In this document: one piece after another, positions 1-64,000 of the stretch
Numbering within the stretch: position 1 is the first letter of the stretch
Layout: every line of letters begins with the position of its first letter
Assembly: GCA_963664705.1 (NCBI GenBank)
Contig: OY761556.1
Span: 1,792,001 to 1,856,000 of the forward strand
Direction: 5' to 3'
Length of the DNA stretch: 64,000 bases
Source: Acidobacteriota bacterium
Lineage (GTDB): Bacteria; Acidobacteriota; UBA6911
Notes under the pieces: model-generated
Told to the model about the DNA's origin: nothing
Seen by the model: the letters and a program-made list of their open reading frames with translations, nothing else
Databases searched by the model: none
Position numbers and translations under genes: made by a program

Positions 1-1
1 C

Positions 2-1174
2 TGGGCGATGGTGGGTCCGCTGACTTTGAAATTCTTTGCGGACTATGGAGCAACGGTCGTTCGCGTCGAAACGAGCCTTCGTCCCTGCGTCACGCGCACG
101 TCCGCACCCTTCAAGGATAATGTTTCCGGCATCAACCGGAGTGGCTATTTCAACCACTTCAGTGCCAACATGATGAGCCTGTCTTTGAACATGAACAACC
201 CCGCCGGTATGGAGGTTGCGAAGGAGCTGATCGGCTGGGCGGATGTTGTCATGGAAAACTTCACTCCCGGGGTTATGGATAAATGGGGACTTGGGTACGA
301 GGCCCTGACCAGAATCAATCCGAGAATAATTATGGTGCGGCAGAACGGGTTCGGAATCGAAGGACCCTATAAAAATCTGGCGGCATTTGGAATGATCCTC
401 GCAGCTATTGCGGGAATTCCCCAATACATCGGCTGGCCGGATCGAGGCCCGCTTCCCGTTGGCGTTGGAGCCTATACGGACTGTATCAGCCCCCGTTTCG
501 CATCTGCCGCATTGATCGCTGCCCTGGATTATCGCGACAGAACGGGCAAAGGGCAATTGATTGATCTGGCTCAATTTGAAACGGCGCTCTATTTTCTCAC
601 GCCCGGCCTTTTGGACGCGGCCGTAAACAAGCGGGAACCGGCCCGAAACGGCAATGCGGTTGCCGACGCCTCTCCGCATAACGTGTATTCCTGCCAGGGA
701 AAGGAACGATGGTGCACGATTGCGGTAAGTACCGAGGAGCAGTGGAAAGCTCTATGTCATGTGATGGGTAAGGATGCGCTGGCAACGGATCCACGATTCG
801 CTACCCTGGCTCAAAGAAAGCAGAATGAGGCTGCCCTGGACCTGCTGCTCGAATCCTGGACATCGGAAAAAACACCCGAAGAAGTGATGACCCTATTGCA
901 GGTGGCCGGAGTACCCGCGGGGATCGTTGAAAACTCCGCCGACCTGTTTGAAGACCCGCAATTGCGCGCGCGCGGGCTCTTCTGGCCAATGGAACATAGT
1001 GAAATCGGCACCTTTACGCATTTGGGCTCCAGCATGGTCCTATCAAAAACGCCGGCGACCGCTTCGACGGCGAGTCCGTGCATAGGCGAACATAACGAGT
1101 ATGTGCTGACAAAGCTTTTAGGAAAAACGGATGAACAGTTTGTGGAATTGCTTGCCGCAGGCGCACTTGAATAA
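2..1174 (+). CDS. CoA-transferase family III (CaiB/BaiF), 5'-truncated by window edge
   Basis: Motifs ADVVMENFTPGVMDKWGLGYE, GFGIEGPY and GKGQLIDLAQ; probable catalytic Asp in YTDC. Frame is open to the window start (W-A-M-V-G-P). Confidence 0.92.
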   Translation, partial: WAMVGPLTLKFFADYGATVVRVETSLRPCVTRTSAPFKDNVSGINRSGYFNHFSANMMSLSLNMNNPAGMEVAKELIGWADVVMENFTPGVMDKWGLGYEALTRINPRIIMVRQNGFGIEGPYKNLAAFGMILAAIAGIPQYIGWPDRGPLPVGVGAYTDCISPRFASAALIAALDYRDRTGKGQLIDLAQFETALYFLTPGLLDAAVNKREPARNGNAVADASPHNVYSCQGKERWCTIAVSTEEQWKALCHVMGKDALATDPRFATLAQRKQNEAALDLLLESWTSEKTPEEVMTLLQVAGVPAGIVENSADLFEDPQLRARGLFWPMEHSEIGTFTHLGSSMVLSKTPATASTASPCIGEHNEYVLTKLLGKTDEQFVELLAAGALE

Positions 1175-1192
1175 TAGACAGGAGATTTCGTC

Positions 1193-2071
1193 ATGGAACT
1201 AGAGTTCATAAAGTACGAAAAGGACGGACAGGTTGCGTTCATTACCTTAAACAGACCAGACAGGCTGAATGCCATTGGCCCGGAGATTTATCGTGACTGG
1301 ACGGCAGCCCTGGACGAGGCAGAACAGGACGATGATGTAAAGGTGATTGTTTTCAAAGGCGCCGGACGGGCTTTCAGCGCGGGAGCGGATCTGACGGGTG
1401 TCGGTTTTGTGTATGGGATGAAGGAACCGAAGCCGGGAGAAAAAACCAAACAGCGAATTCCACTGAGAGTCAAATTCGAATTCGACAGAAGAGTATTCCT
1501 GGATTTCCACCGACGGATCCTGTACTGCAAAAAGCTCACAATCGCACAGCTGCATACCTACTGCCTGGGCATTGCCTTTAATATTGTTTCCCATTGCGAC
1601 CTCATCATTGCAAGCGACGACTGCGAGATGGGGCATGTCGAAGAACGCCTGGGACAGGGGGGGATGACCCTTACTCCGATCATGATTCTACGCTGTGGCT
1701 TTACCAGAGCCATGGAGCTTTGCCTGACCGGCCGTCGTTTTAACGGCAAAAAGGCAGCCGAATATCAGTTGATCAATAAATCGGTTCCGGCCGACAAACT
1801 GGACGAAGAAGTGCGCAATCTGGCTTACGGCTTGTGCATGCATCCCAAGGATGGCATTTCTGTGGGCAAGGCTATGCGCGAAATGATCTACACGACCATG
1901 GGGATTGATCGCGGCCTGGTAGACCATTACATCATGCATACCGTTCAGACCAACCGCGTTCTGGATGAAGGCGAAATCAACTTTTTCAAGATGCGCCGCG
2001 ACAAGGGTGTGCGCGAGGCGGCTCACGAAAAGCACGACAAGTTCAAGATACTCGATGAATTCGATAGCTAG
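1193..2071 (+). CDS. Enoyl-CoA hydratase/isomerase (crotonase) family protein
   Basis: ITLNRPDRLNAI, GRAFSAGADL and CDLIIAS motifs; RBS AGGAGA upstream. Confidence 0.9.
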   Translation: MELEFIKYEKDGQVAFITLNRPDRLNAIGPEIYRDWTAALDEAEQDDDVKVIVFKGAGRAFSAGADLTGVGFVYGMKEPKPGEKTKQRIPLRVKFEFDRRVFLDFHRRILYCKKLTIAQLHTYCLGIAFNIVSHCDLIIASDDCEMGHVEERLGQGGMTLTPIMILRCGFTRAMELCLTGRRFNGKKAAEYQLINKSVPADKLDEEVRNLAYGLCMHPKDGISVGKAMREMIYTTMGIDRGLVDHYIMHTVQTNRVLDEGEINFFKMRRDKGVREAAHEKHDKFKILDEFDS

Positions 2072-2123
2072 GAAGCAAGCCCGGCGCCTTCATTTATCGA
2101 TCTGTTCCGGGGTTCACATTTCT

Positions 2124-2170
2124 GATGTTTCGTTGCCTGCCTTGCGAAAGAAGGCAGGCAACGGGACATC
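2124..2170 (+). repeat. Intergenic stem-loop of about 20 bp
   Basis: gatgtttcgttgcctgcctt / aaggcaggcaacgggacatc pair with two G-U pairs around loop gcgaaag; no U-tract follows. Confidence 0.7.
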
Positions 2171-2196
2171 GATCAGCCCGTTTCCGGAGTGCATAT

Positions 2197-3567
2197 ATGG
2201 ACGCTTCCGTTTCATTTGCCCAGGTATTCGAAAATACCCAGTACGAGGACCTGCCTTCAGAAGTCGTTGAAGCAACAAAGAAGGAAATCCTCGACCTTCT
2301 TGGAGTGGCTTTCGGAGGGGCAGCCCAGCCTGGTGCCACGCACGTCTGCGCGCTTATGAAGGAGTGGGGCGGCAAGGAGGAGAGCAGCCTTATCGGGAGC
2401 CAGCAGAAGCTGCCGGCACCCAGCGCCGCGCAAGTGAATGCCACAATGGCTCATTCCCTGGACTTTGATGATGTGCACGAGGCGGCCGTGATGCATCCGG
2501 GCATTGCCGCCATTCCGGTTGCTATGGCGGTGGGGGAGGCCCGGGGGAATTTGAGCGGCAGGGACATGATAACTGCTGTAGCGCTTGGCGTTGATATGAT
2601 GTGCCGCCTGGCGCTGGCGACCACTCCCGGAAAAAGCCCGGTGGAGCTGGGATGGCACTTGACCTCCGTGTTTGGTTTTATGGGAGCCGCCGCTACGGCT
2701 GCTCGCATCCTGGGTCTGAACGCAGAAAAAATCGTCGATGCCATCGGAATCGGGTACCACCAGAGCGGCGGGAATGGGCAATGCGTAAAAGATGGTGCCT
2801 TGACCAAGCGGCTTGGCCCCGGATTTGCGGTCAAGGGTGGCATCACCGCCGCGTACCTTGCCAAGGCCGGAGTCACAGGAGCCAGGAATTCGTTGGAAGG
2901 GGAGTGGGGATTTTACCGGCAGTATGCCCACGGAGACTATAGCCGTGAGACACTGGTAACCGATTTGGGAAGGCGATTTGAGGGCGTTAATGTCGCCATC
3001 AAGCCATACCCCTGCTGCCGAGGCGTTCATCCGGCGATTGACGCGGCATTGGCGCTGGTTTCGGAGGCGGGGATTCAGACCAGGGACATAAAGAGCATCG
3101 CTCTTTCCGTTACGGATTCGCATCTGGCGCTTCTTTGCAATCCTTTTGAATCCAAAAAATCCCCCAGAAGTCCGGTTGATGCACAATTCAGTATCCCCTG
3201 GGGCGTCGCAACGGCCTTCGTGAAGGGTAAGGTTGGATTGGACGACTATACCGACAACGCAATCCGAAACAGGGATGTCCTGGATATCACCGCGAAGATG
3301 AGCGTTGATGTGGATAACTCCCTTCACAGGCCCGGCCCTGAACCCACGCGCGTGAAGGTGACGACTACGGACGGGAGCGTACTGGCCAAGGTAGTGGACA
3401 GCCCTCTTGGCAGCCTTGAGCGACCAATGTCTTTCCATGACTGTGCGAACAAATTCCGGGATTGTTCCAAGGGCATGGACCCCGAGAGGATTGAATCCAT
3501 CATCACAAAGGTTGGAGAGCTGGAACAGTTGAGAAACATGCAGGAGCTGATCAGTCTTTTGAAATAA
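2197..3567 (+). CDS. MmgE/PrpD family protein
   Basis: AHSLDFDDVH, HPG, GWH, KPYPCCRGVH and AQFSIPW motifs. Start reassigned to ATG 2197 (GGAG upstream). Confidence 0.9.
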   Translation: MDASVSFAQVFENTQYEDLPSEVVEATKKEILDLLGVAFGGAAQPGATHVCALMKEWGGKEESSLIGSQQKLPAPSAAQVNATMAHSLDFDDVHEAAVMHPGIAAIPVAMAVGEARGNLSGRDMITAVALGVDMMCRLALATTPGKSPVELGWHLTSVFGFMGAAATAARILGLNAEKIVDAIGIGYHQSGGNGQCVKDGALTKRLGPGFAVKGGITAAYLAKAGVTGARNSLEGEWGFYRQYAHGDYSRETLVTDLGRRFEGVNVAIKPYPCCRGVHPAIDAALALVSEAGIQTRDIKSIALSVTDSHLALLCNPFESKKSPRSPVDAQFSIPWGVATAFVKGKVGLDDYTDNAIRNRDVLDITAKMSVDVDNSLHRPGPEPTRVKVTTTDGSVLAKVVDSPLGSLERPMSFHDCANKFRDCSKGMDPERIESIITKVGELEQLRNMQELISLLK

Positions 3568-3626
3568 CGATGCGGGATTGTCGACATAAAATATCCTTTA
3601 TCCATCACAAATAAGGAGGCATTTGT

Positions 3627-4472
3627 ATGAGTAACGCTTTAAGTGGGAAAGTGGCGTTTGTAACGGGTGCTGCAGCAAAGCGCGGTATGGGGCGGGCGGT
3701 TGCGCTGCGATTGGCGAAAGAGGGTGCCGATGTAATGGTGACGGATAAATTTGCCAACCCCAAAAGCGCCTGGGCCGGGGATGAAGATTGGAATGGACTC
3801 CCAGATGTCGTGAAAGAAATTGAAGCATTGGGAAGAAAGGCGGCATACGCCGTAGCGGGAGTGGAGAACGGAAAGGAAGTCGAGGCGGCCGTCAAGGCAA
3901 CGATCGACAAGTTCGGTCAGATCGATATTTTGATTAACTGCGCCGGAACCCGCGGTCCGGTTGGCGTCAATATCGTTGATGGCAAGGAAGAAGATTGGGA
4001 AATGATGTTTGATGTTAACTCCCTGGGCACCATGGTGGTCTCCAAATATGTCGGCAAAGAAATGATCCGCAAAAACCAGGGCGGCAAAATTGTTCACATC
4101 GCTTCTGCGGCTGGTAAGCTCCCTTGTCCGGGAAGCGCGGCCTATGCTGCCTCAAAATGGGCGGTTATTGGAATTACCCAGGCTCTAGCCATAGAACTGG
4201 CGCCCTATAAGATCAACGTTAATGCCATCAATCCGGGCTTTTTCGCTACGAATTTGCGCGATGATGATGCCACGCTGCATAGCAAAGAGAAGGGAATCAG
4301 CATCGAGCAGTTCCGTGCGGATGAATATAAGTTCCTCTCCAATACGGTTCCGCTCAAGAGGATGGGAAAGGTGGAGGAAATTGCCGACCTCTGTTACTTC
4401 CTTGTCAGCGATCAATCGGAATATCTGACCGGTCTGAACATCAACATTACCGGTGGAACACTCATGCACTAG
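3627..4472 (+). CDS. SDR family NAD(P)-dependent oxidoreductase
   Basis: TGAAAKRGMG nucleotide-binding motif, YAASK catalytic motif, NAINPG; RBS AAGGAGG. Confidence 0.92.
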   Translation: MSNALSGKVAFVTGAAAKRGMGRAVALRLAKEGADVMVTDKFANPKSAWAGDEDWNGLPDVVKEIEALGRKAAYAVAGVENGKEVEAAVKATIDKFGQIDILINCAGTRGPVGVNIVDGKEEDWEMMFDVNSLGTMVVSKYVGKEMIRKNQGGKIVHIASAAGKLPCPGSAAYAASKWAVIGITQALAIELAPYKINVNAINPGFFATNLRDDDATLHSKEKGISIEQFRADEYKFLSNTVPLKRMGKVEEIADLCYFLVSDQSEYLTGLNINITGGTLMH

Positions 4473-4590
4473 ATCCCTTCCATTGACTGCGGAAAGCTGG
4501 AACACGCGACGAATGAAGGATTGTCTGCCGCGTGTTCCGGCAACTGGTCCCGTATCCTGCCAACTTCTTTGCCTGAAATGCTCTCGGGCG

Positions 4591-4619
4591 TTGACGTTGA
4601 TTTGGTCAATCCATACAAT
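4591..4619 (+). promoter_or_regulatory. Sigma-70-like promoter of dapL
   Basis: TTGACG-N17-TACAAT about 50 nt upstream of the start codon. Confidence 0.65.
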
Positions 4620-4667
4620 CAGGAACTGCCCAAACTTATTTTAGGCTGAGAGATTCTCGGAAAGGAC

Positions 4668-5903
4668 ATGATGGCCACAGTAAATGAAAATTTCCTGAAA
4701 TTGCAGGCAGGATATCTATTTCCCGAAATTGGCAAGCGCAGACGTGCCTATCAGCAGGCGCACCCGGAGGCAAAAATCATCAGCATGGGAATCGGCGATG
4801 TTACGCAACCGCTCATCCCGGCCGTGATCAACGCCATGCACCAGGCGGTAGACGAAATGGCCCAGAAGGAAACATTTCGAGGCTACGATGACGGTGGCAT
4901 TGGCTATGATTTTTTGCGCGAAGCAATCCGGGTTAATGACTACCAGTCGCGTGGCGTCGCCATTGATATTGATGAAATCTTTATCAGTGACGGAGCGAAA
5001 TCAGATACCGCCAACAGCCAGGAATTGTTTGGACTCGACAATGTTGTTGCCGTTACAGATCCGGTCTACCCGGTTTACGTGGACAGCAACGTAATGGCCG
5101 GCAGAACAGGTCCCATGGACAGTCAGCGCATGTATCAGAAGATACTTTATATGCCGGCTACCGTGGAAAATGGGTTTGTCCCGGAACCCCCTGCAGCTAA
5201 GGCCGATATTGTCTATTTGTGTTTCCCCAACAATCCGACAGGAGCGGTGGCAACCAAAAAACAGCTCGAAAAATGGGTGGAGTACGCGCGAAGAAACGGA
5301 TCGGTGCTCCTTTTCGATGCGGCGTATGAAGCATATATCAGTGATCCGGATGTGCCGCATTCCATCTATGAAATCCCGGGCGCCAAGGAGGTGGCGATCG
5401 AATTTCGCAGCTTCTCCAAGACGGCAGGTTTCACCGGGGTCCGATGTGCCTTTTCGGTTGTTCCCAGAGAAGTGCGCGCGAATTCGGCCAAGGGAGAGAG
5501 TGTAGCGCTGAACCCGCTGTGGAGCCGCAGACTGTGCACCAAGTTCAATGGAGTATCCTACGTTACACAGTCAGGAGCGGCCGCCATTTACACTGCAGAG
5601 GGCAGGACGCAGATTCGGTCGATGATCGAGCTTTATATGAACAATGCCAGGATGATCAGGGAGGGACTTGCGGGCATGGGTTATCAGACCTATGGCGGCG
5701 TCAATGCGCCCTATATCTGGCTTAAAACTCCGAAGGGATTCGATTCCTGGGGATTCTTTGATCGTCTGCTGGCTGAGGCAAACCTGATTACAACGCCGGG
5801 AGTTGGATTTGGGCCTTCCGGTGAAGGTTATGTGAGGCTGACGGCGTTTGGCGATCCTGCGAACGTGAAAGAAGCGCTGGCGCGAATATCCCGTCTTTCC
5901 TGA
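4668..5903 (+). CDS. dapL: LL-diaminopimelate aminotransferase
   Basis: YLFPEI, GIGDVTQPL, SDGAKSD, CFPNNPTG, DAAY, SFSKTAGFTGVR (PLP Lys) and NAPYIW. Confidence 0.96.
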   Translation: MMATVNENFLKLQAGYLFPEIGKRRRAYQQAHPEAKIISMGIGDVTQPLIPAVINAMHQAVDEMAQKETFRGYDDGGIGYDFLREAIRVNDYQSRGVAIDIDEIFISDGAKSDTANSQELFGLDNVVAVTDPVYPVYVDSNVMAGRTGPMDSQRMYQKILYMPATVENGFVPEPPAAKADIVYLCFPNNPTGAVATKKQLEKWVEYARRNGSVLLFDAAYEAYISDPDVPHSIYEIPGAKEVAIEFRSFSKTAGFTGVRCAFSVVPREVRANSAKGESVALNPLWSRRLCTKFNGVSYVTQSGAAAIYTAEGRTQIRSMIELYMNNARMIREGLAGMGYQTYGGVNAPYIWLKTPKGFDSWGFFDRLLAEANLITTPGVGFGPSGEGYVRLTAFGDPANVKEALARISRLS

Positions 5904-5916
5904 AATAATCGATGAT

Positions 5917-5972
5917 AAAAATCGTGGGATTTGTGTTCTGACCTGAGTTCCATCACAAATCCCACGATTTTT
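5917..5972. terminator. Probable bidirectional terminator
   Basis: 19-bp perfect inverted repeat aaaaatcgtgggatttgtg / cacaaatcccacgattttt between convergent genes. Confidence 0.7.
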
Positions 5973-5982
5973 CATTCAATAC

Positions 5983-6876
5983 TTAGTAGTCGGATCCGTT
6001 GCTCCATCCCGAATTAGTACTCGGCGGTACAATCTCGCAATAGGCTTCGGCTGCATGGATCTGGCCTCCATAAATTTTGAAGGAGTGCCAGACATCCAGT
6101 TCCCCATTGCCTTGGAAGAGAGAGCCCGGGCCAAAGTTCATACGAACCGCAACAACTCCAAGATCCTCATCCACAGCAAGCACGCGATGTCTGATTTTCG
6201 ATAAAGTAGGAATGGTCTGAGTCTTCATGACGTCGCAGCCCTTGAAAAACGTGCATCCGGGACCGGCCATAAGGTTTCCATTTTCATAGCGGTAGGCATC
6301 CACGGCCATAGGGGACTCTGCCTTTACGAAGCTGCCGACCTTCAGTCCGGCGGGATAAGTGACAGCGATCTTGACCATGTCGTCCCGAGTGTTCGCCTGG
6401 TCTTTTTCAACCCTGGAGGCCATTTCCTTTCTGACGGTTTTGAGGTTGGCCGGGGTGAACAACATACCTTCTTCCTTGTTCATGACCGCCGTGGTCTCGA
6501 TCTCGGATATTTTGTTGCCGGCTATTTTTAATCTGATCACATAGAGGATGGGAGCGCCGTTCTCCTCCACGACGAGAAAGGAAACTGCCACTCCCTGGCG
6601 TACATCCAGAATATCCCTGCGATAATCCGTAAGGCGAAGGGATTTCTTCCAAATGCCATCTCCCAGCTTCAGTTCTTTGGTATCCTCGGTAAAGCGTGTG
6701 TTGGCTGCAACCGGCAAACTCCCCGGGTTATGGGCTATCAGGGCATCGGTGTATTTGGTAACAAATCCTGCCAGGCAGGCACGATCGCAGTTATCTGCGG
6801 ACATGGCAGCCGGCACTCCAATGGATGCCACAAAAACCAGCAATGTAAAGAGAGCAAAAATATACCTCTTGGTCAT
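5983..6876 (-). CDS. Exported hypothetical protein (CDRACL-motif family)
   Basis: Signal peptide followed by CDRACL...Y.DAL.AHNP..LP.A...RFTE; RBS AGGAGG. Confidence 0.75.
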   Translation of the reverse strand: MTKRYIFALFTLLVFVASIGVPAAMSADNCDRACLAGFVTKYTDALIAHNPGSLPVAANTRFTEDTKELKLGDGIWKKSLRLTDYRRDILDVRQGVAVSFLVVEENGAPILYVIRLKIAGNKISEIETTAVMNKEEGMLFTPANLKTVRKEMASRVEKDQANTRDDMVKIAVTYPAGLKVGSFVKAESPMAVDAYRYENGNLMAGPGCTFFKGCDVMKTQTIPTLSKIRHRVLAVDEDLGVVAVRMNFGPGSLFQGNGELDVWHSFKIYGGQIHAAEAYCEIVPPSTNSGWSNGSDY

Positions 6877-7054
6877 TCAATCCTCCTGGAAGAGCGTTTT
6901 TCGGCAAAACTGCCACAGCATAACCCAAGTGGGTGGAGAAGCAATGCAGTTGTTTCGAAACGCCTGGAAAATCACGAAGCCTCCCGTAAGATATTGACGA
7001 AAAGTCATGATGAAAGGCTTTCAATTTTAAGAGAATAGGCGAAAGGCTGACGCT

Positions 7055-7525
7055 ATGCAGGGAAAACGAGTGAATGACAGTATGATCATGATTGTAAGCC
7101 AGATGACGCAGCAGGATGCGAATCTTGCGGGAAATGTCCATGGTGGTGCTATTCTGAAAAATATCGATAACACCGCGGCTATTGTTGCCACGCGACATGC
7201 CGGGACAAACATCGTTACTGCATCCATCGATAGAGTGGATTTCTATTCTCCGGTATATGTTGGGGACCTGCTCCGGCTGCGTGCTTGCGTGAACTATACG
7301 GGAAATACCTCGATGGAGGTCGGGGTGCGGATAGAGGCAGAAAATTTTATGACCGGAGAAGTGCGGCATACCGCGTCAGCCTATCTTACCTTGGTAGCGC
7401 TCGACCCGGATGGAAAGCCCATGCCGGTGCCTCAAATTATTCTCGAGTCGGAAGATGAGAAGCAGCGATATCGGGAGGCTCAAAGACGGCGCGAGCTTCG
7501 TTTCAAACAGGACCGGCCGGAATAG
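7055..7525 (+). CDS. Acyl-CoA thioesterase (hotdog fold, YciA-like)
   Basis: DANLAGNVHGG, VTASID.VDF and TSMEVGV motifs. Confidence 0.92.
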   Translation: MQGKRVNDSMIMIVSQMTQQDANLAGNVHGGAILKNIDNTAAIVATRHAGTNIVTASIDRVDFYSPVYVGDLLRLRACVNYTGNTSMEVGVRIEAENFMTGEVRHTASAYLTLVALDPDGKPMPVPQIILESEDEKQRYREAQRRRELRFKQDRPE

Positions 7526-7689
7526 AATCGGAGTTCTGTCCGCGAGCTCTCCTATTTACATGATGGATGCGAGGTGTAAAATTACTCATTTGTCTGCCTT
7601 GTGGTAGGCAGATCGGATGTCCGGTCAGAATGTGCACCCTGACTTGGCCAAATTGCACGCACGGGAAAACTCGGCCTAATTTATCTGCG

Positions 7690-9585
7690 ATGACTGTCCA
7701 CCCTGCCATTCTTGCAAAAAAACTCTGCTCCAGCTGGAAAAAGCTTCCGCAGAAACTACTCAGCTTTATTTGGCTCGCATTATCAGCCTGCAGCGCCGTG
7801 CTGATCGGCGAGTTACTGATCAACGCTCTCTATTTTGGAGATTGGCAGTGGCACTTTTCCGGAACACTCGCTGTCTTGGGAAACTTCCTGATTCTTTTCT
7901 GCTCTTTCCTGATCATTCTGGTTGTAGTAAATCGGACGTTTGTTGCAGCCATCCTCGGATCCGTTCTATATGGCGTGGTTATCCTGGCGGACATCCTGAA
8001 GCTCAGCAGCTTTGACAATCCAGTTCGCGTTTCAGATCTGCAATATCTGCCGGACCTCAAAGTTATAGCTAAGTCATCCCTGGGTTATCGATCCGTGTCC
8101 GTGACGCTGATTGTGTTGGTCGCGATCATCGTTGCCATTTGCCTGCTTTGGAAAAAAGAAAGGCACGTGCTGATTCCTGCGGCACGTATTCTGACGGGCT
8201 TTGCGGCCATGGCTATATTGGTTTCATTATTTGTTGTTCCCTCCTATCCCGCTCCACGGGAATGGTTGCATGACCACGGGATTGAAAAACCCGAGTGGTG
8301 GGAATGGGAACCAAGAGGATCCGCGCAGTTAAACGGACTATTGGTTGAGCTGGCCATGAATGCCGGAGAAATGTCTTTTAATCGTCCGGACCGGTACGGT
8401 TATTCCGAGGTCAGCCGCATTGGACTCCGATATCAAAAAGGTTTGGATGCAGCGCCTGTTGTTGCAAAGACTGAACCGCCTCCGAATTTGATTATTTTTC
8501 TTGTGGAATCTTTTATGGATCCGCAGGATCTTGGCGTGCCATTTACCTCTGATCCAATTCCGACGTTTCGTGCCCTTAGCAAAAAATATAGCAGCGGGAA
8601 AGTAGTGGTTCCTGTTTTTGGCGGCACTTCTGCCAACACGGAATTCGAGGTGCTTACCGCGATGACCATGAGTCTTATGCCGGAAGACAGCTGCCCCTAT
8701 CGGCAATACATTAATGCGGACTTGCCTTCTCTCCCACGGTTTCTGCACCAAAACGGATATAGAACAGAAGCCGTTCTGGCCGATCCGGCCTATCTATTCA
8801 GTCGGAAGAAGGTTCTTGGGCATCTGGGGTTCGATCATTGGGATTTTCCAGAAGGGAATCCGTCAACGCCGCGGACTCCGGATGACGAATTTGCCACGGA
8901 TGATGTTATCGCGGATGCCGCCATGCAGGCGAGCCGGAAGGGAAGTCCCTTTTTCTTTCTTGGATTTACCGGCGGGACGCACTGTCCATGGGAATATGAC
9001 GATTACGACAATTCCAGTCTGGATATTGTCGGGCCGATGGCGCAGCCCGGGCGAAAGCGGTTAAAGACCTACATCAATGCCTTGCGGGTTGCCGACAATG
9101 CATTGAAAAAAATGATCGAGTATTACGAAAAGGTGGACCAGCGAACAATGATTCTGATCATGGGCGACCACCTTCCTCCTCTGGGTGATGTCTATGATTC
9201 TGCGCATTTCTTCAAGTCCGGGGACATGGAGGAAGTGCGGCAGCGATACTCTGTTCCGGCGGTATTGTGGTCGAATTTCCCAACAGCAAAAAAGGACTTC
9301 ATCTGCAGTGCCAATCTTATTCCCGCGAAGCTGATCGAGTTGATGGAGCTTCAACCGCGTGGAATTTTTTCGCTATCGGCTGATGTTTACTCGCACTTCC
9401 CGGTGTTTTCAAGGTATGTGCAGACGTGGGATGGACACTTGTTTGATCCTGCCGCACCCGACCTGCCGCTCCGGAACCTGGTCGAAGAATATCGCCTGAT
9501 GCAGTATGACCTTCTCATCGGCAGTCAATATGCCTTGGAACTGCCGGGCTGGGGGCTGACATCTCGGAATGCTAAAATCCACTAA
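7690..9585 (+). CDS. LTA synthase / phosphoglycerol transferase (sulfatase-like) membrane protein
   Basis: About five N-terminal TM segments; PNLIIFLVESFMD, GGTSANTEFE (catalytic Thr), H.PW and MGDHLP. Start uncertain (7567 or 7690). Confidence 0.85.
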   Translation: MTVHPAILAKKLCSSWKKLPQKLLSFIWLALSACSAVLIGELLINALYFGDWQWHFSGTLAVLGNFLILFCSFLIILVVVNRTFVAAILGSVLYGVVILADILKLSSFDNPVRVSDLQYLPDLKVIAKSSLGYRSVSVTLIVLVAIIVAICLLWKKERHVLIPAARILTGFAAMAILVSLFVVPSYPAPREWLHDHGIEKPEWWEWEPRGSAQLNGLLVELAMNAGEMSFNRPDRYGYSEVSRIGLRYQKGLDAAPVVAKTEPPPNLIIFLVESFMDPQDLGVPFTSDPIPTFRALSKKYSSGKVVVPVFGGTSANTEFEVLTAMTMSLMPEDSCPYRQYINADLPSLPRFLHQNGYRTEAVLADPAYLFSRKKVLGHLGFDHWDFPEGNPSTPRTPDDEFATDDVIADAAMQASRKGSPFFFLGFTGGTHCPWEYDDYDNSSLDIVGPMAQPGRKRLKTYINALRVADNALKKMIEYYEKVDQRTMILIMGDHLPPLGDVYDSAHFFKSGDMEEVRQRYSVPAVLWSNFPTAKKDFICSANLIPAKLIELMELQPRGIFSLSADVYSHFPVFSRYVQTWDGHLFDPAAPDLPLRNLVEEYRLMQYDLLIGSQYALELPGWGLTSRNAKIH

Positions 9586-9659
9586 AATTGGAGAATTCGT
9601 GGCAAAAAGAGGACGCTTTTGCCACGAATATTCTCCTGAGTACGACCCTGCTCGATGTT

Positions 9660-11384
9660 TCAGTGCAGTCCACAAGACCCATCTTTACACGTGACGGGTG
9701 CCGGCATTCGGATGGGCTTTTCGTCCAGGCAGATTCCTTTCCTGGGGATCCACTTGTCTATCGATACTGTCTGCGTGTAAGTAAAATCGGTGGTTGTGAA
9801 CATGGGATTCCATTCTCCACCGACAACCACCAGATTTATGGCTGCCGGGCGCATGGCAAAAGGCCCCTGGGGTTTTTTGAGGCGATCGAGCAGCCACTGA
9901 CGAAAGTCCTCTTTTGTCTTGAATCCTTCCTGGTCTTTTAGAGCCTTTGCTGTGAGGGGATCCATGACAAATGTTCCACCCGGAGCCATTGTCTGCATGC
10001 CGTTCATGGCATCAAGCATACGACTGGCCGTTCCAAACGGACCAGGGGTTCCCATGCCCAGATGGTTGATATTCCATCCGCGGAACAGGCTGACCGTGCT
10101 TTCACCAGGCTTGAATCCCTTTTCCACACTCAGCGAATCCCAGGGCGATTCCTCTTCGTTTTCGCCCGCAAACATATTGTTGTAGTTGGTGACGTTTCCA
10201 AAAGTTGCCGTAAAATTCTGGTTAATCTTGGCATTGCCAAAATTAAGGCTCATGAATGTATACGCCCGTCCTATTACGGAATTGGCGAAATTGAATGGAC
10301 TGAAGGCGCCTGAGCCACAATTGATTGCGATCAGATTGCGAATGGGACCATTGACGATGACCATACGGCCAAAGGATGTAGTTGAGCTGGGCATGGACGG
10401 TTCCTGGCTCGCAGCCAATGCAAGGATTACAGGAAAATGCTCGGGCCTGGCGCCGGCCATTACTGCATTGATGGCCACCTTTTCAACCGTATATTCATAG
10501 CGTTCTTCATGCGTTGTTACGGACATCCTCCCTACGACTTCATCCGGCGGATGGTCCGTGCCCATCAGCATTTCAGCGACTCTTTCTTCTGTCGGAAGCT
10601 CGATAGGCATGCCATCCGTCCATCCGTTTTCGATGAACATGCGCTTGTAGTTTGCCAGCGTATCCTTTTTCAGTAATCGTGGTCGCTTTGCCCTTTTGAC
10701 GATCCGTGGATTTTTTTCGTCCTCTGTCAGAGGAAGCGTAAGCGCATCTACCATTTCCTGCATCAGGGGCATTCCGGAAACGGGATCGTTGCCATCAACA
10801 TAGCCCCGCAGCGTTTCCTGGGATACCCAGCCGACGGGATAGGGGGGAAAGGCAAGGCGAATAAGCATGCCGTGGCTGTCGGTGTCTCTTGCCACGTAAT
10901 TGGCAAACTTCGCCGTAACCACGGCGCAGGTTGGGACGCGGTGTGTATGTTCCAGCGTTCTGGTAAATTCGGCGATACTCGCCGAGCAGCCATCTCAGCC
11001 TCCAACCCCAACGATGGCAGCATCTCCCTTTTCTTCAATTTCCGCCCATAACACGGGATCGTCGGAGAAGATAGATCCTTGGGTGCTTCTCGATTCTGTC
11101 TTCACGCCCGGCATATTCCTTGAGAACCAGGCGGCAACTTCTCCCATAAAGTCCTTGGCTCCGTGAAACCCCGTTTCCACGAGATAAACCGTCTTGCCTT
11201 CCAGACTCTCCAGTCGAGGAGCCATCATCTGCCCTTGCATGGAGGCGAGTTCCTGTGTGGGTTGACGGTAGGGATCCAAAACCACGCCATTGTTTTTTAA
11301 GGTGGGGTCGGATATGCGTCCAAAAATACCGGATGGCTGGCCCACGGGATCCAAAACATTTTCGAGAATAACATCTTCTGACAC
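9660..11384 (-). CDS. UGSC-family (seleno)protein, 574 aa with in-frame UGA (Sec130, U-D-G-C motif)
   Basis: ORFs 10995..11384 and 9660..10922 are in one frame separated only by TGA at 10995-10997. Readthrough gives AIVGVGG-U-DGCSASIAEF...VPTCAVVTAKF. GTG start with RBS GGAAGGAG. Confidence 0.85.
10969..10985 (-). promoter_or_regulatory. Bacterial SECIS-like hairpin
   Basis: mRNA UCGGCGA-GUA-UCGCCGA: perfect 7-bp stem starting 9 nt after the UGA, loop begins with G after a 16-nt spacer. Confidence 0.7.
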
Positions 11385-11560
11385 GGCTCGATCTCCTTCC
11401 GCAAAGGCTGCAAATGTGCCGCCGAGAGCAATGAAACTCAGAAAGTGCTGTTACTCTTTTACTACGAAAATGGGGTGACTGTCAGCATGGATGCTTATCG
11501 AAACTGCAGATGGCAGAAAGGCGGCATTAACAGGAAGTTGGGAAGGAATAGGGGATTCGG

Positions 11561-11596
11561 GGATGAGCTTGTGACGGAATCACCACAAGCTCATCC
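11561..11596. terminator. Stem-loop downstream of the response regulator
   Basis: 13-bp inverted repeat ggatgagcttgtg / cacaagctcatcc; no clear U-tract. Confidence 0.5.
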
Positions 11597-11628
11597 TTGC
11601 AGAGGTCAAAGAACCGCAAAGCCGGCGC

Positions 11629-12024
11629 TCACTTGATTAGTTGGAGTTTACGCAATTCTCCAAGCAGTTTTTCCTGATCGAGCGGCTTGATCAGATATGC
11701 ATCGCATTGCTCGCGGAAGGCCGACATGATGTTTGTCTTATCTTTGAGTCCAGTGGTGACCGCGACTTTGATTCCTTTGCCTGGGCCGATGCCGGACTTT
11801 TCTTCCATCTCTTTGATTTCGCGAAGAACTTCGTGTCCATTCTTTTCGGGAATCATGATATCAAGGCACATGAAATCGTATGGTTCATTCGTCTTAATCG
11901 CGTTCTCAACCGCGGCCACGGCTTCTGTCCCGTTTACTGCAATGTGCGTGGGACCATAGCCTTTCAGAATTTCCTGAAGCAGCAGGCGACATGTAAAATC
12001 GTCTTCCACGATCAGAGTTTTCAT
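11629..12024 (-). CDS. Single-domain response regulator (CheY-like)
   Basis: LIVEDD, CLDIMIP.KNG, TTG and YLIKP. Confidence 0.9.
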   Translation of the reverse strand: MKTLIVEDDFTCRLLLQEILKGYGPTHIAVNGTEAVAAVENAIKTNEPYDFMCLDIMIPEKNGHEVLREIKEMEEKSGIGPGKGIKVAVTTGLKDKTNIMSAFREQCDAYLIKPLDQEKLLGELRKLQLIK

Positions 12025-12144
12025 AATTTCAAATCCTCTCTACTGTTTCATGGCAGCTTGCGACCTGCCTCTACTTGGGGTGGTGCGATTCCCGTCGGCA
12101 CAGTGCTGGGAGTGCGTCCTCCATACGGCGGGCTTCAGCAAACT

Positions 12145-12171
12145 TCATCGGATTGTCCTGCAATAACTTTA
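12145..12171 (-). promoter_or_regulatory. Sigma-28 (FliA)-like promoter
   Basis: TAAA-N15-TCCGATGA on the minus strand upstream of the CheY-like gene. Confidence 0.6.
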
Positions 12172-12254
12172 TTTTCGCTTCTCGGGGATACTTCTGTAAA
12201 GTGCGTCTGACGCTGCTCCGAATGAGTTCGTAGATTGCGGAATCCATATTCCTA

Positions 12255-12281
12255 TAATTGAATAAAGAATCCGTCCGATAT
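12255..12281 (+). promoter_or_regulatory. Sigma-28 (FliA)-like promoter upstream of the MCP leader
   Basis: TAAT-N15-TCCGATAT. Confidence 0.45.
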
Positions 12282-12366
12282 GAATCTTGTGGGTCTCCTG
12301 TAGTGTGGATTCATTAAAAAGAGACATTTGGCGTCTTAACGGGTAGATATCGGATCTGCAAGTTGC

Positions 12367-12419
12367 AAGGCGCATTGGGCATCGGAAGTCGACATGATGC
12401 CCAATGCGCCTTTTTTTTT
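12367..12419 (+). terminator. Intrinsic terminator in the MCP 5' leader
   Basis: 15-bp perfect stem ggcgcattgggcatc / gatgcccaatgcgcc followed by nine Ts, ending 70 nt before the MCP ATG. Confidence 0.85.
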
Positions 12420-12489
12420 GGTCGGAAAGACATCGTTGGTTGTGCGAGTTCTGCGGGAGAGCCAATTCAACGATACGGAGGGTGGGAAG

Positions 12490-14742
12490 ATGAAGTGGTT
12501 CTATAACATGAAGATATCGTCAAAGCTGGTTTGTGTTGCAGTATTGCTGGCCTTATTTGCGGGAGTAGTCGGCTACGAAGGCATAACGGAGCTGAACAAA
12601 CTAAGCAAAGCCAACATGGACATGTACTCCCAAAGCCTTCTTTCTATTTCCATATTATCGGAAAATGCAAAATTGCTGCAGATGCCGCGCGTCTCGATCC
12701 GGGATGCCTTCCTCGATGAGAATCTTGAAAAGACCATCAAAACCGGCAGAGAGCAAATCAAGGTGGTTGCCGACAATCTGAAAGCCTACGAGCCAAGGGT
12801 GAGTTCGGCCGAGGAGCGGAAGGAATATGATGCGGTGATGTCGTTCATCGGCAAGTACACCGAGTACTACGAACAATACGTACAGATTGTCAGAGACAAA
12901 AAAAAGAGAACGGAAGCCCTTGCCTATATGCGTGGCCCGCTTCGAACCGTGGCAACAGGGTCGAGAAATTCACTGGATAAGATGTCCGAAATGAAAAGGG
13001 CTGAAGCCAAGGCCGCAATGGATTCCGACACTGCCGCAGCGAAAAAGTCCACTCGAATCATGCTGGCAATCATTGGGATTGGCATGAGCCTCGCCATCGT
13101 GCTTGGATTGTGGCTTGCGCGGATAATTTCGAGGCCGATTAAGCAGGTCGCGGAACGCGCCGAAACCCTACAGCGGATTTGTATCACCAATCTCGGAAAA
13201 GCGAGTGATGCAATGGCGCATGGAGATCTTGATGTTAAAATCGTGACGGCTACGCAACCCCTGGATATTGATACTAAAGATGAAGTCGGGGCGTTGGCGC
13301 GAAGCGTCAATGGCATCATTGCCCAAACGCAATCCACCGTGGCATCGTTCGAAGCGGCCATGGCAAATCTGCGCAAAGTCACCAATGAAATTAATGAACT
13401 CATCCAAAGCGCTCAGGAAGGCAACCTCGGCAATCGCGGAAAAGCGCAGAACTTCGAGGGCGGCTATCGTCAGATGGTTGAGGGGTTCAATTCCACACTC
13501 GATGCCGTAGTAGGCCCCTTACAGATGGCATCCGGCTATATTCAGAGAATCAGCAAAGGAGATATCCCCCCAACAATCGTTGAAAATTACAAAGGTGATT
13601 TCAACGACATCAAGAATAGCCTGAATTTGTGCATTGAAAGCCTGCGGAACTTAATAGAAGAAGATGGCGGCGCGGCATTGCTCGCAGCTGCCAACAAAGA
13701 TTTAACGGCGAGGGTCCGGCGGGATTATGAGGGTGCTTTTGGAAAGATGAAGTCCAACATCAACCTTTTGATTCAGAATCTCGATCAGGCGCTTTTGCAG
13801 GTATCGCTTGCGGCCGATCAGGTTGCTGCTGCATCGGGTGAAATTTCTTCCGGAAGCCAGACGCTTTCACAGGGGGCCTCTGAACAGGCCAGTTCCCTGG
13901 AAGAAGTGTCCAGCAGCCTGCAGGAAATGGCTTCTATGACAAGGCGCAATGCTGAAAATGCCAAAGAAGCCAGAAGCCTCTCTGATTCAGCGCTATCAAC
14001 AGCGGATAAGGGTGTGGAAAGCATGAAACGCCTTTCCTCCGCTATTGACAGGATCAAAGCATCATCGGATTCAACCGCCAAGATTGTTAAGACGATTGAC
14101 GAAATTGCCTTCCAGACGAATCTGCTGGCATTGAATGCCGCAGTCGAAGCTGCAAGAGCAGGCGATGCCGGCAAAGGATTCGCTGTGGTTGCAGAGGAAG
14201 TGCGTAATCTCGCGATGCGAAGCGCTGAAGCAGCGAAAAACACTTCCAACATGATTGAAGAATCGGTCAAAAATGCCGAAGGCGGCGTGTCGATCAACCG
14301 GGAGGTTCTGGAAAACCTGACGGAGATCAATAGCCAGGTGAACAGGGTTAATGCGGTGATGGCGGAGATCGCGGCAGCCTCGGAACAACAGAGCCAGGGC
14401 GTGGACCAGGTCAGCACCGCGGTCGAGCAGATGAATCAGGTTACGCAGCAGGTGGCTGCAAATGCGGAGGAATCCGCAAGTGCTGCTGAAGAACTTTCGG
14501 GACAGTCCGAAGAGATGAAGAGTATGGTTGCTGCATTCCAGATTAGTCAAAATGGGATGGGCCGTTCGGGGTCGTCACGCCGTTTACGGCAGGACGTGGT
14601 GGCTATGAATAACGCCTGGGGCACCCCAAAATCTGTTAAGGATAACCCGGGAAAAAAGGCAAATGGATCTATGACTGGGCATATGGATCCATCGATGAGT
14701 GCATTTGATGGTGGCGAGCAGTCGATTCTTGAAGATTTTTAA
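12490..14742 (+). CDS. Methyl-accepting chemotaxis protein (four-helix sensor, multiple HAMP domains)
   Basis: Two TMs, HAMP (DEVGALARS), signalling hairpin [37 protein letters not shown]. Start reassigned to MKWFYN. Confidence 0.95.
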
Positions 14743-14849
14743 ATAAATCTGATAATCGAGGATTCCCCCGGGCTGGTAATTTATCCCGTAGAAAAGATGG
14801 CGAATATGGGAATCGACGGTGCATCGGAAACATCCAGAGGCTAAATAAT

Positions 14850-16262
14850 ATGAGACAGAGGATTGCAAAGGTTCTCTTTGGGGCCTTTGTAGCTTTGGTA
14901 GCTTGTGCCTTGACGACACAGGCCCAGGAGGCAAAGAAACCGGGACAGACGGTGACCTCAAAGAGCGGGGCGCCCGCAGATCCAAAAACGCCGACGACGG
15001 CCAAGCCGGCCAAATCGGAATCAAAAGCTGGTGAGGAATATGCCAGCTTCTGGCCTTCCTGGTTTCAAATGGCATTTACCTATAGAGGGCGACTGGAAAA
15101 TACCTCGGGCGTCGGATATACCGCAAATGCCGACGATACTTATTATTTGGGGCGGTTTCGCGTCGAAGCCAACCTCCGCGTCAACAAATACCTCAATTTC
15201 TTTGCAATGACACAGGATACGCGCGTCAATGACTACGATTATGTAGTTGCTCGGCCCGCCAGTATGCTGGACGACTTTGATTTGCGGCAGGCTTATGTGG
15301 ACGTGCATCGCGAGACAAAAGGATCCAAGATATCTTTCCGGCTCGGGACACAATATCTGGATATGGGATCCAAGCGTTTGGTTGCAGTCTCAACCTGGTC
15401 CAATTCGACGCCTGTTTACCACGCAGCGAAGCTGGCATTTTCCAAAAGCTGGATCTCCGCAGACCTGTTTGCGGCTACCAGAGTGTCTAACATCAGAGCA
15501 AGGAATTTCAATGAACCCAAGCCTGGTGAAAACATTTATGGCGGATACTTTTCTCTGAGCCGGTTGATCCCCGATGCTAAAGTGGAACCCTATATCTTCT
15601 GGCGGACGCAGCCATTGGTAACGGACGAAAATAAGCTAAAGGGCGATAGCGATCTTGCAACGTTCGGATTTCGGTTTTTGGGTAAGCTTCCGCGCCGATT
15701 TACCTATGCAACCGAAATTGCCATTCAGAAGGGCACCTATGCACAGGATGATGTATCTGCATGGGCTGGAATGTGGAATGTGGGCTATACGCTTTCAAAA
15801 TCCACCAGAAAACCTGCAGTTTCTTTTGAATTCAATTATGCCAGCGGCGATGAAACAAAAGGCGATGGGATTCGCAGCACCTTCGATCAACTCTATGCGT
15901 CGAACCATTCCAACTATGGGATTGCAGACCAGGTTGGCTGGAGAAACACGATTAATTACAAAGTTGGTTTCGAAATTGGGATCACCAAAAAGCTCAAAGC
16001 TCAATTCGATGTAAACGATTTTTATTTGGCCACACTGCAGGATTCTCTTTACACCGATAATGGCTCTGCGGTTGTGAAGAACAGCACCGCATCAAGCCGG
16101 CACGTGGGCGTGGAGCCGGATCTGCAATTGACCTATAAGGCTAACAGGAATTTGACTATTGGCGCTGGGTATGGGCGCCTTATTTGCGGCAAGTTTTTGA
16201 AGGAATCCTCCCCGGGACAATCCTTCAGCTATCCGTATGTCTACTGGGAATATCGTTATTAG
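14850..16262 (+). CDS. Alginate export family outer-membrane beta-barrel protein
   Basis: Signal peptide; DLRQAYV, NYASGD, TFDQLY..NH..YGIAD.VGWRN; C-terminal YRY. Confidence 0.8.
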   Translation: MRQRIAKVLFGAFVALVACALTTQAQEAKKPGQTVTSKSGAPADPKTPTTAKPAKSESKAGEEYASFWPSWFQMAFTYRGRLENTSGVGYTANADDTYYLGRFRVEANLRVNKYLNFFAMTQDTRVNDYDYVVARPASMLDDFDLRQAYVDVHRETKGSKISFRLGTQYLDMGSKRLVAVSTWSNSTPVYHAAKLAFSKSWISADLFAATRVSNIRARNFNEPKPGENIYGGYFSLSRLIPDAKVEPYIFWRTQPLVTDENKLKGDSDLATFGFRFLGKLPRRFTYATEIAIQKGTYAQDDVSAWAGMWNVGYTLSKSTRKPAVSFEFNYASGDETKGDGIRSTFDQLYASNHSNYGIADQVGWRNTINYKVGFEIGITKKLKAQFDVNDFYLATLQDSLYTDNGSAVVKNSTASSRHVGVEPDLQLTYKANRNLTIGAGYGRLICGKFLKESSPGQSFSYPYVYWEYRY

Positions 16263-16334
16263 TCTGCGTGTAATTTGTCGTACCCTTCTCAATCTCCTTT
16301 TTCCAACTCCAATGGACTGGTAGTTGGGTATTTA

Positions 16335-16362
16335 GAAGGCCCCGGCTGCGGCTGGGGCCTTC
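16335..16362 (+). terminator. Probable terminator
   Basis: GC-rich 12-bp stem gaaggccccggc / gctggggccttc, followed by gcttt. Confidence 0.55.
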
Positions 16363-16763
16363 GCTTTAGCCGGACAAAACCCCAAAACGAACCGCATTAT
16401 CAGGGCGATGGACTATCGTCGCAGGTGCATTAATCAAGGCTGCAACGCATTGGGGATGTCGCGGTGCCGGTGGCATCAGCGCCATGCAAGCAGGCATGCC
16501 CCTTGCCGGCGGGACACCGAAGCTCCCAGTATGGCCTCAACTCAATCCAGAATAAGCTCCTTTTTGGCATGAATTTCCACAGGATGAATATTGCTTGACT
16601 CCGCGCGGAAGGTTGGGCGATTCTTCTGGCGTTTACGTATTCGAGCAATTTTCAGAAGATCCGTCTGTTTTTGTTGTCTTGATCCGCCGGGAAGCACGAT
16701 GTGCCTATTTGCGGGAGCAGACACATAAAACCCAATTACTGGAAGCGAAGTTAGGAGAGGCCT

Positions 16764-18044
16764 GTGCCTATCGCAATTGTGGGAATGCTTGATGAGCGAG
16801 AACAGGTGCTTACGCTGCTCAAGGAGCTCATTGGAAAAAGAGGGCATAAATCGGTATTGGTGGATATCAGTGTCGGCAATGGCGCAATCATTCCTGCCAT
16901 AAAGGCGGATATTACCTGCGAAGAATTGGCTGCCCTTGCTGCAAAGGAATCAACGGAAGGCGGCACCAGACCCCGCACCGCAATAATGGCGGAGGGCCTG
17001 AAAGAAAAGATCCGGTCCATGGTGCAAGCCGGCGACTTGGACGGCCTCATTGCGGTAACCGGAATGACCGGAGCACTGATTACGCTGAACGCTATGGACG
17101 CCATTCCATTCGGAATACCCAAACTGTTGATTTCCGGAGCCACCGGACAGCCGGTTCATGCCAGTCAGTTCGCCAATTATTTTGCCGTGAAAGATATCAC
17201 CGTAATGAATACGGTGGTGGATACGGTTGGAATGAACGCGCTGGTCAGGACACTTGCGGTTAATGGGGCAAACGCCATTTGCGGCATGGTGGAGGCAGGG
17301 AAGGTATCGTTGACGGAAGGAAGGCCATCGATCGCGATAACGGAATTTGGTTTCTGTGACAGGGGTGCGCACTATATTCGAGAAATACTCGAAGAAACGT
17401 ATGACATTGTTTCATTTCATGCCATGGGGTTGGGGGACAAGGCGCTGCCGGGATTGATTCACCAGGGGATTTTCAGCGCTTTTGTCGATCTTGTGCCGGG
17501 CGCTTTTACGGATCATCTCCTGGGCGGGAATCGAGGCGTTTTTGGACCCGGGCGACTCGATATCGCAAGGCATCTGCACATTCCCTACATTTTCTGTCCG
17601 GGCGGTTTTGACATCATCAGTTGCGGCCCCATCGAACGGAAGAATGGTAATGACCCGCTCTGGACATCCAGGAAACTGGCGGAGAGGAAGTTGTATTTGC
17701 AGGACGCGCACAGGGTTCAGGCCAGGATGAGCGCCGAAGAGACGGAATTCATCGCATTGGCAGCCGCTGAGCGGCTGAATCTATACGAGAATAAAAATAG
17801 GGTGAAGGCGGTTGTTCCGATTTATGGTTTTTCGGCAATCAGCTTGGAGGGCGGTCCTCTGTATGATCCTGTTGCGGATGAGATATTTGGCCTCGCATTC
17901 AGAAGCTGTCTTGATCCTGCGATAGAGTTGGTTGAAGTGGATTCCGACATTAATAGTCCTGATTTTGCCAAGGCTGTGGCAGGAGCCTTGGCAAGAGCGC
18001 TTGCCGATCAAACGAGTGCAGGGGGTACTGCAAAGGATGACTAG
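16764..18044 (+). CDS. Tm-1-like ATP-binding domain protein (UPF0261), divergent copy
   Basis: PFGIPKLLIS, DITVMNTVVDTVGMN, NGANAICGMV, FHAMG and INSPDFA. N-terminal GMLDER replaces canonical GTLDTK. Confidence 0.85.
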   Translation: MPIAIVGMLDEREQVLTLLKELIGKRGHKSVLVDISVGNGAIIPAIKADITCEELAALAAKESTEGGTRPRTAIMAEGLKEKIRSMVQAGDLDGLIAVTGMTGALITLNAMDAIPFGIPKLLISGATGQPVHASQFANYFAVKDITVMNTVVDTVGMNALVRTLAVNGANAICGMVEAGKVSLTEGRPSIAITEFGFCDRGAHYIREILEETYDIVSFHAMGLGDKALPGLIHQGIFSAFVDLVPGAFTDHLLGGNRGVFGPGRLDIARHLHIPYIFCPGGFDIISCGPIERKNGNDPLWTSRKLAERKLYLQDAHRVQARMSAEETEFIALAAAERLNLYENKNRVKAVVPIYGFSAISLEGGPLYDPVADEIFGLAFRSCLDPAIELVEVDSDINSPDFAKAVAGALARALADQTSAGGTAKDD

Positions 18045-19788
18045 AATCGAATTTGTTGATCAGACAATCCGCGATGCACAGCAAAGCCTGTGGGGATTGA
18101 TGATGAGGACGGACCATATCGTCCCGATTGCGGAGATGATGGATAAGGTAGGTTATCGAGCCATCGCCACCGTGGGATCACAGGCATTTACCATTCAGGT
18201 GCGCAATCATCGGGAAGATCCCTGGGATCGGATCCGGCAGCTGTCGAAATTGCTGCCCGGCACTCCTCTTCGGGGATCGTATCAGACTGCAAGTTTATCC
18301 TCTTTCGATCTGAGCACGCCGCGAAGCATTATCGAACTGTGGATTCGGCGCTCGGTAGCCAACGGCATTCGTAGTTTCTGGATCTGTGATTATCAGGAAA
18401 ATATGGATCGATTCCGCTATTTTGCATCAATAGCAAAGGCGGAGGGTGCCGAGATTGTAACAGCGCTTATGTATACGTCGAGCCCGCTCCATGATAACGA
18501 TCATTGGGTTCAGAAAGCGCGGCTGATTGCCTCTGCGAAAGAATGCACCGACCGCATCATGATCGAAGATGCTTCTGGAGTCATGACTCCGGAGCGCGTA
18601 GGGCAGTTGGTTGGCCTGGTGCGGGAGAATTGCGACGGGATTCCGCTGGAATTTCACTGTCACTGCAATTCGGGATTAGCTCCGCTCTGCTATCTTGAAG
18701 CGGTCAAGGCTGGCGTAACGACCCTGCATACTGCGGTGGCGCCTCTTGCCAACGGGACTTCGCTGCCCGCGACCGAATCCATTGTCAGAAATATCCGGCG
18801 ATTGGGTTTTGAAACAAGCATTGACGTGGATGCCCTGGCAGCGGTGTCCAATCATTTCAGGGCGATTGCTGAAAAGGAAAATCTGCCTTTGGGCGTGCCT
18901 CGTGATTATGACCTCTTTCATTTTGAGCACCAGGTTCCCGGCGGCATGATGACGAATCTTACTCGACAGCTGAGAGAAGTGAAGCTGGAGCATCGATTGG
19001 ATGAAATCCTGGAGGAGGTTGCTCACGTTCGCAAAGACCTTGGATATCCTGTAATGGCAACTCCGTATTCGCAGATTGTGGGAAGCCAGGCGTTTGAAAA
19101 TGTGATTGCCGGCGAGCGATATAGAAATATAACGGAGGAAGTTATCAAGTATGCGCTGGATCTGTATGGAAAGCCGGCGTTTCCGTTGGACGGCAATCTC
19201 ATGGATAAGATTATGAGTCTGCCGAAAGCCAAAGAGTTCCTTGACTGGAAACCACAAGGCTATTTCAAATCGGTTGAAGAGCTGCGGCTGGAAATAGGGC
19301 CGGATCTATCTGATGATGACCTGCTGTTGAAAATTCTGATCCCGGGCAAGCAATCGCTTAAAAGGGGATCCAATCCCTCTCGGCCGGCGAAATCTGACGC
19401 TCCGCGAGTTTCCTCTGAGACAGTGACTGCAGATCGAAGCGGCTTACCGACAGAACTCTGTATTGAGGTGGATGGCGAGATTTTTAACGTCAGAATAACT
19501 GCAGCGAAACCGGGCACAGGGGCGGTTGATGTCGCTCAGCCGGAATCTCGCCATTCAGAAAAGGCGAATTCGGTGCCCGGCGCTGTTCCATGCGGAATGG
19601 CGGGATTGATACTATCGATCAATGCAAAAGTGGGAGATGTCGTGTCGGAAGGCGATCCGATAGCCGTGATTGAGGCAATGAAAATGCGGCGGCAGATTCC
19701 TTCTCCCGGACCCGGAATGGTTCATGAAATCCGAGCCAAAGAGGGGGAAATTGTCAGTGCCGAAGATATTCTGATGGTGATCCGCTAA
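18037..19788 (+). CDS. Pyruvate carboxylase subunit B-like protein (carboxyltransferase plus biotin carrier), divergent
   Basis: DQTIRDAQQSL, EDPWDRIR, FHCHCNSGL, HQVPGGMMTNL, GYPVMATPYSQIVG and biotin site EAMKM. Start overlaps the upstream stop. Confidence 0.88.
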   Translation: MTRIEFVDQTIRDAQQSLWGLMMRTDHIVPIAEMMDKVGYRAIATVGSQAFTIQVRNHREDPWDRIRQLSKLLPGTPLRGSYQTASLSSFDLSTPRSIIELWIRRSVANGIRSFWICDYQENMDRFRYFASIAKAEGAEIVTALMYTSSPLHDNDHWVQKARLIASAKECTDRIMIEDASGVMTPERVGQLVGLVRENCDGIPLEFHCHCNSGLAPLCYLEAVKAGVTTLHTAVAPLANGTSLPATESIVRNIRRLGFETSIDVDALAAVSNHFRAIAEKENLPLGVPRDYDLFHFEHQVPGGMMTNLTRQLREVKLEHRLDEILEEVAHVRKDLGYPVMATPYSQIVGSQAFENVIAGERYRNITEEVIKYALDLYGKPAFPLDGNLMDKIMSLPKAKEFLDWKPQGYFKSVEELRLEIGPDLSDDDLLLKILIPGKQSLKRGSNPSRPAKSDAPRVSSETVTADRSGLPTELCIEVDGEIFNVRITAAKPGTGAVDVAQPESRHSEKANSVPGAVPCGMAGLILSINAKVGDVVSEGDPIAVIEAMKMRRQIPSPGPGMVHEIRAKEGEIVSAEDILMVIR

Positions 19789-21266
19789 TGTTTAAAAAGA
19801 TGCTCATTGCCAATCGCGGCGAGATTGCAATTCGTGTCATGCGGGCCTGCCGGGAAATGGGAATTGCTTCCGCCGCGGTATTCTCGGAAGCGGACAGGAA
19901 TGCACTGTTTGTAAAATATGCCGATGAGGCTTACTTTATTGGGCCGGCCCCGGCCTCCCAAAGTTACCTGGATATCGCCAAGGTGATCAATGCGGCCAAG
20001 GAATGCAATGCGGATGCAATTCATCCGGGGTATGGATTTTTGGCCGAGAATCCGGCTTTTGCAAAGGCCTGTTCTGAATCGGGGTTGAAATTCATCGGTC
20101 CTTCAGCCGAAGTGCTCGCGCTGATGGGAGACAAGATTGCGGCCAGGCGTGAGATGGAAAAGGCCGGCGTTCCGATGGTACCCGGATCGAAGGATTGCAT
20201 CACAGGTGTCGATGATGCCAGGCGAGCGGCTGCGGAGATCGGCTATCCGGTCATTATCAAACCTTCCGGTGGCGGAGGCGGAATCGGAATGACGGTTGTT
20301 GAATCCGAGGCAGAACTTGCCAATGCGCTGGAATCCACACAGGCGATAGCCAGGAACACGTTCGGCCTGGCGGCTATATACATTGAGAAGTATCTTCGAA
20401 ATCCCCGCCACATCGAATTTCAAATCCTTGGAGATGCCTCCGGAGCCGTCATTCACCTGGGTGAGCGGGAATGCTCCATACAGAGACGGCATCAGAAACT
20501 AATTGAGGAATCGCCTTCCACCGCGCTAACTGAAGAAATGCGATCCAGGATGGGTGAGGTTGCGGCCAGGGCTGCTCAGTGTGTGGGATATCAGGGAGCA
20601 GGGACAGTCGAGTTTTTATATTCATCTGGAAAATTCTACTTTTTAGAGGTGAATGCGAGAGTTCAGGTGGAACATCCCGTTACTGAAATGGTAACGGGAA
20701 TCGACATTGTCAAGGAGCAGATTCGAATTGCATCCGGGCTCAAGATGAATGTGCGGCAGCCGGATGTCAAGATCAACGGCCATGCAATAGAATGCCGGAT
20801 AAATGCGGAAGACCCCTTGAACGATTTCGTTCCGACCCCTGGCAAAATCACCGGCTATTATGCTCCGGATGGGCCGGGTGTCCGGGTAGACAGTGGCGCG
20901 TACAGTGCATGCGATATATCGCCATTTTATGACCCGTTGATTGCCAAGGTAATCTGTTGGGGACGAAGCCGGGAAGAGGCTGTTCGTAGAATGGAGCGGG
21001 CGCTTTTCGAGTTTTCAATTTCCGGAGTCCGGACCAATATCCCTTTTCATCAGGCCGTTATGGGGAATGCGAATTTTGGAAAGGGTGATTTGGGAACGCA
21101 ATTCATCGAGAGAGAAAACTCACTCTTCGAGAATATGCGGAAGATCGCGGAAAGCGGACAAACCTTGGCTGGTAGAATTCCCCAGTTCGATGAGAGGAAG
21201 AAGCGGGCGGCTGTGATCGCTGCCGCGGCTTTTGTGGCAGGAAGGCGGGGAGACGGTTCAAGTTAG
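19788..21266 (+). CDS. Biotin carboxylase subunit (PycA/AccC-like)
   Basis: LIANRGEIA, IHPGYGFLAEN, GGGGIGM, ERECSIQRRHQK, EVNARVQVEHPVTE and RINAEDP; TAATG translational coupling. Confidence 0.95.
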   Translation: MFKKMLIANRGEIAIRVMRACREMGIASAAVFSEADRNALFVKYADEAYFIGPAPASQSYLDIAKVINAAKECNADAIHPGYGFLAENPAFAKACSESGLKFIGPSAEVLALMGDKIAARREMEKAGVPMVPGSKDCITGVDDARRAAAEIGYPVIIKPSGGGGGIGMTVVESEAELANALESTQAIARNTFGLAAIYIEKYLRNPRHIEFQILGDASGAVIHLGERECSIQRRHQKLIEESPSTALTEEMRSRMGEVAARAAQCVGYQGAGTVEFLYSSGKFYFLEVNARVQVEHPVTEMVTGIDIVKEQIRIASGLKMNVRQPDVKINGHAIECRINAEDPLNDFVPTPGKITGYYAPDGPGVRVDSGAYSACDISPFYDPLIAKVICWGRSREEAVRRMERALFEFSISGVRTNIPFHQAVMGNANFGKGDLGTQFIERENSLFENMRKIAESGQTLAGRIPQFDERKKRAAVIAAAAFVAGRRGDGSS

Positions 21267-21324
21267 TTTTGCCGGCAAATGGAGTTTCGGTAGGTAAATG
21301 CTGCGGGAACGCATGGGGGTGGTC

Positions 21325-22569
21325 ATGAGCCAGAAGCCGAAAGTGCTGATGATTGTCACGCTGGATACCAAGGAGGTTGAGGCCGGATTCATCAAGCAGT
21401 GCCTTGAAGAACGGGGAGTTGAGGTATATCAGCTTGATGGCAGCGTGCGGCGAAATGTGAATGCTGCGGCGGATATCACGCCGGATCAAATTGCGGCAGC
21501 GGCGGGAACAACGATGCCGACAGTGCGAGCCCTCAACCAGGAAGCCGAATCTCTCGAAATCATGATCAGGGGTGCGGTGAAATGTGCGCTGGAATTGCAT
21601 GCCAGAGTCGGACTCTGCGGAATTATAGGCATTGGCGGCTCTCTGGGTACTGATCTGGGCACTGCAGTAATGCGGGCTTTTCCTGTCGGATTGCCCAAAG
21701 TGATGATTTCGACTATGGCTTCCGGCATGGTTCGACCGTTTGTGGGCACTAAAGACATAATGATGCTTCCCTCCATTTGTGATATCGCGGGCATGAATGC
21801 GGTTACACAATGCGTCCTCCGAAATGGAGCATTGGCATTGGCCGGAATGGCACTGGGATATAAGCCTGTCCAGCCTTCTGAACGGCCGCTTGTCGTCATT
21901 TCCACTCTGGGTGCCACTGAAAAGTGTTGTGGCGCAATTCGCCATGCACTCGAGCTGCATGGGTTCGATGTCATGGTTTTCCACACACAGGGCGTGGGTG
22001 GGGTTGCCATGGATGAGGCTATCCGTGAGCAGAATGTTTCCATTGCGGTGCATCTATCACTGATTGAAGTCAGCGATTATCTTTGCCATGGCCTTTACAG
22101 TGGGGGGCCCGATAGATGCAAGGCTTCGCTCGAAAAGGGAATTCCGACGATATTCGCTCCCGGCAATATAGACTTCATGGTCGCCGGGCCTATTGAGGAT
22201 GCACGAGTAAGGTTTCCTGGAAGGCGATACCATGTGCACAATGCCGAGTTAACTGCCGTACGCTCGGAAGCCGGCGAGTTCAAGCGAATGGCAGAGCATA
22301 TGGCCGGCCTCATCCGGGAAGCCAGGGGGCGGGTTGCCTTTTTTGTTCCATTGCTGGGTTTCTCGGCACACGACAGTGAACAGGGACATCTGCACGATGT
22401 ATCCTTGCCGCCGATCTTTGCGGAGCACTTAAAACAGGTAATGCCCGAAGGGATACCGATTGAAGTCCTTCACAACCATATCAATGACGCGGCGTTTGCC
22501 AATAGAATCACCGAGCAGGTGCTTGCTTTCCAGAGAGATACTGTCGCGGTAAAAGTCAATGCGCCATAA
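21325..22569 (+). CDS. Tm-1-like ATP-binding domain protein (UPF0261)
   Basis: TLDTK, GIGGSLGT, PVGLPKVMISTMASG, PSICDIAGMN, FHTQGVGG and HINDAAFA. Confidence 0.9.
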   Translation: MSQKPKVLMIVTLDTKEVEAGFIKQCLEERGVEVYQLDGSVRRNVNAAADITPDQIAAAAGTTMPTVRALNQEAESLEIMIRGAVKCALELHARVGLCGIIGIGGSLGTDLGTAVMRAFPVGLPKVMISTMASGMVRPFVGTKDIMMLPSICDIAGMNAVTQCVLRNGALALAGMALGYKPVQPSERPLVVISTLGATEKCCGAIRHALELHGFDVMVFHTQGVGGVAMDEAIREQNVSIAVHLSLIEVSDYLCHGLYSGGPDRCKASLEKGIPTIFAPGNIDFMVAGPIEDARVRFPGRRYHVHNAELTAVRSEAGEFKRMAEHMAGLIREARGRVAFFVPLLGFSAHDSEQGHLHDVSLPPIFAEHLKQVMPEGIPIEVLHNHINDAAFANRITEQVLAFQRDTVAVKVNAP

Positions 22570-22708
22570 TGGCGTGTCCGCAGATATGACGGCAGGATGG
22601 GATTCGTTATGGCGGTTGAAGAGTCTGCAATAAGACTAATCTGGAGAACGCACGCGGTCGATCAAGAATATTTAGTGGCGTCTTTGGGCGCGTTGGAGAG
22701 TCATCCAG

Positions 22709-23086
22709 ATGGCACGTATTCTGATAATTGATGACGAAGAGCCGGTTCGCAGGCTGCTGCTGAAAACGCTGGAGCGGGCGAAACACGAAGTCTACCAGGC
22801 AGACAACGGAAAGAGCGGGCTGCGGCAATGCTCCCAGGTTCCAATTGATCTTGTGATCACCGACATCGTCATGCCTGACGGTGAAGGACTCGAAACCATA
22901 ATGCAGCTAAAACAGCTGCATCCCGGCCTAAAGATCTTTGCGATGTCAGGAGCTCAATTCAATATGGGATTGGACGTTCTGGCTCTTGCCAAATCACTCG
23001 GAGCTGCGAGAATTTTTCAAAAACCATTCACCATTGAAGAAATCATCAAAGCGGTAAATGACGAAACCTCGGCCTCTTCGCTGTAA
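22709..23086 (+). CDS. Single-domain response regulator
   Basis: ILIIDDE, ITDIVMPDGEG, MSG and KPF. Confidence 0.9.
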   Translation: MARILIIDDEEPVRRLLLKTLERAKHEVYQADNGKSGLRQCSQVPIDLVITDIVMPDGEGLETIMQLKQLHPGLKIFAMSGAQFNMGLDVLALAKSLGAARIFQKPFTIEEIIKAVNDETSASSL

Positions 23087-23143
23087 CTTGACCGGATAAT
23101 TCCAGCCTTTCACTGTCCGCCGCAAGCTCGTTTTTACCACCGG

Positions 23144-23587
23144 CTAAATCGCTGTATTTTTATCCTTAACAAGCTTATTAACCCAGAGCGTGATGCAGTT
23201 GCCACGGCGGTTATGTGCAAGTCTGTCGGAACAGGATGCCATGATGCAAAGTCCGCGGCCGCTGGTGGCTTCGAAATCGGGAAAGGGCAGCCGGCGAAGC
23301 TTTCTCCAGTTAAACCCCGGGCCATCATCCGCTACGGATATTCGAATCCATTTCCTTCCAATGTGAGCATCCAGCCTAACGCTTTTCGTATTCTGATTGC
23401 GATTGCCGTGAAGAATGGCATTGTTCAGAGCTTCGCGCAGAGCCAGTTCAAGAAAGAACCAGCGGCCATTCAATCCCTCGGACTCGAGGAATTTGCGTAT
23501 CTCACCACAAAGGATGTCCACCTCAGATACATTCGAAGGACTGATTCTGTGGTATGAATTCGGGCCAATTTCCGATTGAGAAGTCAC
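23144..23587 (-). CDS. RsbW/SpoIIAB-like anti-sigma serine kinase
   Basis: REALNNAILHGN, VADDGPGF and SGRGL; GTG start overlaps the upstream TGA. Confidence 0.85.
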   Translation of the reverse strand: MTSQSEIGPNSYHRISPSNVSEVDILCGEIRKFLESEGLNGRWFFLELALREALNNAILHGNRNQNTKSVRLDAHIGRKWIRISVADDGPGFNWRKLRRLPFPDFEATSGRGLCIMASCSDRLAHNRRGNCITLWVNKLVKDKNTAI

Positions 23588-24696
23588 ACTTCAACTCCCA
23601 TTAGTACAATATCATCCTGCGGAACCAGGCCCGCCGTAACCGCGCGCATGATCTCCGTTGCCGAGTCCTGCAGCGGTGTATTGGCCGACTGGCTGCAGGC
23701 ATCGGCCAGACGCTGTATGCCGTCATCGCGATTGCCGCCAATTTCTATTAGGCCATCCGAGTATAGAATGAACCGGTCTCCACGCTGTACCTGCAGTTCT
23801 GCGGTGCTAAAGACCGCATCATGAAAGGCACCCAGGACATCGCCTTCCTGATGCAGGATTTCAGCCGCGTCGTTCTGCTTGCGTACAACAATCATGGGGG
23901 GATGGCCTGCATTGACAATGATCAACTGTCCGCTTCGACGGTTGAGCCGCGCATAAATAAGGGTAACAAAAACGCCGCTCGGCAAAACGCGGAAAAGGGC
24001 ATCATTGATCGACTGCAGAATTTGCCTGGGCGTGTTGACCGTTTTTGCATAGGCAACAAGCAGGGTTTTGAGCGCTGCTGTCCAGAACGAGGCTCCGATA
24101 TCGTGGCCGCTGACATCCGCTACCAGATAGTCCACAATCGCATGCCCGATGGGGATAACATCATAAAAATCTCCGCCTGCTTTTAGGACCTGGTTGAGGG
24201 CAATGGAAAACCCTGCTTCAGGTAAATCTGCAGGTTGGGGCATGATGGCTTCCTGGGCAACTACCAATTGCTGGATGCGTTCGGACTGCAATTCGACAAG
24301 CATCTGGTAGGTATGTCGCAATCGAAGATGAGTGCTGACTCGGGCAATGATTTCGGCCGCCTCCACGGGCTTGCTGATGTAATCCACACCACCCGCCTCA
24401 AACGCCTGGACCTTTATCGAAACATCATCGTAGGAGGAAAGAAAGATGATGGGAATTTGAGAGGTTGGCGATGAGCTTTGAAGTCGCTTACACAAATCAA
24501 TGCCATTCCCGTCCGGCAGGCCAATATCCAAAAGGATGATATCCGGTGACTCTGTGCGTGCTCGAGTTTCGGCGCCGGCAATGTCAAATGCGGAAATGGT
24601 CTGGAAACCCTCATACCTCAGGACCGATTCAATGATGCTGTTGGTGATGGAGTCATCATCCACAATGAGTATCAGGGGAGATGTGTTGCCGGCCAT
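23584..24696 (-). CDS. Response regulator with PP2C/SpoIIE phosphatase domain (RsbU/RsbP-like)
   Basis: REC (ILIVDDD, LLDIGLPDGNG, KP) plus GGDFYD, ADVSGH, NAGHPP, YSDGL and DDI. Confidence 0.92.
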   Translation of the reverse strand: MAGNTSPLILIVDDDSITNSIIESVLRYEGFQTISAFDIAGAETRARTESPDIILLDIGLPDGNGIDLCKRLQSSSPTSQIPIIFLSSYDDVSIKVQAFEAGGVDYISKPVEAAEIIARVSTHLRLRHTYQMLVELQSERIQQLVVAQEAIMPQPADLPEAGFSIALNQVLKAGGDFYDVIPIGHAIVDYLVADVSGHDIGASFWTAALKTLLVAYAKTVNTPRQILQSINDALFRVLPSGVFVTLIYARLNRRSGQLIIVNAGHPPMIVVRKQNDAAEILHQEGDVLGAFHDAVFSTAELQVQRGDRFILYSDGLIEIGGNRDDGIQRLADACSQSANTPLQDSATEIMRAVTAGLVPQDDIVLMGVEV

Positions 24697-24726
24697 TATG
24701 CTATCTATTCCTTTTCCATGTTTTCT

Positions 24727-27700
24727 TTATTGGGATGATTCGGTGATGGCTGCGGATATTTCCTGCGATGTTATCTGAAATTCCCGTTCGAGATCTGCCA
24801 CCATCCCTGCAATAGCGGTCGATGACACCTCTGTGGCGGACTTCTCCAGTGACTGCGCGACAGCCCGGAAGGCCTCGCAGCTCATATTGGCTGCAGCCCC
24901 TTTGATCCGATGCGCCAGGCGGCTTATTTCCTGAACGTCTCCTTTGGCCATGGCCGTTTTGAGGTAATCTATCTGAACTGGCATATCGCTCAGGAATGCA
25001 TCCTTCAATTTGCAGGCAAGAGCGATGTTATTTCCAATTCTGCGAAGCAGGCTATCGCGGTCAAAGGCCTTGACTACTTTCTGTGCGGATGGATCTTTAG
25101 GTATGCCGGAAGGGATGATGATCGCGGGAGCCTTTTTATCGGAATCTTTGACTGAGACGGCAATGGGCGCGCTGCTGCCGTGGGTCCATCGGCGGATCGT
25201 CTTTTCCAGGGTCTCGGGATGAATGGGTTTTGTCAGATAATCGTTCATGCCCGCATCCAGGCAGGACTGCCTGTCCTTGCCGGTCGCAAAGGCAGTCAGG
25301 GCGATGATGGGAAGCGTTTTGTTTTGCTCGCCGGCTTCTCCCTGGCGTATGCGGCGACTTGATTCAAAGCCATCCATTTCGGGCATTTGACAATCCATCA
25401 GGATAAGGTTGTAGTCATATCTTGCCAGTGCATCCAGAACCTCGCGGCCATTGGTAACTGCTTCGGCCTCCAATCCGAGTTGCTCCAAAATGGCAACCAT
25501 TAACATACGGTTGGTGTCATTGTCGTCCGCCAATAAAATACGGATCTGCGCTGACCCTTCCGCCAAGCCGGTGAGCGAGCTATTCTGGGTGTCTTTTTTG
25601 GGCAATATTCGTCCGGCATATGAATCCTGTGCACGGCCGAAAACAGCAGTAAACCAGAATGTAGAACCCAAGCCCTCTTTGCTCTCCACGCCAATGGCGC
25701 CGCCCATAAGCTCGCAGAGCTCTTTCGAAATGGCGAGCCCAAGACCGGTACCCCCATATTTGCGGGATGTAGAACTATCTAGTTGGGTAAAGGGTGAAAA
25801 CAGCGAGGCCACTCTGTCTTCAGGTATGCCGATTCCCGTATCCCGGACAAAAAAGCGAAGCCTTATTTCGTGATCGAAATCATAATCCTGGATGACGTGA
25901 ATGGATATTTCTCCGCGGCTTGTAAACTTTACAGCATTTCCTCCAAGATTGAGCAGGATTTGCCGCAGGCGGGTTGGATCACCATTAAGAAAAGGAAGAA
26001 CGTTGGAATCGATCTGGTATTTGAAGTCCAGATTTTTGGTGTGCGCAATAACGGAAAGGATTTCGGAAGTCTCCGAAAGGATGGCTTCCAAATCGAAATC
26101 AACGTGCTCCAGCTCAAGTTTGTGCGCCTCGATTTTGGAAAAATCAAGGATGTCGTTAATGATTGCCAGCAGTGACTCGGCGCTTGAACAGGCAAGCTCC
26201 GCGAAACGATGCTGCTCGGGCGGAAGGGACGATTTCATCAGCAGTTTGGTCATGCCGATGATGCCATTCATGGGCGTTCGGATTTCATGGCTCATGTTGG
26301 CCAGGAATGCGCTTTTGGACTGGTTCGCCTGCTCTGCCTGTTCTGCAAGCTGGCTGGAACGGCTGATGGCTTCCTCGAGTCGATGATTGGCCAGGCGGAG
26401 TTCCTGCTCTGCATTTTTCCGGTCTGTAATATCACGCATGATGCCGACGGCATGCCATTTTCCTTTGATTCGGAGGGGAGCCAGGGAAAGCTCAACAGGG
26501 AACTCACATCCATCTTTGCGAACGGCGGACAGCTCGAGTGTCTGCCCAACCGCCGCGCCCTTGCCTGTCTCCCAAAAGGTTTTAACACCCTCTTCGCAGG
26601 AAGGTGGATAGCTTGCAGGAGCAAGCAGCGCATGCAGGTTTTGCCCCAATGCCTCGGTTTTCGAATATCCGAAAATGCGGGCGGCAGAATCATTCCAGAG
26701 GGAAATATTGCCCTGAAAATCCGACATGATAATGGCATCCTGTGCCGCGCTGATCAATTGGTTCAGGCGCTCCTGGCTTTCAATCAGCAACTCCTCTGCC
26801 TTTTTGCGCTCGGAAAGATCGATAAAGCACTCCAGCAGTTTCTCCTGGCCGTTTAGGATGATTCTCTTAACGGTTTTAAGAATTGGAAGACGGCTGCCAT
26901 CGGCGCAAAGCATTTCTCTTTCGGAATGATCGATGTCTTTATTCAGATCACAGACAGGGCAAGCATTATCAGGGGCAGGACAAATCAACTGGTGGCAGCG
27001 CCGGCCCACCAGGTTGTCGATTGAAACACCCGATAAAATGACGGCATGATCATTGGCGCGCTCAATAATCCTGGTTTTAGGGTCAACAACGGTGACTGCT
27101 ACTGGAAGTGTCGACAGGAGCGAGCGCTGCAAACCCTCGCTTTCCCGAAGTGCGTCCTCCGCCTTTTTTCTTTCGGTAATATCGCGAATGACGCCGATCA
27201 CTCCGATAATGTCCCCGGAGGAGCTGATTTGTGGACTATAAACCGCGGAGACCCAGGCAGTTTTTCCATTATCGGGGACGACGACATACAAATCCGGCAA
27301 AACTACGGTTTCTCCGGACAATACTCGAAGAATAACCTCCTCGGATATCGGAGTAGGAACCGGAGCATCCGGACCAAAGGCCTGCTTGCCCAATACTCTG
27401 TGTGCCGGGATGTCGGTAACGGCCTCCAGTTGCTTGTTCCACAGAACATATTTGAGATCTTTATCGAAGGCCACAATTGAGTCCATGGCGCTGTCAATAA
27501 CATTGCGAATGAATTGCTCTCTTTCGCGCAGTTCCGAGGATCGGGCATGGACCTGCAATTCCAGCAGAAGATGACGATTGCTTTGGGAACCGATAAAGAC
27601 GGTCAATGTTGCTGTGATCAGCAGTCCTGCCAAAAGCATGCCGATTTCGCTCCATTGCGCATTTCCAATCTCAAAGGAGGCTCCCGGATTTACTGTGATT

Positions 27701-29901
27701 GCATATGTTTTATCGAATGCAAAGAACGGCACGACAATCTTTTGTTCGGAGTTTTCATCGGGAGAACCTGAAATGGCGGCAGCATTCGAGGCGGATGTCG
27801 CGAGAAGTCTTGGCTTTCCGCCGTCCACCAATTGCCAGAGAGATACATCGGCCGATTCCAAATTTCGGCCGGCTCGGTTCAGGCTGGTTCGAAGCAGCGA
27901 CTCGAATCGCAATGCAGCAACGACATGACCGCGAAGGCGTGGACCGTCCCTGGGTTCGGTGGGAGCATCGGATGTGTTGGCATACACGGGATAACAAACC
28001 AACGCGCCCTGTTGCGAGGAATTCCCCTGAATCAGTGTCAGCGCATCTGTCATGGTCGGCAGTCGGTCGACCTGCGCATCGGTGAGCGCATGATGGCGTG
28101 ACGATTCCGAACTCAGATCCAGGCCAATCGCAGCCTCATTTCCAGACAGTGGCTCCGCGTAGAGTACCGGGTGGTGTTCTGTTAGGGGTGTATTCATATC
28201 TGCAACAGGTTCATGGCTTAGTGAAAAGACCCGGAAGCGATCAAAACCTGCCTCTCGCCGTGTTTTGCTTTCAAAACCCTCTAAATCGGAATCTCTCACG
28301 CTGGGAACCCATTCCCATGCCTGGACCGCGGCCGATTGTGCCATGGGTAAGGCAAAGTTCCGGAATGTTTCGTGGTCTATAGCTTCATTGGATTTGATGA
28401 AGCGTGCGAGCCCAGGCAATTGGTCGTCGCGAATGGCCTGCAAAGCCTGGATGAGACTTCCCGTTTCAGCGTCGGCCAACTGGGAAAGAGCTTTGTGATA
28501 GGAATAGGAAACGGAAGTATGCACAAATAGCGCCGCGCCGACTGTGATTGTAAGGCCAATCACCGCGACCATGACCGCTTCGGTATAGCGATAGGATTTC
28601 CTGTATTTGGCGGGCATTTGCTGCCGTCTGGCCAAAATAACATTTCCCGCCAACAGAACAAGGATGAGCGCGAGTGTAATGGCAATAGGAATAAAACGCT
28701 GATTTTCAATCTTCTGGCGCCAGCCCGCGATGGGAAAGTCCATGCCGATAAGCATGATCACATTTCCGGTACGCCAGTCTATCACTGGAGCAAAGGCGGA
28801 AACAAAGGTCCCATACTCATCGGTATAGGGTCCGGCCGTTGTCGCTATTCCGGTGGAATAGATTTGATGCAATTCCTCGGGGGGCTTGTTATAGACGGCG
28901 CCTGGAGGCGATGCCAGCGGATCTCCCGGATCAAAGATTTCCGGGCCAAACACAAAATGGTTATTGCGCAGAGCAATGCTATAAACACTCCGGTACGACA
29001 TGTTTTTTGCATAGACACGCATCTGCTTGCAAAGCTGAATATAGCTGGGATTTGTGCGATCGGAGGAAGCAAACTGAAGATCCTTGGCCCGTCGCGGGTC
29101 GATCGTGCGGGCAATGGCATTGGCCTGCGATACGGAGTGAAGGCGCATTTGATCTTCAGCCGTGTGTCCGAGAATGCCGGCCGAGATCCATCCGGCCGTT
29201 ATCAAACTAAGCAACAATCCTGTGGTCAGTGCAAAGCGGCGCCAATTGAATGGTTCCTTGTTTCCGTATGGCCGTATGGTTCCTAATCCGAAAGCCACTG
29301 CACCCAGCAGGATCAGGCTTATAATCTCCCCCGGAAATCCCAAGATTGCACTGAAAGCACCGAGGTTTATTTGCGAGGCAGGGAAAAAAGAGGTGGCCGG
29401 CACTAATATCCCTTCCATAAACCCAAAAAGCAGGAATGCCACTGCGGTGATTCTAAGTCTGCGACGGTTTGAAATGTCATGATCCTGTGAAGCCAGCAGC
29501 AGGCTTCGCGCGGTTAACACTACACCGGGAAGTGCAATAAAATATCGATGGGCGGCAATCAGACCATCCGCGCCATATTTCAGTCCGAGGATCAGCAATC
29601 CTGCAGCCGGAATGAATGTAAGTCGGATCGCCAGCTTCCGGCATCGCTCACCCAGTCCGCTAAAGCCGGAATAGAGCAGAAATATATAGGCAAGACTTCC
29701 CAATGTGATCACGAACCAGGAAAGCAGTGGGGTTGGACTGCAGCCCAACGCAGTCAACACAAGAAACTCGCGGCAGCCGCCGGAAATGGCAAAGCCGATC
29801 AGCCATTTTCTTTGTGTTGCCTCAATCGACCGATGCCTGCTGACAAGAATGGCCGCAAGGATGAAGAAGGATAAACTGTATATAAAATGGACAATGTCCA
29901 T
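24727..29901 (-). CDS. Multi-sensor hybrid histidine kinase (membrane sensor, Cache-like, CHASE, 3 PAS, HisKA, HATPase, REC, HPt)
   Basis: CHASE (EPLSGNEAAIGLDL), FLANMSHEIRTPMNG, NAVKFT, DTGIGI, GGTGLGL, LMDCQMPEMDG and HPt AHRIKGAA. Confidence 0.93.
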   Translation of the reverse strand: MDIVHFIYSLSFFILAAILVSRHRSIEATQRKWLIGFAISGGCREFLVLTALGCSPTPLLSWFVITLGSLAYIFLLYSGFSGLGERCRKLAIRLTFIPAAGLLILGLKYGADGLIAAHRYFIALPGVVLTARSLLLASQDHDISNRRRLRITAVAFLLFGFMEGILVPATSFFPASQINLGAFSAILGFPGEIISLILLGAVAFGLGTIRPYGNKEPFNWRRFALTTGLLLSLITAGWISAGILGHTAEDQMRLHSVSQANAIARTIDPRRAKDLQFASSDRTNPSYIQLCKQMRVYAKNMSYRSVYSIALRNNHFVFGPEIFDPGDPLASPPGAVYNKPPEELHQIYSTGIATTAGPYTDEYGTFVSAFAPVIDWRTGNVIMLIGMDFPIAGWRQKIENQRFIPIAITLALILVLLAGNVILARRQQMPAKYRKSYRYTEAVMVAVIGLTITVGAALFVHTSVSYSYHKALSQLADAETGSLIQALQAIRDDQLPGLARFIKSNEAIDHETFRNFALPMAQSAAVQAWEWVPSVRDSDLEGFESKTRREAGFDRFRVFSLSHEPVADMNTPLTEHHPVLYAEPLSGNEAAIGLDLSSESSRHHALTDAQVDRLPTMTDALTLIQGNSSQQGALVCYPVYANTSDAPTEPRDGPRLRGHVVAALRFESLLRTSLNRAGRNLESADVSLWQLVDGGKPRLLATSASNAAAISGSPDENSEQKIVVPFFAFDKTYAITVNPGASFEIGNAQWSEIGMLLAGLLITATLTVFIGSQSNRHLLLELQVHARSSELREREQFIRNVIDSAMDSIVAFDKDLKYVLWNKQLEAVTDIPAHRVLGKQAFGPDAPVPTPISEEVILRVLSGETVVLPDLYVVVPDNGKTAWVSAVYSPQISSSGDIIGVIGVIRDITERKKAEDALRESEGLQRSLLSTLPVAVTVVDPKTRIIERANDHAVILSGVSIDNLVGRRCHQLICPAPDNACPVCDLNKDIDHSEREMLCADGSRLPILKTVKRIILNGQEKLLECFIDLSERKKAEELLIESQERLNQLISAAQDAIIMSDFQGNISLWNDSAARIFGYSKTEALGQNLHALLAPASYPPSCEEGVKTFWETGKGAAVGQTLELSAVRKDGCEFPVELSLAPLRIKGKWHAVGIMRDITDRKNAEQELRLANHRLEEAISRSSQLAEQAEQANQSKSAFLANMSHEIRTPMNGIIGMTKLLMKSSLPPEQHRFAELACSSAESLLAIINDILDFSKIEAHKLELEHVDFDLEAILSETSEILSVIAHTKNLDFKYQIDSNVLPFLNGDPTRLRQILLNLGGNAVKFTSRGEISIHVIQDYDFDHEIRLRFFVRDTGIGIPEDRVASLFSPFTQLDSSTSRKYGGTGLGLAISKELCELMGGAIGVESKEGLGSTFWFTAVFGRAQDSYAGRILPKKDTQNSSLTGLAEGSAQIRILLADDNDTNRMLMVAILEQLGLEAEAVTNGREVLDALARYDYNLILMDCQMPEMDGFESSRRIRQGEAGEQNKTLPIIALTAFATGKDRQSCLDAGMNDYLTKPIHPETLEKTIRRWTHGSSAPIAVSVKDSDKKAPAIIIPSGIPKDPSAQKVVKAFDRDSLLRRIGNNIALACKLKDAFLSDMPVQIDYLKTAMAKGDVQEISRLAHRIKGAAANMSCEAFRAVAQSLEKSATEVSSTAIAGMVADLEREFQITSQEISAAITESSQ

Positions 29902-30003
29902 ACTATTCCTGGCTTCGATCGCATCCGGATCTAAAAAGAAAAAGACGGATCGGGTTTAAGTGATTATTTGCTGGGATTGCTCAAGTTACACGCCCTCTGC
30001 TTC

Positions 30004-30031
30004 TCATCGGATCCGAGAGGGAAGGACTTTA
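30004..30031 (-). promoter_or_regulatory. Sigma-28 (FliA)-like promoter of the hybrid kinase operon
   Basis: TAAA-N16-TCCGATGA on the minus strand. Confidence 0.55.
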
Positions 30032-30271
30032 GCTCCAGACTTGAGCGGTTTGAGAGAAACCTGAAAGGAATTCAGCGGGCTAGGTTTTCAGTCGGTAAGC
30101 CATGCAATCATTTGCAACTGATTTGCTTTACATCCAACTGTTTTTGGCGAGATACTTTCGCATGTCAGTTATTATGAACAGGCTGTGAGGATATAGGCTT
30201 CTCAGCAACACCATACCGTCTTTCAGCCCAAGCTGAGAGCCGTCAACCAGATTTATGCGGGAGGACACAGA

Positions 30272-30982
30272 ATGGCTGTCCAGAAAATATATTCCAATTG
30301 CGCCTCCGCCGTGGCGGATATTTTCGACGGCGCCGTCATCATGATCGGGGGATTCGGTTCTTTTGGAGGATTGCCCACGCACTTGATTATGGCTTTGGCG
30401 GAACAGGGGGCGAAAAACCTGACCGTTATTGCCAACCAGGGTGGTGTCGGGTTTGAGCTAAGCAAAAAGATAAAGCCGGGTGGGTATCCGGATATTGGCG
30501 CATTGTATGCCAAAGACCAGGTAAGAAAGTTTATCGGATCGGTTCCAGCCCTGGGTGGAATGCCTCCGAATTCTCCCATCGAGGTGGGTCATCGCGAAGG
30601 GAAAGTCGAGATCGAAATGGTTCCTCAGGGAACGTTGGCAGAGAGGATTCGTGCGGGCGCCGGCGGATTGGGGGGATTTTACACACCCACCGGTGTAGGG
30701 ACACCGGTGGAGGCTGGGAAAGAGAAGAAGATCATTAACGGCCGGGAATACCTTTTGGAATTGCCCCTGACCGCTGATTTTGCCTTAATAAAGGCTCACA
30801 AGGCGGACACGCTGGGAAATCTTGTGTATAGAGGGACGGCACGATGCTTCAATCCCGTAATGGCCATGGCTGCCAAAACGACTATCGTTGAAGTGGATGA
30901 GATTGTGCAGCCGGGCGAACTGGATCCGGAATGCATCGCCACCCCGCATCTGTTTGTGCGCCGTATCGTGGAGGTGAAATAA
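30272..30982 (+). CDS. 3-oxoacid CoA-transferase subunit A (family I)
   Basis: IMIGGFG, PQGTLAERIRAGAGG, FYTPTGVGT and ADTLGNL. Confidence 0.93.
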   Translation: MAVQKIYSNCASAVADIFDGAVIMIGGFGSFGGLPTHLIMALAEQGAKNLTVIANQGGVGFELSKKIKPGGYPDIGALYAKDQVRKFIGSVPALGGMPPNSPIEVGHREGKVEIEMVPQGTLAERIRAGAGGLGGFYTPTGVGTPVEAGKEKKIINGREYLLELPLTADFALIKAHKADTLGNLVYRGTARCFNPVMAMAAKTTIVEVDEIVQPGELDPECIATPHLFVRRIVEVK

Positions 30983-31644
30983 TGAAGACGCGCCTTGATG
31001 AACAGACGATTGCTTTGAGAGTAGCCTGCGAATTTGAAGACGGCATGGTCATAAACCTCGGATACGGCATGCCCGGGCTTTGCGCCAATCTGATTCCGGA
31101 TGACAAGACCATTTATTTTCATGCGGAAAACGGAGTTCTCGGTTACGGATCGCTTGGAAACGATCAGGATAAGGATTACGAATTAATCAATGCCTCAGAC
31201 CAGCCCGTCATGCGAATGCCGGGGATGTGTTTCTTCGATAGCGCGGCTTCGTTTGACATGATTCGCGGCGGACATGTCGACCTGGTGGTTCTGGGAGCCT
31301 ACCAGGTATCAAAAAATGGAGATCTTGCCAATTGGGGACGTCCCGGAAGACCCGCCACCGGCATGGGCGGGGCAATGGACCTTGCTGCCGGATGCAGACG
31401 ACTGCTTGTAATGATGCTGCATACGACAAAGGAGGGCGGGGCTCGCATTGTCAACGAGTGCAGTTTTCCGCTGACAGCCAAGGGCTGCGTTCACAAGATC
31501 TTTACCGACATCTCGGTCATAGATGTCACAGATAAGGGATTGGTCTTGAGGGAGGTAGCTCCGGGTTGGACCGCTGCGGACGTTCAGGAACTTACAGAGG
31601 CCAAGCTGATCATTGCCGATGATTTGAAGGAAATGAGCTTTTAG
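30982..31644 (+). CDS. 3-oxoacid CoA-transferase subunit B
   Basis: NLGYGMP, catalytic AENG, IRGGHVD, GDLANW and GMGGAMDLA; TAATG coupling. Confidence 0.93.
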   Translation: MKTRLDEQTIALRVACEFEDGMVINLGYGMPGLCANLIPDDKTIYFHAENGVLGYGSLGNDQDKDYELINASDQPVMRMPGMCFFDSAASFDMIRGGHVDLVVLGAYQVSKNGDLANWGRPGRPATGMGGAMDLAAGCRRLLVMMLHTTKEGGARIVNECSFPLTAKGCVHKIFTDISVIDVTDKGLVLREVAPGWTAADVQELTEAKLIIADDLKEMSF

Positions 31645-31662
31645 GTGAAGCCGCTGCAGCGT

Positions 31663-31699
31663 CACGAATTTCACGAGGCCATCCCCGTGAAATTCGTGG
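31663..31699. terminator. Inverted repeat between convergent genes
   Basis: 13-bp stem cacgaatttcacg / cgtgaaattcgtg. Confidence 0.55.
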
Positions 31700-31713
31700 T
31701 CCCTGCGCTGTTC

Positions 31714-32472
31714 TTAGTGCATCGACAGACCGCCATCATGAACAATCAACTGGCCCGTCACCAGTTTGCTGTCGTCGGTGGCCAGATATAAAGCCGTCCC
31801 AACAAGATCCTGTGGGTAGGTGGGGCGTTTGAAGCTGCGAAGCGGAATTTGCAGATCGTCGAGCGGCACACCGGGAAACTTTTTGTCTCGGTCAAACTCA
31901 TCGCCGCCTTCTGAATGCGTAAAGCCGGGGGCTATCGAGTTCACGTTGATATTATAATCTCCCAGCTCGCGTGCCATGCCGCGCGTGAGCGCAATCACAG
32001 CCCCTTTTGAGGCAATATAGTGGGGCAGACCCGCAACACCCTCAAAGACGGTGGCTGAAGCGATATTGATAATCTTCCCGCCTTTTTCCTTCATATAGGG
32101 GAAGACTGCCTTGATGCAGTGAAAGGGACCGAGTGCGTTGGTATCCATGATGTCTTTCCACTCTTCCGTTGAAACCTCCCAGAAGGGCTTGATTTGTACC
32201 AGCACTCCGGCGTCATTGAGCAGGATGTCGATAGCTCCGAACTTGTCCACGGCCGCTTGCGCCAGAGCATTGCATTGCTCCTGGAAACGGACATCAGTCT
32301 TCACATAGAGAGCCTGGCCCCCAGCCTTTTCGATTGTACGCACCGTATTTTGTCCGTCACGAATGTCTCCAATGACGACTTTGGCTCCTTCTTTTGCAAA
32401 ACCCTCGGCAAAGGCGGCGCCGAGTCCCCGGGCTGCTCCGGTGACAATTGCAACTTTATTTTTCAATCTCAT
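31714..32472 (-). CDS. SDR family oxidoreductase
   Basis: TGAARGLG, YIASK and NSIAPG. Start reassigned to MRLKNK. Confidence 0.92.
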   Translation of the reverse strand: MRLKNKVAIVTGAARGLGAAFAEGFAKEGAKVVIGDIRDGQNTVRTIEKAGGQALYVKTDVRFQEQCNALAQAAVDKFGAIDILLNDAGVLVQIKPFWEVSTEEWKDIMDTNALGPFHCIKAVFPYMKEKGGKIINIASATVFEGVAGLPHYIASKGAVIALTRGMARELGDYNINVNSIAPGFTHSEGGDEFDRDKKFPGVPLDDLQIPLRSFKRPTYPQDLVGTALYLATDDSKLVTGQLIVHDGGLSMH

Positions 32473-32595
32473 CGCAATCCCCTCCCATCCAGATGAATGC
32501 TTCAAGCCAAACGTATATGGAAATTTGCCAGAACGCGATTTTATAGCGGAATGAAGGATTCCAAGAAGAAAATAAATGCAGATATAGGCAGGCCG

Positions 32596-33654
32596 CTAGG
32601 GCTCATTCAGAGCAATTTGGTAGGCGTGGATCAGACCATCCGCTTCGTTTTCGGGGCTTGCGAGTTTCAATGCACGCTGGCATGCGGCTTCCGCGAGCGT
32701 TTTGCGGATCTCCGCATCATCGATCAGGCGCACAGCTTTTTCGACAAAATCTGCCGGAGAGTGCAGATCGAAATAACATCCCGAATTGTCTATGCCATCC
32801 TCTTGGAAAAAGGGATGTCTGTTTCCAGGGATATCGGAGGCAAGAAAAGGCTTTCCGGCTACCATGGCTTCCAGCAGGGAATTAGAAAGCCCTTCCGACA
32901 GCGATGCATTGAGCACAATATCCGAGGAGGCATACGCGGCATGCATTCGTGCAGGTGGAATGGCCCCTAACCAGAATGCAAATGCAGACTGGCGCTTGAT
33001 TTCAGATTCAAATTGCAGGGCATAGGCATTATCGATAGCCGGACCGGCCGCCACGAATCTCGTTTGCGGTCTTAATGAATGCACTGTCACCATGGATTGC
33101 AGGCATTCCACATTGCGCTTGACCGGGCGGATCCCCGCCGGCAGGAAGAAGAGAATGGTATCCGGCGCGCAATGGATGTGTTCGCGAAGATCAAGCGGCT
33201 CAGCGCCGAACCAACTGCAAGCTTTCGGGACAGAAATGAGCTTCGGGGACACCTCGGGAACAAAATCCCTGATCTTCTGCATGATTTCGGGGCTTTGACC
33301 CACAATCACCCGTGCCATTCGCATGATCTGAAGGATGCTTTCATGCTTTGCCGGACTCTCCAGATCCAGATTAATGTCCGTTCCACCAGGAGACAAAACG
33401 AGCGGGAGAGAGCATTTCGTTTTTTCCCAAAACCGCAGAAATAGAGCACCCGCCTTGAATGCATGGTAAACATGAATGAGATCCGGATGAAAACTTTGAA
33501 AGCTTTGCTCCAAGGACGCTAGATCTGATGCATGCGCGGAAACAATCTGAATATCGAGGCCTCGGCCTGTCAGCGACCGTCGCCAGCGCTCCGTGGTGAT
33601 GGCATTGCCGGTCAGGCTTGGAAAAGCAGAGGGCGTAATCAGCAGAATCCTCAT
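32596..33654 (-). CDS. GT4 glycosyltransferase, GLT1D1/SenB-like subfamily
   Basis: MRILLITP...GNAITTERW, GGTDIN, AGIRPVK and SEGLSNSLLEAM...SDIPGN; ATGA overlap with the upstream gene. Confidence 0.85.
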   Translation of the reverse strand: MRILLITPSAFPSLTGNAITTERWRRSLTGRGLDIQIVSAHASDLASLEQSFQSFHPDLIHVYHAFKAGALFLRFWEKTKCSLPLVLSPGGTDINLDLESPAKHESILQIMRMARVIVGQSPEIMQKIRDFVPEVSPKLISVPKACSWFGAEPLDLREHIHCAPDTILFFLPAGIRPVKRNVECLQSMVTVHSLRPQTRFVAAGPAIDNAYALQFESEIKRQSAFAFWLGAIPPARMHAAYASSDIVLNASLSEGLSNSLLEAMVAGKPFLASDIPGNRHPFFQEDGIDNSGCYFDLHSPADFVEKAVRLIDDAEIRKTLAEAACQRALKLASPENEADGLIHAYQIALNEP

Positions 33655-34517
33655 CGGGAAATCGGTGCCTCTGGAAATGGTGTAAGTTCGACGCCGGTTT
33701 CTATTATAGCCCTTAAAAATGAGCCATCGGACAATGCTTTCAGTTCTCTTTCTCTATCAAAAGTGGAAAAGGTCGAAAAAGGGCCGCGAGTGGAATTCTC
33801 CGCATGTCCGGGGTGCACCATCATTTCCGTTAATCCGGGAGAGAGATCCCGGAGGAACTCTGACCAGCTTTCCCCTGGAAGCCTTCCCTTAAAAAAGAGC
33901 CCGCAAAAATGATCCGGAGCCCAAAGACCGGATTCCCGTATCCTGTGCCGAGCAGCCTTTGCATGGCGGCTGAACATGAGCGCCTCGTCGAGTTCCAAAG
34001 GAGAAAGATCCCGGATTTTGCTGGGAGTGGGTTCTTCATCCGCAATGCGAAGCCATGCAATGCCATGTGCCTTGGCTTCCACCAAAACAATTTCAAGAGC
34101 CGCAGGGAAAAAGTGCAGGTGCTGATGTCCGTCGAGATGGTCTGCCCGGATGCCATGATCCCTGAGCCTGGCAATCTGCGCCCGAAGCTCGGTTCGTATT
34201 TCAACTCCAACTTCCGCGCTGCCAGTATTTTGCAGTACCTGCTGGGCTCCCTTTTTCCCCAGGAAACACCCATCCGGTCCTGTCAGATGTTTGAGTCCGG
34301 GTGTAAGAGGCCTGCCTTCTGAAAGATTGAGATGAAGGCCGATCGAAATGGGATGCAATCGCGAAGACTTGATGCCGTCAAGAGCGTCTTCAAAGGCCGG
34401 TCCATTCGTGAGAATGCTGATGCTGGTAATAGTTCCGCACTTGATGGCGGCGATAATTCCCGCATTTCTGGCTTCATCGGCTCCAAGATCATCTGCATTT
34501 ACGATAAGGCGTCTCAT
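33651..34517 (-). CDS. YdjC/ChbG/HpnK family carbohydrate deacetylase
   Basis: LIVNADDLG, GLHLNLSEG, HLDGHQHLH and EMMVHPG; ATGA overlaps at both ends. Confidence 0.92.
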   Translation of the reverse strand: MRRLIVNADDLGADEARNAGIIAAIKCGTITSISILTNGPAFEDALDGIKSSRLHPISIGLHLNLSEGRPLTPGLKHLTGPDGCFLGKKGAQQVLQNTGSAEVGVEIRTELRAQIARLRDHGIRADHLDGHQHLHFFPAALEIVLVEAKAHGIAWLRIADEEPTPSKIRDLSPLELDEALMFSRHAKAARHRIRESGLWAPDHFCGLFFKGRLPGESWSEFLRDLSPGLTEMMVHPGHAENSTRGPFSTFSTFDRERELKALSDGSFLRAIIETGVELTPFPEAPISR

Positions 34518-36184
34518 ATACCTGCAAGCCCCGCAGCGCGAAAAAAGTGATTGTAAAAACAGCCTTGTTCGCTCTTCATTTCCACGAACTCCGAAATCCC
34601 CGAGAGGCGAAGGGCCTGCAAATACGCGTAAAGTCCATCATCAAGAGCATCATACTCTGCTTTGGTAAACGGGCGCTCGGTTCTGAGCACAAGGCTTACT
34701 TGCTTAAAGGCATTTCCCAACCGTTCCCGGATTTGATGGGGATTGGCAAGGGAAATGGCGAGAAGCCATAGTCTTCCGGATTCTGCTTTCAGAAATCGGG
34801 GGGCCTGTTCAATGATACTGGAAAGGTGGTTTGTTCCATCGGTGCCCCCATATTTGGGCCCAAATGGGCGAAATCCAGGTGTTTGCGGCGGTGTTGCCAG
34901 GATGACGTCAAACAGGGTTGCGTTGCCGGACGATGCGCTTGCACTCAGAGCATCAAACCAGGAGCCGGCACAGAACTCAATACGGTCGGCCACTCCATTG
35001 CGGTGCGCGTTATCCATGGCGGATTCCAGCGCTTCGGAATCAAGATCGGTGGCGACAACGCGACGGGCTCCCATTTTGGCCGCAGCGATGGCAAGCAGTC
35101 CGGAACCACATCCAAGATCGAGAACTTCGTCACCGGGATGGACGTCAAGAATGCGGGCCAACTCAATCGTTGATTCCGGTGGAGGATGCACTCCCTGCGG
35201 TATTACCAGTTCTATGCTGCCCGCGGGAATGGCTACCTCCACAATGCTCTTTTTCGGGACCTGAAGGCCGCAATAGCGACGCTGGGCGGCTGTCAACATC
35301 TGCTCCACCAGTCCGGGATAGCTGACCCCCGCCCATTGAGCGGAGGTAGCCAGGGCCTCCATGGGCTCGAGGCTGGGAGTTGTATTCGCTTCTAAAAAAA
35401 ATGGGCAACCTTCCGTCGATAGCCGCAGATCAAACCTGGCGTAATCCTGAAGCCCCAAGGCGAAGAATGCTTTTTTTGCAAAATCTTTTAGCTGGGCATC
35501 CAGTTTGCCGCCGAGATCGGCGGGGGCGCATTTATGAGCTTCATGGGTAGCCTCCATGAGTTTGAAATCCTCACTCAGAATTTCCGTTCCGACTTGCCAT
35601 TCGAGAATCGGAAATACTTCAAGGTGGCTTGAATTTCCTACCAGGGAAATTGCCAATTCGCGCCCGGGAATGAACGACTCGACGAGAATGGGCTGCTTGA
35701 GGAGTTCAAACTGGCGTGCAACTTCTGCGTATGCCTCCGGCACTGAATGGATCAGGCGAACCCCACGGCTCATGTGTTCAAACGCGGGTTTGATGATAAG
35801 GGGAGGGCGCAGCCACTCCGGGATTTGCCATTCCTTCGACTGAATGACAATGCCGGGAGGGGTGGGAATCCCTGCCTGCGATAGGACACGCTTGGATGCA
35901 GCTTTGTTATCGGCGATAAGACAGGATTTTGCAGAGGACCCTACAATGCGCGCCATACAGCTTTCAAGCAACAGGCGCACAAACGGTCGATATAGGCCGC
36001 GTCCCAGGTAGGTATCGGTATGATCGATGATGAAGTCGCATTCATGAGCAAGTAAAGACGCCTGCAACTCAATAGCGTTGGAGTCTGTGGTGAGGATTTC
36101 ATGCCCAAGCTCTTGCAGGCCAAGGGAAACGGATTCGGCGCATTGGCAGGGAGAGCCGACGGTATGAACAATTCCTATTTTCAT
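34514..36184 (-). CDS. Ddl-like ATP-grasp ligase fused to a class I SAM methyltransferase (PrmC/HemK-like)
   Basis: N-terminal IIKPAFEHMSRG, VESFIPGRE, YARFDLR and FLEANTTP; C-terminal VLDLGCGSGLLAI and DVILATPPQ. Confidence 0.85.
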   Translation of the reverse strand: MKIGIVHTVGSPCQCAESVSLGLQELGHEILTTDSNAIELQASLLAHECDFIIDHTDTYLGRGLYRPFVRLLLESCMARIVGSSAKSCLIADNKAASKRVLSQAGIPTPPGIVIQSKEWQIPEWLRPPLIIKPAFEHMSRGVRLIHSVPEAYAEVARQFELLKQPILVESFIPGRELAISLVGNSSHLEVFPILEWQVGTEILSEDFKLMEATHEAHKCAPADLGGKLDAQLKDFAKKAFFALGLQDYARFDLRLSTEGCPFFLEANTTPSLEPMEALATSAQWAGVSYPGLVEQMLTAAQRRYCGLQVPKKSIVEVAIPAGSIELVIPQGVHPPPESTIELARILDVHPGDEVLDLGCGSGLLAIAAAKMGARRVVATDLDSEALESAMDNAHRNGVADRIEFCAGSWFDALSASASSGNATLFDVILATPPQTPGFRPFGPKYGGTDGTNHLSSIIEQAPRFLKAESGRLWLLAISLANPHQIRERLGNAFKQVSLVLRTERPFTKAEYDALDDGLYAYLQALRLSGISEFVEMKSEQGCFYNHFFRAAGLAGI

Positions 36185-36420
36185 GCATATTCCTGGTGAA
36201 ATGGGGGATTGGGTCCGGTTGGCGTTCAGATCTATTCATCAATGGCGGGGCGGAACATATAGGCTTGCGCCAGCCAGTCGGCTACCTTTTCCAATTACGC
36301 TACGGTCCGTGCGTCAAATGCAACTGGCATTTAAATCGACATCTCCTCCGCATCCCGCAGAATCATACCGCCGGCGGCGCAGAGAGCACAAGGAATCGCA
36401 GAACAGAAAGACGCGGCGTC

Positions 36421-36804
36421 TTAAGCTCCCGTCATTTCCAGCGCGGTGCGAAGCAGCACTTCCGGCTTGACGGGCTTGTCCAACCAACGGTCGTGCGCGA
36501 AAAAGGTCGGGTCAATTTGGGAGCGGTAGTCATAGACATCGTTGACGCTCGTCATCATGACGACCGGAATTTGTTTGGTCTGAGGGGATTCCTTGAGTTT
36601 GCGAAGGCAATCGAGTCCGTCACTGATGTGTGACATAATGACATCCATAAGGATTAGGTCGGGGAGATTGGATTCGACAAGTTGAAGACAATCATTTCCG
36701 GAAAAGCCTGTCTTCACATTGAAATAGGGCGTCAGTACCGAAGTAGCGAACTCGACGATATCCGGATCATCATCGATTACAAATACTGTTTTGGGCTCAC
36801 GCAT
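36421..36804 (-). CDS. Single-domain response regulator
   Basis: VFVIDDD, LILMDVIM, MMTSV and LDKPV; RBS GGAGG. Confidence 0.88.
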   Translation of the reverse strand: MREPKTVFVIDDDPDIVEFATSVLTPYFNVKTGFSGNDCLQLVESNLPDLILMDVIMSHISDGLDCLRKLKESPQTKQIPVVMMTSVNDVYDYRSQIDPTFFAHDRWLDKPVKPEVLLRTALEMTGA

Positions 36805-37031
36805 CTAGACCTCCTGCCAGTTGAGTCCCCTTATAGGTTATTCCGTTCTGAGGAACAAGCGAAAAGCGTTGCGGGAAATGAAGGATATTGAGTGTTTTTG
36901 AAAGCCGGGCCAGAGTATGCTATGGAGGTAGAAGCCAAAAAAGCCCACGAAATTGAAATTCCTGTGAACTTTTAGCCGGCTCATTTTGTATATAGCTTGT
37001 GGAACATACACTCCTAATGAGGTCTGGAAAC

Positions 37032-37982
37032 ATGAGAATTCAATATTTTCAGCCGCTTTCCCGTGGTATTGAGAGGATGAAGAAGGATCTGTTCAAGCCG
37101 TTCGATTTAGGAAAGTGGTTTGTGATCGGATTTACCGCCTTCCTTGCCGGCTTTGGCGAGATGCGGTCTTCAGGAATCCCGAACTCCGGCTTTAGAAGGA
37201 GGTCCAACATAGGCGTTGAGGATGTGCTTTATTTCCCGCGAAAGGCTTGGGAATGGCTTGCCGGGCATCCCGGATGGGCAATGCTGATCTGCATTGGGCT
37301 TTGTCTGCTTTTTGTGATCGGGCTGATTTTCGCCTGGCTGAGTTCCCGGGGGAAATTCATGTTTCTTGACAATGTAGTGAGGAGCCAGGCTAAGGTTTCA
37401 GAATCGTGGCGTGAGTATAAAAGGGAAGGCAACTCGTTTTTCCTATGGAGCTTTGCATTGGGGCTGATTGTTCTGGCCACCATTATTGCCTATGTTACGT
37501 ACTGCTTCATGAGCTTTCAGGCTCTCTATGAAAAGACGGGTTCCAGCCAAGCCCTTCTTTTCCCGGCCATCCTCGCCGGTGCGGGCTTTATCGCAATAGC
37601 CATTCTGGGCAACTTTTTCAGCGTTTTACTCCGGGACTTTATCGTTCCGATCATGTACAGGGATCGCATTTCCACAATCGAAGCCATCCAGAAATTCAGC
37701 GTTCTTTTTTCGTCGTACTTTATCTATTTCCTGGGATATGCGCTATTTCTGCTGGCGTTGTGGGTTGCCGTCACGATGAGTGTAGTGGTTATAGGCTGCG
37801 CGACCTGCTGCATTGGCTTTATTATTCTGATGATTCCCTATATCAACGCTGTCGTACTGTTGCCAATCACCTATGCGATTCGGGCATTCAGCCTGGAATT
37901 TCTGGAGCAATTCGGCCCGGGATATGACATTTTTCCAAAACCGGAACTAAATCCGCCGGACGGGCAGACATTAGCGGTGTAA
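37032..37982 (+). CDS. Conserved multi-pass membrane protein
   Basis: Several hydrophobic helices; KPFDLGKWFVIGFTAFLA and SSRGKFMFLDNVV. Start uncertain. Confidence 0.7.
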   Translation: MRIQYFQPLSRGIERMKKDLFKPFDLGKWFVIGFTAFLAGFGEMRSSGIPNSGFRRRSNIGVEDVLYFPRKAWEWLAGHPGWAMLICIGLCLLFVIGLIFAWLSSRGKFMFLDNVVRSQAKVSESWREYKREGNSFFLWSFALGLIVLATIIAYVTYCFMSFQALYEKTGSSQALLFPAILAGAGFIAIAILGNFFSVLLRDFIVPIMYRDRISTIEAIQKFSVLFSSYFIYFLGYALFLLALWVAVTMSVVVIGCATCCIGFIILMIPYINAVVLLPITYAIRAFSLEFLEQFGPGYDIFPKPELNPPDGQTLAV

Positions 37983-37986
37983 CGGA

Positions 37987-38400
37987 ATGCGGTTCATTTC
38001 CTCCGTTCCTGTTTCATCCAGACGCCGGCAATTGATGGGCATCCTGGCAGCCGGGATGCTGGCGGCAGGGGCATTGCTGTTTGCGATCCCTCCCCCACGT
38101 CTGCCATTGCCTGAATGTACCTTTCGTCTGATAACCGGTCACAGTTGCCTTACCTGCGGGATGACTCGCTCCCTGCACGCGATATTGCACGGAGAATGGG
38201 TGGCGTCGATGCAATTTCATCTGTTTGGGCCCGCCGTAGGCATCGCTATGCTGATTGGCTTTGTGGCTTTTTGCGCGGAAATGATTCGCGGAAGGAAAAT
38301 TATAGTCCAGATCGACCGAACTGTCAGAAAGCAGGTTGTGGTCCTTTTTACCGCCAGTTGGTTGTTGTATTGGGGCATTCGCCTCTTTTCCGAATTCTGA
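37987..38400 (+). CDS. DUF2752 family membrane protein
   Basis: C.FR.ITG..C.TCGMTRS...ILHG motif. Confidence 0.8.
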   Translation: MRFISSVPVSSRRRQLMGILAAGMLAAGALLFAIPPPRLPLPECTFRLITGHSCLTCGMTRSLHAILHGEWVASMQFHLFGPAVGIAMLIGFVAFCAEMIRGRKIIVQIDRTVRKQVVVLFTASWLLYWGIRLFSEF

Positions 38401-38405
38401 GGGCC

Positions 38406-38438
38406 TACCGGGAACGCTCCCAGCAGGCGTTCCCGGTA
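38406..38438 (+). terminator. Stem-loop after the DUF2752 gene
   Basis: 12-bp inverted repeat taccgggaacgc / gcgttcccggta. Confidence 0.5.
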
Positions 38439-38537
38439 ATCGCCTCTCAATTGTTTGCCGCAGTGCAAAGTACCCACCGAATCTGGTATCTTTCAGCGTA
38501 CTTTTTTATGAGATTTATATAGCGAAAGGCCGGCACC

Positions 38538-40175
38538 ATGCACATGTTTTGCTACCAATGTCAGGAAACGGGGATGGAACGCGGCTGCCTATATTTTGGC
38601 GCCTGCGGGAAAACCGAGGAAACCGCAAATCTGCAGGATCTTCTGCTTCATGTTGTGCGCGGAATTGCGTTTTGGGCTGAGGACGGATTGTCCGAAGGGA
38701 AGGTAGATCGGGAAGTTGGCCTGTTCATATGCAAGGCACTTTTTTCTACTGTTACCAACACCAACTTTGATGCCGCTCGATTCGTCACGATGATACGGGA
38801 AGGGATCGAACTGAGGAATCGCGTGCGCGGCATTCACAACCGGATGCCGGCTGATTTGATCCCCGATTCCGCGGCCTGGGAATCGGATGATGCGGAGGCC
38901 ATTCAACGCAAGTCTCTTTCGATTGACATTCGCAGCCAGAAGGATACGGACTTGCGCTCGATGCAGGAGCTTACGATCTATGGACTGAAGGGGGCCGGGG
39001 CTTTTGCTTTGCATGCAGCGGCACTTGGCTTCCATGACGATTCCATCTTTGAATTCATGATCCGGGCATTCGCGGCCATGAATCGCGAGCAAAGCGAAGC
39101 GCAGCTGGAAGATGCGGCCATCGGAGCGGGAAAAGTCATGATTGCTGCAATGGCGTTGCTCGATGAAGCAAATGTTCATACCTATGGCGTGCCCGAGATA
39201 ACGCAGATTCCGATTGGAGTCGGGAGTCGGCCGGGGATCCTGGTAACGGGACACGACCTCAAAGACCTCGAGGAACTACTCGAACAGAGCAAGGAAAAAG
39301 GGATCGATATTTATACGCACAGCGAAATGTGGGCGGCGCATCAATATCCTTTCTTCAAGAAGTACAAGCATCTCGCAGGTAACTACGGGAATGCCTGGTG
39401 GATGCAGGATGCCGAATTCGCAAGCTTTAACGGGCCAATCCTGGTTACATCCAACTGCATCATTCCGGTGGCTTCAGCCTACAAAGATCGGATTTATACG
39501 ACAGGAGTGGCTGGATATCCCGGTATTCCTCATATTGAGGAAGCGAAGGCCGGCTCCCCGAAGGATTTTTCCGCGCTGATCGAAATCGCTCAAAAATGTG
39601 CGCCTCCCGAAGCTCTGGATAAAGGCGAAATCACCGGCGGATTTTCACACTATGTTGTTGTTCCGCTCGCCAATACAATTCTGGATGCGGTGCGTGCCGG
39701 CAAAATAAAAAAATTCGTGGTTATGGGTGGGTGTGATGGACGCGATCAGCGGAGGGTATATTTCTCAGATCTCGCTCAGGCTCTGCCGAAAGATACTATT
39801 ATCCTTTCCGCGGGTTGCGCAAAATACCGATTCATCAAGATGCCGCTGGGATCCATTGATGGCATTCCGCGCGTGCTGGATGCCGGACAGTGTAACGACT
39901 GCTATTCGCTCGTGCGCATCGCCCTGGCGCTGCAGGAGGCGACCGGGGCGGCAAGTATCAACGATCTGCCGATAGCGCTGGATATTGCCTGGTACGATCA
40001 GAAAGCGGTAGGTGTCATTTTAGCCCTGGCAGCCCTGGGCGTAAAAGGAATACGCATCGGTCCCAGCCTGCCCGCGTTTCTGCAGACCGATGCCGGCCGT
40101 CGCTTCATGAATAAGTACGATATTTTCTGCACTCGGAGTGTGGAAGAGGATTTGGCGGCTATCGTCGGCGCATAA
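38538..40175 (+). CDS. hcp: Hybrid cluster protein (hydroxylamine/NO reductase)
   Basis: MFCYQCQET...GC...GACGK cubane motif, GHDL, THSEM, TSNC, GGCDG, AGCAKYR and GQCND. Confidence 0.95.
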   Translation: MHMFCYQCQETGMERGCLYFGACGKTEETANLQDLLLHVVRGIAFWAEDGLSEGKVDREVGLFICKALFSTVTNTNFDAARFVTMIREGIELRNRVRGIHNRMPADLIPDSAAWESDDAEAIQRKSLSIDIRSQKDTDLRSMQELTIYGLKGAGAFALHAAALGFHDDSIFEFMIRAFAAMNREQSEAQLEDAAIGAGKVMIAAMALLDEANVHTYGVPEITQIPIGVGSRPGILVTGHDLKDLEELLEQSKEKGIDIYTHSEMWAAHQYPFFKKYKHLAGNYGNAWWMQDAEFASFNGPILVTSNCIIPVASAYKDRIYTTGVAGYPGIPHIEEAKAGSPKDFSALIEIAQKCAPPEALDKGEITGGFSHYVVVPLANTILDAVRAGKIKKFVVMGGCDGRDQRRVYFSDLAQALPKDTIILSAGCAKYRFIKMPLGSIDGIPRVLDAGQCNDCYSLVRIALALQEATGAASINDLPIALDIAWYDQKAVGVILALAALGVKGIRIGPSLPAFLQTDAGRRFMNKYDIFCTRSVEEDLAAIVGA

Positions 40176-40223
40176 ATGAAATGGGACTTGTCGCTCGTTT
40201 TGTGGTGAGCCCCGCGAAAATTC

Positions 40224-41180
40224 TCAATGGACGGTGACCGGCAAACCAAGTCCTTCGAGCAGCTCCTTTAGTGAATCGATCCGGGCTTCCGACGGAGGCG
40301 TCGCCTCCAGGATTATCTTGGAGTCATCCAGCCTCTGGTATTTCATGATGCCAAGATTGTGATACGGAAGGAGCTGAACTACCGTAACGGCATTCCCCAG
40401 GGATTTGCAGAATTCGCCGGTTTCCCGGATGCTGTCCTCCGAATCGTTGAAGTCCGGAATGACTGGAATGCGGATCTGCATTTTGCCACCGGCCCCTGCA
40501 ATCCGTTGAGCATTTTCGAGGATCAGGTCATTCGGGACACCGGTAACAATCCTATGCTGCTCATTGTCCATGTGCTTCAGGTCGTATAAAAACAAATCCG
40601 TATAGGGCAGGACCGATTCGATGATGTCGTGGGCGGCATAGCCTGTGGTGTCGAGCGCGGTGTGAATGCCGCGGGCTTTAAGGCCTTTCAGGATTTCCAA
40701 TGTGAACTCCGGCTGGCAAAGTGGCTCTCCGCCGGAAACGGTGACGCCTCCACCGGATTGTTCGTAAAAGGGAATATCCTTGACCAGGCGTTTCAGAAGC
40801 TCTTCCACGGTATAATCCGTGCCGCAGACATAGAGGGCTTTGGAATAGCAGACGGAGGCACAGTCGCCGCAGTCTTCGCAAATAGACCGATTAATGCGAA
40901 CGTGCTGAATATCCTCCTGCGTCACCGCGTGCTTGGTGATGGCGCCGGGGCTGATTCCATGCTGACTGCACGCGGTTAGACATTTGCCGCAGCGAGCCAC
41001 GCCAATGCACCTCATGGAGATCCAGCTGAGCTGTGAATGGAATTGCTGGGACTCCGGACTGTGGCACCACGGGCAACGCAAGGGACAGCCCTTTAGAAAT
41101 ACGGTCGTCCGAATGCCGGGGCCATCCTGTAAAGAGAACCCCTGGATGTCATAGACCTTTCCGGTTAGTGAGTTTTCCAA
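40224..41180 (-). CDS. Glycyl-radical enzyme activating protein (radical SAM with ferredoxin insert)
   Basis: DGPGIRTTVFLKGCPLRCPWCHSPES, two extra Cys clusters, SGGEP, DLKHMD and LLPYH. Confidence 0.95.
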   Translation of the reverse strand: MENSLTGKVYDIQGFSLQDGPGIRTTVFLKGCPLRCPWCHSPESQQFHSQLSWISMRCIGVARCGKCLTACSQHGISPGAITKHAVTQEDIQHVRINRSICEDCGDCASVCYSKALYVCGTDYTVEELLKRLVKDIPFYEQSGGGVTVSGGEPLCQPEFTLEILKGLKARGIHTALDTTGYAAHDIIESVLPYTDLFLYDLKHMDNEQHRIVTGVPNDLILENAQRIAGAGGKMQIRIPVIPDFNDSEDSIRETGEFCKSLGNAVTVVQLLPYHNLGIMKYQRLDDSKIILEATPPSEARIDSLKELLEGLGLPVTVH

Positions 41181-41210
41181 GATCCGATAGCCTCATTCCG
41201 CAGGAAAAAG

Positions 41211-43631
41211 CTAAAAAGACAGTTCGGTGCGACGGATGATGTCTTCCTGGCTGGCCTTGTATAATTCTACAAAATATGCGCTGAAGCCCGCTATTCGCAC
41301 CACAAGATCTTTGTATTCCTCCGGGGTCTGCTGCGCCTGTCGCAAAACTTTTCCGCTCACGATGTTGAACTGCATCTCCATTCCACCTAAGGCAAAATAG
41401 GTCCGGATGAGCGCGATCAGTTTGCCTTTGCCGGTTTGATTACTCAGCGCCGTGGGATGGAAACGCATATTCAGCAGCGTGCCGTTGGAGAATTTTTTCT
41501 GGTCAATCATGGCTACGGACTTTAGCGTGGCAGTGGGACCGCTCTTATCCAGTTGCTGTACGGGAGAGATTCCGTCGGCAAGCGGTTCGCCGGCCCTCCT
41601 TCCGTCCGGAGACGCGGCGGTCGTCATTCCAAACAAAACGTGGGTTGTCACCGGATACAATCCTGCGGCATATCGACCACGAGGCCCTGTGCTGCGGTTG
41701 ATAGCATTGCCGTAAACATCGGATGCCCATTTTGCAAACTCATCGCTGTACTCGTTGTCATTGCCGTAATGAGGTGCTTCATTCAGAATGAGCTGGCGAA
41801 GATCTTCCTTTCCTTCCCAGTTGCTCATGAGCGCATCATACAAATCGCGGGCCGTAACCAGCTTTTTGTCATATACCATGTATTTCACAACCGCGAGACT
41901 GTCCGCAATGTTGCCGATGGCGATCCCGGCATTTCCGGTAGAGTTATACCTGGCGCCGCCCTTCATGACATCTTTGCCGGATTCCATGCAGCCGTCGATG
42001 GTTGCGGAGAGGAGTGGAAGCTGCATGTGTTCGGACGCCACATACTCCCACGTATTGACCATGCTGATCTGCCAGTTGACGAAGTACTCGATCTGCTTCT
42101 TAACGGCGATCAGGACATCATCGAAAGTTTCCATTTCATATAAATATCCGGTGGGCAACCCGACCTGCCGATCCGATGGCTTGCCGTCGGGACCTGGCAT
42201 TGGATTGATTCCGTTATTGATGCCCAGCAGGAACGCATTCAGGAGATTGAAAAAGGACTCTGTTCCGCTTCCCCCGGGACAAGCCCATTCATCACCGCAG
42301 GCCTGGGGTTCAACGCACCCGATGAGGCAATAGTTGCGAGCGCTTTCCAGGGGCAGGCCTCGTGCCATCAGTGCCGGGATGATGATATCGTCGTTCTCAA
42401 AGGTTGGAACGCCTCCCGCAATCTGCGTGGTCTCAATGGCGGCTTCCCACAAAGCCTGTGGAGTCCCTTTATGAATGCGCAGCGATTGCGGCGGATCATG
42501 CAATACAAGACGCCCTGCAGATTGCAGCATCATGAAGGAAACGGGGTTGGTCGCGTCCTTGCCATCTCTGGTTACACCGCCAATAGTCATCAACTGACCA
42601 CTGGTGTAGCCCGGACCCGAAAGAGTGGCGAAGTAGGGCCATATTTTGTTCATTTCCGCGACCTTGAGATAAAAGAGATCCAGCAGCTCTTGTGCCTGGT
42701 CGTGGGTAATGCGTCCGGCTGCGATGTCGGCGTCGTAATAGGAGCCAAGATATTGATCCACGCGGCCAAAGCTGATGCCATGCTGCTGGCCATCGAGGCA
42801 CATCGCAATCTGATAGAGGTACATGCACTGGACGGCGTCATGATAGGTGCGGCAGGGGTTTTCCATAATCCAGTTAAGACAGTCCGCCATCTGGAGAAGT
42901 TCTTTTTTGCGAGCGGAATCCGATTCCAGAGATGCCAAACGTTCACATTCCTGTGCGTAGCGCTTGGAGAAAGTGATGATGCCGTCACATACGAGGGTTA
43001 CGGCTCGGTAAAAATTGTATCGAACGGCCCCATCGCCGAACATGACGCCTTCCAGTTCATTCATACGGTCCCGGGCTTCTGCCCGGATAGCGCCAAACCC
43101 CTTGTGCATCGCCTTTTCAAAATTGGCTACGAAATGCCCTACCGGAGAAGAGCAAATATTGGAGGTGCCGAAGTAAACGACGCCACTGCCGGCTGCATCA
43201 AAATAGCCCAGCGGGATGTATTCATCCACCTTGGCGCTCAGACATTCCTTGCGCCAAAAATCTCCCGTGTTCAGAACGTATTGGGCATCCTTTTCGTCAA
43301 TGTCATAAGGATCTGCTTCCCGCAAGGGAATCGTTCCCGCCCTCAATTCATCCAGAAACCAACCAAAGGAGGTCTCCGGGTACAGGGCGCACGCACGGTA
43401 GGAAGTTGCCTGCCAGCCTACAATCACCTCATCGGGATTGATAAGCACCGGGAGTTTTTCGCAAAGGTTTTTGAAGTTTTTGGCGCGTTTCAAAATACCC
43501 TGCAATTGAGGATTCTCCTTGTAGAACTCTGTAACGATTTTGTACCGGGCGATGCAGATGCGCGGCCTGGTGGACCGATACTTCTGGCGGATTTTGGTAA
43601 CGCGATCGGTTACAGGGCTTAGAGCGAACAT
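41211..43631 (-). CDS. Glycyl radical enzyme of unassigned class (PFL-like fold)
   Basis: ISFGRVDQYL, Cys loop CLIGCVEP, TAASPDGR..GEPLADGISP and Gly loop LVVRIAGFSAYF; RBS AGGAGG. Confidence 0.93.
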   Translation of the reverse strand: MFALSPVTDRVTKIRQKYRSTRPRICIARYKIVTEFYKENPQLQGILKRAKNFKNLCEKLPVLINPDEVIVGWQATSYRACALYPETSFGWFLDELRAGTIPLREADPYDIDEKDAQYVLNTGDFWRKECLSAKVDEYIPLGYFDAAGSGVVYFGTSNICSSPVGHFVANFEKAMHKGFGAIRAEARDRMNELEGVMFGDGAVRYNFYRAVTLVCDGIITFSKRYAQECERLASLESDSARKKELLQMADCLNWIMENPCRTYHDAVQCMYLYQIAMCLDGQQHGISFGRVDQYLGSYYDADIAAGRITHDQAQELLDLFYLKVAEMNKIWPYFATLSGPGYTSGQLMTIGGVTRDGKDATNPVSFMMLQSAGRLVLHDPPQSLRIHKGTPQALWEAAIETTQIAGGVPTFENDDIIIPALMARGLPLESARNYCLIGCVEPQACGDEWACPGGSGTESFFNLLNAFLLGINNGINPMPGPDGKPSDRQVGLPTGYLYEMETFDDVLIAVKKQIEYFVNWQISMVNTWEYVASEHMQLPLLSATIDGCMESGKDVMKGGARYNSTGNAGIAIGNIADSLAVVKYMVYDKKLVTARDLYDALMSNWEGKEDLRQLILNEAPHYGNDNEYSDEFAKWASDVYGNAINRSTGPRGRYAAGLYPVTTHVLFGMTTAASPDGRRAGEPLADGISPVQQLDKSGPTATLKSVAMIDQKKFSNGTLLNMRFHPTALSNQTGKGKLIALIRTYFALGGMEMQFNIVSGKVLRQAQQTPEEYKDLVVRIAGFSAYFVELYKASQEDIIRRTELSF

Positions 43632-43768
43632 GGGAATTCCTCCTGGGTTCTTTCAAGATGATGCAAAAGCACAAAGACTAAATATTCTACAGTGAATGGC
43701 TTCGCCGGAACAAGTACGGAAACATTAGTAGATGGTGGGATTCCTGGTGGATTTGTACCGGGTTTACT

Positions 43769-43960
43769 GGAGCGCCGCCGTCTCGGTTAATGCTGCGTAT
43801 TATTTGCAAAAATGCCCGCCCAAACTAGAACTGTTGAGGGCGGCGGCTGGCTGCCGCCCTCAACAAGGCTTCGCCCTCGAGAAATAGTATGCTGCATTCG
43901 CCGCGGCGGAATCAGCGTCGTTGAAGCGCCCACGCTCCAGCCGCGAGACGGTGACGCTCC
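43769..43960. repeat. REP/MITE-like element with 17-bp imperfect terminal inverted repeats and an internal hairpin
   Basis: ggagcgccgccgtctcg (43769-43785) versus cgagacggtgacgctcc (43944-43960), 15/17 complementary; internal hairpin at 43832-43865. Confidence 0.55.
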
Positions 43961-43980
43961 CCGGTGTCGCGAGCGGTTCG

Positions 43981-45063
43981 CTAGTAATAAAAAAGCTGGG
44001 TCTGGATGACAAATTGAGTTCGAGTCGGGGCATTCGTTTTGAAGATGCGGGCCAAACCAGCCTTTACATTGACCCTGTGTTTCAGCGGCCAAAGAGCAAT
44101 TCCGCCCATCGCCTTTTTGTCATCTGCTACGCCAGGCTTGGTAAAATCCCTCGAAGAAATTTGGAAGAAAGGCCCAAGCCTGGCTTTCTTCACATAATAG
44201 GACGATTCAAACATCCAGGCATTTTGCTGGGGCAGGGATGCAAAAGTGTTGCTTCCATCATAGCGGATAAAATCCGCCTGAGCCGTGAAAGCGTCTCCCT
44301 TTCGGACCGGAAGGTCCACGAATACATCCACGCCATTAGCGCTATAATTACCCTGTCGGTCGAAGCTGGCGCCTATTCCAACAATCTTCTTCTGTCCCAG
44401 GGTTGTTCCCGTGTAGAAGAATCCCGTATCCGCCTGAAATGGATAATAGACAATGCGAGCCATGTATCGATAGGGGAAGTCTCCCTCATGATTGCGGTTG
44501 CCGCGATAAACGCCCACGCGGTATTCCAGGTGCTTTTTGATATAACCGCGAGCCTGCAACCCGTAGTCGCGCCCGTTTTTTGACCGCGTCGGATCGGAGG
44601 AGAGGAAAGAATAGGTGCCGTACTCAATCGGAAGCAAGGTTGTGGCCGATTGGGCGGAATTGTGGGATACCGGAACAATCAGCATGCCGCCATCGAGTTG
44701 GAATTCCGGACGAAAGGCATAATTGACATAGGCATCCTGCAGGAATATTTCCGCGGTTCTTGTTCCGTCGGCCGCCTTTTTACCCAGATTGGGGCTATCA
44801 CTTTCGATGAAATAGGAGAGCTTCGATGTAATTTTTCCGCCGGCAATGAGCCGGAATCGGCGAAGGAATACATTGTTGTTGTTCTGGCCGACTGCCGTTG
44901 AGTTTTCAAGAGATTCAAACTGTGGTTGCGCCAGGAATCCGAAAGTAACCGACGTATTGCCATCGTTGGCTGAGAATTTCCATGGTGGCCCCTGGGCAAA
45001 CACCGGTTGAATACAACAGATAAAAAGCAGGGAGATGCAGCATACAAAAAATGTGGTCTTCAT
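43981..45063 (-). CDS. Outer-membrane porin (OprO/OprP-like)
   Basis: Signal peptide; FLRRFRL, LQDAY, GRDYGLQARG; amphipathic strands; C-terminal QLFYY. Confidence 0.75.
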   Translation of the reverse strand: MKTTFFVCCISLLFICCIQPVFAQGPPWKFSANDGNTSVTFGFLAQPQFESLENSTAVGQNNNNVFLRRFRLIAGGKITSKLSYFIESDSPNLGKKAADGTRTAEIFLQDAYVNYAFRPEFQLDGGMLIVPVSHNSAQSATTLLPIEYGTYSFLSSDPTRSKNGRDYGLQARGYIKKHLEYRVGVYRGNRNHEGDFPYRYMARIVYYPFQADTGFFYTGTTLGQKKIVGIGASFDRQGNYSANGVDVFVDLPVRKGDAFTAQADFIRYDGSNTFASLPQQNAWMFESSYYVKKARLGPFFQISSRDFTKPGVADDKKAMGGIALWPLKHRVNVKAGLARIFKTNAPTRTQFVIQTQLFYY

Positions 45064-45285
45064 AGATCAGCCTTCATTGCATACACGCGCAAGCGCGAAA
45101 TAGGGTTAACGTGTCCATATCGGTACGCAAATGCAAATTGATATGCAAATTCTAAATTCGCTGGGGTGAACGCCCGCAGGGGGAAGCATAGAAGGCCGGA
45201 TACAGGCCGGCCTCTTATCTGTTTGGAGGCTTGAGCGGGTGGGGCTCGAAGATCCAATTATTCCGAGTTTCCAACCGGGCGCATT

Positions 45286-46557
45286 TTACTTATGGGCTGA
45301 TTTGGCAGGTCTGACGTAAGCGCCCCAATAGCTCATTCCGACGAAAACTGCGCCCCCGATGATGTTTCCAATCGTGACCGGCACAAGATTTTTTACGATG
45401 AAGTTGTACCAGGTGAGCGCGGCAACATCCACTCCGGGGACTATGGGCACATTGGTCCAATGAATAAAAAGAATCCCTGCCGGAATGTAGAACATGTTGG
45501 CGATGCAGTGTTCAAATCCAAGCGTCACGAAACACATGACCGGGAAAAGGATGGCAAAGATCTTGCCGACCGTTTGGCGGGCGGCCATGGCCATCCAAAC
45601 CGCCAGGCAAACGAGCCAGTTGCAGCCGATTCCGCGCCAGAGCGCTTCGCTGAAGGTAAGGTGCACCTTGCTGTAAGCCGTTTTGACTGCTGCCGCACCG
45701 AGTGCCCCCTCCGAGGTTTTCCATAATCCGGAATAAAAGAAAATTGCGGCCACAAACAAAGCGCCGAGGAAATTGGCAAAATAGACCAGCGCCCAGCGTC
45801 GCATCATTTTTCCCAGTGTTATTTCCCGGGACATCACACTGGAAACCATCAGCGTATTTCCGGTAAAGAGTTCCGCACCCGCGATAACAACAAGCATCAA
45901 TCCGACGCTGAACACGATTCCGCTGAGAAGCTGCTTGAATCCCGTGCCAAATTTAGCAGCTGCATCAAATGTTACGGTTGCGGAAAGAAATCCTCCAAAG
46001 GCAATATAGGCGCCCCCAAGAATTCCAAGTACGAAAACCGTAAGCCAGGGGGAGGTTGCCTTATAGACACCGACTGTTTGTGCCACCGTTTCGGCAATAT
46101 TTTTTGGCGCTTTGTCTTCGAGCGTCGGGACGGGAAACTGTAAGGTTCCAACGAATTTTTCAAAGCGCCCCACCGCCTTTTTTTCCTGCGTAATTTTTCG
46201 CTTAACCGCTTTATTGACGACTCGAATGATTTCATCGGGCTTGAACGGCTTCGGAAGATAATCCATCGCACCCCGTTTCATCGCTTCCGTTGCCCGGCCC
46301 AGCGATGGATGGCCGCTGATCATCACCATGGCTGAATTGGGGGATCTCTTGTCGATCTCCTCGACCACGTCCAGCCCATCTAGACCCGGCATCATCCAAT
46401 CCACCAGGATAACGTCATAGGTTTTTTCAGATACGAGCCGAATGCCTTCCTTGGGATCAGGGGTGGAGGTTACTTCATAACCCTCCGCCTCAAATATCTT
46501 TCGGCAGGATTTCAGAACTATCTCTTCGTCGTCGATGATCAACATTTTTTCAGCCAT
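45286..46557 (-). CDS. Response-regulator receiver domain fused to a formate/nitrite transporter (FNT)
   Basis: REC at aa 1-120 (DD9-10, D53, S81, K103PF), then GAELFTGN, GIGCNWLVCLAVW, GFEHCIANM and VTIGNIIGG in one uninterrupted ORF. Confidence 0.93.
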   Translation of the reverse strand: MAEKMLIIDDEEIVLKSCRKIFEAEGYEVTSTPDPKEGIRLVSEKTYDVILVDWMMPGLDGLDVVEEIDKRSPNSAMVMISGHPSLGRATEAMKRGAMDYLPKPFKPDEIIRVVNKAVKRKITQEKKAVGRFEKFVGTLQFPVPTLEDKAPKNIAETVAQTVGVYKATSPWLTVFVLGILGGAYIAFGGFLSATVTFDAAAKFGTGFKQLLSGIVFSVGLMLVVIAGAELFTGNTLMVSSVMSREITLGKMMRRWALVYFANFLGALFVAAIFFYSGLWKTSEGALGAAAVKTAYSKVHLTFSEALWRGIGCNWLVCLAVWMAMAARQTVGKIFAILFPVMCFVTLGFEHCIANMFYIPAGILFIHWTNVPIVPGVDVAALTWYNFIVKNLVPVTIGNIIGGAVFVGMSYWGAYVRPAKSAHK

Positions 46558-46668
46558 GTGTTTCCCCTTACATAATCGATACGCAGAACAGAATGTGATT
46601 CCTGCCTGATCAGACTGCGCTGCTTTCCGCAGAAATTTATGACCAAAGGCTTATTTCTTCTTCTGCGC

Positions 46669-47040
46669 TCACTTGCTACCGGCATTACTCTCCAAAACCT
46701 GCTGAATCGCATGCATTAGCTCGTCCGGCCGGAATGGTTTTGGAATGAACTGGGTCGCTCCTGATTTCAGGACATCTGCAACGGTCTCGGGAGTGGGATA
46801 GCCGCTCATGACGATCACCGGGATATCCGGCAGGCTTTTCCGGATTTCTTTCATCAGGAAAAGGCCGTCGCGCTTCGGCATTTTTACGTCGATGAGCAGG
46901 AGATCAAAGGAACCCTTTTCAAGAGCTTCCAGAGCGGCATCGGCACCGTTAACCGTGGATACGGTGTATCCTTCCGATTCGAGGATGCGCGTGCAGCTTT
47001 TGATTACAATGATGTCGTCGTCAACGACCAACACTTTCAT
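46669..47040 (-). CDS. Single-domain response regulator
   Basis: LVVDDD, LIDVKMP..DG, MSGY and FIPKPF. Confidence 0.92.
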   Translation of the reverse strand: MKVLVVDDDIIVIKSCTRILESEGYTVSTVNGADAALEALEKGSFDLLLIDVKMPKRDGLFLMKEIRKSLPDIPVIVMSGYPTPETVADVLKSGATQFIPKPFRPDELMHAIQQVLESNAGSK

Positions 47041-47050
47041 TTTTCGAACC

Positions 47051-49000
47051 CTATTCCTCTATCGGCAGCCAAACGGTAAAAGTACTACCGCGTCCCAACT
47101 TGCTTTGTACGTGAATCGTACCGCCGTGGCGCTCAACGATCCCGTAGGTCACAGACAATCCAAGTCCCGTTCCTTGTCCGATGTCCTTGGTGGTAAAAAA
47201 CGGGTCAAAAATTTTATCCAGATGCTCTGGCTCAATACCGCAGCCGCTGTCTTTGCAGACAATTTCTATGCCTTTGGCTCCCGTGGTCCGCGGAGACATT
47301 CCGATGCCGGTTGTAACGGTAATCTGCCCGCCCGGTTCTGTTGCGTCGAGCGCATTCATAATCAGGTTGATCAAAACGCTCTCCATCTGATTCTGATCCA
47401 ATGTGATCAGGGGCAGATTTTCGCCTTCTTCAAGGCACAGATTGACGTTTTTGATCAAGGCCTGGTTCTCGAGAAGCGCGATGGTAGCACTGCAAAGGCG
47501 ATTGACGTCGGTCGATTGGCGATCCAGATCCGTTTGCCTGGAAAAATCCAATAGCCCCTTTACAATTTTGCGGACGCGCTCGGTTTCCTGCGAGATGGTT
47601 TCGAGGTCCGATCGAATGTCATCCGGCAGGTCATTTCGCCGCAGCAACATGTGGGTAAAGGTAAACACTCCGGTCAGGGGGTTGTTAATCTCGTGAGCCA
47701 CTCCGCCGGCAAGCTTTCCAACACTGGCTTGCTTCTCGAACTGAATCAGTTTGGTCTCGCTCTCAGCCTTTTGTCGTTCGTCGCGCTGACGAAGGGATGC
47801 CAGCATCTGCTGAAAGGTTTTTTGAAGAACGCCGATTTCGCTATTCGATATGGGGCCGATTTCAGGTGAGAGATTACCCTGGGAGACCTGGGTGCTCGCC
47901 TCAATGAGCTTGTGAACGGGCTGTATGATTCTGTTCGCGAACAGGTAGCCAAGGCTGACGGCGGCGCCCATGGCACCCACGATGATAACGAAGAAAAATG
48001 CGAGCGCATCGGATCGGATATCGGCATATTTTGTCTCGAGCACACCGGCATAGAGCATTCCAACTCGCAGGCCGGAAATATCCTCGATCGGTTCATACGC
48101 GGTGATGTACCAGTCGTTGACTACGAAAGCGCGTGCCGTCCATTTCTTCCCATCCACCAATACATGCCTGGTCACTTCCTCCGATGCAACACTGCCGATT
48201 GCTCGTGTTCCGTCGGGATTGAGAACATTGGTGGCTATCCGGATATCCTTCAGGAATATCGTGGCACTCCCGATGCTGCGTTCCTTATAGATTTCGTGTC
48301 GGAACACAGTGTCCCTTACGCGATCGACGATTTCGTGGCTTTGATTCAGTAAGACGCCGCCATACATGACGCCCACCATGCGGCCGGACTCGAAAACAGG
48401 CACGGCGGCCGCCAAAGCCATTCCGGTCAGGTATTCGCTTTCTTTGCTGGGCTTTGCCATTGGCGTGGGACGCAGGCGAATTCTTGCCCTTTCTGCAAGA
48501 TCCGGGTTCTCCGCAAACAGGAAATCATGATTGAGGACAACGGTGCCGGCGACGGCCGTTTTCTTCTTCAGCGCCATCGCTGCAATAGGATTAGGCGGCG
48601 AGTTGCTTTCTGCTGCAGGGTTCGGGCCAATACGACTGACCGTGGTGCCATCGAGGGTCACGATTCCGAGAAAATCCAGCTCCGTTTGCTGTGCGACTTC
48701 TCTGAGCCGGTTGATCGGCCTTTTCGGATCCTTCGTATTAATGGAAGAGGCGAATGCCGGATCGGTGGAGGCCAACTGGAGAGAAATGCGAATTTCCTTG
48801 GCCCTGGAGAGATAAATATCGCTGGCAGCATTCAGGTCCAGGCTGACACGATTGATGGCTTCCGTAAGAACGGCCCCATATAAAAGGCGACCGCCTACCC
48901 AAATCGCAACTCCGCAAATCAGCAAGGCAATTCCAAGGAAGCTCAGAATCAGCTTGGATCGGGTGGAATACAGCAAAGGAAATTCCTCTCGCCAGAACAA
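47051..49000 (-). CDS. Cache-HAMP sensor histidine kinase
   Basis: Two TMs; periplasmic Cache (ATIF...RIATNV...G.RAIG, WYITAYEPI); AHEINNPL, NLIMNALDA, FDPFFTTK and GTGLGL. TTG start approximate. Confidence 0.92.
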   Translation of the reverse strand: MFWREEFPLLYSTRSKLILSFLGIALLICGVAIWVGGRLLYGAVLTEAINRVSLDLNAASDIYLSRAKEIRISLQLASTDPAFASSINTKDPKRPINRLREVAQQTELDFLGIVTLDGTTVSRIGPNPAAESNSPPNPIAAMALKKKTAVAGTVVLNHDFLFAENPDLAERARIRLRPTPMAKPSKESEYLTGMALAAAVPVFESGRMVGVMYGGVLLNQSHEIVDRVRDTVFRHEIYKERSIGSATIFLKDIRIATNVLNPDGTRAIGSVASEEVTRHVLVDGKKWTARAFVVNDWYITAYEPIEDISGLRVGMLYAGVLETKYADIRSDALAFFFVIIVGAMGAAVSLGYLFANRIIQPVHKLIEASTQVSQGNLSPEIGPISNSEIGVLQKTFQQMLASLRQRDERQKAESETKLIQFEKQASVGKLAGGVAHEINNPLTGVFTFTHMLLRRNDLPDDIRSDLETISQETERVRKIVKGLLDFSRQTDLDRQSTDVNRLCSATIALLENQALIKNVNLCLEEGENLPLITLDQNQMESVLINLIMNALDATEPGGQITVTTGIGMSPRTTGAKGIEIVCKDSGCGIEPEHLDKIFDPFFTTKDIGQGTGLGLSVTYGIVERHGGTIHVQSKLGRGSTFTVWLPIEE

Positions 49001-49279
49001 ACCCAGCCAAGTTAGGAAGCGCTAATCTCGAACTTGCGCGAACCAACATTAAAGGCGGGATATTATAGCTTATGGAGCCGATAGCGAGAATAGGCAGGTA
49101 TAAGTAGCATTCATGAGGATTGGGGATGCATAAAGGAGCATAACAAGCGGTTAAAAGTGGCTATATCGCCTCGGCCCCCAAGTCCTGTGTTGCGAAATCC
49201 GGGGAAAATCCAGTAATGTGCTATGTGCATGGGATCAAACAAGTTGGTTGTCCGGTTCGTTCGGGGATTATGAGCTTTT

Positions 49280-50377
49280 ATGCGAATTGTAATCAAGCTG
49301 GGAACTTCTACGCTAACCAATGGAACGCTGAGGCTGTCCGCTCCGCTTCTCATTGATTTTGCCAGGCAGACATCGGTGCTTCTGGAAGAAGGACACCAGG
49401 TAGTCATCGTTTCTTCCGGCGCAATAGCCGCGGGTCGGGAGCGGCTTGGTTTCCCTGACCTGCCGAAGGACATTCCTGCCAAGCAGATGCTTGCCGCCGT
49501 CGGGCAATCGCGTTTGATGTCAACCTATGAACAGATATTCGGACTATATGGGCTGACAGTAGCGCAGGTATTGCTGACGCGCATGGACCTTGCCAGCAGG
49601 CGACGCTATCTGAATGCGCGAAATACTTTGAATGCACTGCTGGAGCATAAGGTCATCCCGGTGGTCAATGAAAACGATACGCTGGCCACGGAGGAGATCC
49701 GTGTCGGGGATAACGACAACTTGTCGGCATTGGTGGCAAATGTGCTGGATGCTGATCTGCTGATTCTTCTTACCGATCAAACAGGGCTTTATACGGCGGA
49801 TCCACGAGTGGATGCCACTGCTCAGCTTGTTCCGGAGGTGTCGGAACATGAGATTCCCGAGCAGCTGTGGAAGGCGGCCGGAGGAACGGAAACGGGTCTT
49901 GGTACCGGAGGTATGGTTACAAAGCTGCAGGCGGCGGATCTGGCGCGCCGGTCCGGAACGGAGTGCATCATTGCAGCGGGGCACGAACCGGATATTGCTT
50001 TACGCATTGTGCGAGGCGAGAAAATCGGGACACGCTTTGCTGCCGTTGCCAGTTCCGTGGAGGGCAGGAAACGCTATATCCTATCGGGCCGGCGGGCGCC
50101 CGGTTTGTTGATTATAGACGACGGTGCGGCACAGGCGCTGCAGCGTGGTGGCAGTTTGCTCCCAATTGGCATGACAGAGGTATCCGGTGTTTTCGAACGG
50201 GGAGATACCGTAAGAGTCGCAAAGGCGGATGGCAGCGAGATGGCGCGGGGAATAGTGAATTACGGCAGTCGGGATCTGGCTCGAATTGTGCGACGGCCCT
50301 CGGATGAAATTGAATCGATTCTGGGATACCATTTCGGAGATGAAGTCATTCACCGCAATGACATGGTGCTGCTGTAG
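49280..50377 (+). CDS. proB: Glutamate 5-kinase
   Basis: RIVIKLGTS, VSSGAIAAG, AAVGQ, NEND, GDNDNL, GTGGMVTK and a C-terminal PUA domain. Confidence 0.97.
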   Translation: MRIVIKLGTSTLTNGTLRLSAPLLIDFARQTSVLLEEGHQVVIVSSGAIAAGRERLGFPDLPKDIPAKQMLAAVGQSRLMSTYEQIFGLYGLTVAQVLLTRMDLASRRRYLNARNTLNALLEHKVIPVVNENDTLATEEIRVGDNDNLSALVANVLDADLLILLTDQTGLYTADPRVDATAQLVPEVSEHEIPEQLWKAAGGTETGLGTGGMVTKLQAADLARRSGTECIIAAGHEPDIALRIVRGEKIGTRFAAVASSVEGRKRYILSGRRAPGLLIIDDGAAQALQRGGSLLPIGMTEVSGVFERGDTVRVAKADGSEMARGIVNYGSRDLARIVRRPSDEIESILGYHFGDEVIHRNDMVLL

Positions 50378-50450
50378 AAATTGCATTGTAACCCCTTTGA
50401 ATGGCAGTGTGGATGGGGATGGAGTTTGAGAATCTGTTTGAGGGAATCCT

Positions 50451-51707
50451 ATGTTGAATGAGACAGGCCGCCAGGCGCGATCCGCTTCTCGTCAGATGGC
50501 GCAGGCGACTACCGCAAAAAAGAACGAGGCTCTGACGAGGCTGGCGGAATTATTGGTGCGGGCAGAGAAGAGAATTTTGGTCGAAAATGCGCGGGATATT
50601 GACGCAGCCCGCAGCGCGGGCATGAACGAAGCGCTTGTGGACCGATTAACTCTGAACGGCAAAAGACTGGAAGGCCTGGCTTCCGACCTCCGTCGTGTGG
50701 GGGAGCTTGCAGATCCCATCGGTGAGAAATTTGACGAGGTCGTGCTTCCCAACGGCCTGAAGCTTTGGAAACAGCGTGTTCCTCTTGGAGTCGTGGGTGT
50801 GGTTTATGAGTCGCGACCCAACGTGACCATTGATGTAGCGTGTCTTGCCATAAAAACGGGAAATGCAGCTGTTTTACGCGGCGGGAAGGAATCGCTGCAT
50901 TCTAATCGCATTCTCGCGGAAATGGCCCGCCAGGCACTGGGCGAAAGTGGATTGCCCTCGGAAGCCATACAGTTTATCGATAATCCCGATCGCGCCCTTG
51001 TGCTCGAGCTTCTGCATCTGCACGAATATGTGGACATCATTATTCCCCGCGGTGGTGCTGATTTGCATCGTTTCTGCCGCGAAAACAGTCAGATCCCGGT
51101 CATCACGGGTGGAATCGGGATCTGCCACATTTTTGTTGATGAATCGGCCGATCTGGAAAAAGCGCTTCCCGTGATCCACAATGCCAAAACGCAGCGCCCT
51201 TCAGTATGCAATGCTTTGGACACGCTGCTGGTTCACCGCAATATTGCCGATGCCTTTCTGCCGCGAATTGTCGAATTTCTCGAGCCGGCGGGTGTGACCT
51301 TCCGTGCGGACGAGACAGCGATGCAATACCTGCGAAAGGGAGAGCGGAAATCGGTTCAGGCAGCCGCTGCCGCCGATTTCGATACTGAATGGATGGCACT
51401 TATTCTTGGCCTTAAGGTGGTAAACGGGTTGGACGAAGCCATTGCTCACACAAACGCGCACAGCATGGGGCACTCGGATTCGATCTTGACGGAAAATCCG
51501 GAACACGCGGCGCGCTGGCTCAACGAGGTAGATTCCGCAGCCGTCTATGTCAATGCCTCAACCCGATTCACGGATGGCGGACAGTTCGGTCTTGGGGCGG
51601 AAGTGGCTATCTCAACTCAGCGCCTTCACGCGAGAGGACCAATGGGGCTGCGGGAATTGACTACCTACAAATGGGCTGCCAAAGGGGAGTACCACGTTAG
51701 AGTGTAA
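50451..51707 (+). CDS. proA: Gamma-glutamyl phosphate reductase
   Basis: VPLGVVGVVYESRPNVT, LRGGKE, IPRGG, VCNA, NASTRFTDG.QFGLGAE and HARGPMGL. Confidence 0.97.
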   Translation: MLNETGRQARSASRQMAQATTAKKNEALTRLAELLVRAEKRILVENARDIDAARSAGMNEALVDRLTLNGKRLEGLASDLRRVGELADPIGEKFDEVVLPNGLKLWKQRVPLGVVGVVYESRPNVTIDVACLAIKTGNAAVLRGGKESLHSNRILAEMARQALGESGLPSEAIQFIDNPDRALVLELLHLHEYVDIIIPRGGADLHRFCRENSQIPVITGGIGICHIFVDESADLEKALPVIHNAKTQRPSVCNALDTLLVHRNIADAFLPRIVEFLEPAGVTFRADETAMQYLRKGERKSVQAAAAADFDTEWMALILGLKVVNGLDEAIAHTNAHSMGHSDSILTENPEHAARWLNEVDSAAVYVNASTRFTDGGQFGLGAEVAISTQRLHARGPMGLRELTTYKWAAKGEYHVRV

Positions 51708-51789
51708 TCTCTGGATTGCGAGACCAAGATCAACAATGCACCAGGGAGTTCATCCTGGCTTTCGATTTGGTTTTCATGGGTGACTGAAT

Positions 51790-53217
51790 ATGGCTTTTCA
51801 AAGTTTGAGGGATTTCCTGGAAGCATTGCAGCGAAACGGCCAGCTGGTAACGGTGAATGACACCGTGTGGCCGGAACCTGATATTCGAACCTATCTGCGT
51901 GCCGCAGCGGATCTGGGAAGTGAGAGCCCCGCAGTCGTTTTCGACAACATTCGGGGATATCGCGGGCTGCGGATTGCGGGCAATGTTCACGGATCCTGGG
52001 TTAACCATGCGATTCTGCTGGGTATGCACCGGGATGCGACCATCCGTGAACAGTTTTTTCAGGTGGAAAAGCTTTGGAACAATCTGGATAAGGGAGAGCT
52101 GCAGTGGGTAAACAATCCACCCTGCCAGGAAGTCGTTCATGACAAAGATATCAACCTTTATGAACTGATGCCCCTTTTTCGAATCAATCAGAACGACGGA
52201 GGATGTTATTTCAGCAAAGCCTGTGTCGTGTCTCAGGATCCGGATGATCCCGACAGTCTCGAAAAGGAAAATGTGGGCATTTACCGCGTGATGGTTCAGG
52301 GTCCGGATACTCTTGGGATGCAGGGCTTGCCCTACCACGACATTGCCCGGCACCTGAAAACGGCTGAGGAACAGGATATGCCTCTTCCGGTGGCCATTTG
52401 CATCGGAACTCCGCCATTATTGACAACAATGGCAGCCACGCCCCTGGCCTATAACCAATCCGAATACAAAGCTACCGCGGCCATGATGGGCGAGCCGCTG
52501 CAAATGACGAAAGCCCTGGACAGTAATCTGAATATCGCGGCGCATTCGGAATATGTGATCGAAGGGGAAGTGATTCCCCGGCAGCGTTTCTGCGAAGGAC
52601 CGTTTGGAGAGTTTCCTGGCAGTTATTCGGGCGTGCGAAAACAGGTTCGGATCAAGATAAACAAGGTAACGCATCGTCGCAACCCGATCCATGAAACGTT
52701 GTTTATCGGGAAACCGTGGACCGAACACGACACAATGATCGGGTTGTGGACATCCGTCCCTATCTACAAACAGATAAAGACCGACTTTCCCGAGATTCAG
52801 TGTGTCAACGCAACCTACCAGCACGGGCTTACCACCATTATCTCTTCCGATATCCGGTTGGGAGGCTTCGGGAAGACTCTTGCCTTCAGGGTGGCTTCGA
52901 CTCCGCACGGCACTTCATATTGCAAAAACATCATCGTTGTCGATGGGGATATTGATCCCTTCAATCTTGAAAAGGTCATGTGGGCGCTGTCCACAAGGGT
53001 GCGGGCAGACAAGGATGTTACGATTGTTCAGAACACGCCGGGCATGCCTCTCGATCCATGCTCGGAACCGGCCGGCATGGGATGCAAACTGATAATTGAT
53101 GCCACAACTCCCGTGACTCCGGATACCATGCGCGAAATAACCATGATCGCGGATCCTCCGGGGAGTGCCCAGGCTTCTGAAAAACTGCGGCAAGCATGGA
53201 AACCGGCTGGCGAATAA
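51790..53217 (+). CDS. UbiD-family decarboxylase, hydroxyarylic acid decarboxylase subunit C type
   Basis: NVHGSW.NHA, DGGCY..KACVVS.DP, NVGIYR, EGPFGEFPGSYSG, GKPWTE and VMWALSTR. Confidence 0.88.
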   Translation: MAFQSLRDFLEALQRNGQLVTVNDTVWPEPDIRTYLRAAADLGSESPAVVFDNIRGYRGLRIAGNVHGSWVNHAILLGMHRDATIREQFFQVEKLWNNLDKGELQWVNNPPCQEVVHDKDINLYELMPLFRINQNDGGCYFSKACVVSQDPDDPDSLEKENVGIYRVMVQGPDTLGMQGLPYHDIARHLKTAEEQDMPLPVAICIGTPPLLTTMAATPLAYNQSEYKATAAMMGEPLQMTKALDSNLNIAAHSEYVIEGEVIPRQRFCEGPFGEFPGSYSGVRKQVRIKINKVTHRRNPIHETLFIGKPWTEHDTMIGLWTSVPIYKQIKTDFPEIQCVNATYQHGLTTIISSDIRLGGFGKTLAFRVASTPHGTSYCKNIIVVDGDIDPFNLEKVMWALSTRVRADKDVTIVQNTPGMPLDPCSEPAGMGCKLIIDATTPVTPDTMREITMIADPPGSAQASEKLRQAWKPAGE

Positions 53218-53232
53218 AGGAGAAATTGAATT

Positions 53233-53460
53233 ATGAAGTGCCTGCGTTGTCTAAAAGATACGGCAGCGAAAATCGCCGAAGCACCCGATGGCAGTAACGC
53301 CTGGGAAATGTATTATTGCGAACGATGCAATTACAGTTGGCGCTCGTCGGAAGAGCCGGAAATTACGGTGCTGGAAAAGAGAGATCCGGAATTTCAGCTC
53401 GGCAGTCTCGATCTTGATTCGCTGCAAATGCTGAATCCTATTCCTCCGCTAAGAAAATAA
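53233..53460 (+). CDS. Hydroxyarylic acid decarboxylase subunit D (BsdD/VdcD-like)
   Basis: 75 aa, CxRC...WE.Y.C.RC.YSWRS.E, C-terminal PIPPL; directly follows the UbiD gene. Confidence 0.85.
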   Translation: MKCLRCLKDTAAKIAEAPDGSNAWEMYYCERCNYSWRSSEEPEITVLEKRDPEFQLGSLDLDSLQMLNPIPPLRK

Positions 53461-53516
53461 CGTTCCGGGACTGATAGCGGGATCAAAGATTCATCCTGTG
53501 GGAGAAAGGATCATCG

Positions 53517-53849
53517 ATGGATCATACTCTGGTTACAACAAATATACAGTTGGAAGGGTATAAAGTTGTAAAACACCTGGGCGTTGTTCGAGGAATCATT
53601 GTGCGCTCGAGGTCGATTTTCGGAAATATCGGGGCTGGGCTTCAAACCCTGGTGGGTGGAAACATAACTCTGTACACAGATTTGTGTGAGAGAACTCGCC
53701 GGGATGCGTACGAACTCATGATCTACCATGCAGAGCAGGTGGGAGCGAACGCAATCCTTTCCTTCCGGTATGACGCGACAGAGATCGCCTCCGGCGTTAC
53801 CGAAGTGTTGGCTTATGGCGCAGCAGTAGTGGTGGAAAAAGCCCAATGA
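53517..53849 (+). CDS. YbjQ/UPF0145 family protein
   Basis: LGVVRG, LVGG, GANAI...RYD and EVLAYG.AV. Confidence 0.92.
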
Positions 53850-53864
53850 TAGCGACTGTGATCG

Positions 53865-54500
53865 TTAACGCTTCATGAACTGTTCGCGCTCGGTCTCCAG
53901 AATAGTGACGTGATCTTCCTCTTCGGCCGCCAGTTCTCGGTAGAGTTCTTTTTGAGGGCCAGGAGGCAGCTCATTAGCATGGGTCAGAAATCTGTTTCGG
54001 GTCCTGCGCTCCATCGCTATGGCTTTATTGTAAACCTGCAGGATATGCCCCTCGTTGTTTTTAAAGTCGATCCCGTGAAAGATAAATCCGTATACGATTT
54101 TTTCATCGTCTTCCGGCATTTCACGCAGTTTCGGATCCAGGTGAAGATGATATTTCTCCTCGAGTTCTCTCAGATGATCCTCTTCTTTATGGAAGAGTTC
54201 CTCGAGAACCGCATGGAGGACCTGGTCTTTGGTTTTCTGTGAGGCAATGCGATAGAAGTGATACATGTCCAACTCGAATTGTACCGCTTCCTGGACAATC
54301 GCCACATCATCGGCGCTAACCCCGGTATAGCCCTCGATCAATTCGTTTTCGCCACCGCACAGGAAACACCGTCCATACGGGATAACAAAGCCGGTCGAGA
54401 GTTTCCCGCATGACTTGCATTTCCACGTATGCTTGATTTCCGCACAGCAGACCGTATCATTTTCGACAACTTGGTGGCACTTGGGGCAGGTCGATGGCAT
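53865..54500 (-). CDS. Ferritin-like/rubrerythrin protein with a Cys-rich N-terminus
   Basis: Eight N-terminal Cys (CxxC, CC, CxxC, CxxC) followed by two E...EExH di-iron motifs. Confidence 0.75.
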   Translation of the reverse strand: MPSTCPKCHQVVENDTVCCAEIKHTWKCKSCGKLSTGFVIPYGRCFLCGGENELIEGYTGVSADDVAIVQEAVQFELDMYHFYRIASQKTKDQVLHAVLEELFHKEEDHLRELEEKYHLHLDPKLREMPEDDEKIVYGFIFHGIDFKNNEGHILQVYNKAIAMERRTRNRFLTHANELPPGPQKELYRELAAEEEDHVTILETEREQFMKR

Positions 54501-54708
54501 ATACCGCTCCTCTAGTTATTGCTATATTTTCTGCTCTTCACCAACTCCTGTTTCCATACAAATGTATCATAGGATTCCAAATGTCTCCATGCCGTTCCCT
54601 ATGGAAGAAAAAGTGAATTCGCGTACGGGATATATTCGAATCCCGGTTTTCGGAATGCCCCGTTTCAGTTAGAATGAGACTACAAACCTTTTTGAATTGG
54701 GAAGATAG

Positions 54709-55884
54709 ATGATCAAAGAAAAGATAAGGCAGGCTGTCGAGATTCTCCACGAAAAGAACATAGATATGTGGCTGACTTTCGTTCGGGAAAGTGCAACCAT
54801 GCCGGACCCCTCGATCGAAATGGTCATCGGAAATCACTGCACGTGGCAGACCGCCTGGATTATTACCCAAAGCGGCGAAAGCATTGCCATCGCAGGAAGC
54901 CTCGACGTCGCCAATATCAAAAAGGCCGGTCATTTCCAAACTGTCATTCCATACGTGGAAGGGATAGGGAAGGATCTTCTGCGGGAGATTAAGCGTATCA
55001 GGCCCAACAAGATCGCGATCAATTACTCGAAGGACTCGGTCATGTCGGATGGGCTTACCCACGGCATGTATCTGCAATTGATGGAATACCTGAAGGGCAC
55101 GCCTTATGAAAAAAGGCTGGTTTCATCGCAGGAAATCTATTCCGCATTGCGAGGAAGAAAGACGCCGGAGGAAATTCGACGCATCAAGAAGGCAATTCAG
55201 CTGACGCTGTCGATCTATGACAAGGTTACGGGCTATTTGGCGCCGGGCCAAACCGAGAAGGAGGTCGCAGACTTCATTTTGGCTCAGGTCGCGGATTTGG
55301 GTGTAAAACTTGCGTGGGAACCGGATCATTGCCCAGCTGTTTTTACCGGACCCAAACATGCGGGAGCGCATATTGGTCCCTCAAAACGCAAAATAGAGAG
55401 AGGGCATATCCTGAATATAGATTTTGGCGTGAAGGTCGACGGCTACTGTTCGGATCTTCAGCGTACGTGGTACATCCTCCGGAAGGGAGAACGCAAGGCT
55501 CCGACGGAAGTGCAGCGCGGATTCAACGTCATTCGTGATTCCATTCGGCTGGCTGCGGATTGCCTGAAACCCGGGTCTGTATCCTGGAAGGTGGATGATG
55601 CAGCCCGCTCCTATATTATGGCAAACGGATATCCGGAGTTTCCGCATGCGCTGGGCCATCAGGTCGGTAGAGCCGCGCACGATGGAGGCGTTGGCCTGAT
55701 GCCGAAATGGGAACGATACGGGATGCTGCCACAGGGAAAAATTGAGGCTGGACAAGTATTTACCATTGAGCCTCGCCTGCCGGTGGAAGGATATGGAATT
55801 GCCACTATCGAGGAAATCGTCTGGGTGACGGAAAGCGTTACCAGATTTTTGTCCAAACCGCAGACAGCGCTTTATATCGTGTAA
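54709..55884 (+). CDS. M24 family Xaa-Pro peptidase
   Basis: IDFG, CSDLQRT, HALGHQVG..HD, FTIEP and IEE metal ligands. Confidence 0.9.
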   Translation: MIKEKIRQAVEILHEKNIDMWLTFVRESATMPDPSIEMVIGNHCTWQTAWIITQSGESIAIAGSLDVANIKKAGHFQTVIPYVEGIGKDLLREIKRIRPNKIAINYSKDSVMSDGLTHGMYLQLMEYLKGTPYEKRLVSSQEIYSALRGRKTPEEIRRIKKAIQLTLSIYDKVTGYLAPGQTEKEVADFILAQVADLGVKLAWEPDHCPAVFTGPKHAGAHIGPSKRKIERGHILNIDFGVKVDGYCSDLQRTWYILRKGERKAPTEVQRGFNVIRDSIRLAADCLKPGSVSWKVDDAARSYIMANGYPEFPHALGHQVGRAAHDGGVGLMPKWERYGMLPQGKIEAGQVFTIEPRLPVEGYGIATIEEIVWVTESVTRFLSKPQTALYIV

Positions 55885-56082
55885 CGCCGCCGAAAGCAAA
55901 GATACTGCCTTGACGAGAGGATACTTTCCCTTCCAGCGATTGCAAACACTGGACAGAGATAGGTATTCCACACTGCCGCAACGACGGGTTTGCCTCAAGG
56001 CAATAGGCTGCCGCGGATACTTCCCGAATCGACAATTTGTGCGGGAATTCTCCTAAACGAAGAGTCTTCAACAAAAAAAGGA

Positions 56083-56110
56083 CAAAGTATTTGGTTGCGT
56101 TTGCCGATAC
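56083..56110 (+). promoter_or_regulatory. Sigma-28 (FliA)-like promoter of the HDOD-GGDEF gene
   Basis: CAAA-N16-GCCGATAC. Confidence 0.55.
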
Positions 56111-56180
56111 TGGTGACTGTAGAGCAGGTGCGCAATATAACCAGAGGATAACAACCTAGACAGGCCAACAAACCAATATC

Positions 56181-57671
56181 ATGCATCAGGAAAACCTCGA
56201 GGGGCCAAGAATCGTTGTTGCGAACGACGTCATCCCGGAGAAACTCCTGCAATTACTGCAGGCATGCCGAACCCTCCCCAGCGTTCCGGGAGTGGTTATG
56301 GAAGTGCTGGATCTATCCCAGGATCCCGATATCGGCACGGCCAAAATCGCAAAGGTGATTGCGAGGGATCCGGCTCTCGTTGCCAAAATCCTGAAAGTGG
56401 CAAACTCCGCGTGGTATGGGGTCCGGCGTGAGGTCACAACGCTGAACCAGGCCGTGAATTTGCTGGGCATTAATGGAACAATGAGTCTTGCGCTCAGCTT
56501 TTCGCTGGTTCGGGGGTTGCAGAAGGACAATACCTCCAGTTTTGATCACCAGGCGTATTGGAGACGCTCTGTGATATCAGCGACAGCCGCCCTCTCGGTC
56601 GGGAAGTTCATGAAGGCATACAATAATGACGAGATATTTCTCGCCAGCCTCTTGCAGGATATTGGAATGCTGGTTCTGAACGAGGCGGTCAAGGGCTACG
56701 GCAAGACTGTTGCGGACGCCAACAAAGACCACAATCGGCTTATAGAGATTGAGCGCGGGGAGTTCGGAACAGATCATGCCATCGTGGGCCGATGGTTTCT
56801 GGAAAAGTGGGGATTGCCGGAGGTCCTGGTATCGTCTGTATATACAAGCCATAGAACGGAAGGGATCGAGGACCAGCTGTCCAAAGCAGTGGCAATTGGC
56901 GGAAGAATTGCCGAGATCTGGTCTAACCCAATGACCGCTGCCGCTGCCGCCTCTACATCGGACGCGGTTCGCAATATGCTGGGAGCACCACCGGAACAGT
57001 TCGATGTCATTCTCTCAAAAACGGCTGCCGATCTGCCGGAAGTCACCGGCAATCTCGACATTCCCGTGGGAGATGAGACCTTCATCAGTGGGCTATTGGA
57101 CCAGGCTCGGGAAGCTCTGGCGGAACTGAACATCAGAGCAATGCAGGAAGCCAGGCACTTCGCTATCCAAGCACAGCGCGACGCCCTGACATCTCTCTAC
57201 AACCGTACGCAATTGAACAATGTACTTGGCGTTCAGTTCGATCTGAGCCGCAAGATGTCTCAACCGCTAACCATCATCTTCATCGATATAGACAAGTTCA
57301 AAAGCATCAATGACAGCTATGGGCATCATGCCGGAGATTCCGTCCTGATTTCCGTCGCAGGCAAAATCCAGGGCGCGACCCGGGATTCTGATACGCTTGT
57401 GCGCTTTGGCGGAGATGAGTTTGTCGTGTTGTTGAGCAATACCGGCGAGGAAATTGCCGCGAAAATCGCGGAAAGAATCCGGTCGTCCGTTGGCGATCAG
57501 CCTCACAGCATCGGGGAAGGTCATTACATCAACGTGACGGTGTCGGTAGGCTGGGCGACGCTTTCGCCTCAATCGACAATCCTCTCGGCAAAGGAACTGC
57601 TGGAAGCAGCGGACCGCAGCCTATATGTTGCGAAAACCAACGGCCGCAATCAGGTTGCCAAAGCAGGATAA
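56181..57671 (+). CDS. HDOD-domain diguanylate cyclase
   Basis: HDOD (LPSVP, DPALVAKILKVANS, LLQDIG, WGLP) plus DALT.LYNR, DID.FK.IND.YGH..GD, RxxD I-site and RFGGDEF. Confidence 0.93.
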   Translation: MHQENLEGPRIVVANDVIPEKLLQLLQACRTLPSVPGVVMEVLDLSQDPDIGTAKIAKVIARDPALVAKILKVANSAWYGVRREVTTLNQAVNLLGINGTMSLALSFSLVRGLQKDNTSSFDHQAYWRRSVISATAALSVGKFMKAYNNDEIFLASLLQDIGMLVLNEAVKGYGKTVADANKDHNRLIEIERGEFGTDHAIVGRWFLEKWGLPEVLVSSVYTSHRTEGIEDQLSKAVAIGGRIAEIWSNPMTAAAAASTSDAVRNMLGAPPEQFDVILSKTAADLPEVTGNLDIPVGDETFISGLLDQAREALAELNIRAMQEARHFAIQAQRDALTSLYNRTQLNNVLGVQFDLSRKMSQPLTIIFIDIDKFKSINDSYGHHAGDSVLISVAGKIQGATRDSDTLVRFGGDEFVVLLSNTGEEIAAKIAERIRSSVGDQPHSIGEGHYINVTVSVGWATLSPQSTILSAKELLEAADRSLYVAKTNGRNQVAKAG

Positions 57672-57895
57672 CCGAAAAGCAGTCTGACCACCACTCAAGC
57701 AGGAATAGCCAAATTACTCCCGGGCAGTTTTCCGCCCGAATGCGGTAAATCCCACCCTGTATTTTGTCGTATGTCAAAAGCGCCAGTAGTGCGACAATCA
57801 ACCCCCCAGAAGCAATTCCAAATAATCAGGTAGCGAAAAGGGCGGCAGGCCCTATTCACGTCGATGACTACCGTTGTGAATGAGGAGGTAGGAAT

Positions 57896-59581
57896 TTGAA
57901 TAATCGCCAAACTGGAAGGCTCCGGGCAATCAGGTTCTTGCCGTGGCTACTTTGCTTGTGCGCGTATCCCGGCTTTGGCCAGGATCAAAAAGCAGAAAGG
58001 GCGAACGAGCAGAAAAGCCAAACAACTTTTCGTGTGCCGGTCAATGTAGTGGTTGTTAGTGCCACGGTCACCGACAAGACAGGAAATCCTGTAACGGATT
58101 TGAAGGCGGATGACTTCAGAGTGTATGACAATGGAAAGCCGCAGGCCATTCAAACTTTCGCCATGGAATCGTATGGTCCTGTGGAGGGAGAAAAGATGCC
58201 GGACTCCGGGACCTCCTCTGCAAAACCGGCAAAGACAGCCAACGCAACGCGTCCCCGCATGATTTCCATCATCATTGACGATCTGACCATGGAATCCTCG
58301 TCAGATCTGATGCGGATGACGCAATCGGTGACCGATTTTCTGAAGAAGGAAACCGGGCCGATGGATCTTGTAGCCGTTTTGTCCGGGTCAGGCAATGTTC
58401 AGTTCCCCTTCTCTGATGACCCTCAACAGCTTTTTGAGGGTGTTACCGCGGCTTTAAGAAAACTCAATTACACGACGACCTTTAGATCAAGTTGTCCGAA
58501 GCTCACCGACATTACGGCCTGGAGAATTGCGGATGGAATGCACAACTACCAAGTCAATTTCACGGCACTGATTGAGGAAACGATAAATTGCCTTGGCCTG
58601 GATGAAAACAAGCCGGAGTCCAAACAAACCGCAGAAAGTTTCCTGCGCGCCTCCGCTTCGCAACAGGCGCAGATTGATCTCTTCCGGACCCGAAGTCTGT
58701 TACAGACAATCCGACAGCATATTCGTGCGCTGCGACATTTTGAGGGTGCGAAGAAGATCGTCCTTTTTTCTGATGGATTCCTGACGGAAGCCGGAAGCTC
58801 ATCCGCATATCAGCTGCAGGAGATCATCGATCTTGCATTGCGTTCCGGCATTGTTTTGAACAGCATCAATATGCGCGGACTGACTTACGAAGCGCAGGAC
58901 AATGACGACATGCTCGCGCAGGAAAGCCCTCTGAACCAGATTGCCTATGAGACCGGAGGGACGTTTTTTCATAACGATAACAACTTTTATAAGGGTTTGA
59001 AGGAAGTTGTGAAGAGGCAGTCCTATCATTACATCCTTGGCTATGGCATCGCCGCGCCAAAAGCGGATGGCAATTACCATCACATAAAGCTCGAGGTAAA
59101 TCGGCCGGGCATCCAGGTTTCCTATCGAAAAGGGTATTACACACAAAAAGAAGTCCTGAACTATGAGAACAGGAAAAAGGATGACATTCTTGAGGCTTTG
59201 AGTGGCCCGGGAAACATGAACGAAATCCCAATGACTCTCGCATACAACTATTTCCTCGACGATGATTCGAGCTACGCCGTTTCATTCACGACAAATGCCA
59301 ATATTCGTGGACTTCAATTTCCGGTGGAAGAGTCAAGGCGCAGAAATCTGATCAGTTTCGTTTGGGCTGTATTCGATGAAAATGGCAACTATATTCAGGG
59401 GATGGAGCGTTCCATTGATTTCCGGCTGTTGGAAAGCAGCTACGGCAATGTACGAGAGCAGGGACTTTCCAGCCGTATTGAGTTCAAACTGCCGCAGGGG
59501 AGGTATCGAATAAAGGCGGTGGTGCGGGAGAATATTCAAGGCAAGCTTGGATCTATTGCAAAGGGCGTTGAAATTCCATAG
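57896..59581 (+). CDS. VWA domain protein (Acidobacterial type), exported
   Basis: Signal peptide; TFRVPVNVVVV, GNPVTDL..DDF.VYDNGKPQ, KKIVLFSDGF, ETGG and YILGY...DG.YHHI. Confidence 0.85.
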   Translation: MNNRQTGRLRAIRFLPWLLCLCAYPGFGQDQKAERANEQKSQTTFRVPVNVVVVSATVTDKTGNPVTDLKADDFRVYDNGKPQAIQTFAMESYGPVEGEKMPDSGTSSAKPAKTANATRPRMISIIIDDLTMESSSDLMRMTQSVTDFLKKETGPMDLVAVLSGSGNVQFPFSDDPQQLFEGVTAALRKLNYTTTFRSSCPKLTDITAWRIADGMHNYQVNFTALIEETINCLGLDENKPESKQTAESFLRASASQQAQIDLFRTRSLLQTIRQHIRALRHFEGAKKIVLFSDGFLTEAGSSSAYQLQEIIDLALRSGIVLNSINMRGLTYEAQDNDDMLAQESPLNQIAYETGGTFFHNDNNFYKGLKEVVKRQSYHYILGYGIAAPKADGNYHHIKLEVNRPGIQVSYRKGYYTQKEVLNYENRKKDDILEALSGPGNMNEIPMTLAYNYFLDDDSSYAVSFTTNANIRGLQFPVEESRRRNLISFVWAVFDENGNYIQGMERSIDFRLLESSYGNVREQGLSSRIEFKLPQGRYRIKAVVRENIQGKLGSIAKGVEIP

Positions 59582-59613
59582 GAATCACCTGTAAGGAGAG
59601 GGGAGAACTGCAT

Positions 59614-61611
59614 ATGCCGAGGAATGCAGGAAGACAATATGGGAGTAGGCTTCTATTTCTTTTCACCTTCTTCATTTGTATCGTTCAATATTCCTCCGCT
59701 CAAAACGACTCTGGCCCTGTGAGTTCATCCTTCAAGATGAGGGTGGATGTCGATCTGGTTACAATCGAGGTCAACGCCCTCGATCGGAGCGGACAGGCAT
59801 CGCTGAATCTGAAGAAGGAGGATTTTCAGCTTTATGAAGATGGGAAAAAGCAGGAAATCCAGAGCTTTGATGCGGTGAGCAGTCAATCGGCAAGCTCTCC
59901 CAAAGAAATGTCTCTTCTGGATGACGGCGGGCGGAAACATGGCAAGACGGTACTGATCGTCTTTATGGAGCACTCGATTTCCCCGCGAAACCAGAAGCTG
60001 GCCCGTGATTCCATCGCCAATTTCGTTGCACGGCATATGCGTCCCCAGGATCTTTTTGCTGTAATGTCTTTTGGGGCATCCATGAAGACCCTGCAAAACC
60101 TCACGGGTGAACGGGAAGAGGTGCTGACTGCGGTCCAGATGCTCGCTCCCAGCATGGTTGTATCCTTTTCTTTTGACGACTTCCTGCGCTCGCTCGAACA
60201 GATCCATTATTCCATTGCACGCTTGAAAGGACAGAAATCAATTCTCGTGTTTGGCGCTCCCGGATTGGGCTATGCCCCCATGGATCGCACCCGCTATAAC
60301 AAAACGGTGGAATCTGCGCGGCAGTCCAACGTGGCTATTTATGCTGCAGATCCCGAGAGAGGCATCGGAAGTGGAGAATATGCCGGTGCCGGTCGGGCGG
60401 TCGGCACTCGGTTCGATCCTGCTTCGCTGCCTCCCGAGCTGGCAGGCTCGTTGCAGGGGTCGAAAAGCATCAGCACCGCGGGCGGGCTGGTTCCGCTAAC
60501 GCTCAAAACCCTGGCTAATGAAACCGGCGGCTACTCGATTGACAATGTGCTTGATCTGGATGCTGCGCTGGATAAGCTCGATCAGCAACTCAGCAATTAC
60601 TACATTCTGGGTTTTCAATCCACCAACCCGAAACGCGATGGAAGTTACCGCAAAATCGTAATCAAGACCAATGTGAAAGGTGTCGCGCTTCGGCATCGGG
60701 AGGGATACCTGGACCGGAATCCCGTAGACATACTTGCCAGCTCAAAACAGGAGAAAGGCCTGTTGACAGCACTGTCCACTCCCGGTGCAATAAAGAGGGT
60801 GCCGGTCGATTTTCGCCCGATCTATTTCTACGATTCGCCGAAAAGTGCCCGGGTCCTGATCGAGTCGAGAATTCGATTGGAAAAGATCGCCTTCCGAAAA
60901 AGGGGCGGGCAAATGGGCGCCGATCTGAATGTAATGGGTATTGCCTATGCGGAGGATGGCAGCATTGCCGCGAGATTCAGCGAAACTCTGCCGGTAAATT
61001 TCGATAAGGAAAATGAAGCATCTTTGCGAATGAGGAGCCTCGCCTATCGAAGTTATGTCAAGTTGCGGCCGGGGAAATATCGGCTGAAACTGGCCGTTTC
61101 TGATGATTCCGACAATGTGGGTTCGACCGAGAAATCCGTGGAAATTCCTCCTTTCCCGAATACCGGTATTGCGATCAGTAGCGTGGTGCTCGCTGAACAG
61201 ATGTCGTTATTACCGGATTTGATCCGAAATCTGCAAAACCAGATGCTGGGCCAAAGGGATCCGCTCATTCATGGCGGCACACGCGTGGAACCGGGAGTCG
61301 AAAACAAGATGCGCGGCAATTCTCCGGCTCGAATATTGCTCCGCCTCTATAACCTAAAGGGCGGGCCCGAAGAGTGCGACCTGATTGCAAAGACAAAACT
61401 GGTGGATGCGAAAGGAGCGGAAACGGCACTGACGCCAATGTACCTTAAAAAAATGATGGATTTTTCCGGGGGTGGCGAGGCGGGTGTGGGATTAACGATT
61501 CCACTCAAGGAGATCCCGCCCGGGTCGTACCGGCTTGTTATTGAAATTGTAGATGCAATCTCTCCGACAACGATCACCGGGTCGACCGATATCGAGATCA
61601 TCGGCCAATAG
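59614..61611 (+). CDS. VWA domain protein (Acidobacterial type), exported
   Basis: Signal peptide; VDVDLV, LKKEDFQLYEDGKKQEI, LANETGG and YYILGF...DGSYRKI; C-terminal Ig-like region. Confidence 0.85.
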   Translation: MPRNAGRQYGSRLLFLFTFFICIVQYSSAQNDSGPVSSSFKMRVDVDLVTIEVNALDRSGQASLNLKKEDFQLYEDGKKQEIQSFDAVSSQSASSPKEMSLLDDGGRKHGKTVLIVFMEHSISPRNQKLARDSIANFVARHMRPQDLFAVMSFGASMKTLQNLTGEREEVLTAVQMLAPSMVVSFSFDDFLRSLEQIHYSIARLKGQKSILVFGAPGLGYAPMDRTRYNKTVESARQSNVAIYAADPERGIGSGEYAGAGRAVGTRFDPASLPPELAGSLQGSKSISTAGGLVPLTLKTLANETGGYSIDNVLDLDAALDKLDQQLSNYYILGFQSTNPKRDGSYRKIVIKTNVKGVALRHREGYLDRNPVDILASSKQEKGLLTALSTPGAIKRVPVDFRPIYFYDSPKSARVLIESRIRLEKIAFRKRGGQMGADLNVMGIAYAEDGSIAARFSETLPVNFDKENEASLRMRSLAYRSYVKLRPGKYRLKLAVSDDSDNVGSTEKSVEIPPFPNTGIAISSVVLAEQMSLLPDLIRNLQNQMLGQRDPLIHGGTRVEPGVENKMRGNSPARILLRLYNLKGGPEECDLIAKTKLVDAKGAETALTPMYLKKMMDFSGGGEAGVGLTIPLKEIPPGSYRLVIEIVDAISPTTITGSTDIEIIGQ

Positions 61612-62041
61612 TGACGGTAGCGCCAATTAGGGGTTGTGAAAATGTCCGAGCGCACCCTCGGTCGCGGCTGAGAAGAAGACGCCAAAGCTGAGGTGCTACA
61701 TAGGCATTTCCCTCAGTCCAGCGGATTGCTTTTGCAAGCTCATACTGACAAATAAAGCGAAAGTGATCGCATTTCTTGCCCGTGCGGTATTTATACAGTA
61801 CCGGGAGGGCGCGCTTATCTCTCAGCTGACCCAAGGCCCACACGGCCTGGTTCCGGTTCCGCAAATCGCAACCCTGGCAATCCACAACCGCTATCAATGC
61901 TTCAATCCGATCGCCCGGGAATGCGCGCATTGCATTCTGTGAATCGTGTTCCACCCCCACGCCAATAAGCCCTTCAAGTCCAATAAAGGCCAGAATAATC
62001 AGCGCGGCGACAATACCCAGGATGCAGACGGCAATTCTCAT
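61598..62041 (-). CDS. Membrane-anchored HEAT-repeat-like protein
   Basis: N-terminal TM; RNQAVWALGQLRDKRALPVL and CQYELAKAI. Start reassigned to MRIAV. Confidence 0.7.
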   Translation of the reverse strand: MRIAVCILGIVAALIILAFIGLEGLIGVGVEHDSQNAMRAFPGDRIEALIAVVDCQGCDLRNRNQAVWALGQLRDKRALPVLYKYRTGKKCDHFRFICQYELAKAIRWTEGNAYVAPQLWRLLLSRDRGCARTFSQPLIGATVTIGR

Positions 62042-62181
62042 TTTGGGCTCGGGTGTTTGGATAACCTGCTCAGCATATTTTACACCAATGAATGCGTTCA
62101 CGTTCCTTTTATGTTATCGTCTCGCTCGAACTTTTAAACAATTGAATAAGAAGTCATCAACCTCGTTTTAAAGAAGGAATT

Positions 62182-64000
62182 ATGAACATGAGATATTCCT
62201 CGCTGATGGTCATGGCTATCGGAGTTCTGGCCTTTTTGCAGATTACATGTGGCAAACCTCCACAATTGGGCAAGAGCGCAGTCAAGGATGTGATCAATGC
62301 AATGACTCTTGAGGAAAAGGCCTATTTTGTTACCGGAACAGGATCAAATATAGGAACCCCGGGAGGGAAGGCGCCAGAGGAAAGGGCGGGCGGAGCGCCC
62401 TCCGTCGGGCAAACCGATAAACTGGTCCCTGGTGCCGCCGGAACGACCTATGAAATTGCGAGGCTTGGAATTCCCGCCATGGTTCTGGCTGATGGCCCGG
62501 CAGGGCTAAGAATCAGTCCGAAGCGCCCGAATGATTCCGCAACTTACTACTGCACCGCATTTCCGGTCTCCACGCTGGTGGCTTCGACCTGGGATCCGGA
62601 CCTGGCCTACAAGGTCGGACAGGCAATGGGGAATGAGGTTCTCGAGTACGGTGCTGATGTATTACTCGGACCGGCGATGAATATTCATCGAAATCCTCTT
62701 TGTGGGAGAAACTTTGAATACCTTTCCGAAGACCCTTTGATTACCGGGAAAATTGCAGCATCCATTGTTAACGGAGTTGAATCCCAGGGGGTCGGGACTT
62801 CGATCAAGCACTTTGCGGCCAATAATGCGGAAACCAACCGGAACGCCCTGGACACGATTGTCAGCGAGCGGGCTCTTCGCGAGATCTACCTGGAAGGATT
62901 CCGGATTGTAGTCGAGGAAGCGCAGCCTTGGACGGTAATGTCGTCCTATAACCTCATTAATGGAGTGTTTACTTCCGAAAGCCATGATTTGCTGACGGCT
63001 GTGCTGCGGAATGACTGGGGATTCCAGGGGGTGGTGGTATCCGACTGGTTTGGTGGCGTGGATCCGATCGCGCAGATGAAGGCAGGGAATGAGCTGTTGA
63101 TGCCCGGAACTATTGCTCAGGCCAATACCATTATTCGGGGAGTGCGGGAAGGGAAGCTCGACGTTGCTCAATTGGACAAAAATATCGAGAGGATACTGAA
63201 CATAATTGTCCAGAGCCCGAGATTCAAAGGGTACAAGTATTCAAATAAGCCGGACATGAAGGCTCATGCCGCCGTTGCCCGCATGACGGCTGCAGAAGGA
63301 ATGGTATTGCTTAAGAACGAGAAGGAAACGCTGCCCTTGCCGGCTGGCCGGAAGATTGCAGCATTTGGAAACACATCCTACGATATCATCACCGGGGGAA
63401 CCGGGAGCGGTGATGTCAATGAGGCCTACAGCATTTCGCTGGTAGAGGGTCTGAAAAACGCCGGATATACGCTAAACGAGGAATTGCAGGGATTGTATGG
63501 AGCCTACATCCTCGATGCCAAGGCAAAGCAGCCCAAGGCCCGCGATTTCATGCCGAAAATACCTATTGAAGAAATGATCGTGCCGGAAAAAATAGCATCG
63601 AAAATGGCAGCGGAAGCGGACGCCGCGCTGATAACCATCGGCCGCAATTCCGGAGAGTTTTTCGACCGTAAGGTCGAGGGGGACTTCAATTTCACTTCAA
63701 AGGAAAATAGCCTGATCCAGCTTGTTACGAAGGCATTTCATGCAAAGGGCAAAAAGGCTATTGTTGTTTTGAATATCGGCGGCGTCGTTGAGACCGCAAG
63801 CTGGAGCCGAATGCCCGACGCCATTCTTCTTGCCTGGCAGGGAGGGCAGGAGAGCGGAAACTCTATTGCGGATGTAATCAGCGGACAGGTGAATCCATCC
63901 GGCAAATTGGCATCCACGTTCCCCGCGCGCTATGAGGATGTTCCTTCTTCAAAAAATTTCCCGGGCGTGATTGTCGATAAATCGCCGGGCAGCTCTGCAG
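62182..64000 (+). CDS. GH3 beta-glucosidase, probable lipoprotein, 3'-truncated (missing from the ORF track)
   Basis: Translated by hand: MNMRYSSLMVMAIGVLAFLQITC, ADGPAGLRI, GRNFEYLSEDP, IKHFAANN, VVSDWFG (nucleophile Asp), VLLKNE and AWQGGQE; RBS AAGGA. Confidence 0.93.
   Translation, partial: MNMRYSSLMVMAIGVLAFLQITCGKPPQLGKSAVKDVINAMTLEEKAYFVTGTGSNIGTPGGKAPEERAGGAPSVGQTDKLVPGAAGTTYEIARLGIPAMVLADGPAGLRISPKRPNDSATYYCTAFPVSTLVASTWDPDLAYKVGQAMGNEVLEYGADVLLGPAMNIHRNPLCGRNFEYLSEDPLITGKIAASIVNGVESQGVGTSIKHFAANNAETNRNALDTIVSERALREIYLEGFRIVVEEAQPWTVMSSYNLINGVFTSESHDLLTAVLRNDWGFQGVVVSDWFGGVDPIAQMKAGNELLMPGTIAQANTIIRGVREGKLDVAQLDKNIERILNIIVQSPRFKGYKYSNKPDMKAHAAVARMTAAEGMVLLKNEKETLPLPAGRKIAAFGNTSYDIITGGTGSGDVNEAYSISLVEGLKNAGYTLNEELQGLYGAYILDAKAKQPKARDFMPKIPIEEMIVPEKIASKMAAEADAALITIGRNSGEFFDRKVEGDFNFTSKENSLIQLVTKAFHAKGKKAIVVLNIGGVVETASWSRMPDAILLAWQGGQESGNSIADVISGQVNPSGKLASTFPARYEDVPSSKNFPGVIVDKSPGSSA

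Follow-up and report, generated by a model that had tools for sequence, protein, structure and literature searches.

In the window, which is the whole stretch of 64,000 nucleotides that was analysed, three minus-strand open reading frames form a single run in the order kinase, stand-alone receiver and fusion, separated by gaps of 10 and 111 bases:

47051..49000, minus strand: sensor histidine kinase, 649 aa (transmembrane segment, double Cache sensor, transmembrane segment, HAMP, HisKA with H436, HATPase)
46669..47040, minus strand: stand-alone receiver of 123 aa with D51, S79 and K101, which shares the kinase-contact signature of the fusion
45286..46557, minus strand: receiver-FNT fusion, 423 aa (from Pfam, homologues and a structure model)

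The first-pass annotation had described a kinase, a stand-alone receiver and a 423-aa reading frame joining a receiver to a formate/nitrite transporter (FNT), and all three genes were found intact in the ORF list and by Pfam. The residues and motifs it had named (DD, D53, S81, K103, LFTGN, EH and GNIIGG) were also all present, with D9, D10, T232, E349 and H350 as the corresponding positions. It had further stated that no DNA-binding regulator is encoded; in these three ORFs, Pfam detected no DNA-binding domain, and Response_reg was the sole match of the 123-aa protein.

Distribution and surroundings of the module

Receiver and FNT were joined at full length in the best 120 of 7945 protein matches (72-93% identity, 98-100% coverage), and 56 of 80 loci in genomes carried the full fusion, spread over several phyla. 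Across at least 120 protein clusters and these 56 loci, the fusion is thus a single open frame; one of the loci (L044) lies on a complete chromosome, that of the cultured Desulfosediminicola flagellatus IMCC35005, which encodes the whole module. Two assemblies of one sample contained the whole stretch in a single contig with 0 differences, but these may be the window's own source and are therefore not independent confirmation. The annotation had named an assembly artefact or a singleton as a concern. That the fusion arose in assembly or gene calling, or is a one-off of no consequence, is refuted by this recurrence and by the invariant catalytic residues of the receiver in 176 aligned sequences.

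The flanking genes were variable and seldom formate-related. Neither the glycyl radical enzyme nor the porin of the window occurred at any of the 56 other loci, and no conserved metabolic partner gene was found beside the module among 102 scanned of 179 selected flanking ORFs, which were diverse. The glycyl radical enzyme encoded downstream (41211-43631) was considered for a FocA-PflB-like tie, which was rejected, as this protein scored 133 bits against a PFL cut-off of 994 and has a single-Cys GCVEP motif. A promoter and terminator scan of the locus gave results at chance level.

Receiver, link and channel of the fusion

The fusion was divided as follows:

46201..46557, minus strand: receiver domain, residues 1-119 (D9, D10, D53, S81, Y100, K103; Pfam and alignment)
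46108..46200, minus strand: extended α5 helix and linker of fixed length, residues 120-150 (invariant P142 and D148; alignment and model)
46054..46107, minus strand: segment matching the cytoplasmic N-terminal helix of FocA, residues 151-168 (P151, G163, K166, T168)
45313..46053, minus strand: FNT channel core, residues 169-415 (central constriction F216, F343, H350, A353; cytoplasmic slit L220, L230, T232, V316)

Response_reg matched residues 6-114 with an E value of 2e-29. D9, D10, D53, Y100 and K103 were present in 176 of 176 aligned sequences, and position 81 was Ser in 175 and Thr in one. Judged by its sequence, the N-terminal part is a receiver with the complete set of phospho-accepting residues (PF00072). 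The closest solved receiver relatives included NtrC1, with an alignment extending to residue 133-136, and the long α5 helix is shared with the NtrC1/DctD receivers. The α4-β5 face was strongly conserved in the fusion alignment. The distance from K103 to K166 was 63 in 167 of the 176 sequences and 61 in the other nine, and P142, D148 and P151 were invariant in the link region. P151, G163, K166 and T168 aligned with P12, G23, K26 and T28 of FocA, in an N-terminal region that, according to published work, can block the channel and is required for translocation. In the monomer model both domains folded, but their mutual placement was undefined (pTM 0.57) and residues 126-169 had pLDDT values below 50; the model therefore gives no receiver-channel contact.

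Form_Nir_trans (PF01226) matched residues 155-411 (E 1e-83; 280.5 bits against a cut-off of 34.6), TIGR00790 was passed with 264.5 bits (cut-off 232.3), and the central constriction F-F-H-A and the cytoplasmic slit L-L-T-V were kept in 175-176 of 176 sequences. Profile, predicted fold and both constrictions thus assign the channel part to the FNT family. In one representative protein (P0122) the receiver was retained and the pore had decayed.

Among solved relatives FocA came first (E 1e-56), followed by HSC (2e-26) and NirC (2e-22). Foldseek returned FocA of E. coli, Salmonella and Vibrio (PDB 3KCU, 9G49, 3Q7K, 3KLY) with a shared fold (TM-score 0.8-0.87 over the target, ~41% identity); both constrictions, the equivalents of H209/T91 and K156/E208/N213 and the N-terminal helix residues are common to FocA and the fusion. 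Unlike the fusion with its receiver, FocA itself has no signalling domain. The FocA subfamily was not matched (TIGR04060, 253.5 bits against a cut-off of 290.1), and its S92, T/S93, K/R100, N113 and L167 (S92, T93, K100, N113 and L167 in FocA) are replaced by G233, N234, V241, R254 and R308. Nor was the FdhC subfamily, of which V/L/I90, Q208 and S167 are replaced by F231, E349 and R308, whereas FdhC-type G92, N93, V34 and L37 do fit. Of the HSC pattern (F90, G92, N93, E208, R/K167, F/Y34) five positions fit but V174, at the F/Y34 site, does not, and HSC structures matched far more weakly than FocA. Residues of the Omega-loop and TM4 are nearer HSC, those of TM1 FocA/FdhC-like. The channel therefore appears to belong to no described FNT subfamily. 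The fusion was the sole FNT found in the genome, in which two formate dehydrogenase alpha subunits scored above the family cut-off.

The kinase, its sensor and its pairing with the fusion

The extracytoplasmic part of the kinase comprises:

47996..48880, minus strand: double-Cache sensor, residues 41-335 (AF2 pTM 0.90; first module resembling CitA by Foldseek, VIA)
48026..48280, minus strand: second, predicted membrane-proximal Cache module, residues 241-325 (formate-pocket markers T247, F249, R254, T257 and Y302; floor Y317 instead of Phe)

Pfam detected sCache_3_3 / Cache_3-Cache_2 / dCache_3, HAMP, HisKA and HATPase_c; all features of a HisKA kinase (H436, N545, D584, G610) and hydrophobic segments at 13-42 and 328-346 were present. 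When the sensor was searched against all PDB sequences up to an E value of 1, only 8PY1 and 8PY0 were returned, both formate-bound Cache domains (E 3e-6 and 1e-5 in profile comparison). The same two headed the structural list of the sensor model (Z 17.0 and 16.9, rmsd 2.2 and 2.0), although structurally DctB was level with them (Z 16.8) and sequence identity to 8PY0/8PY1 was ~20%.

The pocket markers of formate-binding Cache sensors have been defined (PMC11804620) and were transferred via alignments to 8PY0/8PY1. Among 51 kinase sensors, T247 was Thr or Ser in 50, R254 was kept in 49 (lost in two), T257 was Thr in 49, T270 was Thr in 48 and Y302 was kept in 50 (lost in one). The second Cache module was the best-conserved part of the sensor (0.74 vs 0.57). 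Phe at the pocket floor, said to exclude acetate and larger acids (PMC11804620), was not kept: the floor was Tyr (Y317) in 37 of 51 sensors and a small residue in most others, some of these possibly being alignment slips, and it was small in one clade. PacF, Atu0526, R3 (8PY1) and R6 (8PY0) from that study share sCache_3_3, Cache_3-Cache_2 and the pocket Arg/Thr/Tyr with the kinase sensor at an rmsd of ~2 Å. The formate module of PacF is however the first, whereas the formate-like module here is the second of two, and known formate-binding Cache sensors are almost all chemoreceptors (one HisKA protein in the supplement), in contrast to the histidine kinase with floor Tyr found here. Altogether the kinase carries most known formate-binding residues and is predicted, with fairly good support, to be a formate sensor; a different ligand may occupy the first module. 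The carboxylate ligand suggested in the first-pass annotation is thereby narrowed, by sequence and fold, to a predicted formate ligand.

That annotation had also called for synteny with the kinase, which was present at 46 of 56 fusion loci; four of the other ten stop at a contig edge. In 24 genomes of the genus, the kinase lay beside the fusion in all eight kinase carriers and occurred in none of the ten fusion-less genomes. It was missing in 6 of 14 fusion-bearing genomes, where D53, S81 and K103 were still kept; the receiver would thus have some function, or obtain phosphate from elsewhere, when the kinase is missing. The trees of fusion and kinase agreed in that 15 of 17 strong splits recurred. 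Kinase contact was scored for 128 receivers of the genome at five positions, which we take to be those of the HK853-RR468 literature. Only the lone receiver matched the fusion at all five, despite an identity of 34% between the two, and none matched at four; no DNA-binding receiver thus had the signature at 4 or 5 of 5. Kinase-less fusions were compared by tip counts and branch lengths: S17 was retained in 2 of 7 where the kinase was absent and in 49 of 50 otherwise (Fisher 3e-5, a value that is too strong because related genomes are not independent), and receiver branches were long relative to channel branches (ratio 1.34 vs 0.96).

Possible control of formate flux and its alternatives

We read the locus as a three-gene two-component module without a transcription factor, in which the predicted formate-sensing kinase likely phosphorylates the receiver built onto the FNT and thereby likely switches formate flux, and we give this reading about an even chance. 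Since the fusion joins switch to channel behind a kinase with formate-binding residues, the pore in these anaerobes is likely opened or closed directly when formate is sensed, and not via gene expression. The phosphorylation-gated channel proposed earlier is partly supported: it agrees with the recurrence of the fusion, the synteny, the intact phospho-site, the fixed spacing, the kinase-contact residues shared by the lone receiver and the predicted carboxylate ligand, but the monomer model gives no confident receiver-channel contact.

Formate outside would bind the second Cache module of the kinase, a step that is fairly well supported, and H436 would donate phosphate to both receivers, at D53 in the fusion and at D51 in the stand-alone protein, which is well supported. 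We infer that the phosphorylated receiver shifts the long α5 helix and pulls the helix 151-168, the FocA equivalent of which shapes or blocks the cytoplasmic vestibule. Most likely the pore would open for uptake when formate is outside and shut against leak when it is not, the opposite sign being somewhat less probable. The lone receiver might serve as phosphate buffer or as signal carrier to other proteins.

The strongest alternative, still unlikely, is that the kinase phosphorylates the receiver without gating, and that the receiver controls docking of a partner such as a formate-consuming enzyme, clustering or channel turnover. FocA is controlled by pH and by PflB docking at its N-terminus, and five genomes have this receiver, helix extension included, joined to the soluble NuoE subunit, where pore gating is impossible; the conserved α4-β5 face and the low-confidence link in the model also fit docking. 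Near-invariant linker length and invariant P142, D148 and P151, however, suit mechanical coupling better than a loose tether, and a partner gene conserved beside the module was not found.

Less probable is a phospho-gated channel in which a small anion other than formate (acetate, HS-, nitrite or lactate) is sensed or conducted. G233, N234 and R308 differ from FocA and agree with the entries for HSC in the subfamily table, sulfate reducers are frequent among the hosts, several loci have acetyl-CoA synthetase genes nearby, and the sensor pocket floor is not Phe. Against this, FocA is well ahead of HSC and NirC among solved relatives, the TM1 positions are FocA/FdhC-like and the only PDB sequence relatives of the sensor bind formate.

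We regard a reverse flow of information as quite improbable: the channel would be always open, its receiver a phosphate sink reporting transport and the lone receiver the real output. Transporters are known as co-sensors, as DctA/DcuB with DcuS, the kinase-contact signature is common to both receivers, and the lone receiver occurs at 45 of the examined loci. Yet of the three genes the fusion varies least in occurrence: some kinase loci (L048, L028, L034) have no lone receiver, and within the genus every kinase of this group that was found accompanied a fusion. A DNA-binding receiver with the signature is lacking among those scored.

Galperin reportedly mentioned transporter output domains in 2010. 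FocA is also under transcriptional control. It has long been asked how formate flux through FNTs is switched, since the FocA gate responds to pH and to a short-lived partner and is difficult to control. The fusion bears its own switch, for which standard tools exist (D53 mutants, BeF3-), so that the part of the N-terminal helix in gating can be probed directly. If the reading is true, a channel would join the known two-component outputs, a formate-sensing kinase would join a sensor family known almost solely from chemoreceptors, and sulfate reducers, syntrophs and fermenting Acidobacteriota would have fast control of formate exchange. Response regulators with non-DNA-binding outputs, represented by CheY, CheB, PleD and the receiver-enzyme fusions of Galperin's censuses, share the receiver-to-effector fusion, whereas the output here would be an integral membrane FNT channel, pentameric by family. 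In agreement with the first-pass statement that no characterised example was known, no study of a receiver-FNT fusion was found in the literature searched, where some search wording was unable to match 'formate/nitrite'; Galperin's in-silico censuses may list the architecture.

More tentatively, and with somewhat less than an even chance, the module may be part of a formate regulon without transcription, in which receivers phosphorylated by one formate-sensing kinase directly control the opening of an anion channel and also, in some Desulfobacterota, the state of a redox complex of the NuoE/NuoF/Nfn type linked to NAD(H); the fusion would then be a phosphoaspartate-gated channel, a design with about three origins among FNTs. 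For the tail of the 208-aa receiver proteins, there was no usable ESM Atlas match, and Pfam matches were weak. For a receiver-less sister channel (L094), receiver loss was weakly favoured in one tree, while a quick tree gave no decision. Receivers, CBS and PilZ domains were recurrent at FNT termini, and receiver-FNT joining probably happened three times.

The three-gene cluster and the receiver–channel family

Three open reading frames form a single run on the minus strand, and a Pfam search finds no DNA-binding domain in any of them, in agreement with the first-pass annotation, which had seen no DNA-binding regulator in the cluster:

47051–49000, minus strand: sensor kinase, 649 aa, with Cache, HAMP, HisKA and HATPase domains (Pfam)
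46669–47040, minus strand: stand-alone receiver, 123 aa (ORF)
45286–46557, minus strand: receiver–FNT (formate/nitrite transporter) fusion, 423 aa, with Response_reg at residues 6–114 and Form_Nir_trans at 155–411 (Pfam)

The stretch is present with 0 differences in contigs from two runs on a single sample, which may itself be the window's source, and same-genus genomes group with Acidobacteriota records. Downstream (40224–45063, minus strand) lie genes for a porin (Porin_O_P/ExtI-like), for an unassigned glycyl radical enzyme of single-Cys type and for the matching activase; the genome holds at least eight glycyl radical enzyme homologues, and 0 of 56 fusion loci carry either this enzyme or the porin.

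Both domains occur in all of the best 120 of 7945 protein matches (72–93% identity), and the full fusion stands at at least 56 loci among the 80 genome loci listed, which rules out an artefact or singleton, a reading that retains virtually no probability. The fusion is thus real and conserved, its bearers belonging to Acidobacteriota, Thermodesulfobacteriota, Spirochaetota and Latescibacterota. When 24 genomes of the genus and 15 from the rest of the class were surveyed (G034 left out), the fusion was whole in 11 of the 24, cut at contig ends in 3 more and found in 0 of the 15. Across 176 aligned sequences (56 locus sequences including the window and 120 database proteins, partly overlapping sets), D9, D10, D53, Y100 and K103 are invariant and S81 is Ser in 175, bearing out the earlier description of an intact receiver (DD, D53, S81, K103); pore residues F216, L220, L230, T232, V316, F343, H350, A353, K297, E349 and N354 are conserved in 175–176. 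Flanking genes (102 of 179 scanned) are diverse; some code for a hydrogenase, acetyl-CoA synthetase or FdhD/FdhE, and others are unrelated. In four metagenome assemblies (L036:3783–5192, L095:6039–7493, L098:7625–8011, L099:10174–10827) the fusion, the kinase or the lone receiver seems to be frameshifted or reduced to a remnant, through either decay or assembly error.

Galperin 2010 reportedly names transporter outputs, and an earlier in-silico mention of the architecture is therefore plausible. The literature searched yielded no study of a receiver–FNT fusion, part of the search phrasing being unable to match the slash spelling. In the portions covered, the main text of PMC5525234 does not mention response regulators and PMC5847659 notes receiver fusions with enzyme outputs only. 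The fusion is apparently uncharacterised and would represent a new form of two-component output.

Pairing with the kinase and related fusions

Synteny with the kinase, proposed earlier as a check, was found at 46 of 56 fusion loci; four of the other ten end at a contig edge and six are without the kinase. Within the genus, counting matches of ≥55% sensor identity, the kinase was detected in 8 of 24 genomes and adjoins the fusion in 8 of 8; it occurs in 0 of 10 fusion-less genomes and is missing from 6 of 14 fusion-bearing ones. Kinase and fusion trees have 20 of 43 splits in common, and 15 of 17 strong ones, an agreement that kinship alone can produce. Receiver positions 13, 14, 17, 20 and 21 are taken as kinase-contact positions from the HK853–RR468 literature; of the genome's 128 scored receivers, just one besides the fusion, the lone receiver, has the fusion's residues at all five, and none matches at four. 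S17 is kept in the fusions of 2 of 7 kinase-less genomes versus 49 of 50 kinase-linked fusions (Fisher 3e-5, overstated by kinship, the seven orphan fusions lying on about six branches); relative to channel branches, receiver branches are longer without the kinase (ratio 1.34) than with it (0.96). That orphan fusions still retain D53, S81 and K103 counts against the kinase as partner. On the sequence evidence, we nevertheless take the kinase to be the fusion's partner.

In five genomes a fusion-type receiver is joined to the front of a NuoE-type 2Fe-2S subunit, whose gene opens an operon that continues with NuoG-like, Nfn-like and NuoF-like genes:

L033:584–7580, receiver–NuoE operon
L029:3–7619, receiver–NuoE operon
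L073:5342–12987, receiver–NuoE operon
L079:10639–17892, receiver–NuoE operon
L074:4183–6957, receiver–NuoE operon

In most cases the operon is found immediately upstream of the kinase that accompanies the fusion. Their receivers share 56% identity with the fusion's over residues 1–149 and are nested within its clade (support 1.0), and the contact signature is common to all receivers of the NuoE-bearing cluster. One or two 208-aa proteins carrying this signature, each a receiver with an 85-residue helical tail (weak Pfam matches, Frankia_peptide and LigA), sit between kinase and fusion at L029:9989–10615, L031:9288–10618 and other Desulfobacterota loci.

Cluster representatives include other receiver–FNT types, with a C-terminal (P0139) or N-terminal receiver (P0124, P0125), and FNT fusions to a CBS pair and PilZ (P0146, P0175, P0156). 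P0139 and P0125 stand apart in trees of both domains (moderate support), and these trees suggest that receiver–FNT joining arose about three times. The window's genome has a separate receiver–NuoE fusion before a NuoF-like gene (L081:11910–13058; G000:C1:6023909–6025057, minus strand), whose receiver groups with that of the P0125 family. A receiver-less channel of the fusion's clade (L094:8241–9176, genome G013; 58–63% identity) is a possible secondary receiver loss; this 99% complete genome has no match to the kinase sensor.

The candidate signal

PDB sequence matches of the kinase sensor are 8PY1 and 8PY0 only, in a profile search likewise; both are formate complexes (PMC11804620, in part). 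The sensor model is a double Cache (pTM 0.90) with a CitA-like first module by structure comparison. VIA ranked 8PY1 (Z 17.0, rmsd 2.2) and 8PY0 (Z 16.9, rmsd 2.0) at the top, tied with DctB (Z 16.8); Foldseek placed whole double-Cache domains above them by E-value, and they had the lowest rmsd among the matches listed. The formate markers described in PMC11804620 (in part) map to T247, R254 and Y302, whereas the pocket-floor Phe of those sensors is Tyr here (Y317). Across 51 sensors, T/S247 is kept in 50, R254 in 49, T257 in 49 and Y302 in 50; T270 is Thr in 48 (Ser in the window's kinase) and the floor residue is Tyr in 37. The floor residue is small in one divergent clade, and the Arg is missing from two members. 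For a different sCache_3_3 domain that carries the marker residues, formate was confirmed (bioRxiv 10.1101/2025.02.11.637667, in part). From the structural matches, the pocket markers and this domain, formate is our best guess for the putative ligand. A paralogous Cache kinase (L082:7767–10968; G000:C1:6525766–6528967, minus strand; 29% identity in the sensor) likewise has Arg, Thr and Tyr at the pocket positions and is preceded by a receiver–kinase hybrid.

Link, channel and proposed mechanism

The likeliest reading, to which we give an even chance, is a chain in which outside formate would bind the kinase, the kinase would phosphorylate D53, the receiver's α5 helix would shift the channel's N-terminal helix and flux would change, probably upward, with the lone receiver buffering or relaying. 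In the fusion monomer model (pTM 0.57) α5 runs on to residue 133; no receiver–channel contact is evident there, residues 126–169 lying below pLDDT 50. The K103-to-K166 distance is 63 residues in 167 of 176 sequences and 61 in 9, and P142, D148, P151 and K166 are invariant; at the sequence level, the link is rigidly conserved. P151, G163, K166 and T168 align with FocA P12, G23, K26 and T28, of which K26 and T28 are required for translocation, and the FocA N-terminal helix is flexible, able to block the channel and a docking site for PflB (PMC12559229, in part). That the receiver controls docking or turnover instead seems unlikely to us.

Among solved relatives FocA is closest (E 1e-56), then LciA, HSC (2e-26) and NirC (2e-22), and the predicted model gives TM-scores of 0.8–0.87 against FocA. 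Judged by the subfamily table in PMC5525234 (in part), the channel has canonical constrictions and resembles HSC in the Omega-loop and TM4; its residues depart from those of FocA, whose cut-off its score also falls under, and do not fit FdhC. It is a mosaic among FNT subfamilies, and we therefore infer its permeant; an anion other than formate is somewhat less probable than control of docking or turnover, and information flowing in the reverse direction is less probable again. The fusion is the sole FNT gene found by genome search, and two formate dehydrogenase alpha subunits of the genome score above cut-off. A formate dehydrogenase alpha gene (L106:5992–8130, G000 ~4.40 Mb) adjoins hydrogenase-4 membrane subunits and has an in-frame TGA after CARV, likely encoding selenocysteine.
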